A stretch of DNA of 64,000 bases. It comes from Ruditapes philippinarum (taxonomy: Eukaryota). The notes under the pieces are model-generated. The model did no database searches, was not told where the DNA came from, and was given only the letters and a program-made list of their open reading frames with translations. Location: the NCBI RefSeq assembly GCF_026571515.1, contig NW_026854858.1, positions 1-64,000 of the forward strand, written 5' to 3'. Shown piece by piece: positions 1 to 64,000 of this stretch. Within the stretch, counting starts at the first letter, position 1; each line of letters starts with the position of its first letter. The position numbers were made by a program, and so were the translations under genes.

Positions 1-600
1 GTTATTTTGGATAGTTTAGGATTTCGTTAAAAAATTTTAAAGCAACGGGCCCCGGGCGTTTGGGTTTTCTACAAACAAAGTCAAATGTTTTGTACTTAAG
101 GGGGAAATTTTTTAAAAATTTCCCCTCCTTTAGGCAGTCACTTTCCCTTTAAAGGGAAAGGGCACAAAGTTTGGGAAAAAAACATTTTTTTGGGCGTAAG
201 CATTTTTTAACTTAGATGTAAAAATTTTTTGATTTGACGTCATTTAAAATTAAAAACATTTTTTTTAAATTTTTAAATAGGTAAAGGGGTTTTAAAAAGG
301 CCAATTTTTTTTATTTTGATTAAATTGAAATTCTTTTTTAAAGGGAATTTATTAAAAAATTTAACATTTTTAAAAAATTTGAAAAAAAAAAATTTTTTTT
401 TTTTTTCTTTTTTTTTTTAATTTTTTTTTTTTTTTTTTTTTTTTTTATTTTTTTTTTTTTTTTTTTTCAACAACACTTTTTTTTTAGACATTTTTTTTTT
501 CTTTGGGGGGAAATTTTTTTATTTTTTTTTTCTTTACGTTTTTTTTTTTTTTTATTTTTTAAATTTTATAGTTAGGTTTTCGTTTAAAAGGGTTTATCAT
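1..600. other. Homopolymer-rich low-complexity / probably low-quality sequence
   Basis: Long poly-T tracts at 390-560 and inflated homopolymers of all four bases. Confidence 0.7.
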
Positions 601-3600
601 TTGACATATCCCTTTTTAAATTAAAACTGGCATTAAGAAATATCAGATGTGGGAATATTAATGCTGTTGGACAATAAATTATCTTCGTAAATGTTCATTT
701 AAAGGCACGCCTACTGCCGTCGGGTTTAAAGTCACCAAAAAATATTCGTCTGAAAAACCATATGAAACGTGAATTCAAAATTATACAAAGTCTAACCTTA
801 ATTCCAAATAACGTTCTTAACTTTCACCTCAAGGCAAATGTTGCACAAGGTAGGAATCCCATAAATGGCCGTCTCTCCCTAGGTCGTTATGGGCTTGCCA
901 TATATTTATGAATAAACCACCAAACAACAGTTACAAAACTTGCATTCTGAAATATTAATGGTAATTGTAGGAGGTAATCTATGTAGCTAATTTGTGCCAT
1001 TCGTGGTTTTCTCGCTCCGCGAACCCCCGACAAGCGAAAAGTCGAGGACTTGGACGAGTTAAATGGCGTGGGCGCGAGCCGAAAAGTCACTAATTAGCGG
1101 AGGCGCAGGGCGAAATTTAAGAAATAAAACGGCGTTACGGAGCGAAAACACGCTTATAATGCGGAAGGCGTGGGAACGAAGTTTAAGAAAAACTTCGTCG
1201 CGCGCCCTTGCTTAAAGCGTTGCTGGTCGCCCTGCGACCTCTCCAAGGAAAATCGAGAAATAAACATGTTCAAATGTCGAGGCCGCTAAGCAAAAAACCG
1301 CAAATTTAGCGAGTGGCGGTGGCGAAGTTTAAGAAATAAATTAGGTGTACACCTGGTCTTACATAATAAAAAACCTGACTATAATTTATAAGTAAAAATT
1401 TAACATTTTGGCATAAAGAGATTTGAGATATACCATAAATGGTGTTTAAAAAGAAAGGGTAAAATGGATAAAAAAGAAAACAAAGTTGCCCATTTTGGGG
1501 GTTTTGAACCCAAAATCCCTTCAGTAGCAATGCATGTGACAGGTGATTTCTAAGCCATTTCCAATACTCTTCAAAGTTTGAGGCTATGATTAGCGTGATC
1601 CACATTTCAGTCGGCACCAACTGGTCTTGTCACAGCGCTGGTTGGCTGTCGGGAAAATATGTCCTAAATGTTAAAAACTCTCGACTTTTATTTCCGCACT
1701 CTGAAGGGGGGGGGGGTTAAAACTTTTTACTCGTATGCCGCCGTGTCTGCATATGTGCGTCCTGTCCGTCCTGGAATCTATAGTGTTTGGTCTCCATGAA
1801 TTGATAACGGTCATGAAATTTTACATTGAACGATGGTCAGCATTATTTTAATTGTTGCACCTGGGGGGTTCCGCTTGTCGAAATTCGGGACAGTCCATGC
1901 CAGAGTTATTGCCCCTTGACTCAAATCAAAAATTGTCAACTTGTGTCGCGTGAGCTTCAACAGTTTTTGAACTAAGGGCAATGGACATGGAACTTTAACA
2001 TGAATTGTAGTTGTTCACCGGTCCCAGGTTTAGCTCACACACATGTGACCGTATATGTTTTATTAGTTAATTTAATGCGCATTTTGGTTAAGTCATTTTT
2101 TTATGCGCATTATTAAGTAAGTGAGAAAACATGTTTGGTAAGCATAGAACAACTCATTTCAACCGAATGTTCTTTTTCGGTTGGGAAGGTGTGCCAATTT
2201 TCCGACCGAATTATGTCACACGTGTTACAAATTCCCAACCGAGTGTCACACGTGTGACATATTACCGGTCCATAATATACGACCCACAAAGGCGCAAACT
2301 GGTTTTTTCTTATATTTCCTGTAAAAAGTTTTCTTTATTCAACTAATATGACAGTTTTAAATTTATTTCGTTAAATTTAAAAACACATTTCAGTTACTTT
2401 TTTCCAATGAAAATAACGGTTTTTAAAAATTTTTGGAATATTTTATAAAATTTTATTATTTTTGCTTTAATAAAAAATTTAAAATTTAAAAATTTAAAAA
2501 GTTTTAAACAGTTTTTTATTTAAAAATTAAAAAGAAGGGGAATTTTATTCAAACTAAATTACCGGGAAAAAAAAAAGAACTACCCAAATTTTTGCTTTAA
2601 AGGGAAAAGCCCTAAAAAAAAGTTTAAGGGTATATGAGGAAAATTGTTTTAAAATTTCCCTCCTCACAAAAAACCCGTTTTGTTTTTTCCCGTCTCTTCA
2701 CTTACGTGTATTCATCAAAAAAGACGGGCCGGGGTGTGTACCATTTTCCGAACTTTGAGCTTTACTGTTTGACCTTTCAGTTTTAGGTTAGCTGTCACAG
2801 GGGTTCATTCACTGCTGGTAAAAGACACCTGCATCACAAACTGTTTCGTTCATTTTGAGCTGAAACGATCCCATTAAGCCGGCATATTGATAGTTTTACC
2901 TGATCGGACCCTCTCAAGCCTCTTTAAACCATTTTCATTTAAAAAGGGACCTCCCCTGGGAGTTTATTTTAACATACTGACACTGAAAATATTTTCCCGT
3001 TGTTTAAAAAACCATTTGATGTGAGTCCGAACCAATACATGTAACTTGTGTGCAAATTTTTAGATCATTCCTTTCTCTGATTTTCCAGAATAATAATTTT
3101 AATGTGAAAAATGACCAAAAAAAAAGAGCTACAATATTTTTCACTCAAATAGGGCAATAAACCTATCAATTGCACTAACTATGATTTTCAAATTTATAAC
3201 GTGTATACGAGTATTTTTTTTATTATTCTTCACAAATGTTTATATTTTAAGTGCTTCACTTCAACTCGGATCTTAATCCGTGACTTGGAACTATGAATAA
3301 AAAATACAAATTGTATATTTAGCTTTTTTGACGTCAGTGGATCTCCTTTAACTTTGCCGTGTTTTGAATACATTACCTTTACATGTATCCTTTTTTTACG
3401 GTGTGAACATTTATTGTAGGGCACACGTTTTCACAGTTTTTTCATTCATTTATTTTAAAGCTGGATAGTGACGGTCTCTCGGTCCCTTTTCGTTTTAATT
3501 AGCTCCGTAGTTTAGAATAATGATATCATTTTTCGTAGGAATTTCGTCTGTATTATCTTCATAGTATGTTATGAAGTACGGAGTTTCGGTCAATGCAAAC

Positions 3601-4777
3601 TTGTAATCGAATCATAGTAAGCTTTTGCAGGTTTGCTTGCTCTTAATATTTATTACATCGCTACGTCAAATGTGTTAGATTCAGGTAGCATTTAAATAAA
3701 GAATAACAATTAATTTTATTTCTACTTCAAGTATGGTTAAAGCAGGTAAATTAATATACTTCATTCGTTCTTGGTATTAAATGTAGCAATCAGCTGCAAG
3801 CAAAACAACAAAACTAACAAAAACAACAGCAGCACGGTTTATTAAGCAAGTATTAGTATATTAACACTGTTATCTTCTTGACGTGCGCGAAACATGAAAT
3901 ATTCACATCATCTAGACCTCAAGTTTTACACTTCTCCAAAACATCTGTTACGTAATCAGTATCAAAATAATCAGTCTGATTCAGAAAACACTTTTTTATC
4001 GTTAAACATAAACAGTAGATGTTATCTATATGAGTAAATACAGTGTCTGACTTTATTTAACCATTAACTGTCTTAAGAAATGACGTAAGAAGACAGTTAT
4101 CTTTATATTATCTTTATATTAAAATATAATAGAATTTGTGTATTTCAAAGTCATTTCAAAAGTCATTTCTACACGAAAACTATAAAACATAGTTCGTTTC
4201 CTGCCAAGAATTTATCTTTCGCTGAGTCATACATATGTTTGTTTATATCTTCATCACTGCAGTATAAAACTTAAAACATAGAGAGCTTCACCAGCCTTTA
4301 GGCTTATCAGTAAATCTTCAATGAACAAACTGAATTGTTTCCTATTTAAATCATTAATCGAGTAAACAAAAAAGTGGGTAACTTGATTATTTTTAAGGAA
4401 CATGTTCTTTTCAATTTTATTAATCAACTAGTACAACCAGAATAATAAATAATACAGTCAGGCATGTCTTCTAAGACTCCTGTTGGATTTGACTCCATCT
4501 CAAAAATTGTTTCAAATGCACTGAGTTTACTTCTTGATTTAGGAAAATCCTGGTTTTTTACATAATGAATTGTAGAGAAAATGAGGATGAGAAGGTAAAT
4601 ATAGTAAGGAAAACACCAATGTTTCAGAGACTTTTTACTGAATTGCGTTTGAATTTAATAATCTTATGATCTATTATATATGTTGTAAAGCAGTACGGAC
4701 CGATGAAGACATATCTGTAATATTTTGTAATGCAATGTTTTGCCTTTTAAAAAAACTTACCAATGTATGCATTAAGG

Positions 4778-4873
4778 CATCGTCGGATACCCACGTATTG
4801 ATAAACATGTCACATAACATGCCAATCAAATAGAATAAATGTTAATGGTTTGGCCGTGGGTATCCGACGACTG
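4778..4873. mobile_element. ~100-bp MITE
   Basis: TIR TCGTCGGATACCCACG / CGTGGGTATCCGACGA; flanking direct repeat GCATTAAGG at 4769-77 and 4874-82. Confidence 0.65.
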
Positions 4874-7149
4874 GCATTAAGGTTACTTGTGTTTATAATT
4901 TAATGACTTGTTTGAAAAAAAAGTATTTTAATTCAATTTGACGTGTTCAAACGGACGCAAAAACTCACTCTGCTGCCATAAAAACTCAGATGTTAAAATA
5001 CATTTTAAGACTTCTGATATATGTGGATACATTGTACACATAGGGTGCCGGAACGACCCACTGGTTTGTAATAAGGCATTTACAAATCATTTCACTTAAA
5101 CCGCGGAAAATAGTAGCACGTATTTCCGCTAGCGATAAACAATTAAATGATAGCTTTCGTCTCACAGTGATATTTCTCAGAATTAATGAATGAAAATGAA
5201 GGATATTGTAATGACAAGCGTTGGTGTAAAACGGCCCTAACATCAACAGGAATATTTCATCATAGAGATGGGAGGGAAATTGCACGCGCGTCTGCTAAAC
5301 ATATTAATGCCGGAAAAAACACCACTGATGTTTACAAGCGGAACTATTTAGACAAGTGTATTAGGATACATTTTCATGTATAAAAAAGAAATTATGTACA
5401 CATTTTAATAACCGTCTGAGATAAATAGGCTACTCGTTGTTTTCTTTCGACGATTAATTACTGTTCCGTTCCTGTACATGTAGATCCTTCTTGTTAAAAC
5501 CAACAATTTCTTTGTGGGTTTTTTTAGGGTAGAAATACATTACATGCAAATGATGAATATTGAATGTCTGGTTTATGTCTAGAGGAAGTGTTATCATTTG
5601 AAACACAGATTTTATCATAAAGCATAAATTGACAAAATTACCTGCCATAATCTTGTCTTGGAATAGTTGTAAACTCCTCAATTCACGTACAATGGAATGG
5701 TGCAGAGAGACAATGTTATCGCCGAGTTTGATGTAAAGAAATGCAAAAAGTCCGACACACAAATTCCGGTTTTATCCTTCAGTTCGCATCGTATTTTATG
5801 TACTCTTAAATATAAACGCTACATCTTTAGAATCTATCATTAACTATACGATATCAATTTTATGCTAGATGTAGAAGAAAAATTGAAAAGATACACCGCG
5901 TTTTTGTCCTATTATCCAGTGCAAGTGTACACAAAAGAGAAAGAGAAAAAAGAAATTTCTTTCCGCACATTTCGCACGTGTTAAGAATGGGAGAGTTATA
6001 CGGGAGTTATACGCTGGTAGTAAACGCTTTCAGGTAATCATATCGTATCAGACGCTCGCAGAACATTCCAGGCACAGAGCCTTTGAACTTATCATTTTAT
6101 ATCTGTTTTATTTCATCTCTTACGAGCGTTCTTACAAATTTTCGGCTGCTGAAAACAGAACTCAATCGTCATATATCACTAGAATTACTACATGTTATAT
6201 GTAAATTTTGCCCAGAAAGTACAATCTATTGTAAAGACAAGATTACATTAAACACACATTGCTAAACTGTTTACATTAATAAATGTATGACTTAATGCTT
6301 ATTCTTACATTTGGAAATAAATAAAAAAAAATAGTTTTCATTTGTTTAAACTCAATGCACAATCATGTTGCTTATTTTTAAACCAGGAGAGACTAAAAGT
6401 TTTGTATTGTCGAGATACATTGTAATACCTTTTTCGAGAACAATTATCGTAAAATCATGAATTTTAAAGTGGGAACTGACAGATATAGGCATCAGACAAA
6501 GTAATATTCATAGATTTACTCTATTTTGTATTCAAGGTCAAAATATTACGAAATAAATAAATATCTTGTAAGTGTAATATCTTTACTTTAAACAGCAATA
6601 AAATTTATATGATAGCGTAATTGAAGAATCAGTAGCGGTTGGTACGTTCGTGCGTAAACCATAAATTTATAACGCTTAATTTCTTGAATGGATTTGTCCA
6701 TGTTTCAATCTGGATAGAATCATTCATCACTTTGTTGCAAAATAGAAATTACTTAATGAAAAAGCGAACAACAGTGCAAACCAGACTAGCGTGCCTGTTT
6801 GCTTGTGTGTGCTTTTTTTGTCACTTGTCACATGGGTAGAACGAGTTTCCGTCAGCAAGCATGCTAAGGCTTTCATAAATAAGTATTTTTTATCACAAAA
6901 TATTGAACAATATTTTATCTAAAGCAAACGCATAACAAATCATACAATTTGTTTTTCTTGATCATTACTATGAAGCGAAATATTTACTTTTATCTAGTTT
7001 CAAGTGTAGGCGTAAGATTATTTGTAACCTAATATTTCTTATTTCGTATTTTACATTTGCCGCATGATATAACAGTAGCTTGTTTCAAATGCAAATATAT
7101 TCAAAATTCACTGACCAGATTCTTTCTATTTCTTCTTTTTAAGTTTTAA

Positions 7150-7657
7150 AGGGGGACATTGTCAATTTTTTCATTGCCTCGTTTTGAATTTTTCATTCAA
7201 TATTCTGTAAATGTCCTCAAAATAAATACACAAGGCAGTCACATGAACAAATCTTTTCTCATTATAAAGTATTATAGGATGGTTTTCTAACCTGACCCAC
7301 GCGGAGCAGGTTAGAGCGTAAAGAGTTCAAAAAAGTTGCCACAGTGACCTTTGGAAAAGTCAAAGAACATGTCAAATGAATGACTTGGACTTGTTTCAAT
7401 CAAATAATATCCACAATATATGTTATTGCAACTTCCAGGATTTGTTCAAGTCACAAAACTTGTTTTAAAACTACTCGGTGATTCTGTCGACTTTTAAATT
7501 TTGTTCAATATAATATATAGATATATTTACGCTTCAAACCCAAAATATATGGAATGAATACGATTTTTCATGCTGGGATTAAAAATGTCATTTTAGCGTG
7601 ATTTGAGTTCATAAGATCATCTTGATAATTTTTTTATTATTTTGCCTGAGTACCCCT
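7150..7657. mobile_element. Degraded TTAA-flanked MITE upstream of the BRICHOS gene
   Basis: TTAA|AGGGGGAC...GTACCCCT|TTAA; TIRs short and imperfect. Confidence 0.4.
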
Positions 7658-8089
7658 TTAACATGATATTTGTAATCTGTCACACATAACATAACACAGG
7701 CACATTATTTTTATCACATATCAGCTTCATCTCCGCTGTGGTCAGGTTTGGTACAACTTTTCGGACATTATCTTTTGGACAACATAAGTCACGTGTGATC
7801 CGCAGGCAATTTTCTGTTTATGTCCAGTTTAGTGTTATTTGTAAATTTGTTAAAGATAAAATCAGATGTATCTTTAATGCGTCCGTTATCTGGGTCTGCA
7901 TCAAATACTATCTTTCACACTTACCTGACCACTACCATGTCCTCAAGGCTTTGAATGAATATATCCGAAACAATCCGAATATATTTAGTCAGAGGTTGAC
8001 TGCATTACATCTACATAAGGTTGACGACTCGCTGTTGTTTTAAAGAACAAAAATAAAACAGTAAAAAAGCAACAACTTTAAATTTCAGC

Positions 8090-8155
8090 ATGGATTTTCG
8101 AGTATTACAATTGCTCATTTTCATCGGATTATTTAACTGCATTTTAGCGTCTAAG
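8090..8155 (+). CDS. BRICHOS gene exon 1 (signal peptide)
   Basis: ATG at 8090, hydrophobic MDFRVLQLLIFIGLFNCILASK, consensus donor AAG|GTAAGT at 8156. Confidence 0.75.
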
Positions 8156-11100
8156 GTAAGTTTATACTCTCTTGATGATATATTATACATTGTATATATA
8201 TGAAAATATGATCCAAACCTAGTCAGCGGGATCAGAAGACAGGCATTGTTTATTGTAAATATTTAAAGATATTCTATGCTTAAACTTGATTCAATTGTTA
8301 CATTTTTCTTTGTAAAAATAAAATAGCATGTTTTGACTTCACACAAAGTAAATAAGTTATGTTTAAATTTATACACACTATAGGTGGCCATAATATGACT
8401 ATATAGTGTCATTAAAAAAAAACTGGCAGTTTTTGTAGTTCTTTTTTTAACGAAAAGACCTGTAAAAGGAAAAGCAGTTACATACATGTAGTTTATTTAT
8501 TCTTTTATTCAAATTAGGCATAATTATAAAGTATGAATTTGATTGATTTCAATAAATTTGTGATTAAAATATTTTACTCAAGGATGACCAAAGTATATCA
8601 GCAGCGCTTATATCTGTAAATAAAAAAAAATAAACACTAGCATTTCTATATCAGTGAAAACCAATGTCCTTTTCTGCTATAATGCACTGACAGCTATAGT
8701 ATAATGCTCCGATATATGGATCAAAGCTTAAATAAATTATAAAGAAAAATATTCCATTTTTTGTCATTTTTTTATTTTTTGATAGAATGATTATATTTTA
8801 TCGAAGATATTAAGTAATAAAGGGACATACAAATTATACTTTAGACAAAAACAGAATCAGAAAGAATACATAGTTTGAAGAAGAAAAATCGTTTACAAAA
8901 AGGGCTACCTCTATATAAAATATAACGTGTGTTATATATACTTATATATTATATAAAGATTACTTACGTTATTTTTCCAGTAAAGCTATGTGCATTAAGA
9001 TGTCATATCTTATTCAGGTTTATGAGTGGCAGAATAATTGGGGTTCAGGCTTGTCGACTAAGGAGTTTGCTCAAATTCATGAACTTGACAAAACTATAAC
9101 CCACTATGCAACAGATGAAAGCGCCTCGGCAAAAAGTTCCCCGGCTGTCAGCCTTTATGATCTTAACACGCGAGAAGATGATTTTAAAAAGGTACGTAAA
9201 ATTATAGAAAATATTTTTCATTTGTTTCTGTCTTTGATTTTTTTTTATTTTATAAGTATCATCGACAATGTAAAGGTCATATGAAGACTTCCATGATTTA
9301 CTTCTGAACTAAGATTTTACTTTCTCTTTTGTGCATTAATTTAGCAATGTTGAAAAATGTTTTACCAGGTAGAATGTTAAATCTACGGACAGTTGGTAAC
9401 GTCATTAAACATAGCATACGTTTGACGATAATTATATGTTTTTGGTTTTGGGTGATATAATGTGGATAGTATTACATATATCTTGGCAGGTAATATATCC
9501 ACATATATCACTGCAAAACCAAAATAATAATTTATTACCCTTCCCCTGCCGAGGTTTTAGAAGATTTTTTTAAAAAAATCATTGCTGTTTCAAATGAAAC
9601 GTTGAAATAAGATTCCCTTTAGGGTACCTCTTCATCACAACATTGACGTCACGCATAAAACCATGACGTATTTTTCCGTACCTAACGAATGTAACCAGAG
9701 AAAAAGGAGTTAGTCTATTGAAAGCACTTTTTTGTAATTAATATCGCTTTACATGGTCATATTGTTTTCGAATACTGATGGGAATTTGTATCATTCTCTA
9801 CTTTGGTAAATATTTATCATTTGGACAGTTAAAAAGTGCTTGTAAATCGGAATTTACACCGCGTAAAATCGAACCGTACGCGCATCACCTCAGCGCATGT
9901 TGTTTACAACGTTGGGTACCCAACAGGGAAATTTAAGGTGTATATTACCCGTCTGGCTCGGTTATATCAATATCTTTCGGGTGATCAATATCCAATCAAA
10001 AAGGCGGAAAAAATCTGGAAGGGTAATAAAATTACATGTATACCGGTACCACTGCTTAAGATATTACCAAAAATGATTCCCCGATTCCTAAAAACATTTA
10101 GAGTCAACAAGCAAGCCGGCCAAACATGATCATATAGAAAATATTTAATAATGTGGCTAGTTTGTGCCATGTTGTATTTTCGCTCCAGGGGCGACAGGCG
10201 AAAACACAAAAATAAGACAACCACCACTCTTTCGAACTTTCGTCCAGCGGAGGGCAAGGCAAAATCACAAAAATACGACCGAGCCTCAATTGCTCACCCC
10301 GCATAGCGAAAGTACGATAAAATGTTATTATAATATCGTATATTCGTGTTTTTGTCCGGTGACCCACGGAGCAAAAATACAAGTTTGCACAAATCATCTA
10401 CCAAAGAAATATGAGAGTTTAGATCATTAAGGACACCGCCGTTCATGTTACGTGTTCCCTAAAAATCTGATCATTTAATACGAAGTGTTATAAATAGCTA
10501 TGAAAATTACAGGGAGTGAGGATGAATTTATTTGGGAACGCGGGGGCTGAAGGGTAATAAAAGGGATTAGAAATATTTACAATTTAAACGAAGGAAACAC
10601 GACACAAAAACACAAAACATTTACACGTTGACAAGACAGTCAGTAGTAATTGTCTCTTGTCGTATCTCAAGTTCTTTTTTTACAAAATTCCAAAAATGCA
10701 TATTTATAGAGAATGTTTCGATAACAAATATGCATGTTTAAATACCGGTATTACACCCAACAACGTATTATTCTGTACACTTTTTAATATATTTATTCTT
10801 ATTGAAACGGTACAGTTTGATAAGTTTCGACGAAGGCAACTTAGAGCAATGCACTTAAGATTTATTCTCTCACATCTCACAACTCGTGTACTAAAATGAC
10901 ACGAAGACGTCTTAATTCGGCCGTTCGGTTTGCTCAGTAGGAAGAGCGTTGTCCAGGCTGTGAATCGAGTGACCCAGGTTCGATTCCCGGACGGAGCATG
11001 ACACTTTCTTTGTGATTGATCATAAAATCCGTTCTACGGTCATTCGCACTGTACCTCTGTTCTGGCATGTACAGAAGTAATCGTTTCCTTGCAAAAGTGA

Positions 11101-14070
11101 AGGCAATTAGTACTCAGTCTAGTAACTGATTGACAAACGGTGGCTAAACTGTGTTTGGTAAATTCAGAGTGGCTTACTGCCAAAACCACCACACTAACCA
11201 TGTCTTAATTCATCACCATTTACAGTACATGTTGTGTTGTTTTTCACATAAAAAATGAAGAGTTTTTTTGTTGCTTTTAATAGTATATTACATTTCTGTT
11301 CTATATTTCAGGGAATAGTTGCTATTAGACCACTTGTGGCAAAAGGCAGTCAAGTCTGTTTCATTTCACAAGTGGTAAAATACTGGCCTGGAACAGAAAA
11401 AGCTGTAACTAACCGGCATGGGGTATGATATTTTGTGCTTATATTATTCATTATAAGTTTGATAAGTAAATTATATAGTAAACACTAAACTATTATTCAC
11501 TCTAAGTTTGATAAGTAAATTGTATAGTTAACACTCCAAAAAATATTTTAGAATGTCCTTAATCTAGTTCAAGAGTTTTAATCGATCATGGGCGTCGTGA
11601 TAAGACACCTGTTTTAATTGGTTTGAAAAGGTTTCAAGCAGTTTTAAGAATCGACCTATAAGAACCGGCTGCCGTTACAGATTGGAATATCTAGCTCGAT
11701 GGTAAGTGTAAGCTAAACAGTTACTCGAGAGCTAAAGATATTCCCGTCTATACCGACAGACGATGTTTGAATCTTTTTCTTGCATATTATCACCGTGTAT
11801 ATCCAGTAACGCAGGAATGTGTAAATGACGCTGTGTGCTAAAGTAACGCATAATTGTGCAATTTAGTGGCTAAAACGAGCAACGCGATAAGTAAATGGAT
11901 CAATATTATTATGGTGCGCCAAATTGGAAGAAATGAATTAGCGCATACATTTGCTGAGACATTTTACTTTGAACCTCATTAAAAATATTTCCATGAAAAT
12001 GTTTATTTTTCAAGATCATTCGTATCTATGTATCTATAAATACAATAACGTAGACTACATATTACTTTATGATTTTTTTTTGTATTCGGTGTACCTGAGA
12101 CATTTTCCAATCTACTCGTATCATATTACACAAAAATTAGCAGATAAAACGTAATTTAGACCATTTTTACGAGGTAACGCCGAATGAAGCACTGAAGTAA
12201 CGGCGGTTATCTACCAAAGACCGGTAGGGACATTTCAACTTCATAAATTTCCGATTTCATCTTCGTGAATTCACGATTTCAACTTCACGAACTTACGATT
12301 TCTACTTCATTAATCGTGAATTCGTAAAGTTGAAATCGTGAATTCGTGAAGTTGAAATCGTGAATTCACGAAGTTAAATTCGTGAAGTTGAAATCGTGAA
12401 TTCGTCAAGTTAATCGTGAATTCATGAAGTTGAAATAGTGAATTGATGAAGGTGAAATCGTGAATTCATGAAGCTGAAATCGTGAACTCCGTATGTTGAA
12501 AACGTGAATTTTCACGAAGTTAAAATTGTGAATTCGCAGGGATGAAATCGGAAAGTTGAAATGTCCCCACCGGTCTTTCGTAGTTATCTCTAAAAGTAGC
12601 TATATCCTATTTTACTAGCTTCCTTCTATTGTTATACGGCACTTCTAGTTTGACAAAATATCTAACGGTATACAGAATATGAAAAAAAATAAAGTTTTAA
12701 ATGTGTTTTAATTAAATGTACATATTTATTTGACGAAACAGAAAGGTCACCTTCAAAACGGTAATCAGGTTGTCTTTCTCACGAATGATCTAAAGTAGTA
12801 AACACATTCCTGAAAAAAATTGTCATGCTGGTTAAAGTATAATGTCGTAGCAGCCGTATGCGCTAATTCATTTCTTTAAATTTTATATAGAATAAAATAT
12901 TTTGGTTCGTATACTTACTGTGTTATTCGTTTTGGCAATAGCGTTGCACAGATGCGGTGTTACTTTTACGTTAATTGCACATTCCTGCGTTACTGGATAT
13001 GCACGGTGACTCCTGTCTAATTGAACTTCACCAAGTTGAGTCTTAATGTTACTTTTTATATTAAAAGAAAATTCTTACAAATTTTGATTTAAAAATTTCT
13101 TGATTGTGCGCGAGGGATAATATCAAAATGATCAAGATGTTAAAGTATCCCACACCGAGGTATTCAAATTCGTTGTCATAATTCAACCTAAGGGACGATT
13201 CACTTGCTTCTTTATTTTTCAAAGTAATAATATTTTAAATGATGTTTATCCATTTACCGCTTTCTTTACGCATACATTTAATTTCTTTCCTTTACAGACC
13301 ACAATAAATGCACCGAAATCAACAAATTACTACAAAGTAAAGAAGGTATTCCCGTCAAACCTTGACCCTCTTTCTATACAAAGTATAGCTGACTTCTGTA
13401 ACGTAGATTCGGACCATATATTCTACATGGATCCCATTGAAAATGGTAAGACCTAGCTTGAAGATAAGTATAATAGATAAAGGACTTTTAAATGCTGATA
13501 AGGTGTCAATCAGCCATATGTTGCAGGATATATAATTCCACTAACTAAGTAATTCACTAAATGTTTATCTTCAAGAATTATATTTGTGCTATAACGATAT
13601 CTAAATATACCGTTATGCATAAAAACATAATAAATTTCAGATCATTCGTTTTTCCAGAATAATTATTTAAATTGTAAAAACAATGAAAATCATTTAAACG
13701 CTTGTCAGTCAATCGGGCTATGAAATGCATAAACATACGATTTTTAATTTATTTCAAAGTATATGTCTTTACCATCTTTGCATATATTTCTGTTTAAAGT
13801 GCCCTAGCTCAAGTATGTAAGGTATTCAAATGTTATATTTTTAGGCTTTTAAACATCGGTGGAGTCCCTTTAAACCATTTGTTTAGTAGGGAATAGTGTG
13901 CAGCGTGTTGAAATTGTATTTACCTTACGTTCAAGCACATTGCTTATACGTTACATAATTATTTATTTTCAGTGAAAGGTTACAAACAGAAGTTGAAGAT
14001 CCATGGACTCTTTGGACGCTTGGTTGTTGGTATTCCGGATAAACACATTGATACAGTATTTGGTAATTGA
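8090..14070 (+). CDS. Secreted BRICHOS-domain protein (5 exons, 198 aa) with cationic C-terminal peptide
   Basis: Hand-spliced exons 8090-8155, 9018-9191, 11312-11422, 13298-13445, 13973-14070. All introns are GT-AG with consistent phases (0,0,0,1); 597 nt open to TGA. Protein: MDFRVLQLLIFIGLFNCILASK|VYEWQNNWGSGLSTKEFAQIHELDKTITHYATDESASAKSSPAVSLYDLNTREDDFKK|GIVAIRPLVAKGSQVCFISQVVKYWPGTEKAVTNRHG|TTINAPKSTNYYKVKKVFPSNLDPLSIQSIADFCNVDSDHIFYMDPIEN|VKGYKQKLKIHGLFGRLVVGIPDKHIDTVFGN. It has a signal-peptide-like N-terminus and the BRICHOS pattern DFKKGIVAIR...CFI...IADFC..HIFYM with exactly two Cys in the mature part (domain call by pattern recognition). AATAAA signals follow the stop. Confidence 0.82.
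9018..9191 (+). CDS. BRICHOS gene exon 2
   Basis: Acceptor tcttattcag|GTT, donor AAG|gtacgt; 58 codons, in frame with track ORF 8988-9284. Confidence 0.8.
9430..10565. repeat. Palindrome-bearing non-autonomous element(s) in intron 2 (Crypton-like, tentative)
   Basis: Hairpin 9439-9524; TTTATTACCCTTC (9531) is inverted relative to GAAGGGTAATAAA at 10018 and 10548; second inverted pair ~10172-10207 / 10347-10380. Confidence 0.45.
10919..11201 (+). mobile_element. tRNA-derived SINE (MetaSINE-like) in intron 2
   Basis: A-box TTGCTCAGTAGG, B-box GGTTCGATTCC, central GATTGATCATAAAATCCGTTCTACGGTCATTC resembling the Meta domain, AC-rich tail; 10-bp TSD GTCTTAATTC at 10909-18 and 11202-11. Confidence 0.8.
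11312..11422 (+). CDS. BRICHOS gene exon 3 (first conserved Cys)
   Basis: Acceptor ctatatttcag|GGA, donor GGG|gtatga; GIVAIRPLVAKGSQVCFISQVV... Confidence 0.8.
11791..13008. mobile_element. Larger non-autonomous DNA element with long imperfect inverted repeats (host of the 12211 MITE)
   Basis: CACCGTGTATATCCAGTAACGCAGGAATGTG (11791) vs inverted copy ending 13008; inner pair AAGAAATGAATTAGCGCATAC (~11928) vs GTATGCGCTAATTCATTTCTT (~12856). No clear TSD. Confidence 0.65.
12211..12583. mobile_element. MITE with 29-bp TIRs and internal ~21-bp minisatellite
   Basis: TIRs CTACCAAAGACCGGTAGGGACATTTCAAC / CTACGAAAGACCGGTGGGGACATTTCAAC (27/29 match); 4-bp TSD TTAT; interior (TCGTGAATTCGTGAAGTTGAAA)-like tandem units. 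Confidence 0.85.
13298..13445 (+). CDS. BRICHOS gene exon 4 (second conserved Cys)
   Basis: Acceptor ttctttcctttacag|ACC, donor G|gtaag; ...SIADFCNVDSDHIFYMDP... Confidence 0.8.
13615..13872. repeat. Dispersed repeat (TTAA-ended DNA element remnant) in intron 4, also at ~3060-3350
   Basis: AGATCATTC...TTTTCCAGAATAAT...GGAGTCCCT|TTAA is shared with 3062-3351 (...GGATCTCCT|TTAA). Confidence 0.55.
13973..14070 (+). CDS. BRICHOS gene exon 5 (C-terminal cationic peptide, stop)
   Basis: Acceptor tttattttcag|TG, phase 1 matches the exon 4 donor; reads VKGYKQKLKIHGLFGRLVVGIPDKHIDTVFGN*. Confidence 0.75.
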
Positions 14071-16500
14071 AAAATCAAATAAAAAAATATACACATTATA
14101 TAGATTGATATTTCAAACGTGATTTTTCATACGAATATTGTTTTAACCAAATAAATTCTAAAACGAGTTAATGCCAATAAAAGATTGATATATTTAAAAG
14201 GTGAAATTGTTTCTTTCTTATTAATCATCTGGAAATTAGGTATATATGATTATTTTTCTATATACTAAGAGTTCTTTATATAGAACATATTCAAATTTCA
14301 GGATGTACAGGCTGCTGAGATTGAAATCTTATGTTGCGAATTTTTGGAATTTCAGGATAAAGATTGAAAACGAAAGTCTTGCGAGAGTTCTATGTACATA
14401 ATAAAACTTGACTAATTTTTATTTCATTTCTTTCTTAGGTTTTCTTCGTCAAAATGCTTCGGATTTTTTAAGAAATTTTTACTGTAAGTGAAGGTTGCAG
14501 AGTAAAATGTTAGATTAATTCTAATGTATTTTATTTTCAGCAGTCATATAATGAATCAACATATAAATGTCATACTGAAGTGAGGATAGCCTCATATAAT
14601 AATTATTTGTGTTATTGCATGTTTTACATATGTGTTTAAACACACCACTGAATAGCCTTTTCCCTTATTATTTTTTACAATGTGTATGTTTGTTGAAGCT
14701 TATTACTACATTTGGCACACTGTTTTTGCACGTTAAATACTATATTAGAATTATTCCGTTTCAAATCACTGATTTTTTAGGTTTGATTGTTAAAATTGTA
14801 TTGTTATTGTATAGTTTTGATATTGTATACCAGATATATGTTAACGTGTATAATGATTCATATTGCACTGTTAAGAAATTTATATTGCATACATTGCTCA
14901 GCGTTACAGTTTGATATTACACGGTTATAAAGACTTATAGCACGACGCTTATTGACCATTCTATATTGATGTTATAATGTTTACTGAACGGTTATTTCTT
15001 AGAGCTAAAATTATTTTCTATATAATTAACTATAATTTATATGTTTAAATACGGGCGTGCCCTGCTTTTATTGTAATTTTCTTTGATCACCATTTCCTTT
15101 ATTTTGCGTAACGTGTGGTCGTATAACTGACACTTCTTTGTTTTTGTTGATGTACTAAAATAATTTAGAAATCTGTTTGATTTTTTTAAATAATATAGTT
15201 GATATTATATATTGTTGCTGTTTTAAGCAAAACGCATTTGATTTTTTTAAGGTTTTAGTAAAGAAAATGAAATAAAAATTATTTGTCTTCTTCTTTATTT
15301 GACTCCATGCATAGACGTTTAATACATAACATATATAACAATATTGTGTTAATGTAAAATACATATTTATTAACCTTCGCCGTCGTCTACTTTAAAGGAA
15401 AACATTGCCCATGTAGATGACTAAGTTAGAAAATTAAAACATCTATATCTTTAAAAAAAAGTCAGTATGTTTTAAAGATATTTTATCCTTTATAAAATAA
15501 ATTTGATAGCATTTCTGACCCCTAATCGTCCTTTAATGTTAAATAATGGATAATTATGACGTAATATCACTGATAAAAGCCTCTTTTTCTGTAGCAAAGT
15601 AATTTTTGACACGAAGTAAAGATAACTTACAATAACATTGGTTATAAAAGTCAGGCTCGTAAAAGTTTATATTTGATTTGCCATGGTCATTTCAATATAC
15701 AATGTAAAATTTCAAGGTAACTTACGGCATCTTTAGATCAGAATTATCTCCTTTGACACAAATAGTTACGCAGAAGTCGTAAAAGTTTTCACATAGTCAA
15801 CAGTGATAATGATTCCTATATTGTACTATCAATGAAGTCAGGAGGTAAATAAAACAAAGATATTTTCTTGCTTGTGTCTCTGCATTCTAGGTCACTAACA
15901 CCTTGTTGTTTTTTTAATTCACATAGTATATCTACGTTGCAACTCTATACTAGCTACATGTTGTCCCCATTTAAAATACTTTTGTATAATGGTAAAACAG
16001 GAATAAAGATACAATTTCATGATAATTTAGAATAAAAGTATAACGACTTTCAAGCTCACAAATAGAAAAAGCGGCAATAAAACAATTCTAATTAATACAA
16101 CGTAAATAGAAAATCGTTTCCCACAATCAACTAGCTTTTTTGTACTTCACACTGAAAAAAAATAAATCAAAGGCCCTTTATGCCTAAGAAGTGCTATCAT
16201 AACTTCCCAAAATGTGTTTATGTTTTGGTACTTGTTACAATTTCAAAAATATACTAATTTGCTAAATACCTGAACTATCTTATACATCTTTTGCATTGTT
16301 AACAATAAGTATAATTTAAGTAAATAAGTATTTTGTATGGAAGTCAAATACTACTTTGTTTACATTCTGCTACCTTTACGATACATAAATAGAGCTTACC
16401 TTATCAAACACATGTTTGACATTTCTAACGAATATAAAATATGGATTTCTGAGGCATAATATGTATATAACGAAAAGGTGACCCTTTTAAACGGGATATC

Positions 16501-16622
16501 AATTTATGGAGGCAGACAGAGTGCTTATTTCAAAATCGAACTAAATTAATAGGTTTAATCTAATTTATGGATGCAGACAGAGTGCTTATTTCAAAATCGA
16601 ACCAAATAAATAGGTTTAATCT
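16501..16622 (+). repeat. 61-bp tandem duplication
   Basis: AATTTATGGA(G/T)GCAGACAGAGTGCTTATTTCAAAATCGAAC...AGGTTTAATCT x2. Confidence 0.9.
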
Positions 16623-17319
16623 AAAATTGACAAATCACATTTATATTTTGTGATACATGTAGCAAAATTCGCCGAAAACTACTTTTTGCATTATGTTAAC
16701 TATGACTTCGTGTCCCAATTTGAGTTCTATGCAGGTGATTTAAGTTTACCTATGGAAATCACGAAATTTACGCCTACGAATCATGCGCAAATATATTTAA
16801 CTTATAAAACCAATGTAATTTTATAAGTTTCAATGTAAGTAAAGGAGTGATATACGTTTATGCGAAAATAGATGAAAAAAGAAATATCAGTGTAAAACAT
16901 TTTTAATCTCCAGATAAATATGGGGTTTACATTTCCATTTAATAAGAGGTAGTAAATGCACAACTTTATGCAACAAAAACAACACAAGCAACAAAATAAA
17001 ACAACAATAATTGGGTAAAATTGAGAGTATAATATGGCATTTAAGATTTGTTAAAACAAACAAAAACAACAATATACTAACCAAATTTCAAAACATTATA
17101 ATTAAAAATATATAAGTATTCAAAATAAGAACAAAACAAGGGAGGTAAAAGCTGCATATTTAAATATGAATATGAACTAAAGTTTGCGAATTTTGATGTT
17201 ATGAAGAAAAGCTATATAATACATGAATCGTTTTAGTTTAATTCACTAAAGAACATGTTTAAAATTAAATATTATTTATTAAATGTACAATTTAAAATTA
17301 ATGATATTTATCACCTTAA

Positions 17320-17676
17320 AGATCCTGTAACACATTATTTTTATGGTTTTATATACAAATTATGATGTTTAAATTAAGATTTATCGATATTGTAAGTTTC
17401 AAAAAACATTATTTATAAAGATATTACCGAATTTAATATTTCATGTAAATAAAGGGAGGTAATTAGAATTTAGTTTTCTATAAATTCTAAGTCAATTTTT
17501 CCAATAAGAAATGAATGCATATAATTTAATGATTACCTTGAATATGTACAAATATTTGCAATACATATTTTACATATTCTTCCATGTTTGAAAATTGACA
17601 AATTTTGCATAATTACATACATATATAATTCAATGAAGAGTGGTATACAATCTCAATTACAAAACATACAGGATCT
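17320..17676. mobile_element. TTAA-flanked MITE (Kolobok-like)
   Basis: TTAA|AGATCCTGTA...TACAGGATCT|TTAA; shorter related copy at ~49770-49980. Confidence 0.65.
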
Positions 17677-18374
17677 TTAAACGTATGTGACTATCATTTT
17701 GACAGTAACCCAACAGGGGAGATAAGCGTTATACTCTAAGTACTATATTTTACTTAGTTGTAAGTTCATTTAACGATGAAAATTGTTCGGCGTTCTTTCA
17801 TTCAAATATGACTGTCGACATACATTTATATGAAAATAATATATATATACATATAGATGTCGGAAGGTACTAACTAGTACATAATGCTCGTCTTCGTATA
17901 ACAAAATAATGAAATAGTCATTTAATTAAACAGTAGAATAAATTAATACCATAACAATGGGTATGTAAACTTTTGCATTGATCAAACAAATAAGTCTGTA
18001 TGTTAATCTTTTAACAATATTGTGCACGAGTTTTTAATCTTACACAATGTAAAATGCATTTTTTATGTAATGTAGCACTTTCTAAAGCTTCATGAATTGT
18101 AGATAAACACGGCACGTGGACATATGAAGCAAAAACACAGCAAAAACAATTAATAAATTAAATATAAAACAAAAACAATCAACAAACAGACATTTGTTTT
18201 GGTGCAAACTTTTTCCGTCGGTCGTAAACACTTTTCAACTAGGATACTATATAATATTTAACAATTATTATAATCATATAAAATAGCATCTATCATTGTT
18301 TCAAAATTGCATGTTAATAGAATGTTTAATTTACATTTTTAATTATCTTTAGTTCATACAGAAATTTATTTAAG

Positions 18375-18510
18375 GTCGATTATGTAGCAAGCTACCAACT
18401 TTCTCTCTCGAATCCGTTTATTGATCCAACCAGTACTGAGAATTAAGTTTAAAGTTTCTTGCTCACGGAAAATACGGCTTGCCCTTGACGGGGTTTGAAC
18501 TCAACGGCCA
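18375..18510 (-). mobile_element. Degraded CORE-type SINE fragment
   Basis: Reverse complement shows B-box GAGTTCAAACCCC followed by GAGCAAGAAACTTTA...CTCAGTACTGGTTGG; a related + strand fragment lies at ~38835-38925. Confidence 0.5.
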
Positions 18511-19850
18511 GCAATTCATAGATTATTTGTCATTATCCTATAAGCTCAGGTTTAGATTTAAACTTAGCAGAAGATCCTAAATATACTGATAATTATACAC
18601 ATTAGCAATTGTAATTCAGATTGTACTCAGAAATATGAACTTTCATTTCATAACGCTTATATTATAATACAGCATTAGTATTGTTAGGATAATATCAACA
18701 TGTGAAGTTTTTATTAACCTCATATATATACGTTCTATAAAGCGGGTTAAAAATAGGTTCAACCTTATTTATTCACCATTCATCCCATAAGCAGTTAAAC
18801 AAACAGATATATATTAATATATATTCCGGAAAATCCTTAAAATCGTGATACACCATTCAACATCAGTCCATTGTATAGATAAATCATTTAGATAAATACA
18901 TTCATATGCAAGTAAGTTATAATCAGTGATTTATTTACTTTAACATACTTATAGATAAGAGAATGAACAGTTTATCTATTTAACATGCATGTTATAAATT
19001 GAAATAAGCGGTGACACGCTTGCCATGGTATTTTATCACGTAGTAGAGTATGTGGATTTCGTGACATATCACGCTATCTGGGAAAAATAATTATTTCCCA
19101 AATACATGTTTTGTAACGAAATTTCTCGACGAATGCAAGCATGTTTAATTTTGAATTAATTAAGGTATATTTTAAATAGCATTTCCTACTGAAAACACCA
19201 GGGATGAATTATATATCGCCTAAAAGAATGCTTTGGATGAAAGAAAACGCTAAAAATATAGGATTTTTTTCCAGCGTGCTTGCTTACTTAAGCTCCCATT
19301 AACAATTTTTTATGTACTGACCTTACAATGGCAAACAATCGTCTAACAAATATTATGATATACAAGAAAGGGTAGAGTAATGTAGTACATGCATAAATAA
19401 GTTTTCAATAAAGCATTCATTTAACATTACCGAAAAGAATGACATAATTTGACGAACAAATGTTTCTTTTCTAATAATAAAAGAGTGCATGAAAGACTGT
19501 TTCGGACCGGGCTTTAGACTTCATCAGCATGAACGCAGTAATAGTCTTATATCGAACTTGCAACATCACTGGATGAAAAAGACACAAGTTGTGTCCCTTT
19601 GTGCCACATTTAAGAATTACTCTCTTAAAAATCCAGCTTACTTACATGATACAAAACCGAAAAGTCCCTAACGAAATCATAACCAATGGCGGTGAGAAGA
19701 AGAGCGTTTCCAAGTAAGAAACACTAACCAGTCAGACACCGAGTACAACCCGTCAAGAAATCCTAAAATCTTATCGTCTGCCATATCTTTCTTTAGGAAA
19801 TATTACACTTCGAACTATATAAACCCGTAAATGACTTATGACAATATTTC

Positions 19851-19994
19851 TGTCACAGGGTGAGAAAAATGTGCAGCCTGACCAGGACTCGAACCCGGGA
19901 TTTTCGGAATACCGTTCCGCGGCTCTAACGACTGAGCTATCCGGCCGCTTACACATCTTCTCCCCTAATTAGTGAACAGTTCTGAACCGTGACA
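19851..19994 (-). mobile_element. 144-bp solo LTR containing a tRNA-like sequence (Helenus-type TRIM)
   Basis: TGTCAC...GTGACA termini; 4-bp TSD TTTC (19847-50 / 19995-98). Minus strand carries A-box TAGCTCAGTCG and B-box GGTTCGAGTCC. No SINE tail. Confidence 0.7.
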
Positions 19995-20431
19995 TTTCAT
20001 TTTTAAATAAAACAGTTTTCTTTTAAAAATAATACATTCATTATAGATACCCTTACAAAAAAACCCATAACACCTTGTTTCTATTCTTATCTATGCAATA
20101 TATTAGAAATAAAAAAAAACACACCCAATATTAATAAAAAAAAGTTAAAAAAAAACAGTCGAACATGTATATTTGTTACCGAAATATGTTTCACATTAAA
20201 GTCAGTGTGCACTACATTGAGTGAAGTTCACAAAGCAATAAAAAGGGAAATAACAAATGGCCATTGATGGATTCCACTGAACTTTATGGCAAGAAAATTG
20301 TTACAATATCATTTCATTCAAATACTATATTATATATCAGAAAAATACAATAAGTTAATAAGAACATTGAAATGATATAAATGCGTGTTAATAAATAAGC
20401 TTCAATTTCTCAGTCAATTTTCGTGTTAGAA

Positions 20432-20718
20432 TTACTTTCCGCTAAAAGAAGAGTAAAGGACCAACTTTGCACAAAGACCATCTGATTCTATAAGCCAATG
20501 TTTAAGTATGTCCTGCAAGTCTTCTTTCTTTCCTTTCTGTCGTGCCAGTTCTTCTAGGATTCTATCTGCACGTGCTCGTGGTATCTGTAAAACTGCACCA
20601 GAAACACCCGTACCAACCGACCACAAAGCTGCGTTTATTAGTTGTTCTTGGTCCTCACCTTGCCATAACGACCACAAGAAACGACCTTTTAAATATACAG
20701 CATACAAAACAACATAAC
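20432..20718 (-). CDS. Exon 3 (terminal) of uncharacterised helical protein
   Basis: Acceptor ttgtctatcaag|GT; GYVVLYAVYLKGRFLWSLWQGEDQEQLINAALWSVG...SSFSGK*. Confidence 0.72.
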
Positions 20719-23215
20719 CTTGATAGACAATCTTTATCAATAACGTAATTTTGAGGATTTAAAAATAAATATTGTTCAATAAAACAAATCTAGTCAAATT
20801 TAGTTGTATAACTGTAGCAGGGTGAGACAGATGTAACATATGTAACTATCGAAAAGAAGTTTAAAAAAAACCTAAACAATTAAGTTCAAATAGAAATGAT
20901 TTCATCATAATTTTTATAATATACGAAAAAGTCAATAATGTTCTATCATTAATATATATTTGTTGTTTTATTATTACACTTTTCATTAATTAAAAATAGA
21001 TAAATACAGAATCCCTAAAGAAAGTCCAACACGACAAAATTGAAAATGTTGCAGGCTCGGTTTGATTGAGCCTGTTCAAGGACGGTACTGGAAAGTGCAA
21101 GTTACCGTCCACGCCCCCTAGCACCGGCTTAAGCAGAATTCAACATTTAAACATGAAATAGTAAAATTTTGAATTTAGAAACATCCGCAGATGTGTTCAT
21201 ACGGCGGTTATCATGGAACCTTCAATGTGACACAGTAGTGCCATTCCATGAAAAGCGGCGTATGGTCCCCAATTAAAAAAATGTGTGTGCCCTAAACGAG
21301 AAAACAATGGGCAGAACTAAATAAAATGGAATTTTGAAAGGGGATCAGAGGTTATGAAGCCTGCGTATCACAGATAAGACGTCAAAAGACAAATTTAAAA
21401 AGCAGGCAACATATCCTAAGGGTGATTCAACATTATTCAAGTCGGAATATTGGAACCACCCAACTAGAAAATGCCGAAAAATTGAAACTGAAAATACCAC
21501 AAGCACAACAATAATGTCGTGCCATAACTTTGAGCATCTTTCCTAAGGCCCAAGTACATTTCAGATGTCCAGAAAACAACAAAACAAAAACACCTAAGTA
21601 TTCCCAGAAATTTCCATTACAGTGTATGAAATGCGGCCCTAATAAACCTATTCCGTAATGCCTTATACAGTTAAACATAATTTCAAATTAAGTAGTAAAG
21701 TTATTCATTTATCACAGGCAAAGTGTTAAAGTGTTTATCATTTATCATATTAATATTTTTTGCATTTAAAATTGTCCATGCACATAAAAAACAGATGGAT
21801 AAAATGAGCTTATTTGCATATCTAACAGACGACACCAGTTTATTAACGAACCGACTTGTTCCGTTATACGAATACAAATTCAAATTTCATATCAAACATA
21901 TTGAACTAACCATTTAATTATTTCCATTCTGTACAATTTAAATAAATTGAGAAATAATAAGCACCTTTAAATTTATTTTACCTGCACAAACTGCCCCTAT
22001 CCCCAAAGACGCTTTCTGAAAGAAACCCCTGTCAGCGAGCGCTTTCTTTTCTACTGCCATGGTAACGTCCTTCATCGGTGTCTCACATCGTCGAAGTAAC
22101 CGCCATATTTGCTCAGTTTGAGTTATCACAGCTTTTGAATCAAATTTGTTTAAATGAAAGTTTTTACTATCTTTTAAATGCCTAATTATATCAATTTCTA
22201 GTTTAATAGTCAAGTCCTGAATTTCAGCAACGTTTGCTCGTAAATCTCGTAATCTGACCTTGACCCTGGGTGAAGTAACCACGACTGAGTCTACAGCAAC
22301 TTTACAAACGTCACTTGACGCAGAAAGAAACAACGTTTCTGATACAAGAGTAATGATGTGCCGGAAAAAGGATATAAGATAATATGGGCACTGGGAGTTC
22401 TTTTCGCGGTAAAACTGCTCCAGTTGTGAGACAAATTGATGAGATCGCAGGTAAAATTCCGTGTTTCCATGATAACTGCCGTCTAAAAAGTCTTGTATAT
22501 AGTCGTTCAGAAATTCGAGTACCGGGAGGTCGCCCTCAGCTAACTGAACCAGAAGTTTAATCCCTGAAAATTAACAAAAAAAACAATAAAGACCTTTGCT
22601 TCAAAATGACTATAGAGTACAGAAAGTGTCATCTGAGTAGCAATTTATTTCTCGTGTATATCCCTTAATATGTAAACACATTTAAAACGACTGTCCCAAT
22701 TTATATGACAACGTACGACAAGTAAAATAGGTGAATCTGTGTAAGTAAAATAAATATAACGATTTCGTGAAAACTACCGTTAACCGACTCGTTACATATG
22801 TTTATATTGTAATAAACATTGTGTATCATGCAATATGTGACGAGAATATCCAATAGTTGCATTTTTTCAGTTTCTGTGTATTTCACACAATCCAGACGGA
22901 TTTTTGTCAATAACGTTTATCGGCGGAACTCGTCTTCTGCTTAACACCCGTGTCTTAAGTCAATAATCCGAAACATATTCTTGTAAATAAGGACATGACT
23001 GAATTGGGTTAATACAATTGAAATTTGGGTACATTATCAAAAGACATAAAGTAATTTATGCCTGTCTTTGCAAACTTATAGATAAACATTAGATCTCTGT
23101 ATAAATTAAAACAAAAATAAATGTATATACCATTGTGTGTTTTCTCCTCCGATGTTGGCGAATCGTTTAAATCCTGCTCACTTTTACTTCTTTTAAGTGA
23201 CACAAATTTTGCCAT
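20432..23215 (-). CDS. Uncharacterised 317-aa alpha-helical protein with C-proximal hydrophobic hairpin (3 exons)
   Basis: Exons 23215-23131, 22563-21982, 20718-20432. GT-AG introns are both phase 1 and join track ORFs 23009-23215, 21938-22333 and 20432-20740 into one 954-nt frame. The 582-nt middle exon is stop-free in AT-rich DNA. Two hydrophobic segments: SLGIGAVCAGYVVLYAVYL and LINAALWSVGTGVSGAVLQI. The exon 3 acceptor is the less common AAG. Confidence 0.78.
21982..22563 (-). CDS. Exon 2 of uncharacterised helical protein
   Basis: Acceptor ttttcag|GG, donor G|gtaaaa; GIKLLVQLAEGDLPVLEFLNDYIQDFLDG...KASLGIGAVCA. Confidence 0.8.
23131..23215 (-). CDS. Exon 1 of uncharacterised helical protein
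   Basis: MAKFVSLKRSKSEQDLNDSPTSEEKTHN, donor G|gtatat; phase matches exon 2. Confidence 0.65.
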
Positions 23216-24395
23216 CTGCTGTTACAACTAATAATACAATATCCTTAACATTTTGCTTGTTCACCGATAAGGTATTGATGTTATCCAAGCGTAAGGTAAA
23301 CCGATTCTATTTATATCTGTAAATCCGGGTCATTTTATCGCTTTACTTACTGATACTATACACGCTTGTCAATTTCTCAAGGTGACACGGGATCATTATT
23401 TATTTGTCTGCTCACGTTTGTTTATTGTCCATAATTGGCAGACATAAGGTTACACAATAAAGGCTGTGTATGTACTAATTATGATAACACCTTGTTTGTA
23501 CCATTCCATGTCATTCCATTTATTATCTACATTTGTAAACGTAACAGTGACTTATACCAACGCACGTCCCTTTGTTTACATTAGAAACGGCATCATAATG
23601 TAAATATATCGAATAAAATATGGTTAAACCAAACGGCGAATACGTATAGTTTTCACTCGCGTGTTAAAGTATATTTAGATCGATCGCAAAGAGAATAATT
23701 TTATCTTATTTTATCTTATGTACGCAATAACAAAATCAAATGATTTTCATATGTTTTTAAACATAACAAAATATAAAAAGGAAAAAAAAATAATATAAAC
23801 ATTACAACAAAATAACAAAAACAAAACCGTTAAAAGTGTGGCGAGTGTATGTGGTGGAATTATAAAATTCAGGTTTTTTAGGTAATTAAAACATAATGAA
23901 TTAAATATACTGAGTGCATAGTACAATATCAATTTTTCACCTGAAACATTAAACAATGTTTATAACAAATAAACAATATGAGCAAATACAAGTCTTGTTC
24001 AATGGATATACGCAGCATCGGCAAGGGAGAGAACTGTGTTCCACATATTCATATTCTGTAAAAAGAAATTAAACCCCCTTGACCGATTTGTTAATGAAGT
24101 TGGTTTTATAAAATGATTTAATCTAATATTAAACATGATATTACAGTCTACAAGTTGCTGTATTTCTATATATCATTTTCCAACCCATGAAAACTGCATA
24201 CTGTTAACATAGCGCAAAAAAGATAAAAAAAAAACAACAACAAGAACTACGATGTATCATTACAAAAAGATACTCGACCAAAGTAAAACCGGTTACATTG
24301 CATATGTTAGTTATTTGTTTTCCATATACATGTATGTGTGTCTAAACAAACCTGTCGTGTTTCGGTACGTAAAATCAATTTTACGCAATCAGTAA

Positions 24396-27355
24396 TGCGG
24401 CGTTCACACAGTGCCGATTACGGCTCCCGTTGGAGATCAGACAGCGCTACGACACGAAAAGCAAAAAAGTCGGATAACTATCCTCATTGATCTGGAATGT
24501 CCTATCATTGTCTAAACGCAGTCGTATATGTTCGTAACAGAGTCCTACGGATCGGGACTGGTCCGCAGAGGTCTGCCAAGCACTCCCGACAGTTAGGTGC
24601 GTCCCGTAATATTCGGGAAACACAGCCGATTTTGTCTAGTCGGATCATAATCGTGACTAGTCGGATTACAATCGTGACTATGTCGTGACAGATTCTGCTG
24701 TATCGGATCAAAATCGTAACAATGTCATGTGTTGTCTGGTCAGTGTCCGGTGGAACGGGCATGACCTGGAGAAATTTTGCATTGTCGTTTCTTGTTCATT
24801 GAGTCCAGATTCATCCAGATCTTGCCGAATGCGAACCGTCTTTGCCGAATCCGTTCCGGAAATGTTCAGTAATTAATACGAAATTCGGCAATAATACCCA
24901 CGTCAGAGTCACGACAATTACAGAACACGATACGACTGAGTCCAGACAAAGGCATGTGCAATGCGGTACAGCAGACTGTAATAGGATTGCGTTCCGGCAG
25001 TGTCCCGATCATCCTGAATATGGCGACAGTTGTAGGATTCCAGATGCGCGGATGACCAGATTCGGCTGAGCTGCTCACGTATGGAGTATATATATAACAT
25101 GTGTTTGTGTGTGTGTGTCATTCATTGACAGTACTTTGACCGGTCCACCATGAATGTTGTTCGTAGACGGAGACTTCTGCAGCAGGTTGCTCTCATGGAA
25201 ACGGTAGAAAAAGAAGATACTGGGTCATACCTGGATATACAGAAGGGAGCAGCTCGGCCAGTATGGCACATTGATGAGGGAGCTGAGAGAAGAAGATCCA
25301 TAAGCTTTCATCAACTACATGAGGCTGCCTATGGAACTATACGATGAAGTCCTGGCTCGGATCACACCCCGCATCACCAAACAAGATACCTGGTGGAGGC
25401 AAGCCCTTGATCCAGGACTGAAGTTTGCCTGTACCATGTGGCATCTGGCATCCGGTGACAGTTACAGCAGCATAAAGTGGGACTTCAGGGTTCCCAGTAA
25501 CACCATGTCAATGTTTGTCCCTGAAGTCTGCCAAGCTATCATTGATGAGTACGCTGCAGAGGTAATCGCCTGCTCCACTTCCCCAGCGGAGTGGAAAGAA
25601 ATCGCAAATGAATTTCTCCGCAGATGGAACTTCCCACATGTGGTGTGTGCGGTGCATTGGACGGAAAGCACGTTGCGTGCAAGTGCCCACTAAATACCGG
25701 ATCTACCTACCATAACTATGATGGCTTCTTCTCCGTAGTCCCGATGACCCTCGTAGATGCGGACTATAAATTTATTTGGCTTGATGTTGGGCCAGATGGA
25801 GCAGCTTCAGACGCACAAATATACAACGAGTGTGAGCTGAAAGAAGTCCTCCAGAACAAGACCATTGGCTTTCCTGATCATGAGCCACTTCCTAGAGATG
25901 CGAAATATGCCATACTTCTTTGTTTCTGAAAATGCCTTTCAACTGAGAACTGACTTGATGAAGCCTTTTTCCCTTTCCGTAACTGAAAGTAGAAGAAAGG
26001 ATCTTTAACTACAGGCTGTCAAGAGCACGCAGAGTTGTGGAAAATGCGTTTGGCATCTTGGCTCAGAGATTTCAAATACAGTTGTCAACCATGCAACACA
26101 CTCCTGACAATGTGAGAATCATCTTACAGGCTTGTGTCTCTTTCAACAACTTAATGAGAATACGCTACCCAAACATGAACATCAACCAGGTTGATCGTGA
26201 AGATGTCGAGGACGTAAGGATCGTACCCGGAGAATGGAGACTGGGCCGAAACATGTTTGACGTTGTCAATGTTCAGAGTGCTAACCGTGCAACAATACAG
26301 GGCAAAAAAGCAGAGACAATATCTCAAACATTATCTTAACTCTGCCGCTGGATCTGTACCTTGGCAGATGAGGATTGTCAACCCTCGCCGTGAAGGAAGA
26401 CCATATAATAAAATGACAGAACTCTGTGCTATTATTTGTCACATCTTGTATGTATCATTGGCTTTTAAATATAACAGCGGAGTTTAAGCTGTGGCATTAC
26501 TTGTGTAGCAAAATAAAATATTGTTTAATGTTAATTGAAATCTATTTTATTTATGAAAGTGTTAACTCCTAGTTTGGACTAATTTATAATTTAAGGCCAC
26601 TTGTTTGGCAAAAGGTTAAAGTTAAAATTTAATAGGTTTAATAAAGTTTAAAAGATAAAATTTCATACAATAATAAACAAGAAAACACAATATATTTTTT
26701 TATCTTGAACAATGTTTATGTCTGATCAATATGTTATAACATTCAATAATAAGAGGTAACATTTTTTCTGTAATCTTAACACAGATTATTTCAAATCTTA
26801 CAAATGTTCTGCAATCATTATACAGATAATAGAGATTACTTTTGAATTATACAAGTTTGCTGTACTATAAATACAGCATATTAGCAAGCAGTTTAAAAAT
26901 TAAATTCATAATTAAAATTAGACAAGTTGAAATTCTTATAGGACGGGACCATCACGGGACTATCACGTGAAACGGTTTTCTAACGGATGTCTTCCGTCAG
27001 AGTCGGTTCATTGTCTCGTGACTGTCTGATCTCTGTCGGATCGCATTCGGGAGTATCGGGACGCTGCCGGGACAGAATCGATCGTTCTTAACCATGACAA
27101 AGATACAAATCGGATCAGATTTGGATTGAGAACGGGATAATCGGGACGAATTCTGCTGGAAACGGTTGGACCGGGAAGCCTATTGAACAATATCTGATTG
27201 TTATCGTGATTAAATAAATGTTTTTTATAAATTTTGATAAAAGTTTGAATTTCCAGTCACGAATCACAGGATCTTGATCAGACTTTTGACACATTTTAAT
27301 CGGGAATGGTCCTATCAAGGACGGCAGTAAAAATTATGAATGTGTGACTTAGGCA
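24396..27355 (+). mobile_element. PIF/Harbinger DNA transposon, defective
   Basis: TAA at 24393-95 and 27356-58 (the typical Harbinger TSD). Imperfect TIRs TGCGGCGTTCACACA / TGCCTAAGTCACACA (reverse complement of right end). GC-richer subterminal regions with ATCGTGAC/TCGGATC motifs; internal DDE transposase remnants. Confidence 0.85.
25150..26400 (+). pseudogene. Harbinger (HARBI1-like, DDE_Tnp_4) transposase pseudogene, multiple frameshifts
   Basis: Motifs spread over several frames: YMRLPMELYDEVL, WHLASGDSYSSI, RWNFPH, CGALDGKHV, YHNYDGFFSVV...VDADYKFIWLDVG, SDAQIY, FNYRLSRARRVVENAFGILAQRF. Confidence 0.9.
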
Positions 27356-28339
27356 TAAGGCATTTTTTTTTAAAAAAAAATACTTGTTTAATATGCAAAA
27401 ATATATAAAAATATAAACATTGTATCAATTGAACACTTCAATAATCATATAATATAATAAACATTTATTGAATATCATAAAATAAGGGTACCTGATCAGT
27501 TCTGACATTATTTTCGATATTTTGGTCAAATTTTGAATGGTTTTATGGCCCTTATATCATTTGCCAAGCTATGAGGCTTTTTGTATATAGGGTTATATTG
27601 TAAATACCCTTTTATGCAGGACCAATGAAATTTGTCAGCAAACTTCAATTTATTAGAGGAAAACATGATAATACTTCATAATTTCACAGAAGCCGTGCAC
27701 ATGTGTATAGTTTATCCAATGAAAGCGACGGAACAAAGGTATAATATTATAAAATTGTATATACGGATAGGATATAAGTAGATAAATATATTTTAGTATT
27801 CTATATATTATGACAGTCTGAGTATACAACTGATGCGTAGCTGTATGATATAGATTGAAAACTGTGCAATATGCTATATGTGATAAGGTGTGCATGACTA
27901 AGTGCCAAAATATGAATGAAAACATCATATAAAACTGCGAGTATATGCTTTAAATGTATTCTATAAGGAATTTATACCTCCCATTTTCATTCATCGAAAA
28001 GAAAGTATCTTTTGGCTATCTCACTTTTTATAGTGCATACGTTGGAACAAAGCTGTACTTCAATTTGCGAATTTATTTCAAAATGTCATTCAATTGTCTG
28101 TCAGTGAGTATAAAATGTAAAAAGATGAAATCTCATTTTGAATTAAAGCGATAAAAGGAGGTTTGATTTCAATATATCCGTGAATGATGCCGACTTTAAT
28201 GCGTATTTGTCTCATAAAACAAAATGAAAATTTAAGCAAGACTGTCTGTCGAAACATTTTGCAAAGAGAGACGCTACTGCTATGTGTCACCAATGACATA
28301 ATGTGGTTGTCTTACTTAAAAATCCTTTCTCCCCTACCA

Positions 28340-28485
28340 CACAAAAACAGAAAAAGAATCTCAAAAAAAGAGAGAATAAATACAAGAAACAAACAAACAA
28401 ACAAACAAACAAACAAACAAACAAAGACACTAGAAAGAAAAGCAAAGAAACAAAGAAAGAACAAAAAAGAAGGAAAGAATAGAAA
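28340..28485 (+). repeat. (AAAC)n microsatellite and A/G-rich low-complexity tract
   Basis: Directly visible; abuts the assembly gap. Confidence 0.9.
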
Positions 28486-28613
28486 NNNNNNNNNNNNNNN
28501 NNNNNNNNNNNNNNNNNNNNNNNNNNNNNNNNNNNNNNNNNNNNNNNNNNNNNNNNNNNNNNNNNNNNNNNNNNNNNNNNNNNNNNNNNNNNNNNNNNNN
28601 NNNNNNNNNNNNN
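28486..28613. other. Assembly gap (128 N)
   Basis: Run of n. Confidence 0.99.
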
Positions 28614-31600
28614 GACATAACATGTTTTTATTTGACATGGAATTAAACTAGGGACATTTAAGTTATTGTTGTAAGACAGACTTCTGTACCCTTTCTTGAA
28701 AGAAAAATTTCACAAAAAATACATGTCCCAGGTAAAGCCATTTATTAGAATATAAAAAATGTATAAGAAATTTTATCTTATTATAAGGATAAAATAAAAC
28801 ATCAAACTTCATAAGAAACAATTTATTCTAGTATTTTATGAACTTTTGAATCGAGTTTATTTGAAATACTTTGGCATTGAAACATTAACACACTTTGGAA
28901 AAACATTTCTGTTTGCCAGCTTTGTTGAAAGCATATGGAATAATGAATACATGTAAGAGATGCATTGTTGAAAGCCGATACTCTATAGCCAATTTGATAT
29001 ATTATATAATTATGTGCTATTGTGAATTCTTCAACGGTAGTCATCATGCTTGATTTATACTGGACATGAAAGTGTTTAACCTGTGTATTGTGAGTTCATT
29101 AACAGAGCAAGGGTTAGAATTCCAACTAAATTTGACAACCAATACTTAACGAATTAATATATCATTCGCCCTGCCATGGGGTGAATAACAGAGCAAAGGT
29201 CAAATTACAGATTTACCTTTTAGCAACAAATCTTTTATTTACACAGTGAATGTTTTTTTTTAATATTGTTCAGTGATACTTTTTAAGGATTTTATATCAA
29301 TGTTGACTTAATATCTATAACATATTGCATAATAAAGAAAAACGGAATTAAAAAAAGTCTCGAATAAAAATGAAGTTTCATTAACTTAATTGTCATTCTA
29401 GAGCGATATTGCAAATTTAAAAGTACAATTTGTTGAAGCCGCAAACGATGATAGTGTTAAAAAACAAGTTTCAATTTATATTATTATAGGTTGTCTTATT
29501 TTCAACATGTAATTCTTTTCCACAGACAAATCCATTTCCGTCAACAGCCGAGTTATGTCATTGGATATTTAACTCACAGAATGTACTAACCATGTTTGTT
29601 GTTATTGAAACGATAGAGTTTGAATTTTCAATTTACTGATAAGATACCAGTAATATTGAAACTACTAAGTTGTTGTTACTACCATTTTCATTTCATTTTT
29701 CATGTACTTCTGTTTTATCAGAATGGTTGGTACCTTAGTCCTAATACTTCCTGTCATTTTTGTTTTTGTTTTTCTTTTTTAATCCATTTTATCAAGTAAC
29801 TAATGTATTTTTGCAATAATGTATAAATGTGTGTTGCATAACGATGTCCGGCTTTGTTCTTTATTTGATCGATTTTTGATTGTGCATTGGTTTATGAAGT
29901 AAGTTAAATAATTAACGCGTTCCTGCATTGGGTGGTATTTACAATGTGCGTGTGCCAATAGGCACATAATAGGTTTTAATTTTCTGACTAATTATTTGAA
30001 TACGTACCTCACCCCCGTTGATTACAATAAAGAATATATGACAATAATAATTGATTATTTGATATATATCATATTACATATAATCATGTTTATTTCCCAT
30101 ACCCAACATGTAATATTTTAGTATATAAATTCATTTCAATATAACGTCACTTTAACTTGAGTAATTTTCATTTAATTTTGTTGTGATAAATGCTATCGAG
30201 GGATCATTTTGTTTCCAGATTTTACTAGCTGAATGCCATAAATTCAACCAAAATTAATTATGTAAATTAAATAACGATAAGACATGGAATTCAGGCAATT
30301 TTCTTCTTTTTTTACTTACTTATATCAGTTATATAATAATTATATTCATTGATGGTTATTCAACCCTTCTAGACTTTTATTCAGGAATTAATTAAATGTA
30401 AAAATTCAAACAATTTTATTACAACAACTAAACCATTAATATGGCTTCCTTCATACTACGTAACGAAGCATAATCACCATGTTCAAAAAACAAAGCAATT
30501 GAGTACTGGATACTTGTGTTAAATCCATCCGTAAAGTACTTTTGATTTATCTCACTTAGGATAAAACTATAAACCAGATGCCACAGCCCTAGTCATTCTT
30601 GACAAAGAAATCAAATTCTGGGCAATGAATTTCAATATTTTTTGTAAAATTATTCATAGAATATTCAATATAGATATAACATGCTATATCTGTGTGAATC
30701 GGTATTGCAAGGAGTGACCTCGATTTTGATTTAATTTAAATTCCGACGAACCATCTATTTGAACTAAAACATTGAAGACATGGTGATGATCGATGACTCT
30801 AGATATAGATAGAAAATTAGACCATACGATTATAACACGCTAATTGTATCTCAATTTATTGCAATTTATTTCAATGCAATATCTGTATTTCCGGCCACGA
30901 TTGTACGATATACTAATAATTACAGTGCAAATATAAGGAAAAACAAAAAAGAGTATATTTTAACAATGATTTTAATATCAAGATGTGCGAGAGAAAGAAA
31001 TGATCAAGATCAAGAAGACATGATTGTTTTACTTTTTAAATATATACATAGAATCATGGCGGCTGGGGATTGTAAAATCTTTTCATAAAACACTTCTCAT
31101 AACGTTTCTTTGATGTTTATGATGTCAAATAAAATAATAAGCAAATTATGTATTGTTGTTCAAGAACTTTTGACAACTTCACATGAACATAAGTAATTGA
31201 CAACAAAGTGCCGTACCATATCCTTGTAGAAATAGCAACTTGCCAACATATTAAACATACTTCACACACATATAAAAATTAAAAAAAAACAATTGACGGT
31301 TTTTATTTCTATCTTAGCACAATATCATAATTTTGTTTTCTAGAGCAGTGATAAGTTTAAACCGCTATAAAATAACTATAATAATTATGTTACTTAGTTG
31401 CTATCATTTCTTTTATCTGGGTAGTCATCATTGGGGGATATTGTTATTACGGAAGTCAAAGAAAATAACCAATGGTTTCGTGAGGTCGTTTACAGTTCAA
31501 GGGTAAGGATAGAAATAAATTTGACCGATTTAAATACGCTGCTAATTAGCAGCTGTAAAATTAATCTGAATGTAACGATTTATGTTTTTAAAAACCCGTC

Positions 31601-32745
31601 ATTTTTCTCCATGTTACATTTAGATAAATTCATTATCAACCGGAACCAATTGCCTATGTTTGTGACGTTTTAAACGTGTTATTGGTACGTAAATTGACAA
31701 AATACATAGAGAAATGATAAGCTGTTTTTATTATTATTAAATGTTATCACTTTTACATATTCATCAGAAGGTAAAAAAAAACCGATAAAATTATATTTTA
31801 TTTTGTGACATAAACTTTACTATTGAAACAGTTATATCATTTACTTATACTTACATGTATATAATCCTTTACTCAGCAAGACCTTACAACACTCATTAAA
31901 AGGACAATACAAACTTTTTTTCAAACAAGTAAATAACTAAACCCTTCAAATCATTTCCTATCTACTACGATGTATATAATTAGATAATGATTTCTGTAAT
32001 TGTTCAGAAATAGCAACTACATTATTACTAGATCTTTATGGTTTATTCCACGTAAAGTACATTTTTTTGAGTATATAAAATCTCAATGTTCAAATCTCAA
32101 AACGTTAAATCTCTACGGGTAACAAAAACGGATACATATGAACAGGAATAAAAAGTAAATGTTTAAAGAACTACACAATGACAGGGTTGAAATCGATATT
32201 GTGAATTTAAACGTTTATCTTCACGTTGCATGAGGATGATTTTGTGCATACAAAATACAAAAAACAACCCCCCAAAACACACACAATTTTTTTTAAATGC
32301 ATAGACTTTTCTTGAATTTTCAACCATCATGATATTTATTTCATCATATATAGTGTAGATTTATTAAGAATGTAAATATCAGTAAATGTAAATGGAGGCA
32401 ACATCGGTTTATGTTTGCTGCAGCTAGTGAAAGAATATCTTATTGCTATGTAATCATTCGTTTGACTGTTTTTTGCGATGGAACTTTGCATATCGATAAT
32501 TTCATCTTTGAATAATTTTATGATTTTAATAATTTTATTCAAAATGCGAAGAGGAGATTAATTATTCCTTTCAAAAGGTTATTTAGGAATATATATTTCT
32601 ATGAATAAAGGTTTTTTAGGTCTTACATAGTTCATGGTATATTAAATGTAAATGAATTCAAACATATAAACATAAAAACAGTTTCATCATTATAGCGACT
32701 CAACAGTGTTGATAGCATTTCCCATTTAGGTTTTTTTAAAACAAA

Positions 32746-32940
32746 ATCCGCGCAGTCTGATCAGGATCCCTGTTGTTCGCTTACAAACCCTATTACAAGT
32801 CGAGAAACTTATAGCGAACAACATGTATCCTGATCAGACTGCGCGGATGCGCAAGACTGCGCGGATGTGCAGACTGGTTTGGATCCATGCTGGTCGCAAA
32901 CGCATTATGTTTTGCATAGGTTTTTGTCATGACGCGGCTC
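32746..32940. mobile_element. Left-truncated copy of the same GAGCCGCG MITE
   Basis: ATCCGCGCAGTCTGATCAGG...GCTGGTCGCAAACGCATTATG...GTCATGACGCGGCTC|ATAT. Confidence 0.8.
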
Positions 32941-33742
32941 ATATAATATTTTATATCGACGTACTTGATGTAGGAATATCAAACAAAACGTTATAATACA
33001 AGATTCAGTAGTTTACTGTCATTATAGTGTCGTAAACGGATACTTTACAGCCAAATAATAACATTATACACGTGTATAGCATTATTTGTGTAATCCCATT
33101 AATTGTTTTATTATAGTCATTAAGCTTGATTTACCAAGGAAAGCAGAGCGCAATAAATGTATACCCTGTGATGCTGTTGGGTCAATTCCAGAGCAAGGGT
33201 AAGAATAGAAATTAAATTTGACGACTCACACTTCTAACATATTTTATTTAAGACCTATATTTGACCTTTGAATATAGTAATACAAGCACCACACAGGCGG
33301 GGCAATATACACCCAATCAACCGCGATTTACATGTACATAATAAAAGGATGTAAAATTACAGTTTTTATGCGTGTTACTGTCAAAATATTTGCACAAATG
33401 GTAAACAAATATCGTATCCTGTCTGTTCACTTACGGGAATGGGAAAGCATATACTCGTATATCTTACTTTATACGTAATTGTTTGATAATATTGTAAGGT
33501 AGATCTTTGTCGTTCAGACGTTTGTAATTCATCAAACAAGTAAAAGAAACATTGTACATAATATCAGCGATAAAAAAAGAAGCGCTGCTCCAAGTCATAG
33601 AGAACAGGTGACCTGCAGTTTGAAAGTTTAATGTGGCCAAAAATACAATTCGAAATATATGAAGAACTTTTACTCGAGGATTTAATCATAAAGTTGGTTT
33701 TCATAACTGTTAACACGGATAAAACTCGAAATTTAATTGATA

Positions 33743-36368
33743 TGATTACATGTTGTCTTATTATTCGTTAATTGTTTACACCATGTTTTCTTTTGTAATT
33801 TTTGATAAATGTATTGAGATGACCGCATTTAAAGACATTATTTTCTCATTATATTCTCTTTTAGGACACATGCATTCTTTAATTCGGGAAACATTCGCTG
33901 CTATCTCACAAGTAAATAAAGCAATACATCTCTAAATGAATTATTTATTACCGCTGCGTTTTGCCCCCAAGAATTAATTTCCTGTTGAACACAAATGACT
34001 TTCTTAAGAATGAAAGTTGTTAATTTAACAGCTTAGACAATTCCATTATACACTTCATGATCTCTTAAAACATTTTCTTATCTAAACGCACACTCATTCA
34101 TTTTTAATCTTAACGCATTGCCTCTCGGAAATTTATAGAGATTATAATTTATTTGCTGCTCTTTTAAGGCGGGATGCTTTTGTTTTGAAATTCAAGTGCT
34201 GTTAAACAGCTACCTTTCGGTTAATGAAGGTTTAGAATTTTATTTCACAATGGATGCATCTCTATTTTTCGGACACATTCGGGTTGCTGTAGATATAAGT
34301 TCCATCTTGAGATTTTATTTATTATACATTTCTAAGACATTATTTTTCTCACCGACCCTAACATCACGTGTCGTTGTTTTAAGAGATTATTAGACATGAA
34401 TTGTCTTAATTTTTTCAACCTAGTTTTGTTGTCTTCAAAAGTAAACAAAACTTTTCCTAATACACCATTTTTGTATTTCAAAATATATAAAACATCCCCT
34501 TTCAATAAATATCATACATAATTTTTTATTTAATACTTTGCCCTAGACAAATGTAACATGCTTTTTAACACAACAATATAAAGCCATTGTAACATTTAAG
34601 TATTTGTCTGACAATTCAATTACAAAAAGTTTTATTTCCTGCCCACTACGCTGAAGAATCTGACATTAATTCAAATAAATGTTTAGAAAAAAAACTGATT
34701 ACAGGATCTTTATGTAAAGTAATTTTCTTAACTCTCTAAAGGGACCAAATGTTGAGTCAATGCTTCTAATATTTGTTTGTTTACGATAAGTCTTCTACGT
34801 TTGAATTTTTGCTTAAAAAGTTTATTATAAATGGAATTAGTCTATACAAGCGAAAGTCTGTAATACAGTAAATGATCACGTGGATGGTATTTAGTATCAC
34901 ACATAATAACAAGTCACGGAAGAAAGTTACATAGATACTGTTGGCAAGTGTGAGACACATGATTCGATATAACATTTGATATATTTATATTGTAGATAAT
35001 AAATTGTTCTAGAAGAAACTATTTATATTCATCATAAAAAATGTTCATACTTGTGTGATTACATGATGTCTTATTATTATTCATTAATTTGTTTACACCA
35101 GGTTTTCTTTTGTAATTTTAGATAAATGTATTGAGATGACCGCATTTAAAGACATTATTCTCTCATTATATTCTCTTTTAGGACACATGCATTCTTTTAT
35201 TTGGGAAACATTCGCTGCTATCTCACAAGTAAATAAAGCAATACATCTCTAAATGAATTATTTATTACCGCTGCGTTTTGCCCCCAAAAATTAATTTCCT
35301 GTTGAACACAAATGACTTTCTTAAGAAGGAAAGTTGTTAATTTAACAGTTTAGACAACACCATTATACACTTCATGATCTCTTAAAACATTTTCTTATCT
35401 AAACGCACACTCATTCATTTTTAATCTTAACGCATTGCCGCTCGGAAATTTATAGAGATTATAATTTATTTGCAGCTCCTTTAAGATGGGATGCTTTTGT
35501 TTTGAAATTCAAGTGCTGTTAAACAGCTAAAGTTCGGTGAATCAAGTTTTGAAATTTTATTTCACAATGGATGCATCTCTATTTTTCGGATACATTTCTG
35601 ATGCTATAGATGTAGGTTCCATTTTGAGATTTTAAGTCGAATATACATTTCTAAGACATTTTTTTTCTCACCAACCCTAACATCACGTGTCGTTGTTTTT
35701 TAAGAGATTATTGGACATGAATTGTCTTAATTTTTTCAACCTAGTTGTGTTGTCTTCAAAAGTAAACAAAACTTTTCCTAATACACCATTTTTGTATTTC
35801 AAAATATATAAAACATCCCCTTTCAATAAATATCATACATAATTTTTTATTTAATACTTTGCCCTAGACAAACGTAACATGCTTTTTAACACAACAATAT
35901 AAAGCCATTGTAACATTTAAGTATTTGTCTGACAATTCAATTACAAAAAGTTTTATTTCCTGCCCACTACGCTGAAGAATCTGACATTAATTCAAATAAA
36001 TGTTTAGAAAAAAAACTGATTACAGGATCTTTATGTAATGTAATTTTCTTAACTCTCTAAAGGGATCAAATGTTGAGTCAATGCTTCTAAGATTTGTTTG
36101 TTTACGATAAGTCTTCTACGTTTGAATTTTTCCTTAAAAGTTTTATTATAAATGGAATTTGTCTATACAATCGAAGGTCTGTAATACAGTAAATGATCAC
36201 GTGGATGGTATTTAGTATCACACATAATAACAAGTCACGGAAGAAAGTTACATAGATAATGTTGGCAAGTGTGAGACACATGATTCGATATAACATATGA
36301 TATATTTATATTGCAGATAATAAATTGTTCTAGAACAAACTATTAATATTCATCATAAAATGTTCATA
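33743..36368 (+). repeat. Tandem duplication of a ~1.32-kb non-coding unit
   Basis: Copy 1 ~33743-35049 and copy 2 ~35055-36368 are highly similar; paired spurious ORFs 34781-34975 and 36102-36296 are offset by 1321 bp. Confidence 0.93.
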
Positions 36369-38799
36369 ATAAATCAGTTACAATTTTATCAACATGTATT
36401 TCTTTACAGCAATATTATGGTTACTAATGTACGACAAAATAGCAATTATAATAATTATATAAAAAGCTTGAACAAGTATTTTAGTAAATGTGTGATTTAC
36501 TTTGATAAAATCTTATGTTTTTTCCGGAGACTAATTTTATCACCTGGTTATAGCAAAAGGTCATCGAATACATTATAAGAATCTTACACTGGCTGCCGGT
36601 ACAGACCATAATAACTAGTTCAAGAAGGAAATGAGGCTCTGAAGGCTAGATACTCCCGTTTGTACCAACATTCGGGGTTTGATTTTTTTCCCTGCAGATT
36701 ACAGATCAATTATTTTCAGAACAGAACTAACGAAAACTGATATTCTCATTACTAACATTTTTCTTATAGTAACGTATAGTAGCGTATGAACTTACAATTC
36801 AATTCTTTAAGGTAAATGACGTCATCCTAAGAACGCAATTAATTCACAAATGACACGCGGCAATGATGTCATTTAAAGCACGGGACTTGCCTTAGATGGG
36901 GAGTGTAAGACATGTATTTTATCACCGTTGTAAACAGTAGATAATCCTTTATAATATGCAAGAAATATGTGTGTAATAATGAAATTCATATTCGAAACGT
37001 ACAAATCATAGGTTAAGCAGGAATATTTAAACGTGAACGCTAGTAAAACTGCAAGTAAGGTGGCCTTAAATACATGCGATACCGATTATTTACATCGATA
37101 TCTTTGTTTCTATTACATAAGTGAATATTCTTAAAGCCAAACTACATAAACAATTGAGTACAACCTCAGAAAACTACTTTTTTCACTTGTAAGTTTACAG
37201 ATCATGTAATGAAGTTATCTTGAGAATTAAATAAACAATTTTATTTCAAAGGAATTTGAAATCAAAATACTTCAAAGAAAACCATTTAATCCAACAGGAA
37301 ATTAAAGATTTTGTGACGATGCAGCTGCAATAAATTATCATTTACAGGTTTATTATTTAAATGAGATGTCAGGGACTGGTTAAATAGATGAGCTGGAAAA
37401 CACATTCAATAACTCGACAAATACTGTGTATTAACAGACAGAATGCAAACACTTTGCACTTCCAGTAACAACATTTGGCCGCTGTTATTTACCAATATCA
37501 GTCAATATCAAAGAAAAATAAATATATCACTTACGTAAAATCTATACATTTTTATATCAAAATAAAATCTGAAGATAACTTAGCATTAATAGCGAGTGAC
37601 AAGGAAAGTTCTTAAAAACAAATTTTGCACGAAAGAGGTAACGACTACAAATTGTGTTAATTGTTAAACATGTTAAACGTCTTCTGAAAATAAATTCACT
37701 GTTATATTTGTTAACATAGTTTTTTTCCTACCGATTTATTTGTTATCTAAGGGTTACAAGGTGTCATTGTCAACCGTATGGAGGTCTGCTGGTAGTAAGA
37801 TGGATTGCCCCACGTTTTCGATGTTGTGATTGTGAAATTCAGATTACATTTGTTCTAATGTACCTAAAGAACACAAAAGAGAAAAAAGAAAAATCATTAT
37901 ATTTTCCCATCATATAAACAGACAAGTCAGTAATTTTTTCTAAAGGTCACAAAGATTTTTGTTTTATAAAGAACAAAGTGAAGGAATACACTTTACGAAT
38001 ACGTTTTCTTTTCAAAACATAATTTAGAAATTTTAAATTACACAGATATCAATCTTCTTAGATTTTGTCTGTAAAAGATAAATAGGCTACATATCACTGA
38101 CACCGACAAACAAAAGCGAAAATATTTAGGTAGCACAAAAATTTTACAAAAACTATAAAAATTATCAATTTTGAAGTATTTCGACAGGTGATTTAACTGC
38201 AATTAGCTAATACACCATTACATATCACCATTGAATTCTAGTATAACGTATTTATACTACCGTATCTATTCTATGCTATCCCTAATTCTTATGCAATGAT
38301 AATCTTAGTACAAGCTACTATATAAAACATTAATATTTCATGTGGAGATAAGATTATGATCCATTTCTGTCCGTTGTTAGCAAAATGATGATGGAGTGGA
38401 TGGCATTGAAAGTATGTTAAGTGTGAGTGATAATTGAACAGTAAACTTGGATAAGATGCTAACTTAACAGTACGTTACAAACAAGTCTAGGTAACTAAAA
38501 TACAGTTGGCACGGATGTCTTTACTAGTCATATTTTAATAGCATTATATTTTTGCTTATTGCTGAATGATATACACCAAGCATTTTATAGTAACTTTGCT
38601 TGATGTTGACTGTTTAATTAAACTGTATAAAACAATTGAAAAAGAAATGGAAAGAGAATTTAGTGTTCTAACAAAATGATATAAAAATCTTTTTGAATGA
38701 TGCTCAAAGTACTGATTTATCGTTAAATATTCCGAGATTTCTGTCTCTCTGTGAACCATACTATACACTGCGTCTCAATCTTATTGTGACGGCTTGTCG

Positions 38800-39035
38800 A
38801 GTGGCCTGTCAACCTAGGAACTCTGGCCGCGCGCTTTTAAACCCCGTTAGGGGCAACCATTGTTTCCTTAGCAAGAAACAATAAACTCATTGCGCAGTAC
38901 TAGTAAGTTCCTAGAATGGAATCTATAACCTTTACGCTACCAACACAATCGTTACTAAAATAAATTTGGACTGTCGGTGGTTCTACTCAGGTGCCCGTTC
39001 GTACCTGAAATAATGCATGGAGCGGCACCTGAGGT
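38800..39035 (+). mobile_element. Degraded SINE fragments (CORE-like plus a second mollusc SINE segment)
   Basis: AAACCCCGTTAGGGGCAACCATTGTTTCCTTAGCAAGAAAC...CAGTACTAG, then GTCGGTGGTTCTACTCAGGTGCCCG...GGCACCTGAG. Confidence 0.45.
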
Positions 39036-39659
39036 TTTGTTTTGGAACAAAATCTAAATAAATGGCATTAGTTTAATACGAAATAAAAAGAGAATGGAAT
39101 AAATAAAAATGTCATGAAGCATTGCGCGCGAGATTGAAAATATTCAATTTACTATCCAAACAATTTCAATAGAAATAGAATACTGTCATTACGTTGTTGC
39201 TAAAGTATCGGTTTCCCGAACAAAATTCCATGTCACACATTAGACAACCTTCAATAATGTAAATTGAAATCTTGTTTTCCCCCCAATTTGTTAGGAGTTT
39301 TTCAAAAGGAGTGTTATCGTCCTTCACTAAACTAGTTTAACATTTGATGTGAATCGTATTTCTTTTATACAACTTGTTCAGTAGTTTTGATATTTTTGCA
39401 CAAGTGGTTCTTTCTTGTAGACAAATGTATTGAAACATCGGACTAGCATCCCCAAAATGTATGAAAAATAAGCCATTGTGTTCAAAAAAGTATTTAATAT
39501 ATAAAAAATCTGTTTTTTTTACTCAGTAAGGCAAAAGAGATATTTGACTGGAGTAAACCTGTGATAATAATGATAATTTAGTCTTTGTTATGCATACGTT
39601 ATTAAAAGACTACATGATAACATTCATATCTGCACATCAAATAGTGTAAAGTGTTAACG

Positions 39660-40705
39660 AGGTTTCTAAATATTTAGACTGTATGACCTACTTCTTGACC
39701 TAAGATAATCCGTATTTTTGAGCTTAAAATCATCTTAACAGCATTTTTGACCAATATCTAGAATATCGGGACCAAAACAATAGCATCTTGTATCCGCTAG
39801 GCTTTTCGTGTTTGGGCTGTGTGACTCAGTTGCGAGTGATGAAACATATTTAAAACTGCCCTAGAAATCATCAAAAACAACCTGTCTGACCTATTTTTAT
39901 AGGATATTTAGACTGAAACAGTAGCAGTGTTTTTCAATTTTTGTTAACCAATGGCCCACCGGAGTGGGGCTAATTATGATACTAGAAGCAAACTTTAAAC
40001 TTTGTTAGATGACATATAGATAATATAATTTACAAACTATCAAAGCTCTTTACCCAATATCTTCAAGAAGGAATATTTTCCAAAATTTTTCACTTTAAGT
40101 ACAAATTGAAAAAAATAACTGGCCCCTGGGCGGGGACAATTTTGACCCCAGTACTATTATTTGAACAATGTCGGTAGAGAACCGCTACACACTGTTTTAA
40201 ATATATCCAACATTTAGCCTTTTTCAATTCAGAGATGTTATTGTAGAGTTAGATTAGATGATTCTACACACAAAATATCTAAGCTCTTGGCCTTTTACTT
40301 TCAGAGAAAAAAATGTTTTACAGTTAATACTATATGAACATAATGAAAATTAATGACCCCGGGGCGGGGCCAATTTTGACCCCAGGACTATAATTTGTAC
40401 AGTTTTGGTATAGATCAATTGCATAATGTTTCACACAAAATGTCTAACCTATAGCCTTTGACAAAACATTGAAAATATTTATTTGAGTAATCTATTTTCA
40501 GCCTTTCTGACCCAGATGTTCAATGGAGCAAAACCATTTGAGCTTTATCCTAGAAACATCCCATGAATATTTCATCAAATTTGACACGGTGGTTTCTGAG
40601 AAGTCGTTTGTATAAACGCAGGCACACACTGACGGGCGATGAACGCCGGACAAATTTTGATCACAAAAGCACACCTTGAGAACTTTATGCACCGATGAGT
40701 ATCTG
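39660..40705. repeat. Degraded HINE-like element with BIV160-like satellite monomers
   Basis: Recurrent GGCCCC..GGGCGGGGCCAATTTTGACCCCAG at ~39953, 40121, 40355; degenerate terminal hairpin GATCACAAAAGCACACCTTGAGAACTTTATGCACCGATGAG. Confidence 0.6.
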
Positions 40706-41289
40706 ATTCAATAAACAACAGTTTTTGTAGAATGTCTATCATACATATCACACACTCATGCAAAAATTACATTATACCAAATGAATAACATACTGCTAGC
40801 ATTTCCCTATCTAACTCTTTACAATTTTATCTTACTTTTTTTCCTTTAGCCATCAGACCGTAGTGTTTTCAATAGAAAGCGAATTAAATAAAATGGCAAC
40901 AATAAGGATTTCCACAACAAAATTTAAGAACAAATTTCACAAATGAAGTGACTGCTTGGTTGAAATCTATGAACAGTATAAATAATTCTATAAATCAAGC
41001 AGACTAATCATATAGACAATTTATTAAAAAAAAATGATTTCAAACATATATAGAAATTTTGACGAAGCGTGATCTCTAGGAATCATTTAACACAACGAAA
41101 ATGAAAACATGAAAATCAAAGACATGCTCTCTGCCCTGTCCTGATTTTGTTTTGAGTCCCCCTTGGCTCCTGGTTCTATTTTCCTTGTTGATCTTGTTCA
41201 CCATATTTGATCGAGTCTGTACATGAGGGATAATAAAAAAATGCAAAATATGAAAAACAATGATCAACAAAGAAGGTAGGCTTTCAATG

Positions 41290-41510
41290 TTTGTTTGTTT
41301 GTTTGTTTCATTTTACGCCCTTTGCAACAGTATTTCAGTCATATAGGCGGGTAGTTTCCTAACCATCGTTCCTGGAGAGTTACACCAGTACTAGACTACC
41401 TTCCTCCGCGCTAAACTACCAAAGCATCTCCCGGGGATCGAACCCACGCCAGAGAGGTAACTGGATTAGAATTCATCGACTCTAACCCCTCGACCACGGA
41501 GGCGGCGACG
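41290..41510 (-). mobile_element. tRNA-derived SINE with (AAAC)n tail, copy 1
   Basis: Minus-strand GTGGTCGAGGGG / GGTTCGATCCCC Pol III boxes; TSD TTCAATG (41283-89 / 41511-17); near-identical to 43073-43278. Confidence 0.85.
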
Positions 41511-43072
41511 TTCAATGAACGGGACCAAACATCAAACCTTCAATGAACGCCACCCTTCACACAGCAGTCATCTGGAATTGCTTGAAGAAATAAATGTCAA
41601 AGAATTACAAGCCAACGGCAAAATGCTGTTTCATGCTTCATCGAAATAAAAACAGTCTAATGTGTGTCACTACTGCATATGCCATAAGAAAGTAATTTAC
41701 ACATTGCAAAGATCGAAGTTCCGATTGTTGTCGTAATTTACTGCAATTTTTTTTATAATAACGATACTGTAATTACTCAGGAATGATATCTGATCTTCAC
41801 CCAATAATAAACGTTATCATATAACTATTGTATAATTACACAAGCTTGTTAGATGACCTTATTATTCATAAATTGAGTTATCACTAAACCAAATTTGTTT
41901 AAACGTATTTAGTTTTTGTTGTATCGTAAGTGAAATGTCTCAAAAACTGCGAGAGAAAATGAATAAAATCGTATTGCAAAGTGAATTTCTTAAGTAAGAA
42001 AACCCTTTGTGAAAAGCGGAAATGACATTATGCAAATTAATTTATCTAAAGTCTACGTGTACGTTTTGAAACAATGTTGAGCTGGCGTAGAACACTTTTT
42101 TTTTCTTTTTCTCCGCTTTCCTGTTCGTGTAAGTGACCCAAATTTCGTGGTTAAATGCGATGTGAAGGACATAATGATAGTTATACATTGTCAAAAATAA
42201 GAGGACAATGCTAACTTTATATGTTGGTATGTATGCTACTAGTTATTGATCTGTTATAAGCAGATAAACAATATAAGTGATAGTGTTATCCAAATTGCCC
42301 TACTTCTGACATTGATTTAATATATTTGCTAACCAACACAATTATTCAATTATACTTAAGGAATTACTACACGACGCCCATATTCAACATATAACAACGT
42401 CATACCTTATTGTACCTTTACAAACTTATATTTTTCTGTAAGAGTTCTTATATAAAATGCACTGGAAACTGCTAATACCATCTAAAATGTTTTATACAAC
42501 TCCAGGAAAGCACATAATTGACTAACGCGTTTTTTTTCTCTAACAAAAATTCAATGATCAAATTAAAGTGAATATTTTGGTTTTTTTGAAGACATGGATT
42601 TAAGGATGTCATCAAATATTTGTATATTTATATTCGTTTTGTGACTCCCGTTAGTTTAGACAAATGTCAATTCATGACATTCTGTTAAACATTGTAGACA
42701 CAATATTGTGTTTACATATCACAAAGCCTAAGTATAAATATACCAATTATAAATAGATTATACAAATGGAATCCATATGATGTTCAAAGCGGCAAAATTG
42801 CATGTGTTGCATACTAGCTTCTGTTAACTCTTTTCATCAAAACATTTTTATAACCATTTTACCAAGTAACAATTGCAAAATAGGCTGAAGAAGAATGAGT
42901 TTCAATGAAAACAAATATTGACATGTCTTTAGCGAAACCCCCGCGGGAAAATACCCGAATAAATACTGTTTTAGATACTTGTTTTGTTTAAATGCTTCTT
43001 AAGAAACCCTATCCCACTCCAATGATATCCTACTGTGTTAATTTATACTCATTGTTCCATTGAAAGCAACGT

Positions 43073-43278
43073 TTGTTTGTTTGTATCATTTTACGCCTTT
43101 TCCCAACAGTATTTCAGTCATATAGGCGGGTAGTTTCCTAACCATCGTTCCTGGAGAGTTACACCACTACCTTCCTCCGCGCTAAACTACCAAAGCATCT
43201 CCCGGGGATCGAACCCACGCCAGAGAGGTAACTGGATTAGAAGTCATCGACTCTAACCCCTCGACCACGGAAGCGGTA
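43073..43278 (-). mobile_element. tRNA-derived SINE with (AAAC)n tail, copy 2
   Basis: Same family as 41290-41510; 11-bp TSD GAAAGCAACGT (43062-72 / 43279-89). Confidence 0.85.
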
Positions 43279-44094
43279 GAAAGCAACGTGAAATGAATTG
43301 AGTAATAATGATTTACAAAATCAGTAACAAATAAAATCAATTTATCAGTATCAGTCGACCTCAGCATTGCTATTTAGGACATTCTGCCCTAAGAGACCAT
43401 CCTCATCTACAACATGCAATGTGTGTAAAGTTATTGTTCAGTTTGGTGCTATGGCTTAAACAATTGTTAGCATAAAATAAACTTCAAAGTTCAAATCTGT
43501 GCCCTATCTATGCCTTCAATTTTTCTACTAGATAAAAACATAAATATGATAATTTTGTGATATGGTATTTAACTCCCCAAAATACTTACGTTAAAGGAAC
43601 ATTTAGGATGGAACAAATGATCAGAACTTTGCTAACGCCCGATCTCACTTTTTGTTGATAATTTCTTTTCTTACATCAGGTGTACAGTACAGCTCAAGCG
43701 ATTTTTCAACTTTCAGCTCAGTCACCGCGGACGTTTTTAACGGCGAGCGGAAAATTACAGGGGACATACTATGGACAGCCACGGCGGCAAATCACATTGG
43801 ACGGGTAATAAAAAAAACCCACAATCCGCCGTGTAAATGTTCACGTAAAAGTAAAACGATATTTGCCGGGTAAAACACATTACAAAAGAGTTCAATGAAA
43901 AAGTAATTTTTTAGAAATTATGTTCATACTAAAAACAATAAACGCTACTTATATAATATACACGCACATTTAAATGCCGACCAATCTTTACGAGGCGTTA
44001 AATCCAATCAAGGAACCAATTTATTTATTATTTGCCCATGACCGCTTCAATAAGCAATTACACCTACACAAATCAAGCAATTAGCACATACACA

Positions 44095-44720
44095 TACGAG
44101 GTATGATCAAGAAAGTCTCGGCCCTATGCACTTCTTGCCAGTGCACTGACATTTACACACTATTCGTCGATACCTATGTAATATTGAAGATTACTGACAT
44201 AGTTACAGGCGGTTTTATGAAGTAACATAAAACATACTTTGATCAGAAGAGGGGTGTGTCATGTAGACCAAATGGAGAAAGTTGAAATCAGAGTCGTCAT
44301 TAAGTACCTCTGTAAGAAAGGGATGTCTCCTAAAGAAATCCATGAATACACTTGGGAAGGAGTCCCCTTCCTATAACACTGTGAAAAAAATGGGCTGCTG
44401 AATTCAAGAGGGGCAGTGAGAGTATTTGAGATGATGAGCGGCCTGAGCGGCTTAAAGAGGCGACCAATGATGAAACTGCCAAAGCTGTACACGATCTGGT
44501 CAGGTGCGACAGAAGGGGAGACCTGCAAAGCATTGCTAGGGAAGTAGGTATAAGCTTTGGTTCATTCAAGGCAATGCTGACTGATGTCATGGAGGGGGCC
44601 AATGAGTTATTTCAGGACCAAAATAGAGTAAAATAGATTTCTATTTGAAGGGTCGAACAATTTGAAGCACAGGTTGGCTGGCAAAGTGCATTGATGTAGA
44701 TAAATTACGTTAAAAGTAAG
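44095..44720 (+). mobile_element. Internally deleted Tc1/mariner element (transposase pseudogene)
   Basis: TA+CGAGG 5' end. From ATG 44272: MEKVEIRVVIKYLCKKGMSPKEIHE..TLGKESPSYNTVKK/WAAEFKRG...DDERPER...IAREVGISFGS (mariner HTH), jumping directly to C-terminal remnants (FQDQN...KCIDV..YV). Catalytic domain absent; 3' TIR not seen. Confidence 0.85.
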
Positions 44721-44730
44721 ATATAACATT

Positions 44731-45230
44731 TTGTTTGTTTGTTTGTTTGGATTTTTATGCCACGTCAACACATTACTGGCCATATCGTGCCGAACACTAT
44801 AATGGGCTTAAAATGTTATGTTAAACTTTGTAAATGACAATGAATATAAGCCAATTAGATCCAAGAATACAATGTTATCTCTTTAAAATAATCAATGATG
44901 TTTTTAGATGGAAATGTATTAAAGAGATCTTTTGAGTAAATTCACACAAAATCTATTACGGGCCTGTGAAAAATAATGACATTCAAGATGAAAATGTATG
45001 AAAGTAAAAGTTTCATTACAACATACACAGAAAGGGGCATTGTCATTCGTGAGGAGATAAAAGTGGGTAATTTTAGTGTGTCCGATTCGGCATCGAAGAA
45101 GAACTGTTTGATCATGGCTGTTTGACAGAGAAAGAGATGGTGACACATCAAGAGATGGGTTTATTTCATGAAGTTTATTAAAAACGGCATTGTCCCAATT
45201 TGCTTTACATATTAGCGTTTTAATTTGGAT
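44731..45230 (-). mobile_element. 3' fragment of I/Nimb-group LINE (ORF2 C-terminal zinc knuckle + 3'UTR + (AAAC)n tail)
   Basis: Minus frame WDNAVFNKLHEINP...LLRCRIGHTKITHFYLL..APFCVCCNETFTFIHFHLEC, the RLRIGHT..CxxC..HxxxxC motif of I-group LINEs; tail of (TTTG)n at 44731. Confidence 0.8.
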
Positions 45231-48200
45231 GTTGAAAAATTTGTCTATCTATAACATGCTGATTATACGGTACCGCTCTTCTTTATTTATATTAACAATC
45301 TTTTTTTGTCTTCATCATTCTTTTTATTTGTTTACTTATAAAATGGCGCTACGAAGTCGCAAGTGATCCACGCGCATAACTTAATGATTGACGTGAATGA
45401 ATGATCTATTGTTAACGTGGGATATAGCCTGATTTAGGAATAAGAATTTTCCTGTCATTTACCTCATCAGCTCATGTTTGAAATTTTTTACGTTGCAAGT
45501 TGAACTGTATTTATTTACCAAACAAACGTATATGTTAACCTACCTTGCTTTGAATAATGTAAATATTTAAACATCGAAAGTAATGAAAAAATCTGTTTTA
45601 TTTACATGATACCACAAGTTGGCAATTATAAATAGTGTATAATTATGTAAATTGGATGAAACTTTGCCCTTGTATTTACATGTAGCCATGTCTCTTGAGG
45701 AAAACGCATTTCAATACACCTAGCTGTGTATTGATAATCATAATCAAATTCACCATAGCTTCATTTATTTTTGTAGATGCAGCACAATGTACAAACATTA
45801 TTTTGTTTTTCAATCTTTTACCCTCGTTCATACGAGGGTGTTATGAGCTGTGGTGCTACAACTTCAACCGTACATATGCAAAACGTTCTAAGTGATGTTG
45901 TGCCTGTCTGATCGTTAACAAAACGTTGTCAACTTTGCAAAATAAATATATGCTTTTACAGTATTGTCTTTTAATACTGTTTAATGACTTATAAACTTAA
46001 CATCGTCATTCTCACAAAAACTTGTTGTGACGTTGTTGATACACTGTAATTCGTTTCCATGAGTGAATACTCGTACCTAATAGTTTCGTACTAGAGAGCG
46101 AATGCATAGTCGTTTGTGGATGCTGCTTTAAAGTATATAATAATAAGAAAATAATGAGGTGATCATAATCAACACAAGACAGTTTTTATTCATTTTCATC
46201 CAAAATATAGGTATTTTGTGTGTGTACATCTAGATCTAACGTAACATACTGTGAGATGGGGTGGACTTAAAACGTAGATATCGCTGTTATTCTTGCCGAG
46301 GGTTCAGAACGCGACATACGTCAAATGATGTCTGAAAAAACCCCAACCCAAAACCTACAAGCAGGAAGGCCCAAATATCTGAAGCACAAGGGGACATATC
46401 AACAAATAAGCATCCTTCCAACAAGAACAGGAAAGCAGACACTAAGGTGCAGTAATGTATTTTTTTTCTTTTACAGTTGAAACATGTTCATTTTTTTTCT
46501 TTCATTTCCTCGGTCATTATCATCTGTTGGAAGTGTTGAAAGCTTTTTCCTTCAGAAGTCTCTTTAAACAGTTTCGTTTCTTAGGTAGATTTCCTGTTCC
46601 TTTTCCACCAAGAAGAATACATACTTGTGCTACCTTGTAACATGATCTATGCACCTATTACACAGTTTTATTGTTAAAATATCATACCAAAAGGGAATAA
46701 ATGCATCAATCAATACCTTTTTTGTCCGCTACTTCTCTCTTCATATGAGCCCACACCATTTTTATAGGATTGAGATCTGGAGACTCTGAAAATAAAATAA
46801 TATAAACATAAAGTTATTAGTGTGTAAACTAAATGCTTTCAAATAACATTTATATCTCTGTACGATAACTTTACAAAAGGAACTGTGTACATGTAACTTG
46901 CCGTAAACAGCACCCATATTAACAAACATGTTATAATTGACCAGCAACTGGACCGGAAAATGAGAATGAAGCAATGCCTTTTTTGATTTACAGTTTTACT
47001 ATTTATGAACTCATTTATTTTATAAATAACCCTTACATATAATACAGGTCTAAGTAAGTTAAAATATAATTCCTTCCATAATTCCTATCACTTTTATATA
47101 GTTTACTTTGCATGAATATCATGTATATTTTAAAATTAATATTAAACATTTCCATAAATAAATATTTAGATAAACTTTTAGTCAATCAATATTAACACTC
47201 TCTGAAATATTTTGTCGATGAGGTATAGTTATTAGAGTAATATGAATATGAACATTACCATAGTTATTTACATGCACTATGTTTGTTTTTTGACAACTTT
47301 TTACGATAGTTGTTACGAAACTAGCTTTATTGATATACTAATATTACACAATCACTTCATACACAGTAATAATTTTCAATATTTGGCTATATTTTTTGTA
47401 TAAAAATAATCAATTTTAAGTTTAAAATGATAAGAGAAAACTACAAAGATACAGTTATATATACACAGAGGATTACAACTAGGTGAATATGATAATATTG
47501 AGGTGTGTTCAACAGTAATTTTGTATTATATTGCACAATAAATGGCTAGAATTATTAAATTGAATTGGTTGTGAATGTACTATTATTTAAGATTATCGTG
47601 TACCTTTTTCCTTATTCATTAATACATACCAATAAGATTCTATGTGACTTTCATAATGGCTACTTATTGTAACTACTACCCATTAAATGTAAGGTGGAGG
47701 AGACATATGTCATTTTGACATTTCTTGTTAAACAAAGTTTTGTATTAATAAGTATTCATATTGCATATCAAATTAATTAGAAACATTGACAATGCATTCT
47801 ATTTGATTTGACTAAGTTATAAGACTTTCGTAGATGATCCAATGACAAAAATAAATCATTCAATTATTTTTTCTTCAGATGATATTTGCGCGTTATCTAG
47901 AAACAGATGGTAATTATGTTTAGAGTTGAAAACACAATTTTATATGTTTAACTTGTCCAATTTCTTCAATATAAAATCGTTGTCTAATTGATATTTATTT
48001 CTTATAGAAATTATTTTATATAAATTGAACGATCTAAATAGCAGTCGGTTCCAGTAAAGGTTTACGGAAATGCAAATGGCAGTTAAACTAATGGTAGTCT
48101 ATTTCCGATCAAGTACCTGAATAATGTATTCGATGTCGTCTTGCATTTTCCTGACCAAGTTGTAAACGAGTGAAAAACAATACATCTATTAACAGAGAAA

Positions 48201-51025
48201 CACTTGTGACATAAATTGGTAGTGATTCGTACGTCTGTCCTTTTGGATGAATGTAAATAATCTATGTTGAAGAAACTCAGTTTGTTATATCGACTGATCC
48301 CGGTGAAGAATGTCCATTTTCCAGAAACAAACTTGCATTCTATGAATACAGGAAACACATAACGTTTGACATACATGACGAATGACGTTTACATGGTATA
48401 ACCATACCATTCTTTTTTCATGTCGACAAAGCAAACAAGAATATTAGTTTCACGATTCAAATACATATTATGTAATCATACAGTTTAAATTCGAAAATCC
48501 GATATTTTGATAAAGACATTGTTGTTGCGATTCCGTGTTAAAAACCAAGTCTGTGAAATTATTTCGGATTCCAAGCCATGTAGGTATAGAAGGAAAAGAA
48601 AGTGTAAACGTTTAGATTGTCCATTGGAAAGACATAAACATGTGTTCTACGGTTCAACTGACTCATTTTAAAATCTTGTACTAACTGTTTGGTTTAAAAT
48701 CTGATCTGTAAGAGGTTACACTTACTCTACCAAAAGTTTAAATTTGTAAGGTACTGTATGGAATGCTGAATGTTTTTCAAGCTTTGCGAACATTATTCCA
48801 TCAATTTTGACAACATGAAAATGTCTTGTTAGGCTGTCAAGGTTGTATGACCTATATGGTCCCCAGCTTTATAACTATGAAGAAGAAAGAAAGAAAAAAC
48901 ACATTTCAAGACATATAACACTTTACAAAACATATAATACAGTTTGTAAGGTTAATATAACTGACCAGTTAAAAGTAATGTAGTGTTTTATGAAATACCA
49001 ATAGCCGTATTTGTAAACCAATGTTTTTTCCGTAGCATTCTATTATCAATTAAACTACTTCCGCTTGTAATACCCCGGAAAATATCCGTTGCAGCAGGCG
49101 GCATGTAAACATAGATGAAAACTGATGGTAACTTTGATACTTTCAATGTTCATAAATTTGCACATTTGGGTATTAACAAATAATTAATATTGTTACCATC
49201 TACGGACTGAAATGACATTTTACACCTTATGAATTTCAATTTGCAGTAGGTTTAACATTTCTGACATCTGGGCCACTACGGTAAAAAACTATGCACGCGC
49301 AAAGTGGTGTCGCTCTTAAAAAAACACTGTAGGAACGACAACTTTTTTCAAATGATTAAATATATATTGCGACCAAATATTAAATGCACTGGTGTAGTTT
49401 AGACTAAAATCCCTAGGTCACGACACAAAAGCATCACCCAATTAATGATGTCCTAGGCTTTGTACTGTATGACAAGACAGACAATTGTATATAACGTAAT
49501 ATCTTGGATTATCAAAATATAAAACTAGTCAATTACAACACACTAAAATGCAATAGAATAAGCTAGTATAATATTATTTGGTATGGATAGTTATTCTAGA
49601 TTTTTATTTTCGCAACAGAATGCAATCATAAATAAATTTGAGCAATTATGGTAAAGAAAGAATCGTACTGTTGTATTTTACATTATTTCTTTAATCTACC
49701 CCTTATGTAAAAGAATTTAATTCTTTATATTAACTTCATTTATTTTAGCACATATTTTGTAAAGCGAGTTTAAAGATACTGTAACACAAATTTAGTCAAA
49801 TTTTACAATAAGAAATGAATGCATATATTTTAATGATAACATAAAAATATGCACAAATATTTGCAGTACAAATTTTTCATTTTCTTTGATGTTTGAAAAT
49901 TGTTTTATTTGCATAATTATGTACATATATAATTTCACTTCGTGTGGTTTACACTTTGATCACAACATACAGGATCTTGAACCAATAGTTAAAGAATATT
50001 TAATCCTATTTTGTAGCGTTTTGCATCTTCAGCACGAATAACAATAATTAAATGTATATGATGTCATTTCTCATGTTTAGTATTCGGCTGATTGATCAAT
50101 GACGTTTTATGTATGGGTGACAAAGTGAACTTATGTCACTGATACATAATTCTCTAGCAATCTACATAGTTAGCAGTTTGTAATGGAGATAAAACAACGC
50201 CCAAAGGAATCATTGCCACAAACGAATTTCAAGGAAGTATCTTAAAGTTGTAAGTGTCGAATTGAGCAATATTGTTAATGACAAAAGCGGAATCCCAAAA
50301 GGACACTCAAAGAGGCAAAATTGCAAATGATGCAAGGTCGGATTGATTGAACTTATTAAAGACTTACAGTAAGTTGCGTATTGACAAATATTAAACGTGT
50401 TATCAAATATATTAAGAAACTGAATAAATATTATAAGGATTTGTGTCCTGATATATCTTCATCATGTGACAGCTCGTTCAAATTTCTAAACACTACAATA
50501 GTGTTATTATAATCATTTTGAACGAGTGATGTTTGCAAAAATTAAATATGAAGGTCGCATTACATTGTCAAAATATATAGTTGTTCTGTGAGCTAAGTTA
50601 TTGAAAAAGATATTCTGAAAAGATTTTGTGTATTTTTCATCTTATGCAGATTTCACTTTTGTTTTATTTTTAACAAATTTTAAAGAATATTAAATTTAAT
50701 TTTATATATTTTAAAGGCCCATTACGCCTCAGGAATGTTTTTATTTTCATTTCACAAACGCTTTCTTAATATTAGTGTCCTTTTAAAAAATTCCAAAAAG
50801 TTACCCATTGACTAGTTACCTAAATCATCTTTTGCATTTTAGCAATAAGTACAGATATAGTACATTATTATTTTGTACTGAAGACAAATCAATACTTTAC
50901 TAACATTTTATGACAGGTAACAGGCATGTAACATTCTCTAAAACCTTTATTTAAAATTTATATTTATGTTTGCATTTTCTTAAGAAATAAACAGTATCAT
51001 ACACTGTGCCTATAAAAGATAAAAA

Positions 51026-52215
51026 TACAAGAGCCATGTCAACATGGCCATCCCCCGCCGAATGTGTTTGCTCATTGGAAGAATGTATATGTAGTAGAGC
51101 AGAATAATTCCATTTTAAGAGTTTTTTTGGTAATTAAAACTGATGGCTATAGTGATTACAAATTTGAAACCTATGTGAATACTGATGGCTGAAAATAACA
51201 AAAGGCAATAACTGAAAAAACATGCAGGGTAGGTTATCATTCGTGTGTGCTGCATCCCTCCTCAGTAAAATCTATCCACCTATGAAGTTTCAAGTTGATA
51301 CCTCAAATACTTTTTGAGAAAAAAAATTGAATTGAAAAATTAAGTATGAAAAATAACAAAGGGCAATAACCCAAAAATTATAAAAGGTAGAGTTATCAAT
51401 ATTGTGCACTGCACACCTCCTGAGTTAGATCTATGCACCTATGAAGTTTCATGTTGATATCTCAAAGGCCTTTCATGTTGATATCTCAGAGTTATGCTCT
51501 GATCAAAAATTAATTTTGAAAAATAACAAAGGGCGATACTAAACAATTATGCAGGGTAGATGTATCGTTCATGTGCACTGCACTCTTTCTCAATGAGATC
51601 CATCCAGCTATGAAGTTTCAAGTTGATACCTCAAATACTTTTTGAGATAAGCTCCGGACAAAATAGTATGAAAAAGAACAAAGGGCAATAACTCAAAAAT
51701 TGTATAGGGAAAAATTATCATTCTTGTGCACAGCATTCCTCCTCAATAAGATCTATCCACCTATGACATTTCATGTTGACATCTCAAACACTTTTTGAGT
51801 CATGCTCCACCCAGGTAAAAAATTAAGTATGAAAAATAACAAAGGGCAATAACTCAAAAAATATGAAAGGTAGAGTAATCATTCTTGTGCACTGCACACC
51901 TACCGAGTGAGATCTATGCACCTATGAAGTTTCATGTTGATATCTCATAGGCTTTTTGAGTTATGCTCTGGACAAAAATTAATTTTGAAAAATAACAAAG
52001 GGCAATAACTCAAAAATTGTGCAGGATAGAGTTATCACTCTTGTGCACTGCACTCCTCCTCAATGAGGTCTATCCAGCTATGAAGTTTCAAGTTGATATA
52101 CTTTTTGAGATATGCTCCGGACAAAAATGTCGGACGGAAGGAGGGAAGGTCGGACGGACGGACGGACGGAGACTATTACTATATCCCCCGCCGCCTTTTC
52201 GGCGGGAGATAATAA
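51026..52215. mobile_element. Helentron-associated non-autonomous element (HINE-like) carrying six ~160-bp satellite monomers
   Basis: Six AAAATAACAAAGGGCAATAACTC... units (~51190-52125), (GACG)n microsatellite, terminal hairpin TCCCCCGCCG-CCTTTT-CGGCGGGAGA, TCCCCCGCCG repeated at the opposite end (51051). Confidence 0.85.
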
Positions 52216-52289
52216 AGTGACACCTATCAATTTCGTTTGGTCTCCGTGTTAAGCATTGATTCTCATAGAACCTGACATATATAGACGTA

Positions 52290-52780
52290 TGAATTTCTTA
52301 ACAGTGTTCGTCACATCAAGTGTCGTTTTGGTGGTTGACCTGTCTGTGCTCTGTCTTTTGCCCTTTCCTGTTTTTGTTTGGGGTCCGCCTGGGATCCTTG
52401 CCAATGGTTCTTATTGCTGGGTCGTTTGAGGTTGCGTTCATTGAATGTTGATCGTTATCATATTTTATTGATAGTGACATTCACCTTACCACATATGTTT
52501 TCCCTTGTTTGTTTGTTTGTTTGTTTCATTCTACGCCTTTTCCCAACAGTATTTCAGTCATATAGGCGGGTAGTTTCCTAAACATCGTTCCTAGAGAGTT
52601 GTTATTTATGTTTGATTTATTTAAAGTAACATGAATTAAATATGTAAAATTTTTTGCCATAGGCCTAAAAACCAAGCCCAGGCGGACCCCAAACTAAAAC
52701 AGGGCAGGGCACAAGACAGAGCACGGACAGGTTAATCACTAAAATGATAAATAATTTGTAACTGAGACAGTGGTAAAATT
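52290..52780. mobile_element. MITE-like element with ~70-100 bp inverted repeats hosting the truncated SINE
   Basis: GACCTGTCTGTGCTCTGTCTTTTGCCC...TTTGGGGTCCGCCTGGG (~52335-52393) is the inverted match of CCCAGGCGGACCCCAAA...GGGCACAAGACAGAGCACGGACAGG (~52677-52730). Related fragments at ~41120 and ~61270. Outer ends approximate. Confidence 0.6.
52505..52600 (-). mobile_element. 5'-truncated copy of the same SINE
   Basis: (TTTG)n followed by CATTCTACGCCTTTTCCCAACAGTATTTCAGTCATATAGGCGGGTAG matches the 3' part of copies 1 and 2. Confidence 0.8.
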
Positions 52781-55700
52781 ATGCGTAGATAAGTTTGTGC
52801 TGCTTTGACTATTAGATTTTTTAAAATCTTTTATTTATAGATTTGAGAACAAGATGTATCGCACATGTCCGTAATTCAGCTTGTCTGTATATTATCATTT
52901 TCACTGTTTAAATTGAGCACATTCATTCTATTCATGAACTATACAGCATAGCAACCCCAACCGCTTCTACACAAAAGCATTCAAACAAACTGTGGAACAC
53001 AATTTACATAGATACTTCAATGGAAATTGCTTTTAATTTTTATTAATATTTTTCGTCTTGTTTCAGAGTTTTGATAGAATACTTTTGATTGTGTCTACAC
53101 ACAATTGTTTGAGTATTTGAAATCAAATGTACAATTGCAGAAATAAAATAATATGGAAAACCATATCAAGCCAGTCTTTTTAGCAATTCAACAGTTGAAA
53201 TGCTAAGAAATGGGGATTGTGCAAGGGACGGGGTTAAGGCGGGAACGGACAACGATGCATGAAACAAAATATTTAATTTCAAACAAAACGTTGTATTTGA
53301 GTTTACCCTAGATATTAAATATGTAAAACTTTTATCAGCATTGAATTAAGTGTTCCATTACACGAATAATGATCTACATCACTGTGAAGCCATGCACCTG
53401 GGGTTTCGCATGTGGATTGTTTTCAGTTTTTCAGTGTAAATTTGAAATTTTCAATTTGTTCATGCATAACTCAAAAAGTATTGATCTGTAGGCCTGGTCA
53501 GTACGTGTACTGATGCACCTTTGGGTTTGCTTGTGGATTGCCTTTTACTTAGTAAACCTTTGTAGATTTCAACTTGCGGTACATGTAGCCCACTAACTAT
53601 GTACATGTAACCTAGAGTCATATGATTGACAAAAATGGAGATGGGACACCCGTATCCTATGGTCACATTTCTGGTTTTCAATCTATACGATATGCCTCCA
53701 GAGTCATGCACATTTTCATGAAAATTTTGAAAATGCATTAAAAAGTAAAATATTGTTAATAAATCAAAATGTTGCAATTTACACATTACAAACAGCACTC
53801 ACAAACCATGAAAATTAGAAAATGAAGTCTAAATATTCTAAAAACAGCCGTAACTGCGTTAGTATCACAGTGTCAAGCATAACATATAAACTATTTATTT
53901 AAATGTAAATACGTTTACTTTTCCTAAAATGTGTGTTTTTATTGATTGTTTTATTGAATATTCTGTCTCATCTGGAAGCATGCAGCTTTAAACATGCGTC
54001 TTAATTGAGAAATTGGGAAAATTTAAATCTTACTTAACACATTATTTATATCATGCGTACGTATTATTGTTAACAAGTAAGTATTGAGTAAAGTGTCAGT
54101 CACTACCAAGTTCGTACCTCCTTATAATGATTTGACATGGTTATGTAATATTTTATTATCTCGTATAAAATGATATAATATATTATCTTATAATTATAGT
54201 ATTCAGTAAGCGCAATTACTTGTTTTACTTAATACATTTTATAGATAAAAAATACCAGCAGTAACTTAACGTTCTTCAAAACGAAACACATGTTCAAAGG
54301 GATGGCGTAAAGCAAGGTGGCATAAGCATGTTCCTGAACTTGATTGTATAAAGCTAATATCACTTACCATCATTAAAAAATTCTTACAACATTTACAGAA
54401 TTTACAATTATAGTTCATTGCTGTTTATCCTTTAATTTCTGCCAGGATTGTATATTGCTTTTGGGTTTGTTATTGATATTTTTTCTCAGTACAATTCATT
54501 GCATGCACACGTACCATATCATACGCATGTTTATGAGATATGTTGTCACGAGCTAAATCAGGCTTTCCGTTACAGACAAAATTGTTCAGAATAAAAAAGT
54601 GTACTGACGTTAACTTCAGCCTAACAATGATCATAATCTGCTTCCATATTATGGTCGTTGATAAAATTAGAAAAATAATTCCCAAACGTAGACATTAATG
54701 CTTGTATTTATGCCGTTATAGGGGATTTATTCTTTCCTGCTTTCGGTTAAGACACACATTAGTTCCTGTTTTTGAGCAAGTAACGGTCGCCCAACGTTAT
54801 GCGTCATTTGAAACATCATTTGGCACTTTGCTAAAAATTGAGCAAAAGTAGATGCGGATGACATTTCAAGTTTGTGACAGAAAAAAATTGTTACAGCAAT
54901 TAATCTTATGAGTAAATACCATGTTCAAATCCATGTTTAAAATCTAAACTTTCAGTTTCAGTATCATTTCTATTTATTATACACAGAGCATGCAGTTTGA
55001 TGTTGAACGGAAAAATTATGATAAACGATATTGTTTTATCAATCGAACATGACTGCTTTAGTGGAGATCATTGAAACTTTTGATACTGACCATTCAAAAC
55101 ATGTATCTATAAAAATATAATAACTTCTAAACATCATAATAATTATGCTGTAATTTTCAAACGAAATTTTTTTTGTGAGTGTAAATGGGATATTTATTTT
55201 TATATTATAATTATTGGCTTGATTTCCGTTAAGAGTAATATGTCGCAGGAAATACCCATTTCTCAATGTTTCTGTTATATTAGCCTTTCAGACATTTAAT
55301 GATACGTGTCCAAGTGACAAGAAATAATAATGATTATCTTAGAAAAACAAAAATGTTTAAATACGGATGAAAACAAACTACTACAAGTTAGATACTGTAG
55401 TTTTCGTTATCTCTACTTCATGATATGATTGTAAAGTATAATTGTCTGCATCATGTGTAATTTAACACTACATCGCATTAAACTAACCATGTATCTATAC
55501 TTAAATAATGCAGCATATACTCGTTAAAATTTTAAGAAGTATAGATTCCTTCAATGTTTATATTCTCTTTAGTTTACCGAAAAAGCTTTGAACTGTACAG
55601 AATATTTTTCATTGCATTTTCATCATTTATTTGATTTAAGGCTGTCCTGAAAGAACATGCTAAAATATATGTCCCAATCAAGTTATAAAATAAATCCGTT

Positions 55701-58482
55701 GTTGCTTACACCTAATACCTCTAAAGTAAATCATAAGATGTGCCTTCATGTCCTTATCATGTTTTATCGATATGGAAATTTATGAAAATATATTATGAGG
55801 AAATAGGACTATATTTAAAAATTGAGAATTATCTTATTTTGCAGACGATAACCTTTGCGTACATATTGTTTACCTCCTAAAGAATTCGGTCGTCCACACT
55901 ATAAATGTATCAAACAATTTAACATTGCAAATAGTCAATCAAATTAGATAAAATATACATTACTGTTTGTTCTTTTCAAATTCAATTAGAGCGTCTTGTA
56001 TGTTCCTAAGAAACGCAACCACTTTTTTCAAAATTGCCTTAACGTAAATTGCATTTGATTCAACCGACATTCTTTCAAATAATTTCAGGTATGGTATTTT
56101 ACAAACAAGCCATCAACATATTGTGTTTATTATTAGATGATAGTAATACTTATTTTATTTAAGATTATGGAACACCTATATAGATATACCACAGTGTAAT
56201 ATCATTTCATATGTGTCTGTTTTTCACTATCTAGATACCGGTACATGTTTTCCTTAATGTTTCAGTTCACATTCCTGTTTATATTGCTTTTGAGTTAAAG
56301 TTTCAATATTAGCATATCTTGCTTATAACAAATCATGTTTTCAATAAAACAGTATTTTTGGCGCTCATTAGTGTTTTCATAAAACATTTTATAAAGTTGA
56401 ATTAACATTGGGCATGCGAATGGGGCTGTAAAAAATATTTATTTTGACATGTTGTTGTATCGTGTTCATTGGCAAGTGCGTTAAAACTTCCTTATTCCAT
56501 CATGAACCAGTACAACACGATTCAAAGGATATGTTTAATGTTGAAATCTCGTGTGTGGATACATAAGGCGAATTTTATATTTTAATAACAAAGGATTGCA
56601 TTTCATGAGTGTCTCTTTTCTCTTAACCTGGTTTTTGCTTATTTTTGTCCGTTGTTACAAATCAAATCATGTATTAGGTTTGTAAAAAAAACCCGCAATG
56701 ACAGTTTATCTTTACGCTGTAATAGAGCCGTATATTGTAAACTTAGCTTTGACAAATCTTAAAAAGATTTCGAAATTATTTCAATGCGTTATTTTTTGTG
56801 GAATAAAATGATGCTAAAGATTAACGTCATCAAATTCCTGCCGTTTTTTTTCTCTCACAATATGTTAACGTAATAGCTAGGTAAATAACTTAAGTCGTAG
56901 GAAGAGAATTTCAAAAAAAACTGAATGTGAACGAACTAAAATGTCATTTGCAAATAGTAATTAAAATTGATTTAACATCAATGAGCAAAATAAGCAGGAA
57001 TGATTACAATTACATTTGTAAGCCCGACAGATAGTAACGTAATTGTGTCAATGACAGTAAGAAACCCGCTAAAGTTCACCAATGTCTTCAGACGTTTCGT
57101 TAAGAAATTTATTAATTAAATAATTAACAGCAAAATAAGAAATATATGTTCAATACTTTTCCACATACACTATATGATAATTTGGCTAAACAAATTCTAT
57201 GGCTTGTAGTTGATTCACCATTATTTCATGCGACTTAATATTATCAAAACATTTCAAATGCACAAACATAAAGTAACAATGAATACATTGCTCTAAATAT
57301 ACGAAGTCAAACAGCTTATCGTCTCTTGTAGAATTTAACAGTTCTCTGTCGGAAAATTTGATCCTATAACAGTTCGACATTTATCTCATCAACATTTGCC
57401 TACTTAGCTGTTTTATATTACAATACTTAAACAACTTAATGACATATTTGTAAGTACGAAACACCGTCAGATAGAAGATAAAAAGATGTTTTCGACAGCA
57501 AAATAGACGATATTTACGCATTTTATAGTATGTGCGGATTTGATCCCATCAGTAAATGTGTATGTCGATTAGCAACATCAGGAAATATTAACACAATTAC
57601 AGAAACTGTATTGTTACATGAGTGTTTTAAAACGATCTCGTAAGATTATTAAGATGTTAGATGATGAAAATACAAGTCTCGGTCGCACATTTTCGCTTAT
57701 AATCTGTGTATATCAGTTTCTGTAAACAACTGTTTGAATCTAATAACTTGGAAAATGTCAATTTGCATATACTTGTCGACAATTTGTGGCTTGGCATAGA
57801 TAAATCACGTTGATTTAAACGTCTCTTGCTTGAAGTGAATTTAGACTGATACTTGCTTTGAAACATTTATCAGTTTTTTTAAAAGTTACAAGGTCAGTAA
57901 ACCTTTCTCCTCTATACAGAGCAAAAGCTAACATTTTTAGCACGGAAACCGTGTATTTATGGCTAAATTAATAAGATTATGATAATAAAGTTCATTTAAA
58001 TTAGGAAAAATGTCATACTGAATTGACACATTGATATGCCTAACGTTCTTTAATCACAATGGCATTGTTGATCGAGCAGAAGTTTCGATGACTGATGTAA
58101 CGCAATGCAAAAAAGGGAAACCAGTGTTATAACGATAACCAATATTTGTATATAAACATTTCAGGATAAAAAAATAGATTTTGTTATTATTATCTCGCGT
58201 TTTTCTTTCTTCTATAATATTTGTTAAGATTCCGTTTTATAAAATTTGTATGAAAATGTCATTGTACTCATCCCAGTAAAAATAATATACTTCATCAGTA
58301 TTTTACTGAAGCATGTCAGCCGTTTCACGGAGAGAGTTCTTTAAAAAACTTTTTAGGCTTTCTACCAATCTGTAAAATGATATAAAGTATTTTATTATGT
58401 AAATGAAAAAATAAATGCTAATAAAATAATGATTAAACTCAGCATGTCAGTCATTTATAGCTTGGGAGTTTGTCCTATATAT

Positions 58483-58674
58483 GAGCCGCGTCACGACAAA
58501 ACCAACATAATGGGTTTGCGACCAGCATGGATCCAGACCAGCCTGCGCATGGATCCGCACAGTCTGATCAGTATCCATGCCGTTCGCTATCAGTTTCTCT
58601 ACTTGTTATAGAGTTGGTAAGCGGATGCATGCTGGTCGCAAACGTACTATGTTGGTTTTGTCGTGACGCGGCTC
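58483..58674. mobile_element. MITE with GAG...CTC termini and ATAT TSD (Sola2-like)
   Basis: TIR GAGCCGCGTCACGACAAAACCAACATA...TGCGACCAGCATG matches the inverted right end; ATAT at 58479-82 and 58675-78. Confidence 0.85.
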
Positions 58675-59511
58675 ATATCTTATTCAGATATCTAAAAGTA
58701 ATAGTGGCGTTTCATATGCCGCTCAGAAAGTTAAACAGTTTAATTATCTTATTTTTTACTTTAAAATGTCCGTCCATTACAAAAGGTGTTATCATAATTG
58801 CATTTCTGACCTCCTTAAGATTAAATGATTAACAACTAAATAATTAACTTCCTTAGTCTACTGATGCCCACAGCCAAATGAATGATAAGTTAATTGGACA
58901 CTATCTTCACATATTCCTGTAAGCAACGGAATGAAAAGTTATTTATAAAACATGAAGAAATATTATTAACATCGTTACCTTTTGTGAAATTCTGCATGAT
59001 GAATCTATACTGTATACCAGAAATGCAAAAACAAGATGGAATCTTTCATACGATTGTATACACTTAAAAACAATTCCATATGCTAATAAAGACTATTTGA
59101 ATAAACATGTAAAAACGCTATGGAACTTTTGTAATTTGTAATTATGAAATAATTATTTTCTAATATATAATATTTCATTCTTTTTTGTTTTAGACATAAG
59201 ATTCGGAAATATTCTAATGCTTTTGTATAATTGGTTACCGGCTGTAATGAACACAACTGTATTTTATATAATAATTATGTAAGAGCATAGTATTACGTGT
59301 TTAGTATATATATTGTATTTAATTAGCAAGTGAACTTAGCAAACGAAACACAATTCTACAATTTACACAAAACACTATTGGCATCAAAGCTGTTGGTATG
59401 AACGCATTTGAAAAGTTGTTAAAATGCGGTTGTTTAAAAACCAAAACTGTCTTACTATCAAGTTGAATTACACGCATGATATTGCAACAAAATACGTTCA
59501 ATTTGATGTAA

Positions 59512-59864
59512 AAGGACCATTATGCCTCAGAAATGCTATTAATTTTATTTCTCATTTTTATTGTTGTTAATTTTTGGTATTCCAAAATATAGTCATTTGC
59601 CATATAGATTAATTAGCTTTTGCTACTTTTGCTTTATTGGCAATTCGTTTAATTATAGTGAATAAATATTTTGTATGGAAGTCAAAAAACTAAAATAATT
59701 TTGTTTACATTTTGCTACCTGTATGACACTGCACATTTAGTGCTACTTTCTTCAGTCTTTAGATGTTTAATATGCTCTAAATCCATTATTAAAATATCAT
59801 CAAACACATGATTGACATTTCTTAAACAATTAATAAATAGGGATTTCTGAGGCATTTTGTGCCT
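59512..59864. mobile_element. TTAA-type MITE (Kolobok-like), second family
   Basis: AAGGACCATTATGCCTCAGAAAT ... ATTTCTGAGGCATTTTGTGCCT|TTAA; related copies at ~16168-16460 and from ~50711. Confidence 0.6.
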
Positions 59865-60754
59865 TTAAGTGCACACGGTAAACATACTGTTTGATGATTT
59901 CAGTTCTTGACAGGTATGCATAATAATTACACTTGTCTAGTTAAATGCTCGGATTTACGAAAGTCAGACAAATCATCAATCATGTCTTTGTCGCATTAAC
60001 AAAACTCTTTACCCGTGTTAATAAACGCTTGATAGATACCATTAGTAAGCTTTATAATGATCTTGATCACATCAATCTCGTCATTTTTGCCGTGTGTAGG
60101 AGTCCAAATGTATAAAAGGTTGTCTACCTCGAACCTGACAGAGAATGTTCAAAAATACAGTTTGTACTTTAGTGAAACGCTTGACAAAGCAGCAAAGTCA
60201 AAGTGTTCCTTGCAACGTTCATGTCGTTACTGAACCGCGAAGTAAATAATTTTAAGAGTTGAAACGTGTAAAGTCTTAATAAACAATTGCTTCCTTACTA
60301 AAGGGTTTTGCTGCTTGCATTCCAAAGTATTTAGTTTGGTGCAAGTAACCATCATCATTTCTATGATATCAGTTTGAAGTCCGTATTCATTGTCATTAAT
60401 TGAAATTTGGACTTACTTGTTAAGACGGTGCTACGGGGCATGGACGGAGCTTGTACGTACCGTCCATGAACAGACTCAGTCAAACAGAGCCTGCAGCATT
60501 TTCAATTTGCCGTTTTTGACGTTATTTAGGAATTATACCGTTTTTCTCTATTTTGTTGTCACAATGTTTTTGTGGCGACCGTTAAAAGTCTAAAAATAAA
60601 ATGTTATTCTTTTGTACAACATGTAAGATAATGTATCTGTTTGATATTAAAATTTCATGAAACAGCCTTAGAAATTATTTCCCTTAAATCATATTTTTAT
60701 GTAACAGAATGTTGTGTAGATGAGCTGGTTTGCATGTTGACAAGTGATTTTAAA

Positions 60755-63075
60755 TTTATAGCAGTCTTTGACAGGAATCAGCCATATGTATCATGTTAAA
60801 CAAGTGATGCATGACATAAAATGACTATGAACAACTGACACTTGAGATTATTTAGATGTTGAAAGAGAATGGCAATGTAAAATGACATGTTTTTTGATAA
60901 TATCAGGTGATATTTTGATAGTAACATGATAAATACATATGTACATGCATATTGATTGTAAGCTTGCACTGAAAATGCTATTTGTATTACCTTGATAGGA
61001 TTTATTTTACACTTAATAAAATCACTAATGGACTTTCAGCGACTAAACCAGCTATTTAAAGTTACCTGTGACAGTGAGATGAGTTTTTAGCCGTGAGCAG
61101 ATAGAGGGCATAATTATCTATTTTTGAGGCTTCTTACCCTGGTGAACGGTCAGGTCTACTCTACCAAACATAAATATTGAGACGTACACAGTGTGTTACA
61201 AGCACGTAACAATATTATGTTAAACTGTAGTCTTTAATGAGATGTTTGACATAAACTAATAGGTTTTTTTTTGTTTGGGTACTCCTTGGCTCCTTGCCAA
61301 TTGGTCGTGTGGGTTTGCGTTCATTGAATGTCGCCTTTCCTTATGGATCTTGTTTATCATATTTTATGCATGAAAGGTAGTTATCTTACATGGTTTTGTT
61401 ATGCTTTTGTGTCCTGATATTCCTTTCAAGATTACATAACTATGTTTATTTTTTAAGATTTCAATGCGCATCGCCTCATTAGAATGTAAAAAACATTAAT
61501 GTTTACAACATAGAGTAAATGTGAGGTTTGACGCAAGCGTAAAATGTCTGAGAAGGGATTGGTTAAATGGAACGGAATAAGTCAAATGTTACCTGAAGAA
61601 AGTTGTGATGAATGTGAAATAATTTGTCATAAAGTAGCAAATGGGATAGTAGTATTATGATTTTCGTTCAAATTTAATACTAAATTACCATAAAATATAT
61701 ACTAAGCCCCTTAATTCATTGGGAAATTATGGTGAAGTTTTTTCTTTAAAAATTGTTTTTTGTTTTTGTTTTTTGTTGTTTGTTTGGCCAAGCGAGTCCA
61801 TTTCTGCGGCGTCTTATTATTTTGCTGAAATTGTATGAAAAAAAGTTCCGTTTCTGGCCTTTCAGGGTATCGTGAGTCACTTCTACATGTACCATACGCA
61901 CCGTGTTTTTCCTTTTAACACTGAATTCGATTTTCAATCTGTTTTTTTTGTTGTTAATAATCGTATATAATAAGATTTTTTAATTACTGCCTGTAAACAA
62001 ATGTATAATCTCCTGTTTAAAGTTGGCACATGTGAAGCAGTGGTGATTGGTTAAAACCTATTTTTAGAATATTGTTAAAGGGGAAACGTTCTCACACATA
62101 GCTAAATTCAGTTATGTCGAACTGGTTTTCAGCGCAGTGATTTCGTCGTTCTATTTCTTTATTCGCTGTGTATCTTTTTTAACGCGAGTATAAATTCGAA
62201 AATACATCTATGCGGAAAATAGCGAAGAAAAAATATTAAGTAATCAAAAGCAATTGAAATTACAACGATCTGGAATATACTATAATCATAAACGGTCCCT
62301 GCGTTGATGCATTTTTGTCCAATGCAAAACAGTACCCTGTTCAATTGATGAGCAACGTGTTTAAGCTTAATTTGATACGTAATCATATTCTGTGCTTTTT
62401 GGTCTGGTTCCATATCATGAAGTCTGATAAAGCTACCTCATTATAGGAAGTCAACCACATGAGCAGTCCATAACTTGTTTATAACAAAATATGATTCGTC
62501 GAATGGACAAACATATAAATAACCAATGTTTTTGCATTAAATTTAAAAAACAGAAAAGGAAAGCCAAAATGTTTAGCATATGCATGAGATTTTTTATTTA
62601 CTTTGCAATATTTTTAATACTCGCAAATTAATCGCGTCATCCCGCAGTAAATCATGCGACTTTTTTTTTCATAGTCATAAAAGACTCGGCTGCTTTGAAG
62701 CCATGCAACATATCTGTTTGATATTACAATTATATTCATTATATTAGAACAAACTAAGAAATTTAATCAACCTTAAATAATATTTTTCTTTAAATCTTAC
62801 ATCAAGAGATGATTTATAGTTTTTATGTTTACAAGCGATTTTAATTTTATAGCTGTCTTTTACGAGAATAAGCCATATTTATCATGTAAAGAAGTGATGC
62901 AAAGCGTAAAATGACAGGAACAACTGACACTTCAGATTATTTACATGTTTAAGAGAATGGCAATGAAAAATAACGCTGTTTTAGATAATATCAGGTGATG
63001 TTTTAATTCTGATAGACACATGTTTAATACATTATTATATTCATGCAGTTTTATTATCAGGTTGCACTGAAATTC
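60755..63075 (+). repeat. Pair of diverged ~230-bp direct repeats (~60755-60975 and ~62845-63075)
   Basis: Shared AGCCATAT.TATCATGT, GAACAACTGACACTT.AGATTATTTA, AGAGAATGGCAATG, GATAATATCAGGTGAT, TTGCACTGAAA. Confidence 0.75.
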
Positions 63076-64000
63076 CATTCAGACATAACACATTGAAAGG
63101 ATGGATACGTGTTGAATACAAATCAGTGCATAACCTGTGTTGAAAGTGTCTATATTTTTTTTAAATAAATAGTTCTACTTCACACCTTATAAAATTTAAG
63201 AAATTATCTTCCAACGTTTAAACTTCGTGATGTTCCAACGATAATCACTACCAGATCAAATCTTATCAATTAATTTAGTCTTGTTTACATTTCCAGAATC
63301 AAATAAATCTATATTTAATGCAAATTGTAACCCATATAGTCTTATTTTCATAATACCAAATCAAATAGCTCATCTAGCATTTTCATTTTTCAGAGTAAAA
63401 CATTTCAAATAAATTCCTTGTTGTACTGAATATGTCATACATTTAAAAAAATGTCAAGCTTAGTTTTGGCAGCTGTATTCTCGTACAATAGAATTCAGTA
63501 TTGAACTGAACATGGAATATTATACCCTTTCATTTTGGCTGTCATGCCATCGGACAACATTTAAACAAAAACTGTGTTGGAAATATTACATACATGATCA
63601 ATGCAAAATGCTTTTACAAAATGTGTAATCATTGTAAAACCTAGAAACTTTTATTCTATAATATCATATCAAAGAATATCAGAAACACCTGTACTTTATA
63701 GATGAATATTAATTTTGTACGAGATAAGGATTGGTATATTTACTGGTTTTTTTTACTTATTTTCGTAGGTGAAATAGTGGTAGTGAAGCAACGTATTTTC
63801 TTCAATTTACTTATCTCATCAATCAATTGGTAGATTTTAGAATTTTAAAGTTAAAGAGTAAGTGTTATTTGTATTTGGTCTGCCGGTATTGACGTTTCTT
63901 TACGATCGCCCGCTTATTGTCTATATTAGATCAGATTGATGTATGAATGCTTCTCAAGTACACACGCTTTGGAAAAATATATATTTTATGATGCATTTTA

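Follow-up and report, generated by a model that had tools for sequence, protein, structure and literature searches.

Gastrokines (GKN1, GKN2 and GKN3) form the secreted subfamily of vertebrate BRICHOS proteins, and mucosal epithelium secretes them whole. Release of a C-terminal peptide is nevertheless common among BRICHOS proteins, and polychaete BRICHOS precursors, such as those of arenicin, alvinellacin, capitellacin, nicomicin and the HfBRI peptides, give rise to cationic antimicrobial peptides (AMPs). The extended BRICHOS domain is characterized by strands 1′, 2′ and 4′, a conserved Asp, and a disulfide between helix 2 and strand 4, and in GKN2 the domain spans residues 20-151 (PMC9714404). 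Here, we describe a gene of the Manila clam, Ruditapes philippinarum, in the window (the whole stretch of 64,000 nucleotides of DNA that was analysed). On balance, we favor the reading that it encodes a secreted, gastrokine-like and very divergent BRICHOS protein that keeps its tail.

Read from the sequence, five exons at 8090-14070 (+) join into a 597 nt frame encoding 198 aa, with a single, terminal stop codon, and all introns are GT..AG with a polypyrimidine acceptor. The features of the locus are:

8090-8155, + strand: coding part of exon 1, with the start codon and a 22-aa signal-peptide-like N-terminus, MDFRVLQLLIFIGLFNCILASK
8156-9017, + strand: intron 1, 862 nt, phase 0, with its GT..AG joint in X1 and X2
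9018-9191, + strand: exon 2, 58 aa, residues 23-80, with the conserved N-terminal strands VYEWQNNWG...THYATDE and the invariant Asp70 at 9159-9161
9192-11311, + strand: intron 2, 2120 nt, phase 0, GT..AG joint, enlarged by repeats
11312-11422, + strand: exon 3, 37 aa, residues 81-117, GIVAIRPL...QVCFIS, with the invariant Cys96 at 11357-11359
11423-13297, + strand: intron 3, 1875 nt, phase 0, GT..AG joint, with a nested inverted-repeat and 22-nt tandem-repeat element inside
13298-13445, + strand: exon 4, 49 aa plus 1 nt, residues 118-166, with the invariant Cys151 at 13397-13399 in DFCNVDSDHIFYM
13446-13972, + strand: intron 4, 527 nt, phase 1, GT..AG joint, which puts the tail on a separate exon
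13973-14070, + strand: exon 5, 31 aa plus stop codon, carrying the tail VKGYKQKLKIHGLFGRLVVGIPDKHIDTVFGN, whose first codon is split with exon 4
14078-14083, + strand: candidate AATAAA polyadenylation signal, 8 nt past the stop codon, read from the sequence

The locus is a real spliced Manila-clam gene that is strongly expressed in some samples. All four joints (8155>9018, 9191>11312, 11422>13298 and 13445>13973) were found exactly in the Logan contigs of the public runs X1 and X2, with word depths of 254-1452 (708-1452 for the joint of intron 4), whilst the depth of unique intron bins in the same two runs was zero or near zero. The X1 contig extends the 5′ UTR of exon 1 upstream of 8080, and each of the five variants listed for exons 2 and 4 occupies a third codon position. 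Run X5 contained none of the four junctions, and exon coverage was thin in the raw RNA run X21. The gene model goes far beyond chance. A first, sequence-only reading had proposed a complete five-exon gene of molluscan origin, to be checked by junction reads, and it was right on all of these points. Within intron 2, which is ~1.27-1.6 kb long in the other gene copies, repeat-like depth was seen at 9480-10079 and 10880-11079 in every run. ARAGORN found no tRNA gene in 8000-14200, and the tRNA-like sequence around 10905-11000 would more likely be the head of a SINE.

RefSeq holds at least seven near-identical loci in Ruditapes philippinarum, and the proteins of the paralogues share 94-97.5% identity with that of the window. 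Since RefSeq already lists the gene family as "uncharacterized protein", the locus is not an unannotated gene, and the status of new candidate that it was initially given has to be withdrawn. Exon 2 is present in six genome copies (97-100% protein identity) and exon 4 in three. Searching the genome with a family profile recovered the same near-identical loci only and no divergent paralogues. Orthologues are 63% (Mercenaria), 43% (Mactra) and 35% (Dreissena) identical; beyond these heterodont bivalves, a profile search run exhaustively over 1.84 billion proteins found no relatives, a repeat word search with the family profile added none, and a literature search with loose terms for BRICHOS in clams or oysters returned nothing relevant. 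Within the sequences searched, the family is multi-copy and specific to heterodont bivalves. By codon comparison, the gene is also under purifying selection: the window's exon 2 differs from those of C11907 and C15216 at 0 nonsynonymous and 6-7 synonymous sites, and all paralogue pairs show 0-2 nonsynonymous vs 0-7 synonymous differences in this exon. Variation among the paralogues is greatest in the signal-peptide region of exon 1.

A signal peptide or anchor is a feature of BRICHOS proteins, and it is present here as a predicted N-terminal hydrophobic stretch: over residues 5-20 the mean Kyte-Doolittle value is 2.45, marking the hydrophobic core of a 22-aa N-terminus that ends in ILA-SK, in agreement with the secretion-type N-terminus described previously. 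The highest 19-residue hydrophobic mean in the mature part is 1.2, below that of the N-terminal core. The mature protein has exactly two Cys, Cys96 and Cys151, so that the two-Cys domain of the first reading also holds, and both of them, together with Asp70, are invariant in four genera (Ruditapes, Mercenaria, Mactra and Dreissena). The BRICHOS combination of an Asp at a strand end and two conserved Cys is thus found, with the equivalence of the positions resting on a sub-threshold Pfam range. Dibasic pairs are limited to KK at 79-80 and at 132-133, inside the domain.

We consider the assignment of the clam protein to BRICHOS probable, not proven. The sole Pfam family reported was PF04089, for two paralogues, P0006 (16.1 bits, E 0.013) and P0004 (14.2 bits, E 0.052), the latter being identical to the window's protein over residues 23-196. 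Both matches fall short of the curated gathering cut-off of 25 bits, yet each is nearly full-length and collinear, with residues 77-151 aligned to profile positions 10-84 of 91, a stretch that takes in exon 3 and ends at 13399, in exon 4. As the family had been named beforehand, the chance probability against PF04089 alone is ~5e-7 (E 0.013 / 24,736 models). An independent language-model search with P0006 found gastrokine-2 and gastrokine-1 as the nearest clusters (score 0.92, 200/256 shared features), and BRICHOS clusters made up 17 of the 30 matches, with OAF and proSP-C-like clusters further down.

The chief alternative is that the protein is not BRICHOS at all, but a lineage-specific secreted two-Cys protein with its own or another fold, whose likeness to BRICHOS reflects convergence or chance in a small α/β domain. 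This would account for the fact that every Pfam score is sub-threshold and that most family members give none (P0002, P0003, P0008, P0010 and P0011 had no match at E≤10, nor did single exons of the window gene). The exhaustive HMMER profile search, likewise, reached no known BRICHOS protein, gastrokines included, among the 1.84 billion searched, and the language-model result failed to repeat on the Mercenaria orthologue P0008, whose neighbors were unrelated and whose Atlas model was poor. A six-frame PF04089 scan of the genome did not pick up the locus at 8090-14070. The same scan did report two weak exons elsewhere, C3026 and C2461, the first of which reads ...ECFIMDLD..., a typical BRICHOS strand, but did not serve for building a profile. 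Against this alternative stand the collinear matches to a single pre-named model, the language-model clusters, and the invariance of the Asp and both Cys; we consider it unlikely.

Structure prediction bears on the same choice. AlphaFold gave a mediocre model of the Mactra domain (pLDDT 61.6, pTM 0.53). It begins with four strands, the fourth of which ends in Asp; then come a short fifth strand and the first Cys, a long helix, a pair of short strands, a short helix with the second Cys at its end, and a final strand. As modeled, this order of elements fits the extended BRICHOS topology of PMC9714404, and is consistent with a BRICHOS rather than an unrelated domain. Fold searches with the Mactra model matched no solved fold, BRICHOS included, but the missing match is weak evidence because the only solved BRICHOS structure, that of proSP-C, lacks the three strands of the extended domain. 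Neither a single protein nor the family profile found a BRICHOS chain among PDB sequences; a designed TIM barrel that did come up was a spurious repeat match. The full-length AlphaFold model (pLDDT 39.9) was unusable, and the Foldseek matches obtained from it are meaningless. The BRICHOS pattern of the first reading survives in part, with a sole Pfam family, invariant Asp and Cys, and a fitting order of elements on one side, and a profile score below 25 bits and no solved fold match on the other.

If the protein is a gastrokine-like BRICHOS protein, as we favor, removal of the signal peptide would leave a secreted protein of ~19.8 kDa (residues 23-198). Its body, approximately residues 23-166, would most likely be an extended, gastrokine-like BRICHOS domain that has diverged strongly, with extra N-terminal strands, Asp70 where a strand ends, Cys96 within a strand and Cys151 closing a short helix; between them, Cys96 and Cys151 would make the single disulfide of the family. 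We infer this homology, as we do any chaperone or mucosal role of the protein. The 32-residue C-terminal segment would correspond to the short, beta-prone stretch with which BRICHOS proteins usually end and most likely stays covalently attached, as in gastrokines. In the clam protein it may either pack on the domain or provide a conserved interaction motif with VFGN at its end.

A different fate for the tail was suggested by the sequence-only reading, which took it for a released effector, possibly an AMP. Under this explanation, the protein is a BRICHOS-chaperoned precursor whose Cys-free cationic tail is freed after secretion by a protease other than a convertase, as a linear AMP or an amyloid-like or adhesive peptide. 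Several properties are in keeping with this idea. The 32-aa tail is, as described, free of Cys, cationic (net charge +4, pI 10.0) and encoded by a separate exon that follows a phase-1 intron. In Veneridae the tail is basic, with a net charge of +7 in Mercenaria; the gene is multi-copy; and its expression ranges from very high to nil between samples, a pattern usual for effector genes. However, the Lys/Arg-Arg or RxxR site common to known BRICHOS-AMP precursors is missing: neither RxxR, KR nor RR occurs near the domain-tail boundary (DPIEN-VKGYKQ), and RxxR is absent from the entire protein. No Cys is available for a hairpin staple, so the tail is not a Cys-stapled cationic β-hairpin of the polychaete type. 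A tail evolving faster than the domain had been expected across bivalves. Instead, it is identical among the paralogues (0 nonsynonymous and 3 synonymous differences between the tail exons of the window and C15216) and under purifying selection, whereas the signal peptide varies, and 20 of its 32 residues are shared with Mercenaria, close to the 63% of the whole protein; in that genus, tail and domain are equally conserved. The positive charge is lost in Dreissena, where acidic residues outnumber basic ones in the aligned segment, whilst the G.F...VP....VFGN motif persists. In neither helical nor strand hydrophobic moment did the tail exceed its shuffled versions (0.14-0.65 of the shuffles equalled or surpassed the observed value), giving no excess of amphipathicity. 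A complex prediction for the domain (23-166) and the tail (167-198) scored 0.66, 0.01 and 0.01, below the mark, and says nothing either way. Taken from the sequence comparisons, cleavage of the tail as an AMP is not supported, as no result here suggests it; the tail is probably not a proteolytically released AMP, and we regard release in any of these forms as quite improbable. Very unlikely, finally, is the boldest version, in which a BRICHOS-type precursor would, for the first time outside annelids, release a disulfide-free linear cationic effector (antimicrobial, membrane-active or fibril-forming) through a protease needing no dibasic site, with strict conservation reflecting a fixed target or co-evolution with the chaperone domain.

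At present, the locus is best described as an ordinary lineage-specific secreted protein gene, and not as a demonstrated new peptide effector. Should the BRICHOS assignment be true, heterodont bivalves would carry a highly expressed, multi-copy BRICHOS subfamily of gastrokine-like layout that escapes standard domain annotation (RefSeq gives it no Pfam domain), and a mollusc would share with vertebrates the secreted layout of signal peptide, BRICHOS domain and tail. The family would then offer a natural test of the function of the BRICHOS C-terminal segment in the absence of both cleavage and a disulfide staple. In clam research, the protein is a candidate tissue- or condition-specific secreted marker.

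How, then, does the clam protein compare with the described BRICHOS systems? The extended topology of BRI2/ITM2B and OAF fits the order of elements in the Mactra model. However, BRI2 is a type II membrane protein, whereas the signal peptide of the clam protein looks cleavable. Furin releases the C-terminal peptides of BRI2 and OAF, which contain Cys and are preceded by a convertase site; the clam protein has no such site, and its tail no Cys. The polychaete BRICHOS-AMP precursors are, like the clam protein, lophotrochozoan, and share with it an N-terminal hydrophobic region, a BRICHOS-type domain and a cationic C-terminal peptide of comparable length. In contrast to the clam tail, which has neither feature, their peptides are preceded by a Lys/Arg-Arg site and are mostly Cys-stapled β-hairpins; the clam tail is also conserved and not diversified. 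With the gastrokines, the likeness at sequence level is one of language-model features, which does not establish orthology. The exhaustive profile search linked the clam protein to bivalve relatives only; 99-100% of the members of the gastrokine clusters carry Pfam BRICHOS, whereas the clam protein is sub-threshold. In overall organization, gastrokines and the clam protein both consist of a signal peptide, an extended BRICHOS-type domain containing two Cys, and a C-terminal segment of ~30 residues, in a total of ~185-200 aa, and the clam layout, a signal peptide with a ~145-aa domain and a ~32-aa tail, is like that of GKN2.

The gene lies on the plus strand and comprises five coding exons, delimited by translation:

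8090-8155, +, exon 1 (coding), encodes MDFRVLQLLIFIGLFNCILASK
9018-9191, +, exon 2, 58 aa
11312-11422, +, exon 3, 37 aa
13298-13445, +, exon 4, 49 aa and 1 nt
13973-14070, +, exon 5, 31 aa and the stop codon

Joined by a script on the window sequence, these exons give 597 nt, or 198 codons with a single stop at the end, and all four introns have a GT donor and a pyrimidine-rich AG acceptor. Piecewise translation of 8000-14200, in which no runs of N were met, reproduced exactly the five-exon model of the sequence-only reading. The joined model served only for translation and for counts of identity, charge and substitutions; similarity searches were made with single exons or, for the whole protein, with two near-identical RefSeq paralogues, P0006 and P0004. 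RefSeq models, among them the isoforms or paralogues P0003 and P0004, end variously after TVFG (GN-stop, G-stop in isoform X2, or GCTGC-stop), and at 14062-14070 of the window the gtaat that follows the last Gly codon is a possible alternative donor.

Public sequencing runs matching 13298-14200 contain 0.30-0.43 of its words, which is about the exonic fraction of that segment. Four runs (X1, X2, X5 and X21) were aligned to 8080-14079. Only X21 is on record as RNA; the RNA status of X1 and X2 is the tool's guess, and we took both as RNA because their contigs lack introns and their intron bins are empty. Contigs of X1 and X2 contain the joints 8155>9018, 9191>11312, 11422>13298 and 13445>13973, all GT..AG and all at the predicted sites, with word depths of 254-1452. 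In both runs the exon bins are deep, whereas depth in unique intron bins (e.g., 8680-8879 and 13080-13279) is zero or close to it. X5 gave no exon cover over 8080-14079, and X21 (raw reads, about 4% sampled) covered the exons sparsely, with no joints listed in that sample. The joints and the depth profile therefore establish that the gene is spliced as predicted and unevenly expressed, strongly in one 2015 study and weakly or not at all in other runs. All five variants listed for exons 2 and 4 fall at third codon positions; exon 1 also has variants at first and second positions.

The introns hold several repeats. Intron 3 carries a MITE-like element (12208-12586) whose 34-nt terminal inverted repeats, 91% complementary, enclose 22-nt units arrayed in both directions; the whole lies within a longer inverted repeat (11790-11830 / 12969-13009). 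Contigs of X2 and X5 omit 12212-12620 and have different letters instead, so other copies or alleles differ there. Stretches of introns 2 and 4 (9480-10079, 10880-11079 and 13480-13879) have very high depth in all runs, including those without exon cover, and look like expressed or abundant SINE- or MITE-like insertions; strand-switch joints occur at 9479/9480, and ARAGORN does not call the tRNA-like box sequence near 10905-11000. Elsewhere in the window, a full-length Rfam tRNA match (19874-19946, minus strand, 44.7 bits) may represent a tRNA gene or else a repeat derived from tRNA. Broken PIF/Harbinger-type transposase remnants (25319-26339, plus strand) lie in a GC-rich block (24001-26000, GC 0.44), where the frame is interrupted between an ORF matching DDE_Tnp_4 (25624-25926, E 1.4e-9) and one weakly matching Plant_tran (26037-26336, E 0.004).

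The open frame containing exon 2 (8919-9281, of which the exon part alone scored) retrieved a 200-aa RefSeq "uncharacterized protein LOC132722087" from Ruditapes philippinarum, whose 90% cluster spans five loci. The window protein is 94-97.5% identical to the RefSeq paralogues and matches none exactly. Exon 2 is present in six copies on six contigs of the genome (1.41 Gb, 15,874 contigs), those outside the window being on C3224, C11907, C7574, C15216 and C5420 (loci L028-L032). Three of the six are complete and three are truncated at contig ends; four translate exactly to RefSeq P0002, P0005, P0006 and P0007. Together with P0004, there are at least seven loci, which may be either tandem paralogues or uncollapsed divergent haplotypes. 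Intron lengths vary widely among copies, intron 4 being 527 nt in the window and ~4.25 kb on C15216. Between copies, exon 2 differs at 0-2 nonsynonymous versus 0-7 synonymous positions (0 versus 6-7, over 35 synonymous sites, for the window against C11907 or C15216), the tail at 0 versus 0-3, and exons 3-4 show a few nonsynonymous changes. The signal peptide varies most.

Relatives were sought in two word searches, one with P0006 and a second with a wider profile, and in an exhaustive HMMER comparison of a profile with 1.84 billion representatives. All named relatives are heterodont bivalves: Mercenaria mercenaria (P0008, 63% identity), Mactra antiquata (P0010, 43%, domain only) and Dreissena polymorpha (P0011, 35%); the remaining matches are a few unnamed exon-sized fragments. 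The word and HMMER searches reached no known BRICHOS protein. In the Dreissena proteins P0011 and P0017 the frame continues 77 mostly hydrophobic residues beyond the conserved VFGN, by either loss of the stop codon and a new C-terminus or annotation read-through.

The assignment to BRICHOS is probable. PF04089, the Pfam BRICHOS profile, was the only Pfam family to appear, in P0006 (E 0.013, 16.1 bits) and P0004 (E 0.052, 14.2 bits), with residues 77-151 of each aligned to profile positions 10-84 of 91, but both scores fall short of the 25-bit cut-off. No Pfam match came from the single exons or from five further family members, and a six-frame PF04089 scan of the whole genome missed the locus. 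The best exon in that scan (C3026:53861-53965, 23.4 bits, reading ...VIVDNEDQECFIMDLDRKQISPPKSFAELIRKY) probably belongs to a canonical BRICHOS gene unrelated to the clam family. Language-model neighbours of P0006 are gastrokine-2 and gastrokine-1 clusters (score 0.92, 200/256 features shared, 17/30 hits), with OAF-like and proSP-C-like clusters ranking lower; those of the Mercenaria orthologue in the Atlas were unrelated and did not repeat the gastrokine result. Asp70, Cys96 and Cys151 do not vary among the four genera. For the Mactra domain, AlphaFold (pLDDT 61.6, pTM 0.53) predicts strands 2-11, 14-23, 28-35, 44-49 (with the conserved Asp at its end) and 61-63, a bridge near the first Cys, helix 84-94, strands 98-100 and 108-112, then helix 126-130, with the second Cys at its end, and strand 138-142. 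As modelled, this is the order of the extended BRICHOS domain: strands 1', 2', 1, 2 (Asp), 3 and 4 (Cys), helix 1, strand 4', a short helix 2 (Cys) and strand 5 (PMC9714404). Searches of PDB sequences were blank, and the domain model matched no solved fold; the latter is weak evidence, since the model is mediocre, only solved folds were searched, and proSP-C, the one BRICHOS protein with a solved structure, is missing three of the extended domain's strands. We consider homology to BRICHOS quite likely, with membership short of demonstrated.

The 32-residue tail, which lies on a separate exon preceded by a phase-1 intron, has no Cys, a net charge of +4 and a pI of 10.0. It had been proposed to be a fast-evolving effector released from the precursor. 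Its identity to Mercenaria (20/32) is in fact close to that of exons 2, 3 and 4 (39/58, 23/37 and 36/49), and it is therefore conserved to the same degree as the domain; every complete paralogue has the same tail, with synonymous differences only. A convertase site is general in BRICHOS pro-proteins, and known BRICHOS-AMP precursors have Lys/Arg-Arg at the domain-peptide boundary. The window protein lacks RxxR altogether, and near its own boundary (DPIEN-VKGYKQ) it has no dibasic pair, its KK pairs being confined to the domain. In the aligned Dreissena segment (...GLFEEMRIYVPEELVSKVFGN) acidic residues outnumber basic ones, with the G.F…VP….VFGN skeleton retained, and neither the helical nor the strand hydrophobic moment of the tail exceeds that of shuffled versions. 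These features argue against a released effector. Typical bivalve AMP families keep the signal peptide and vary the mature peptide; the clam family does the opposite.

What we infer beyond a secreted two-Cys protein under purifying selection follows the gastrokine rather than the arenicin pattern. Removal of the signal peptide would release a secreted protein of ~19.8 kDa, with a BRICHOS-like body closed by a single Cys96-Cys151 disulfide. The conserved C-terminal segment would remain attached and may rest on the domain sheet, as AlphaFold predicts for most human BRICHOS proteins, or act as a binding motif.

The gene is already annotated in RefSeq, with no function assigned, and our literature search turned up no paper about the family. 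BRICHOS-AMPs are known only from polychaetes according to a review, and a transcript with a BRICHOS domain has been recorded from the digestive gland of a mussel. Among known proteins, those nearest in kind are the secreted gastrokines, a BRICHOS subfamily; although sequence homology to gastrokines is not demonstrable, the clam protein resembles them in layout, size and language-model features, and we class it as a putative, divergent and previously unrecognised member of the BRICHOS type.
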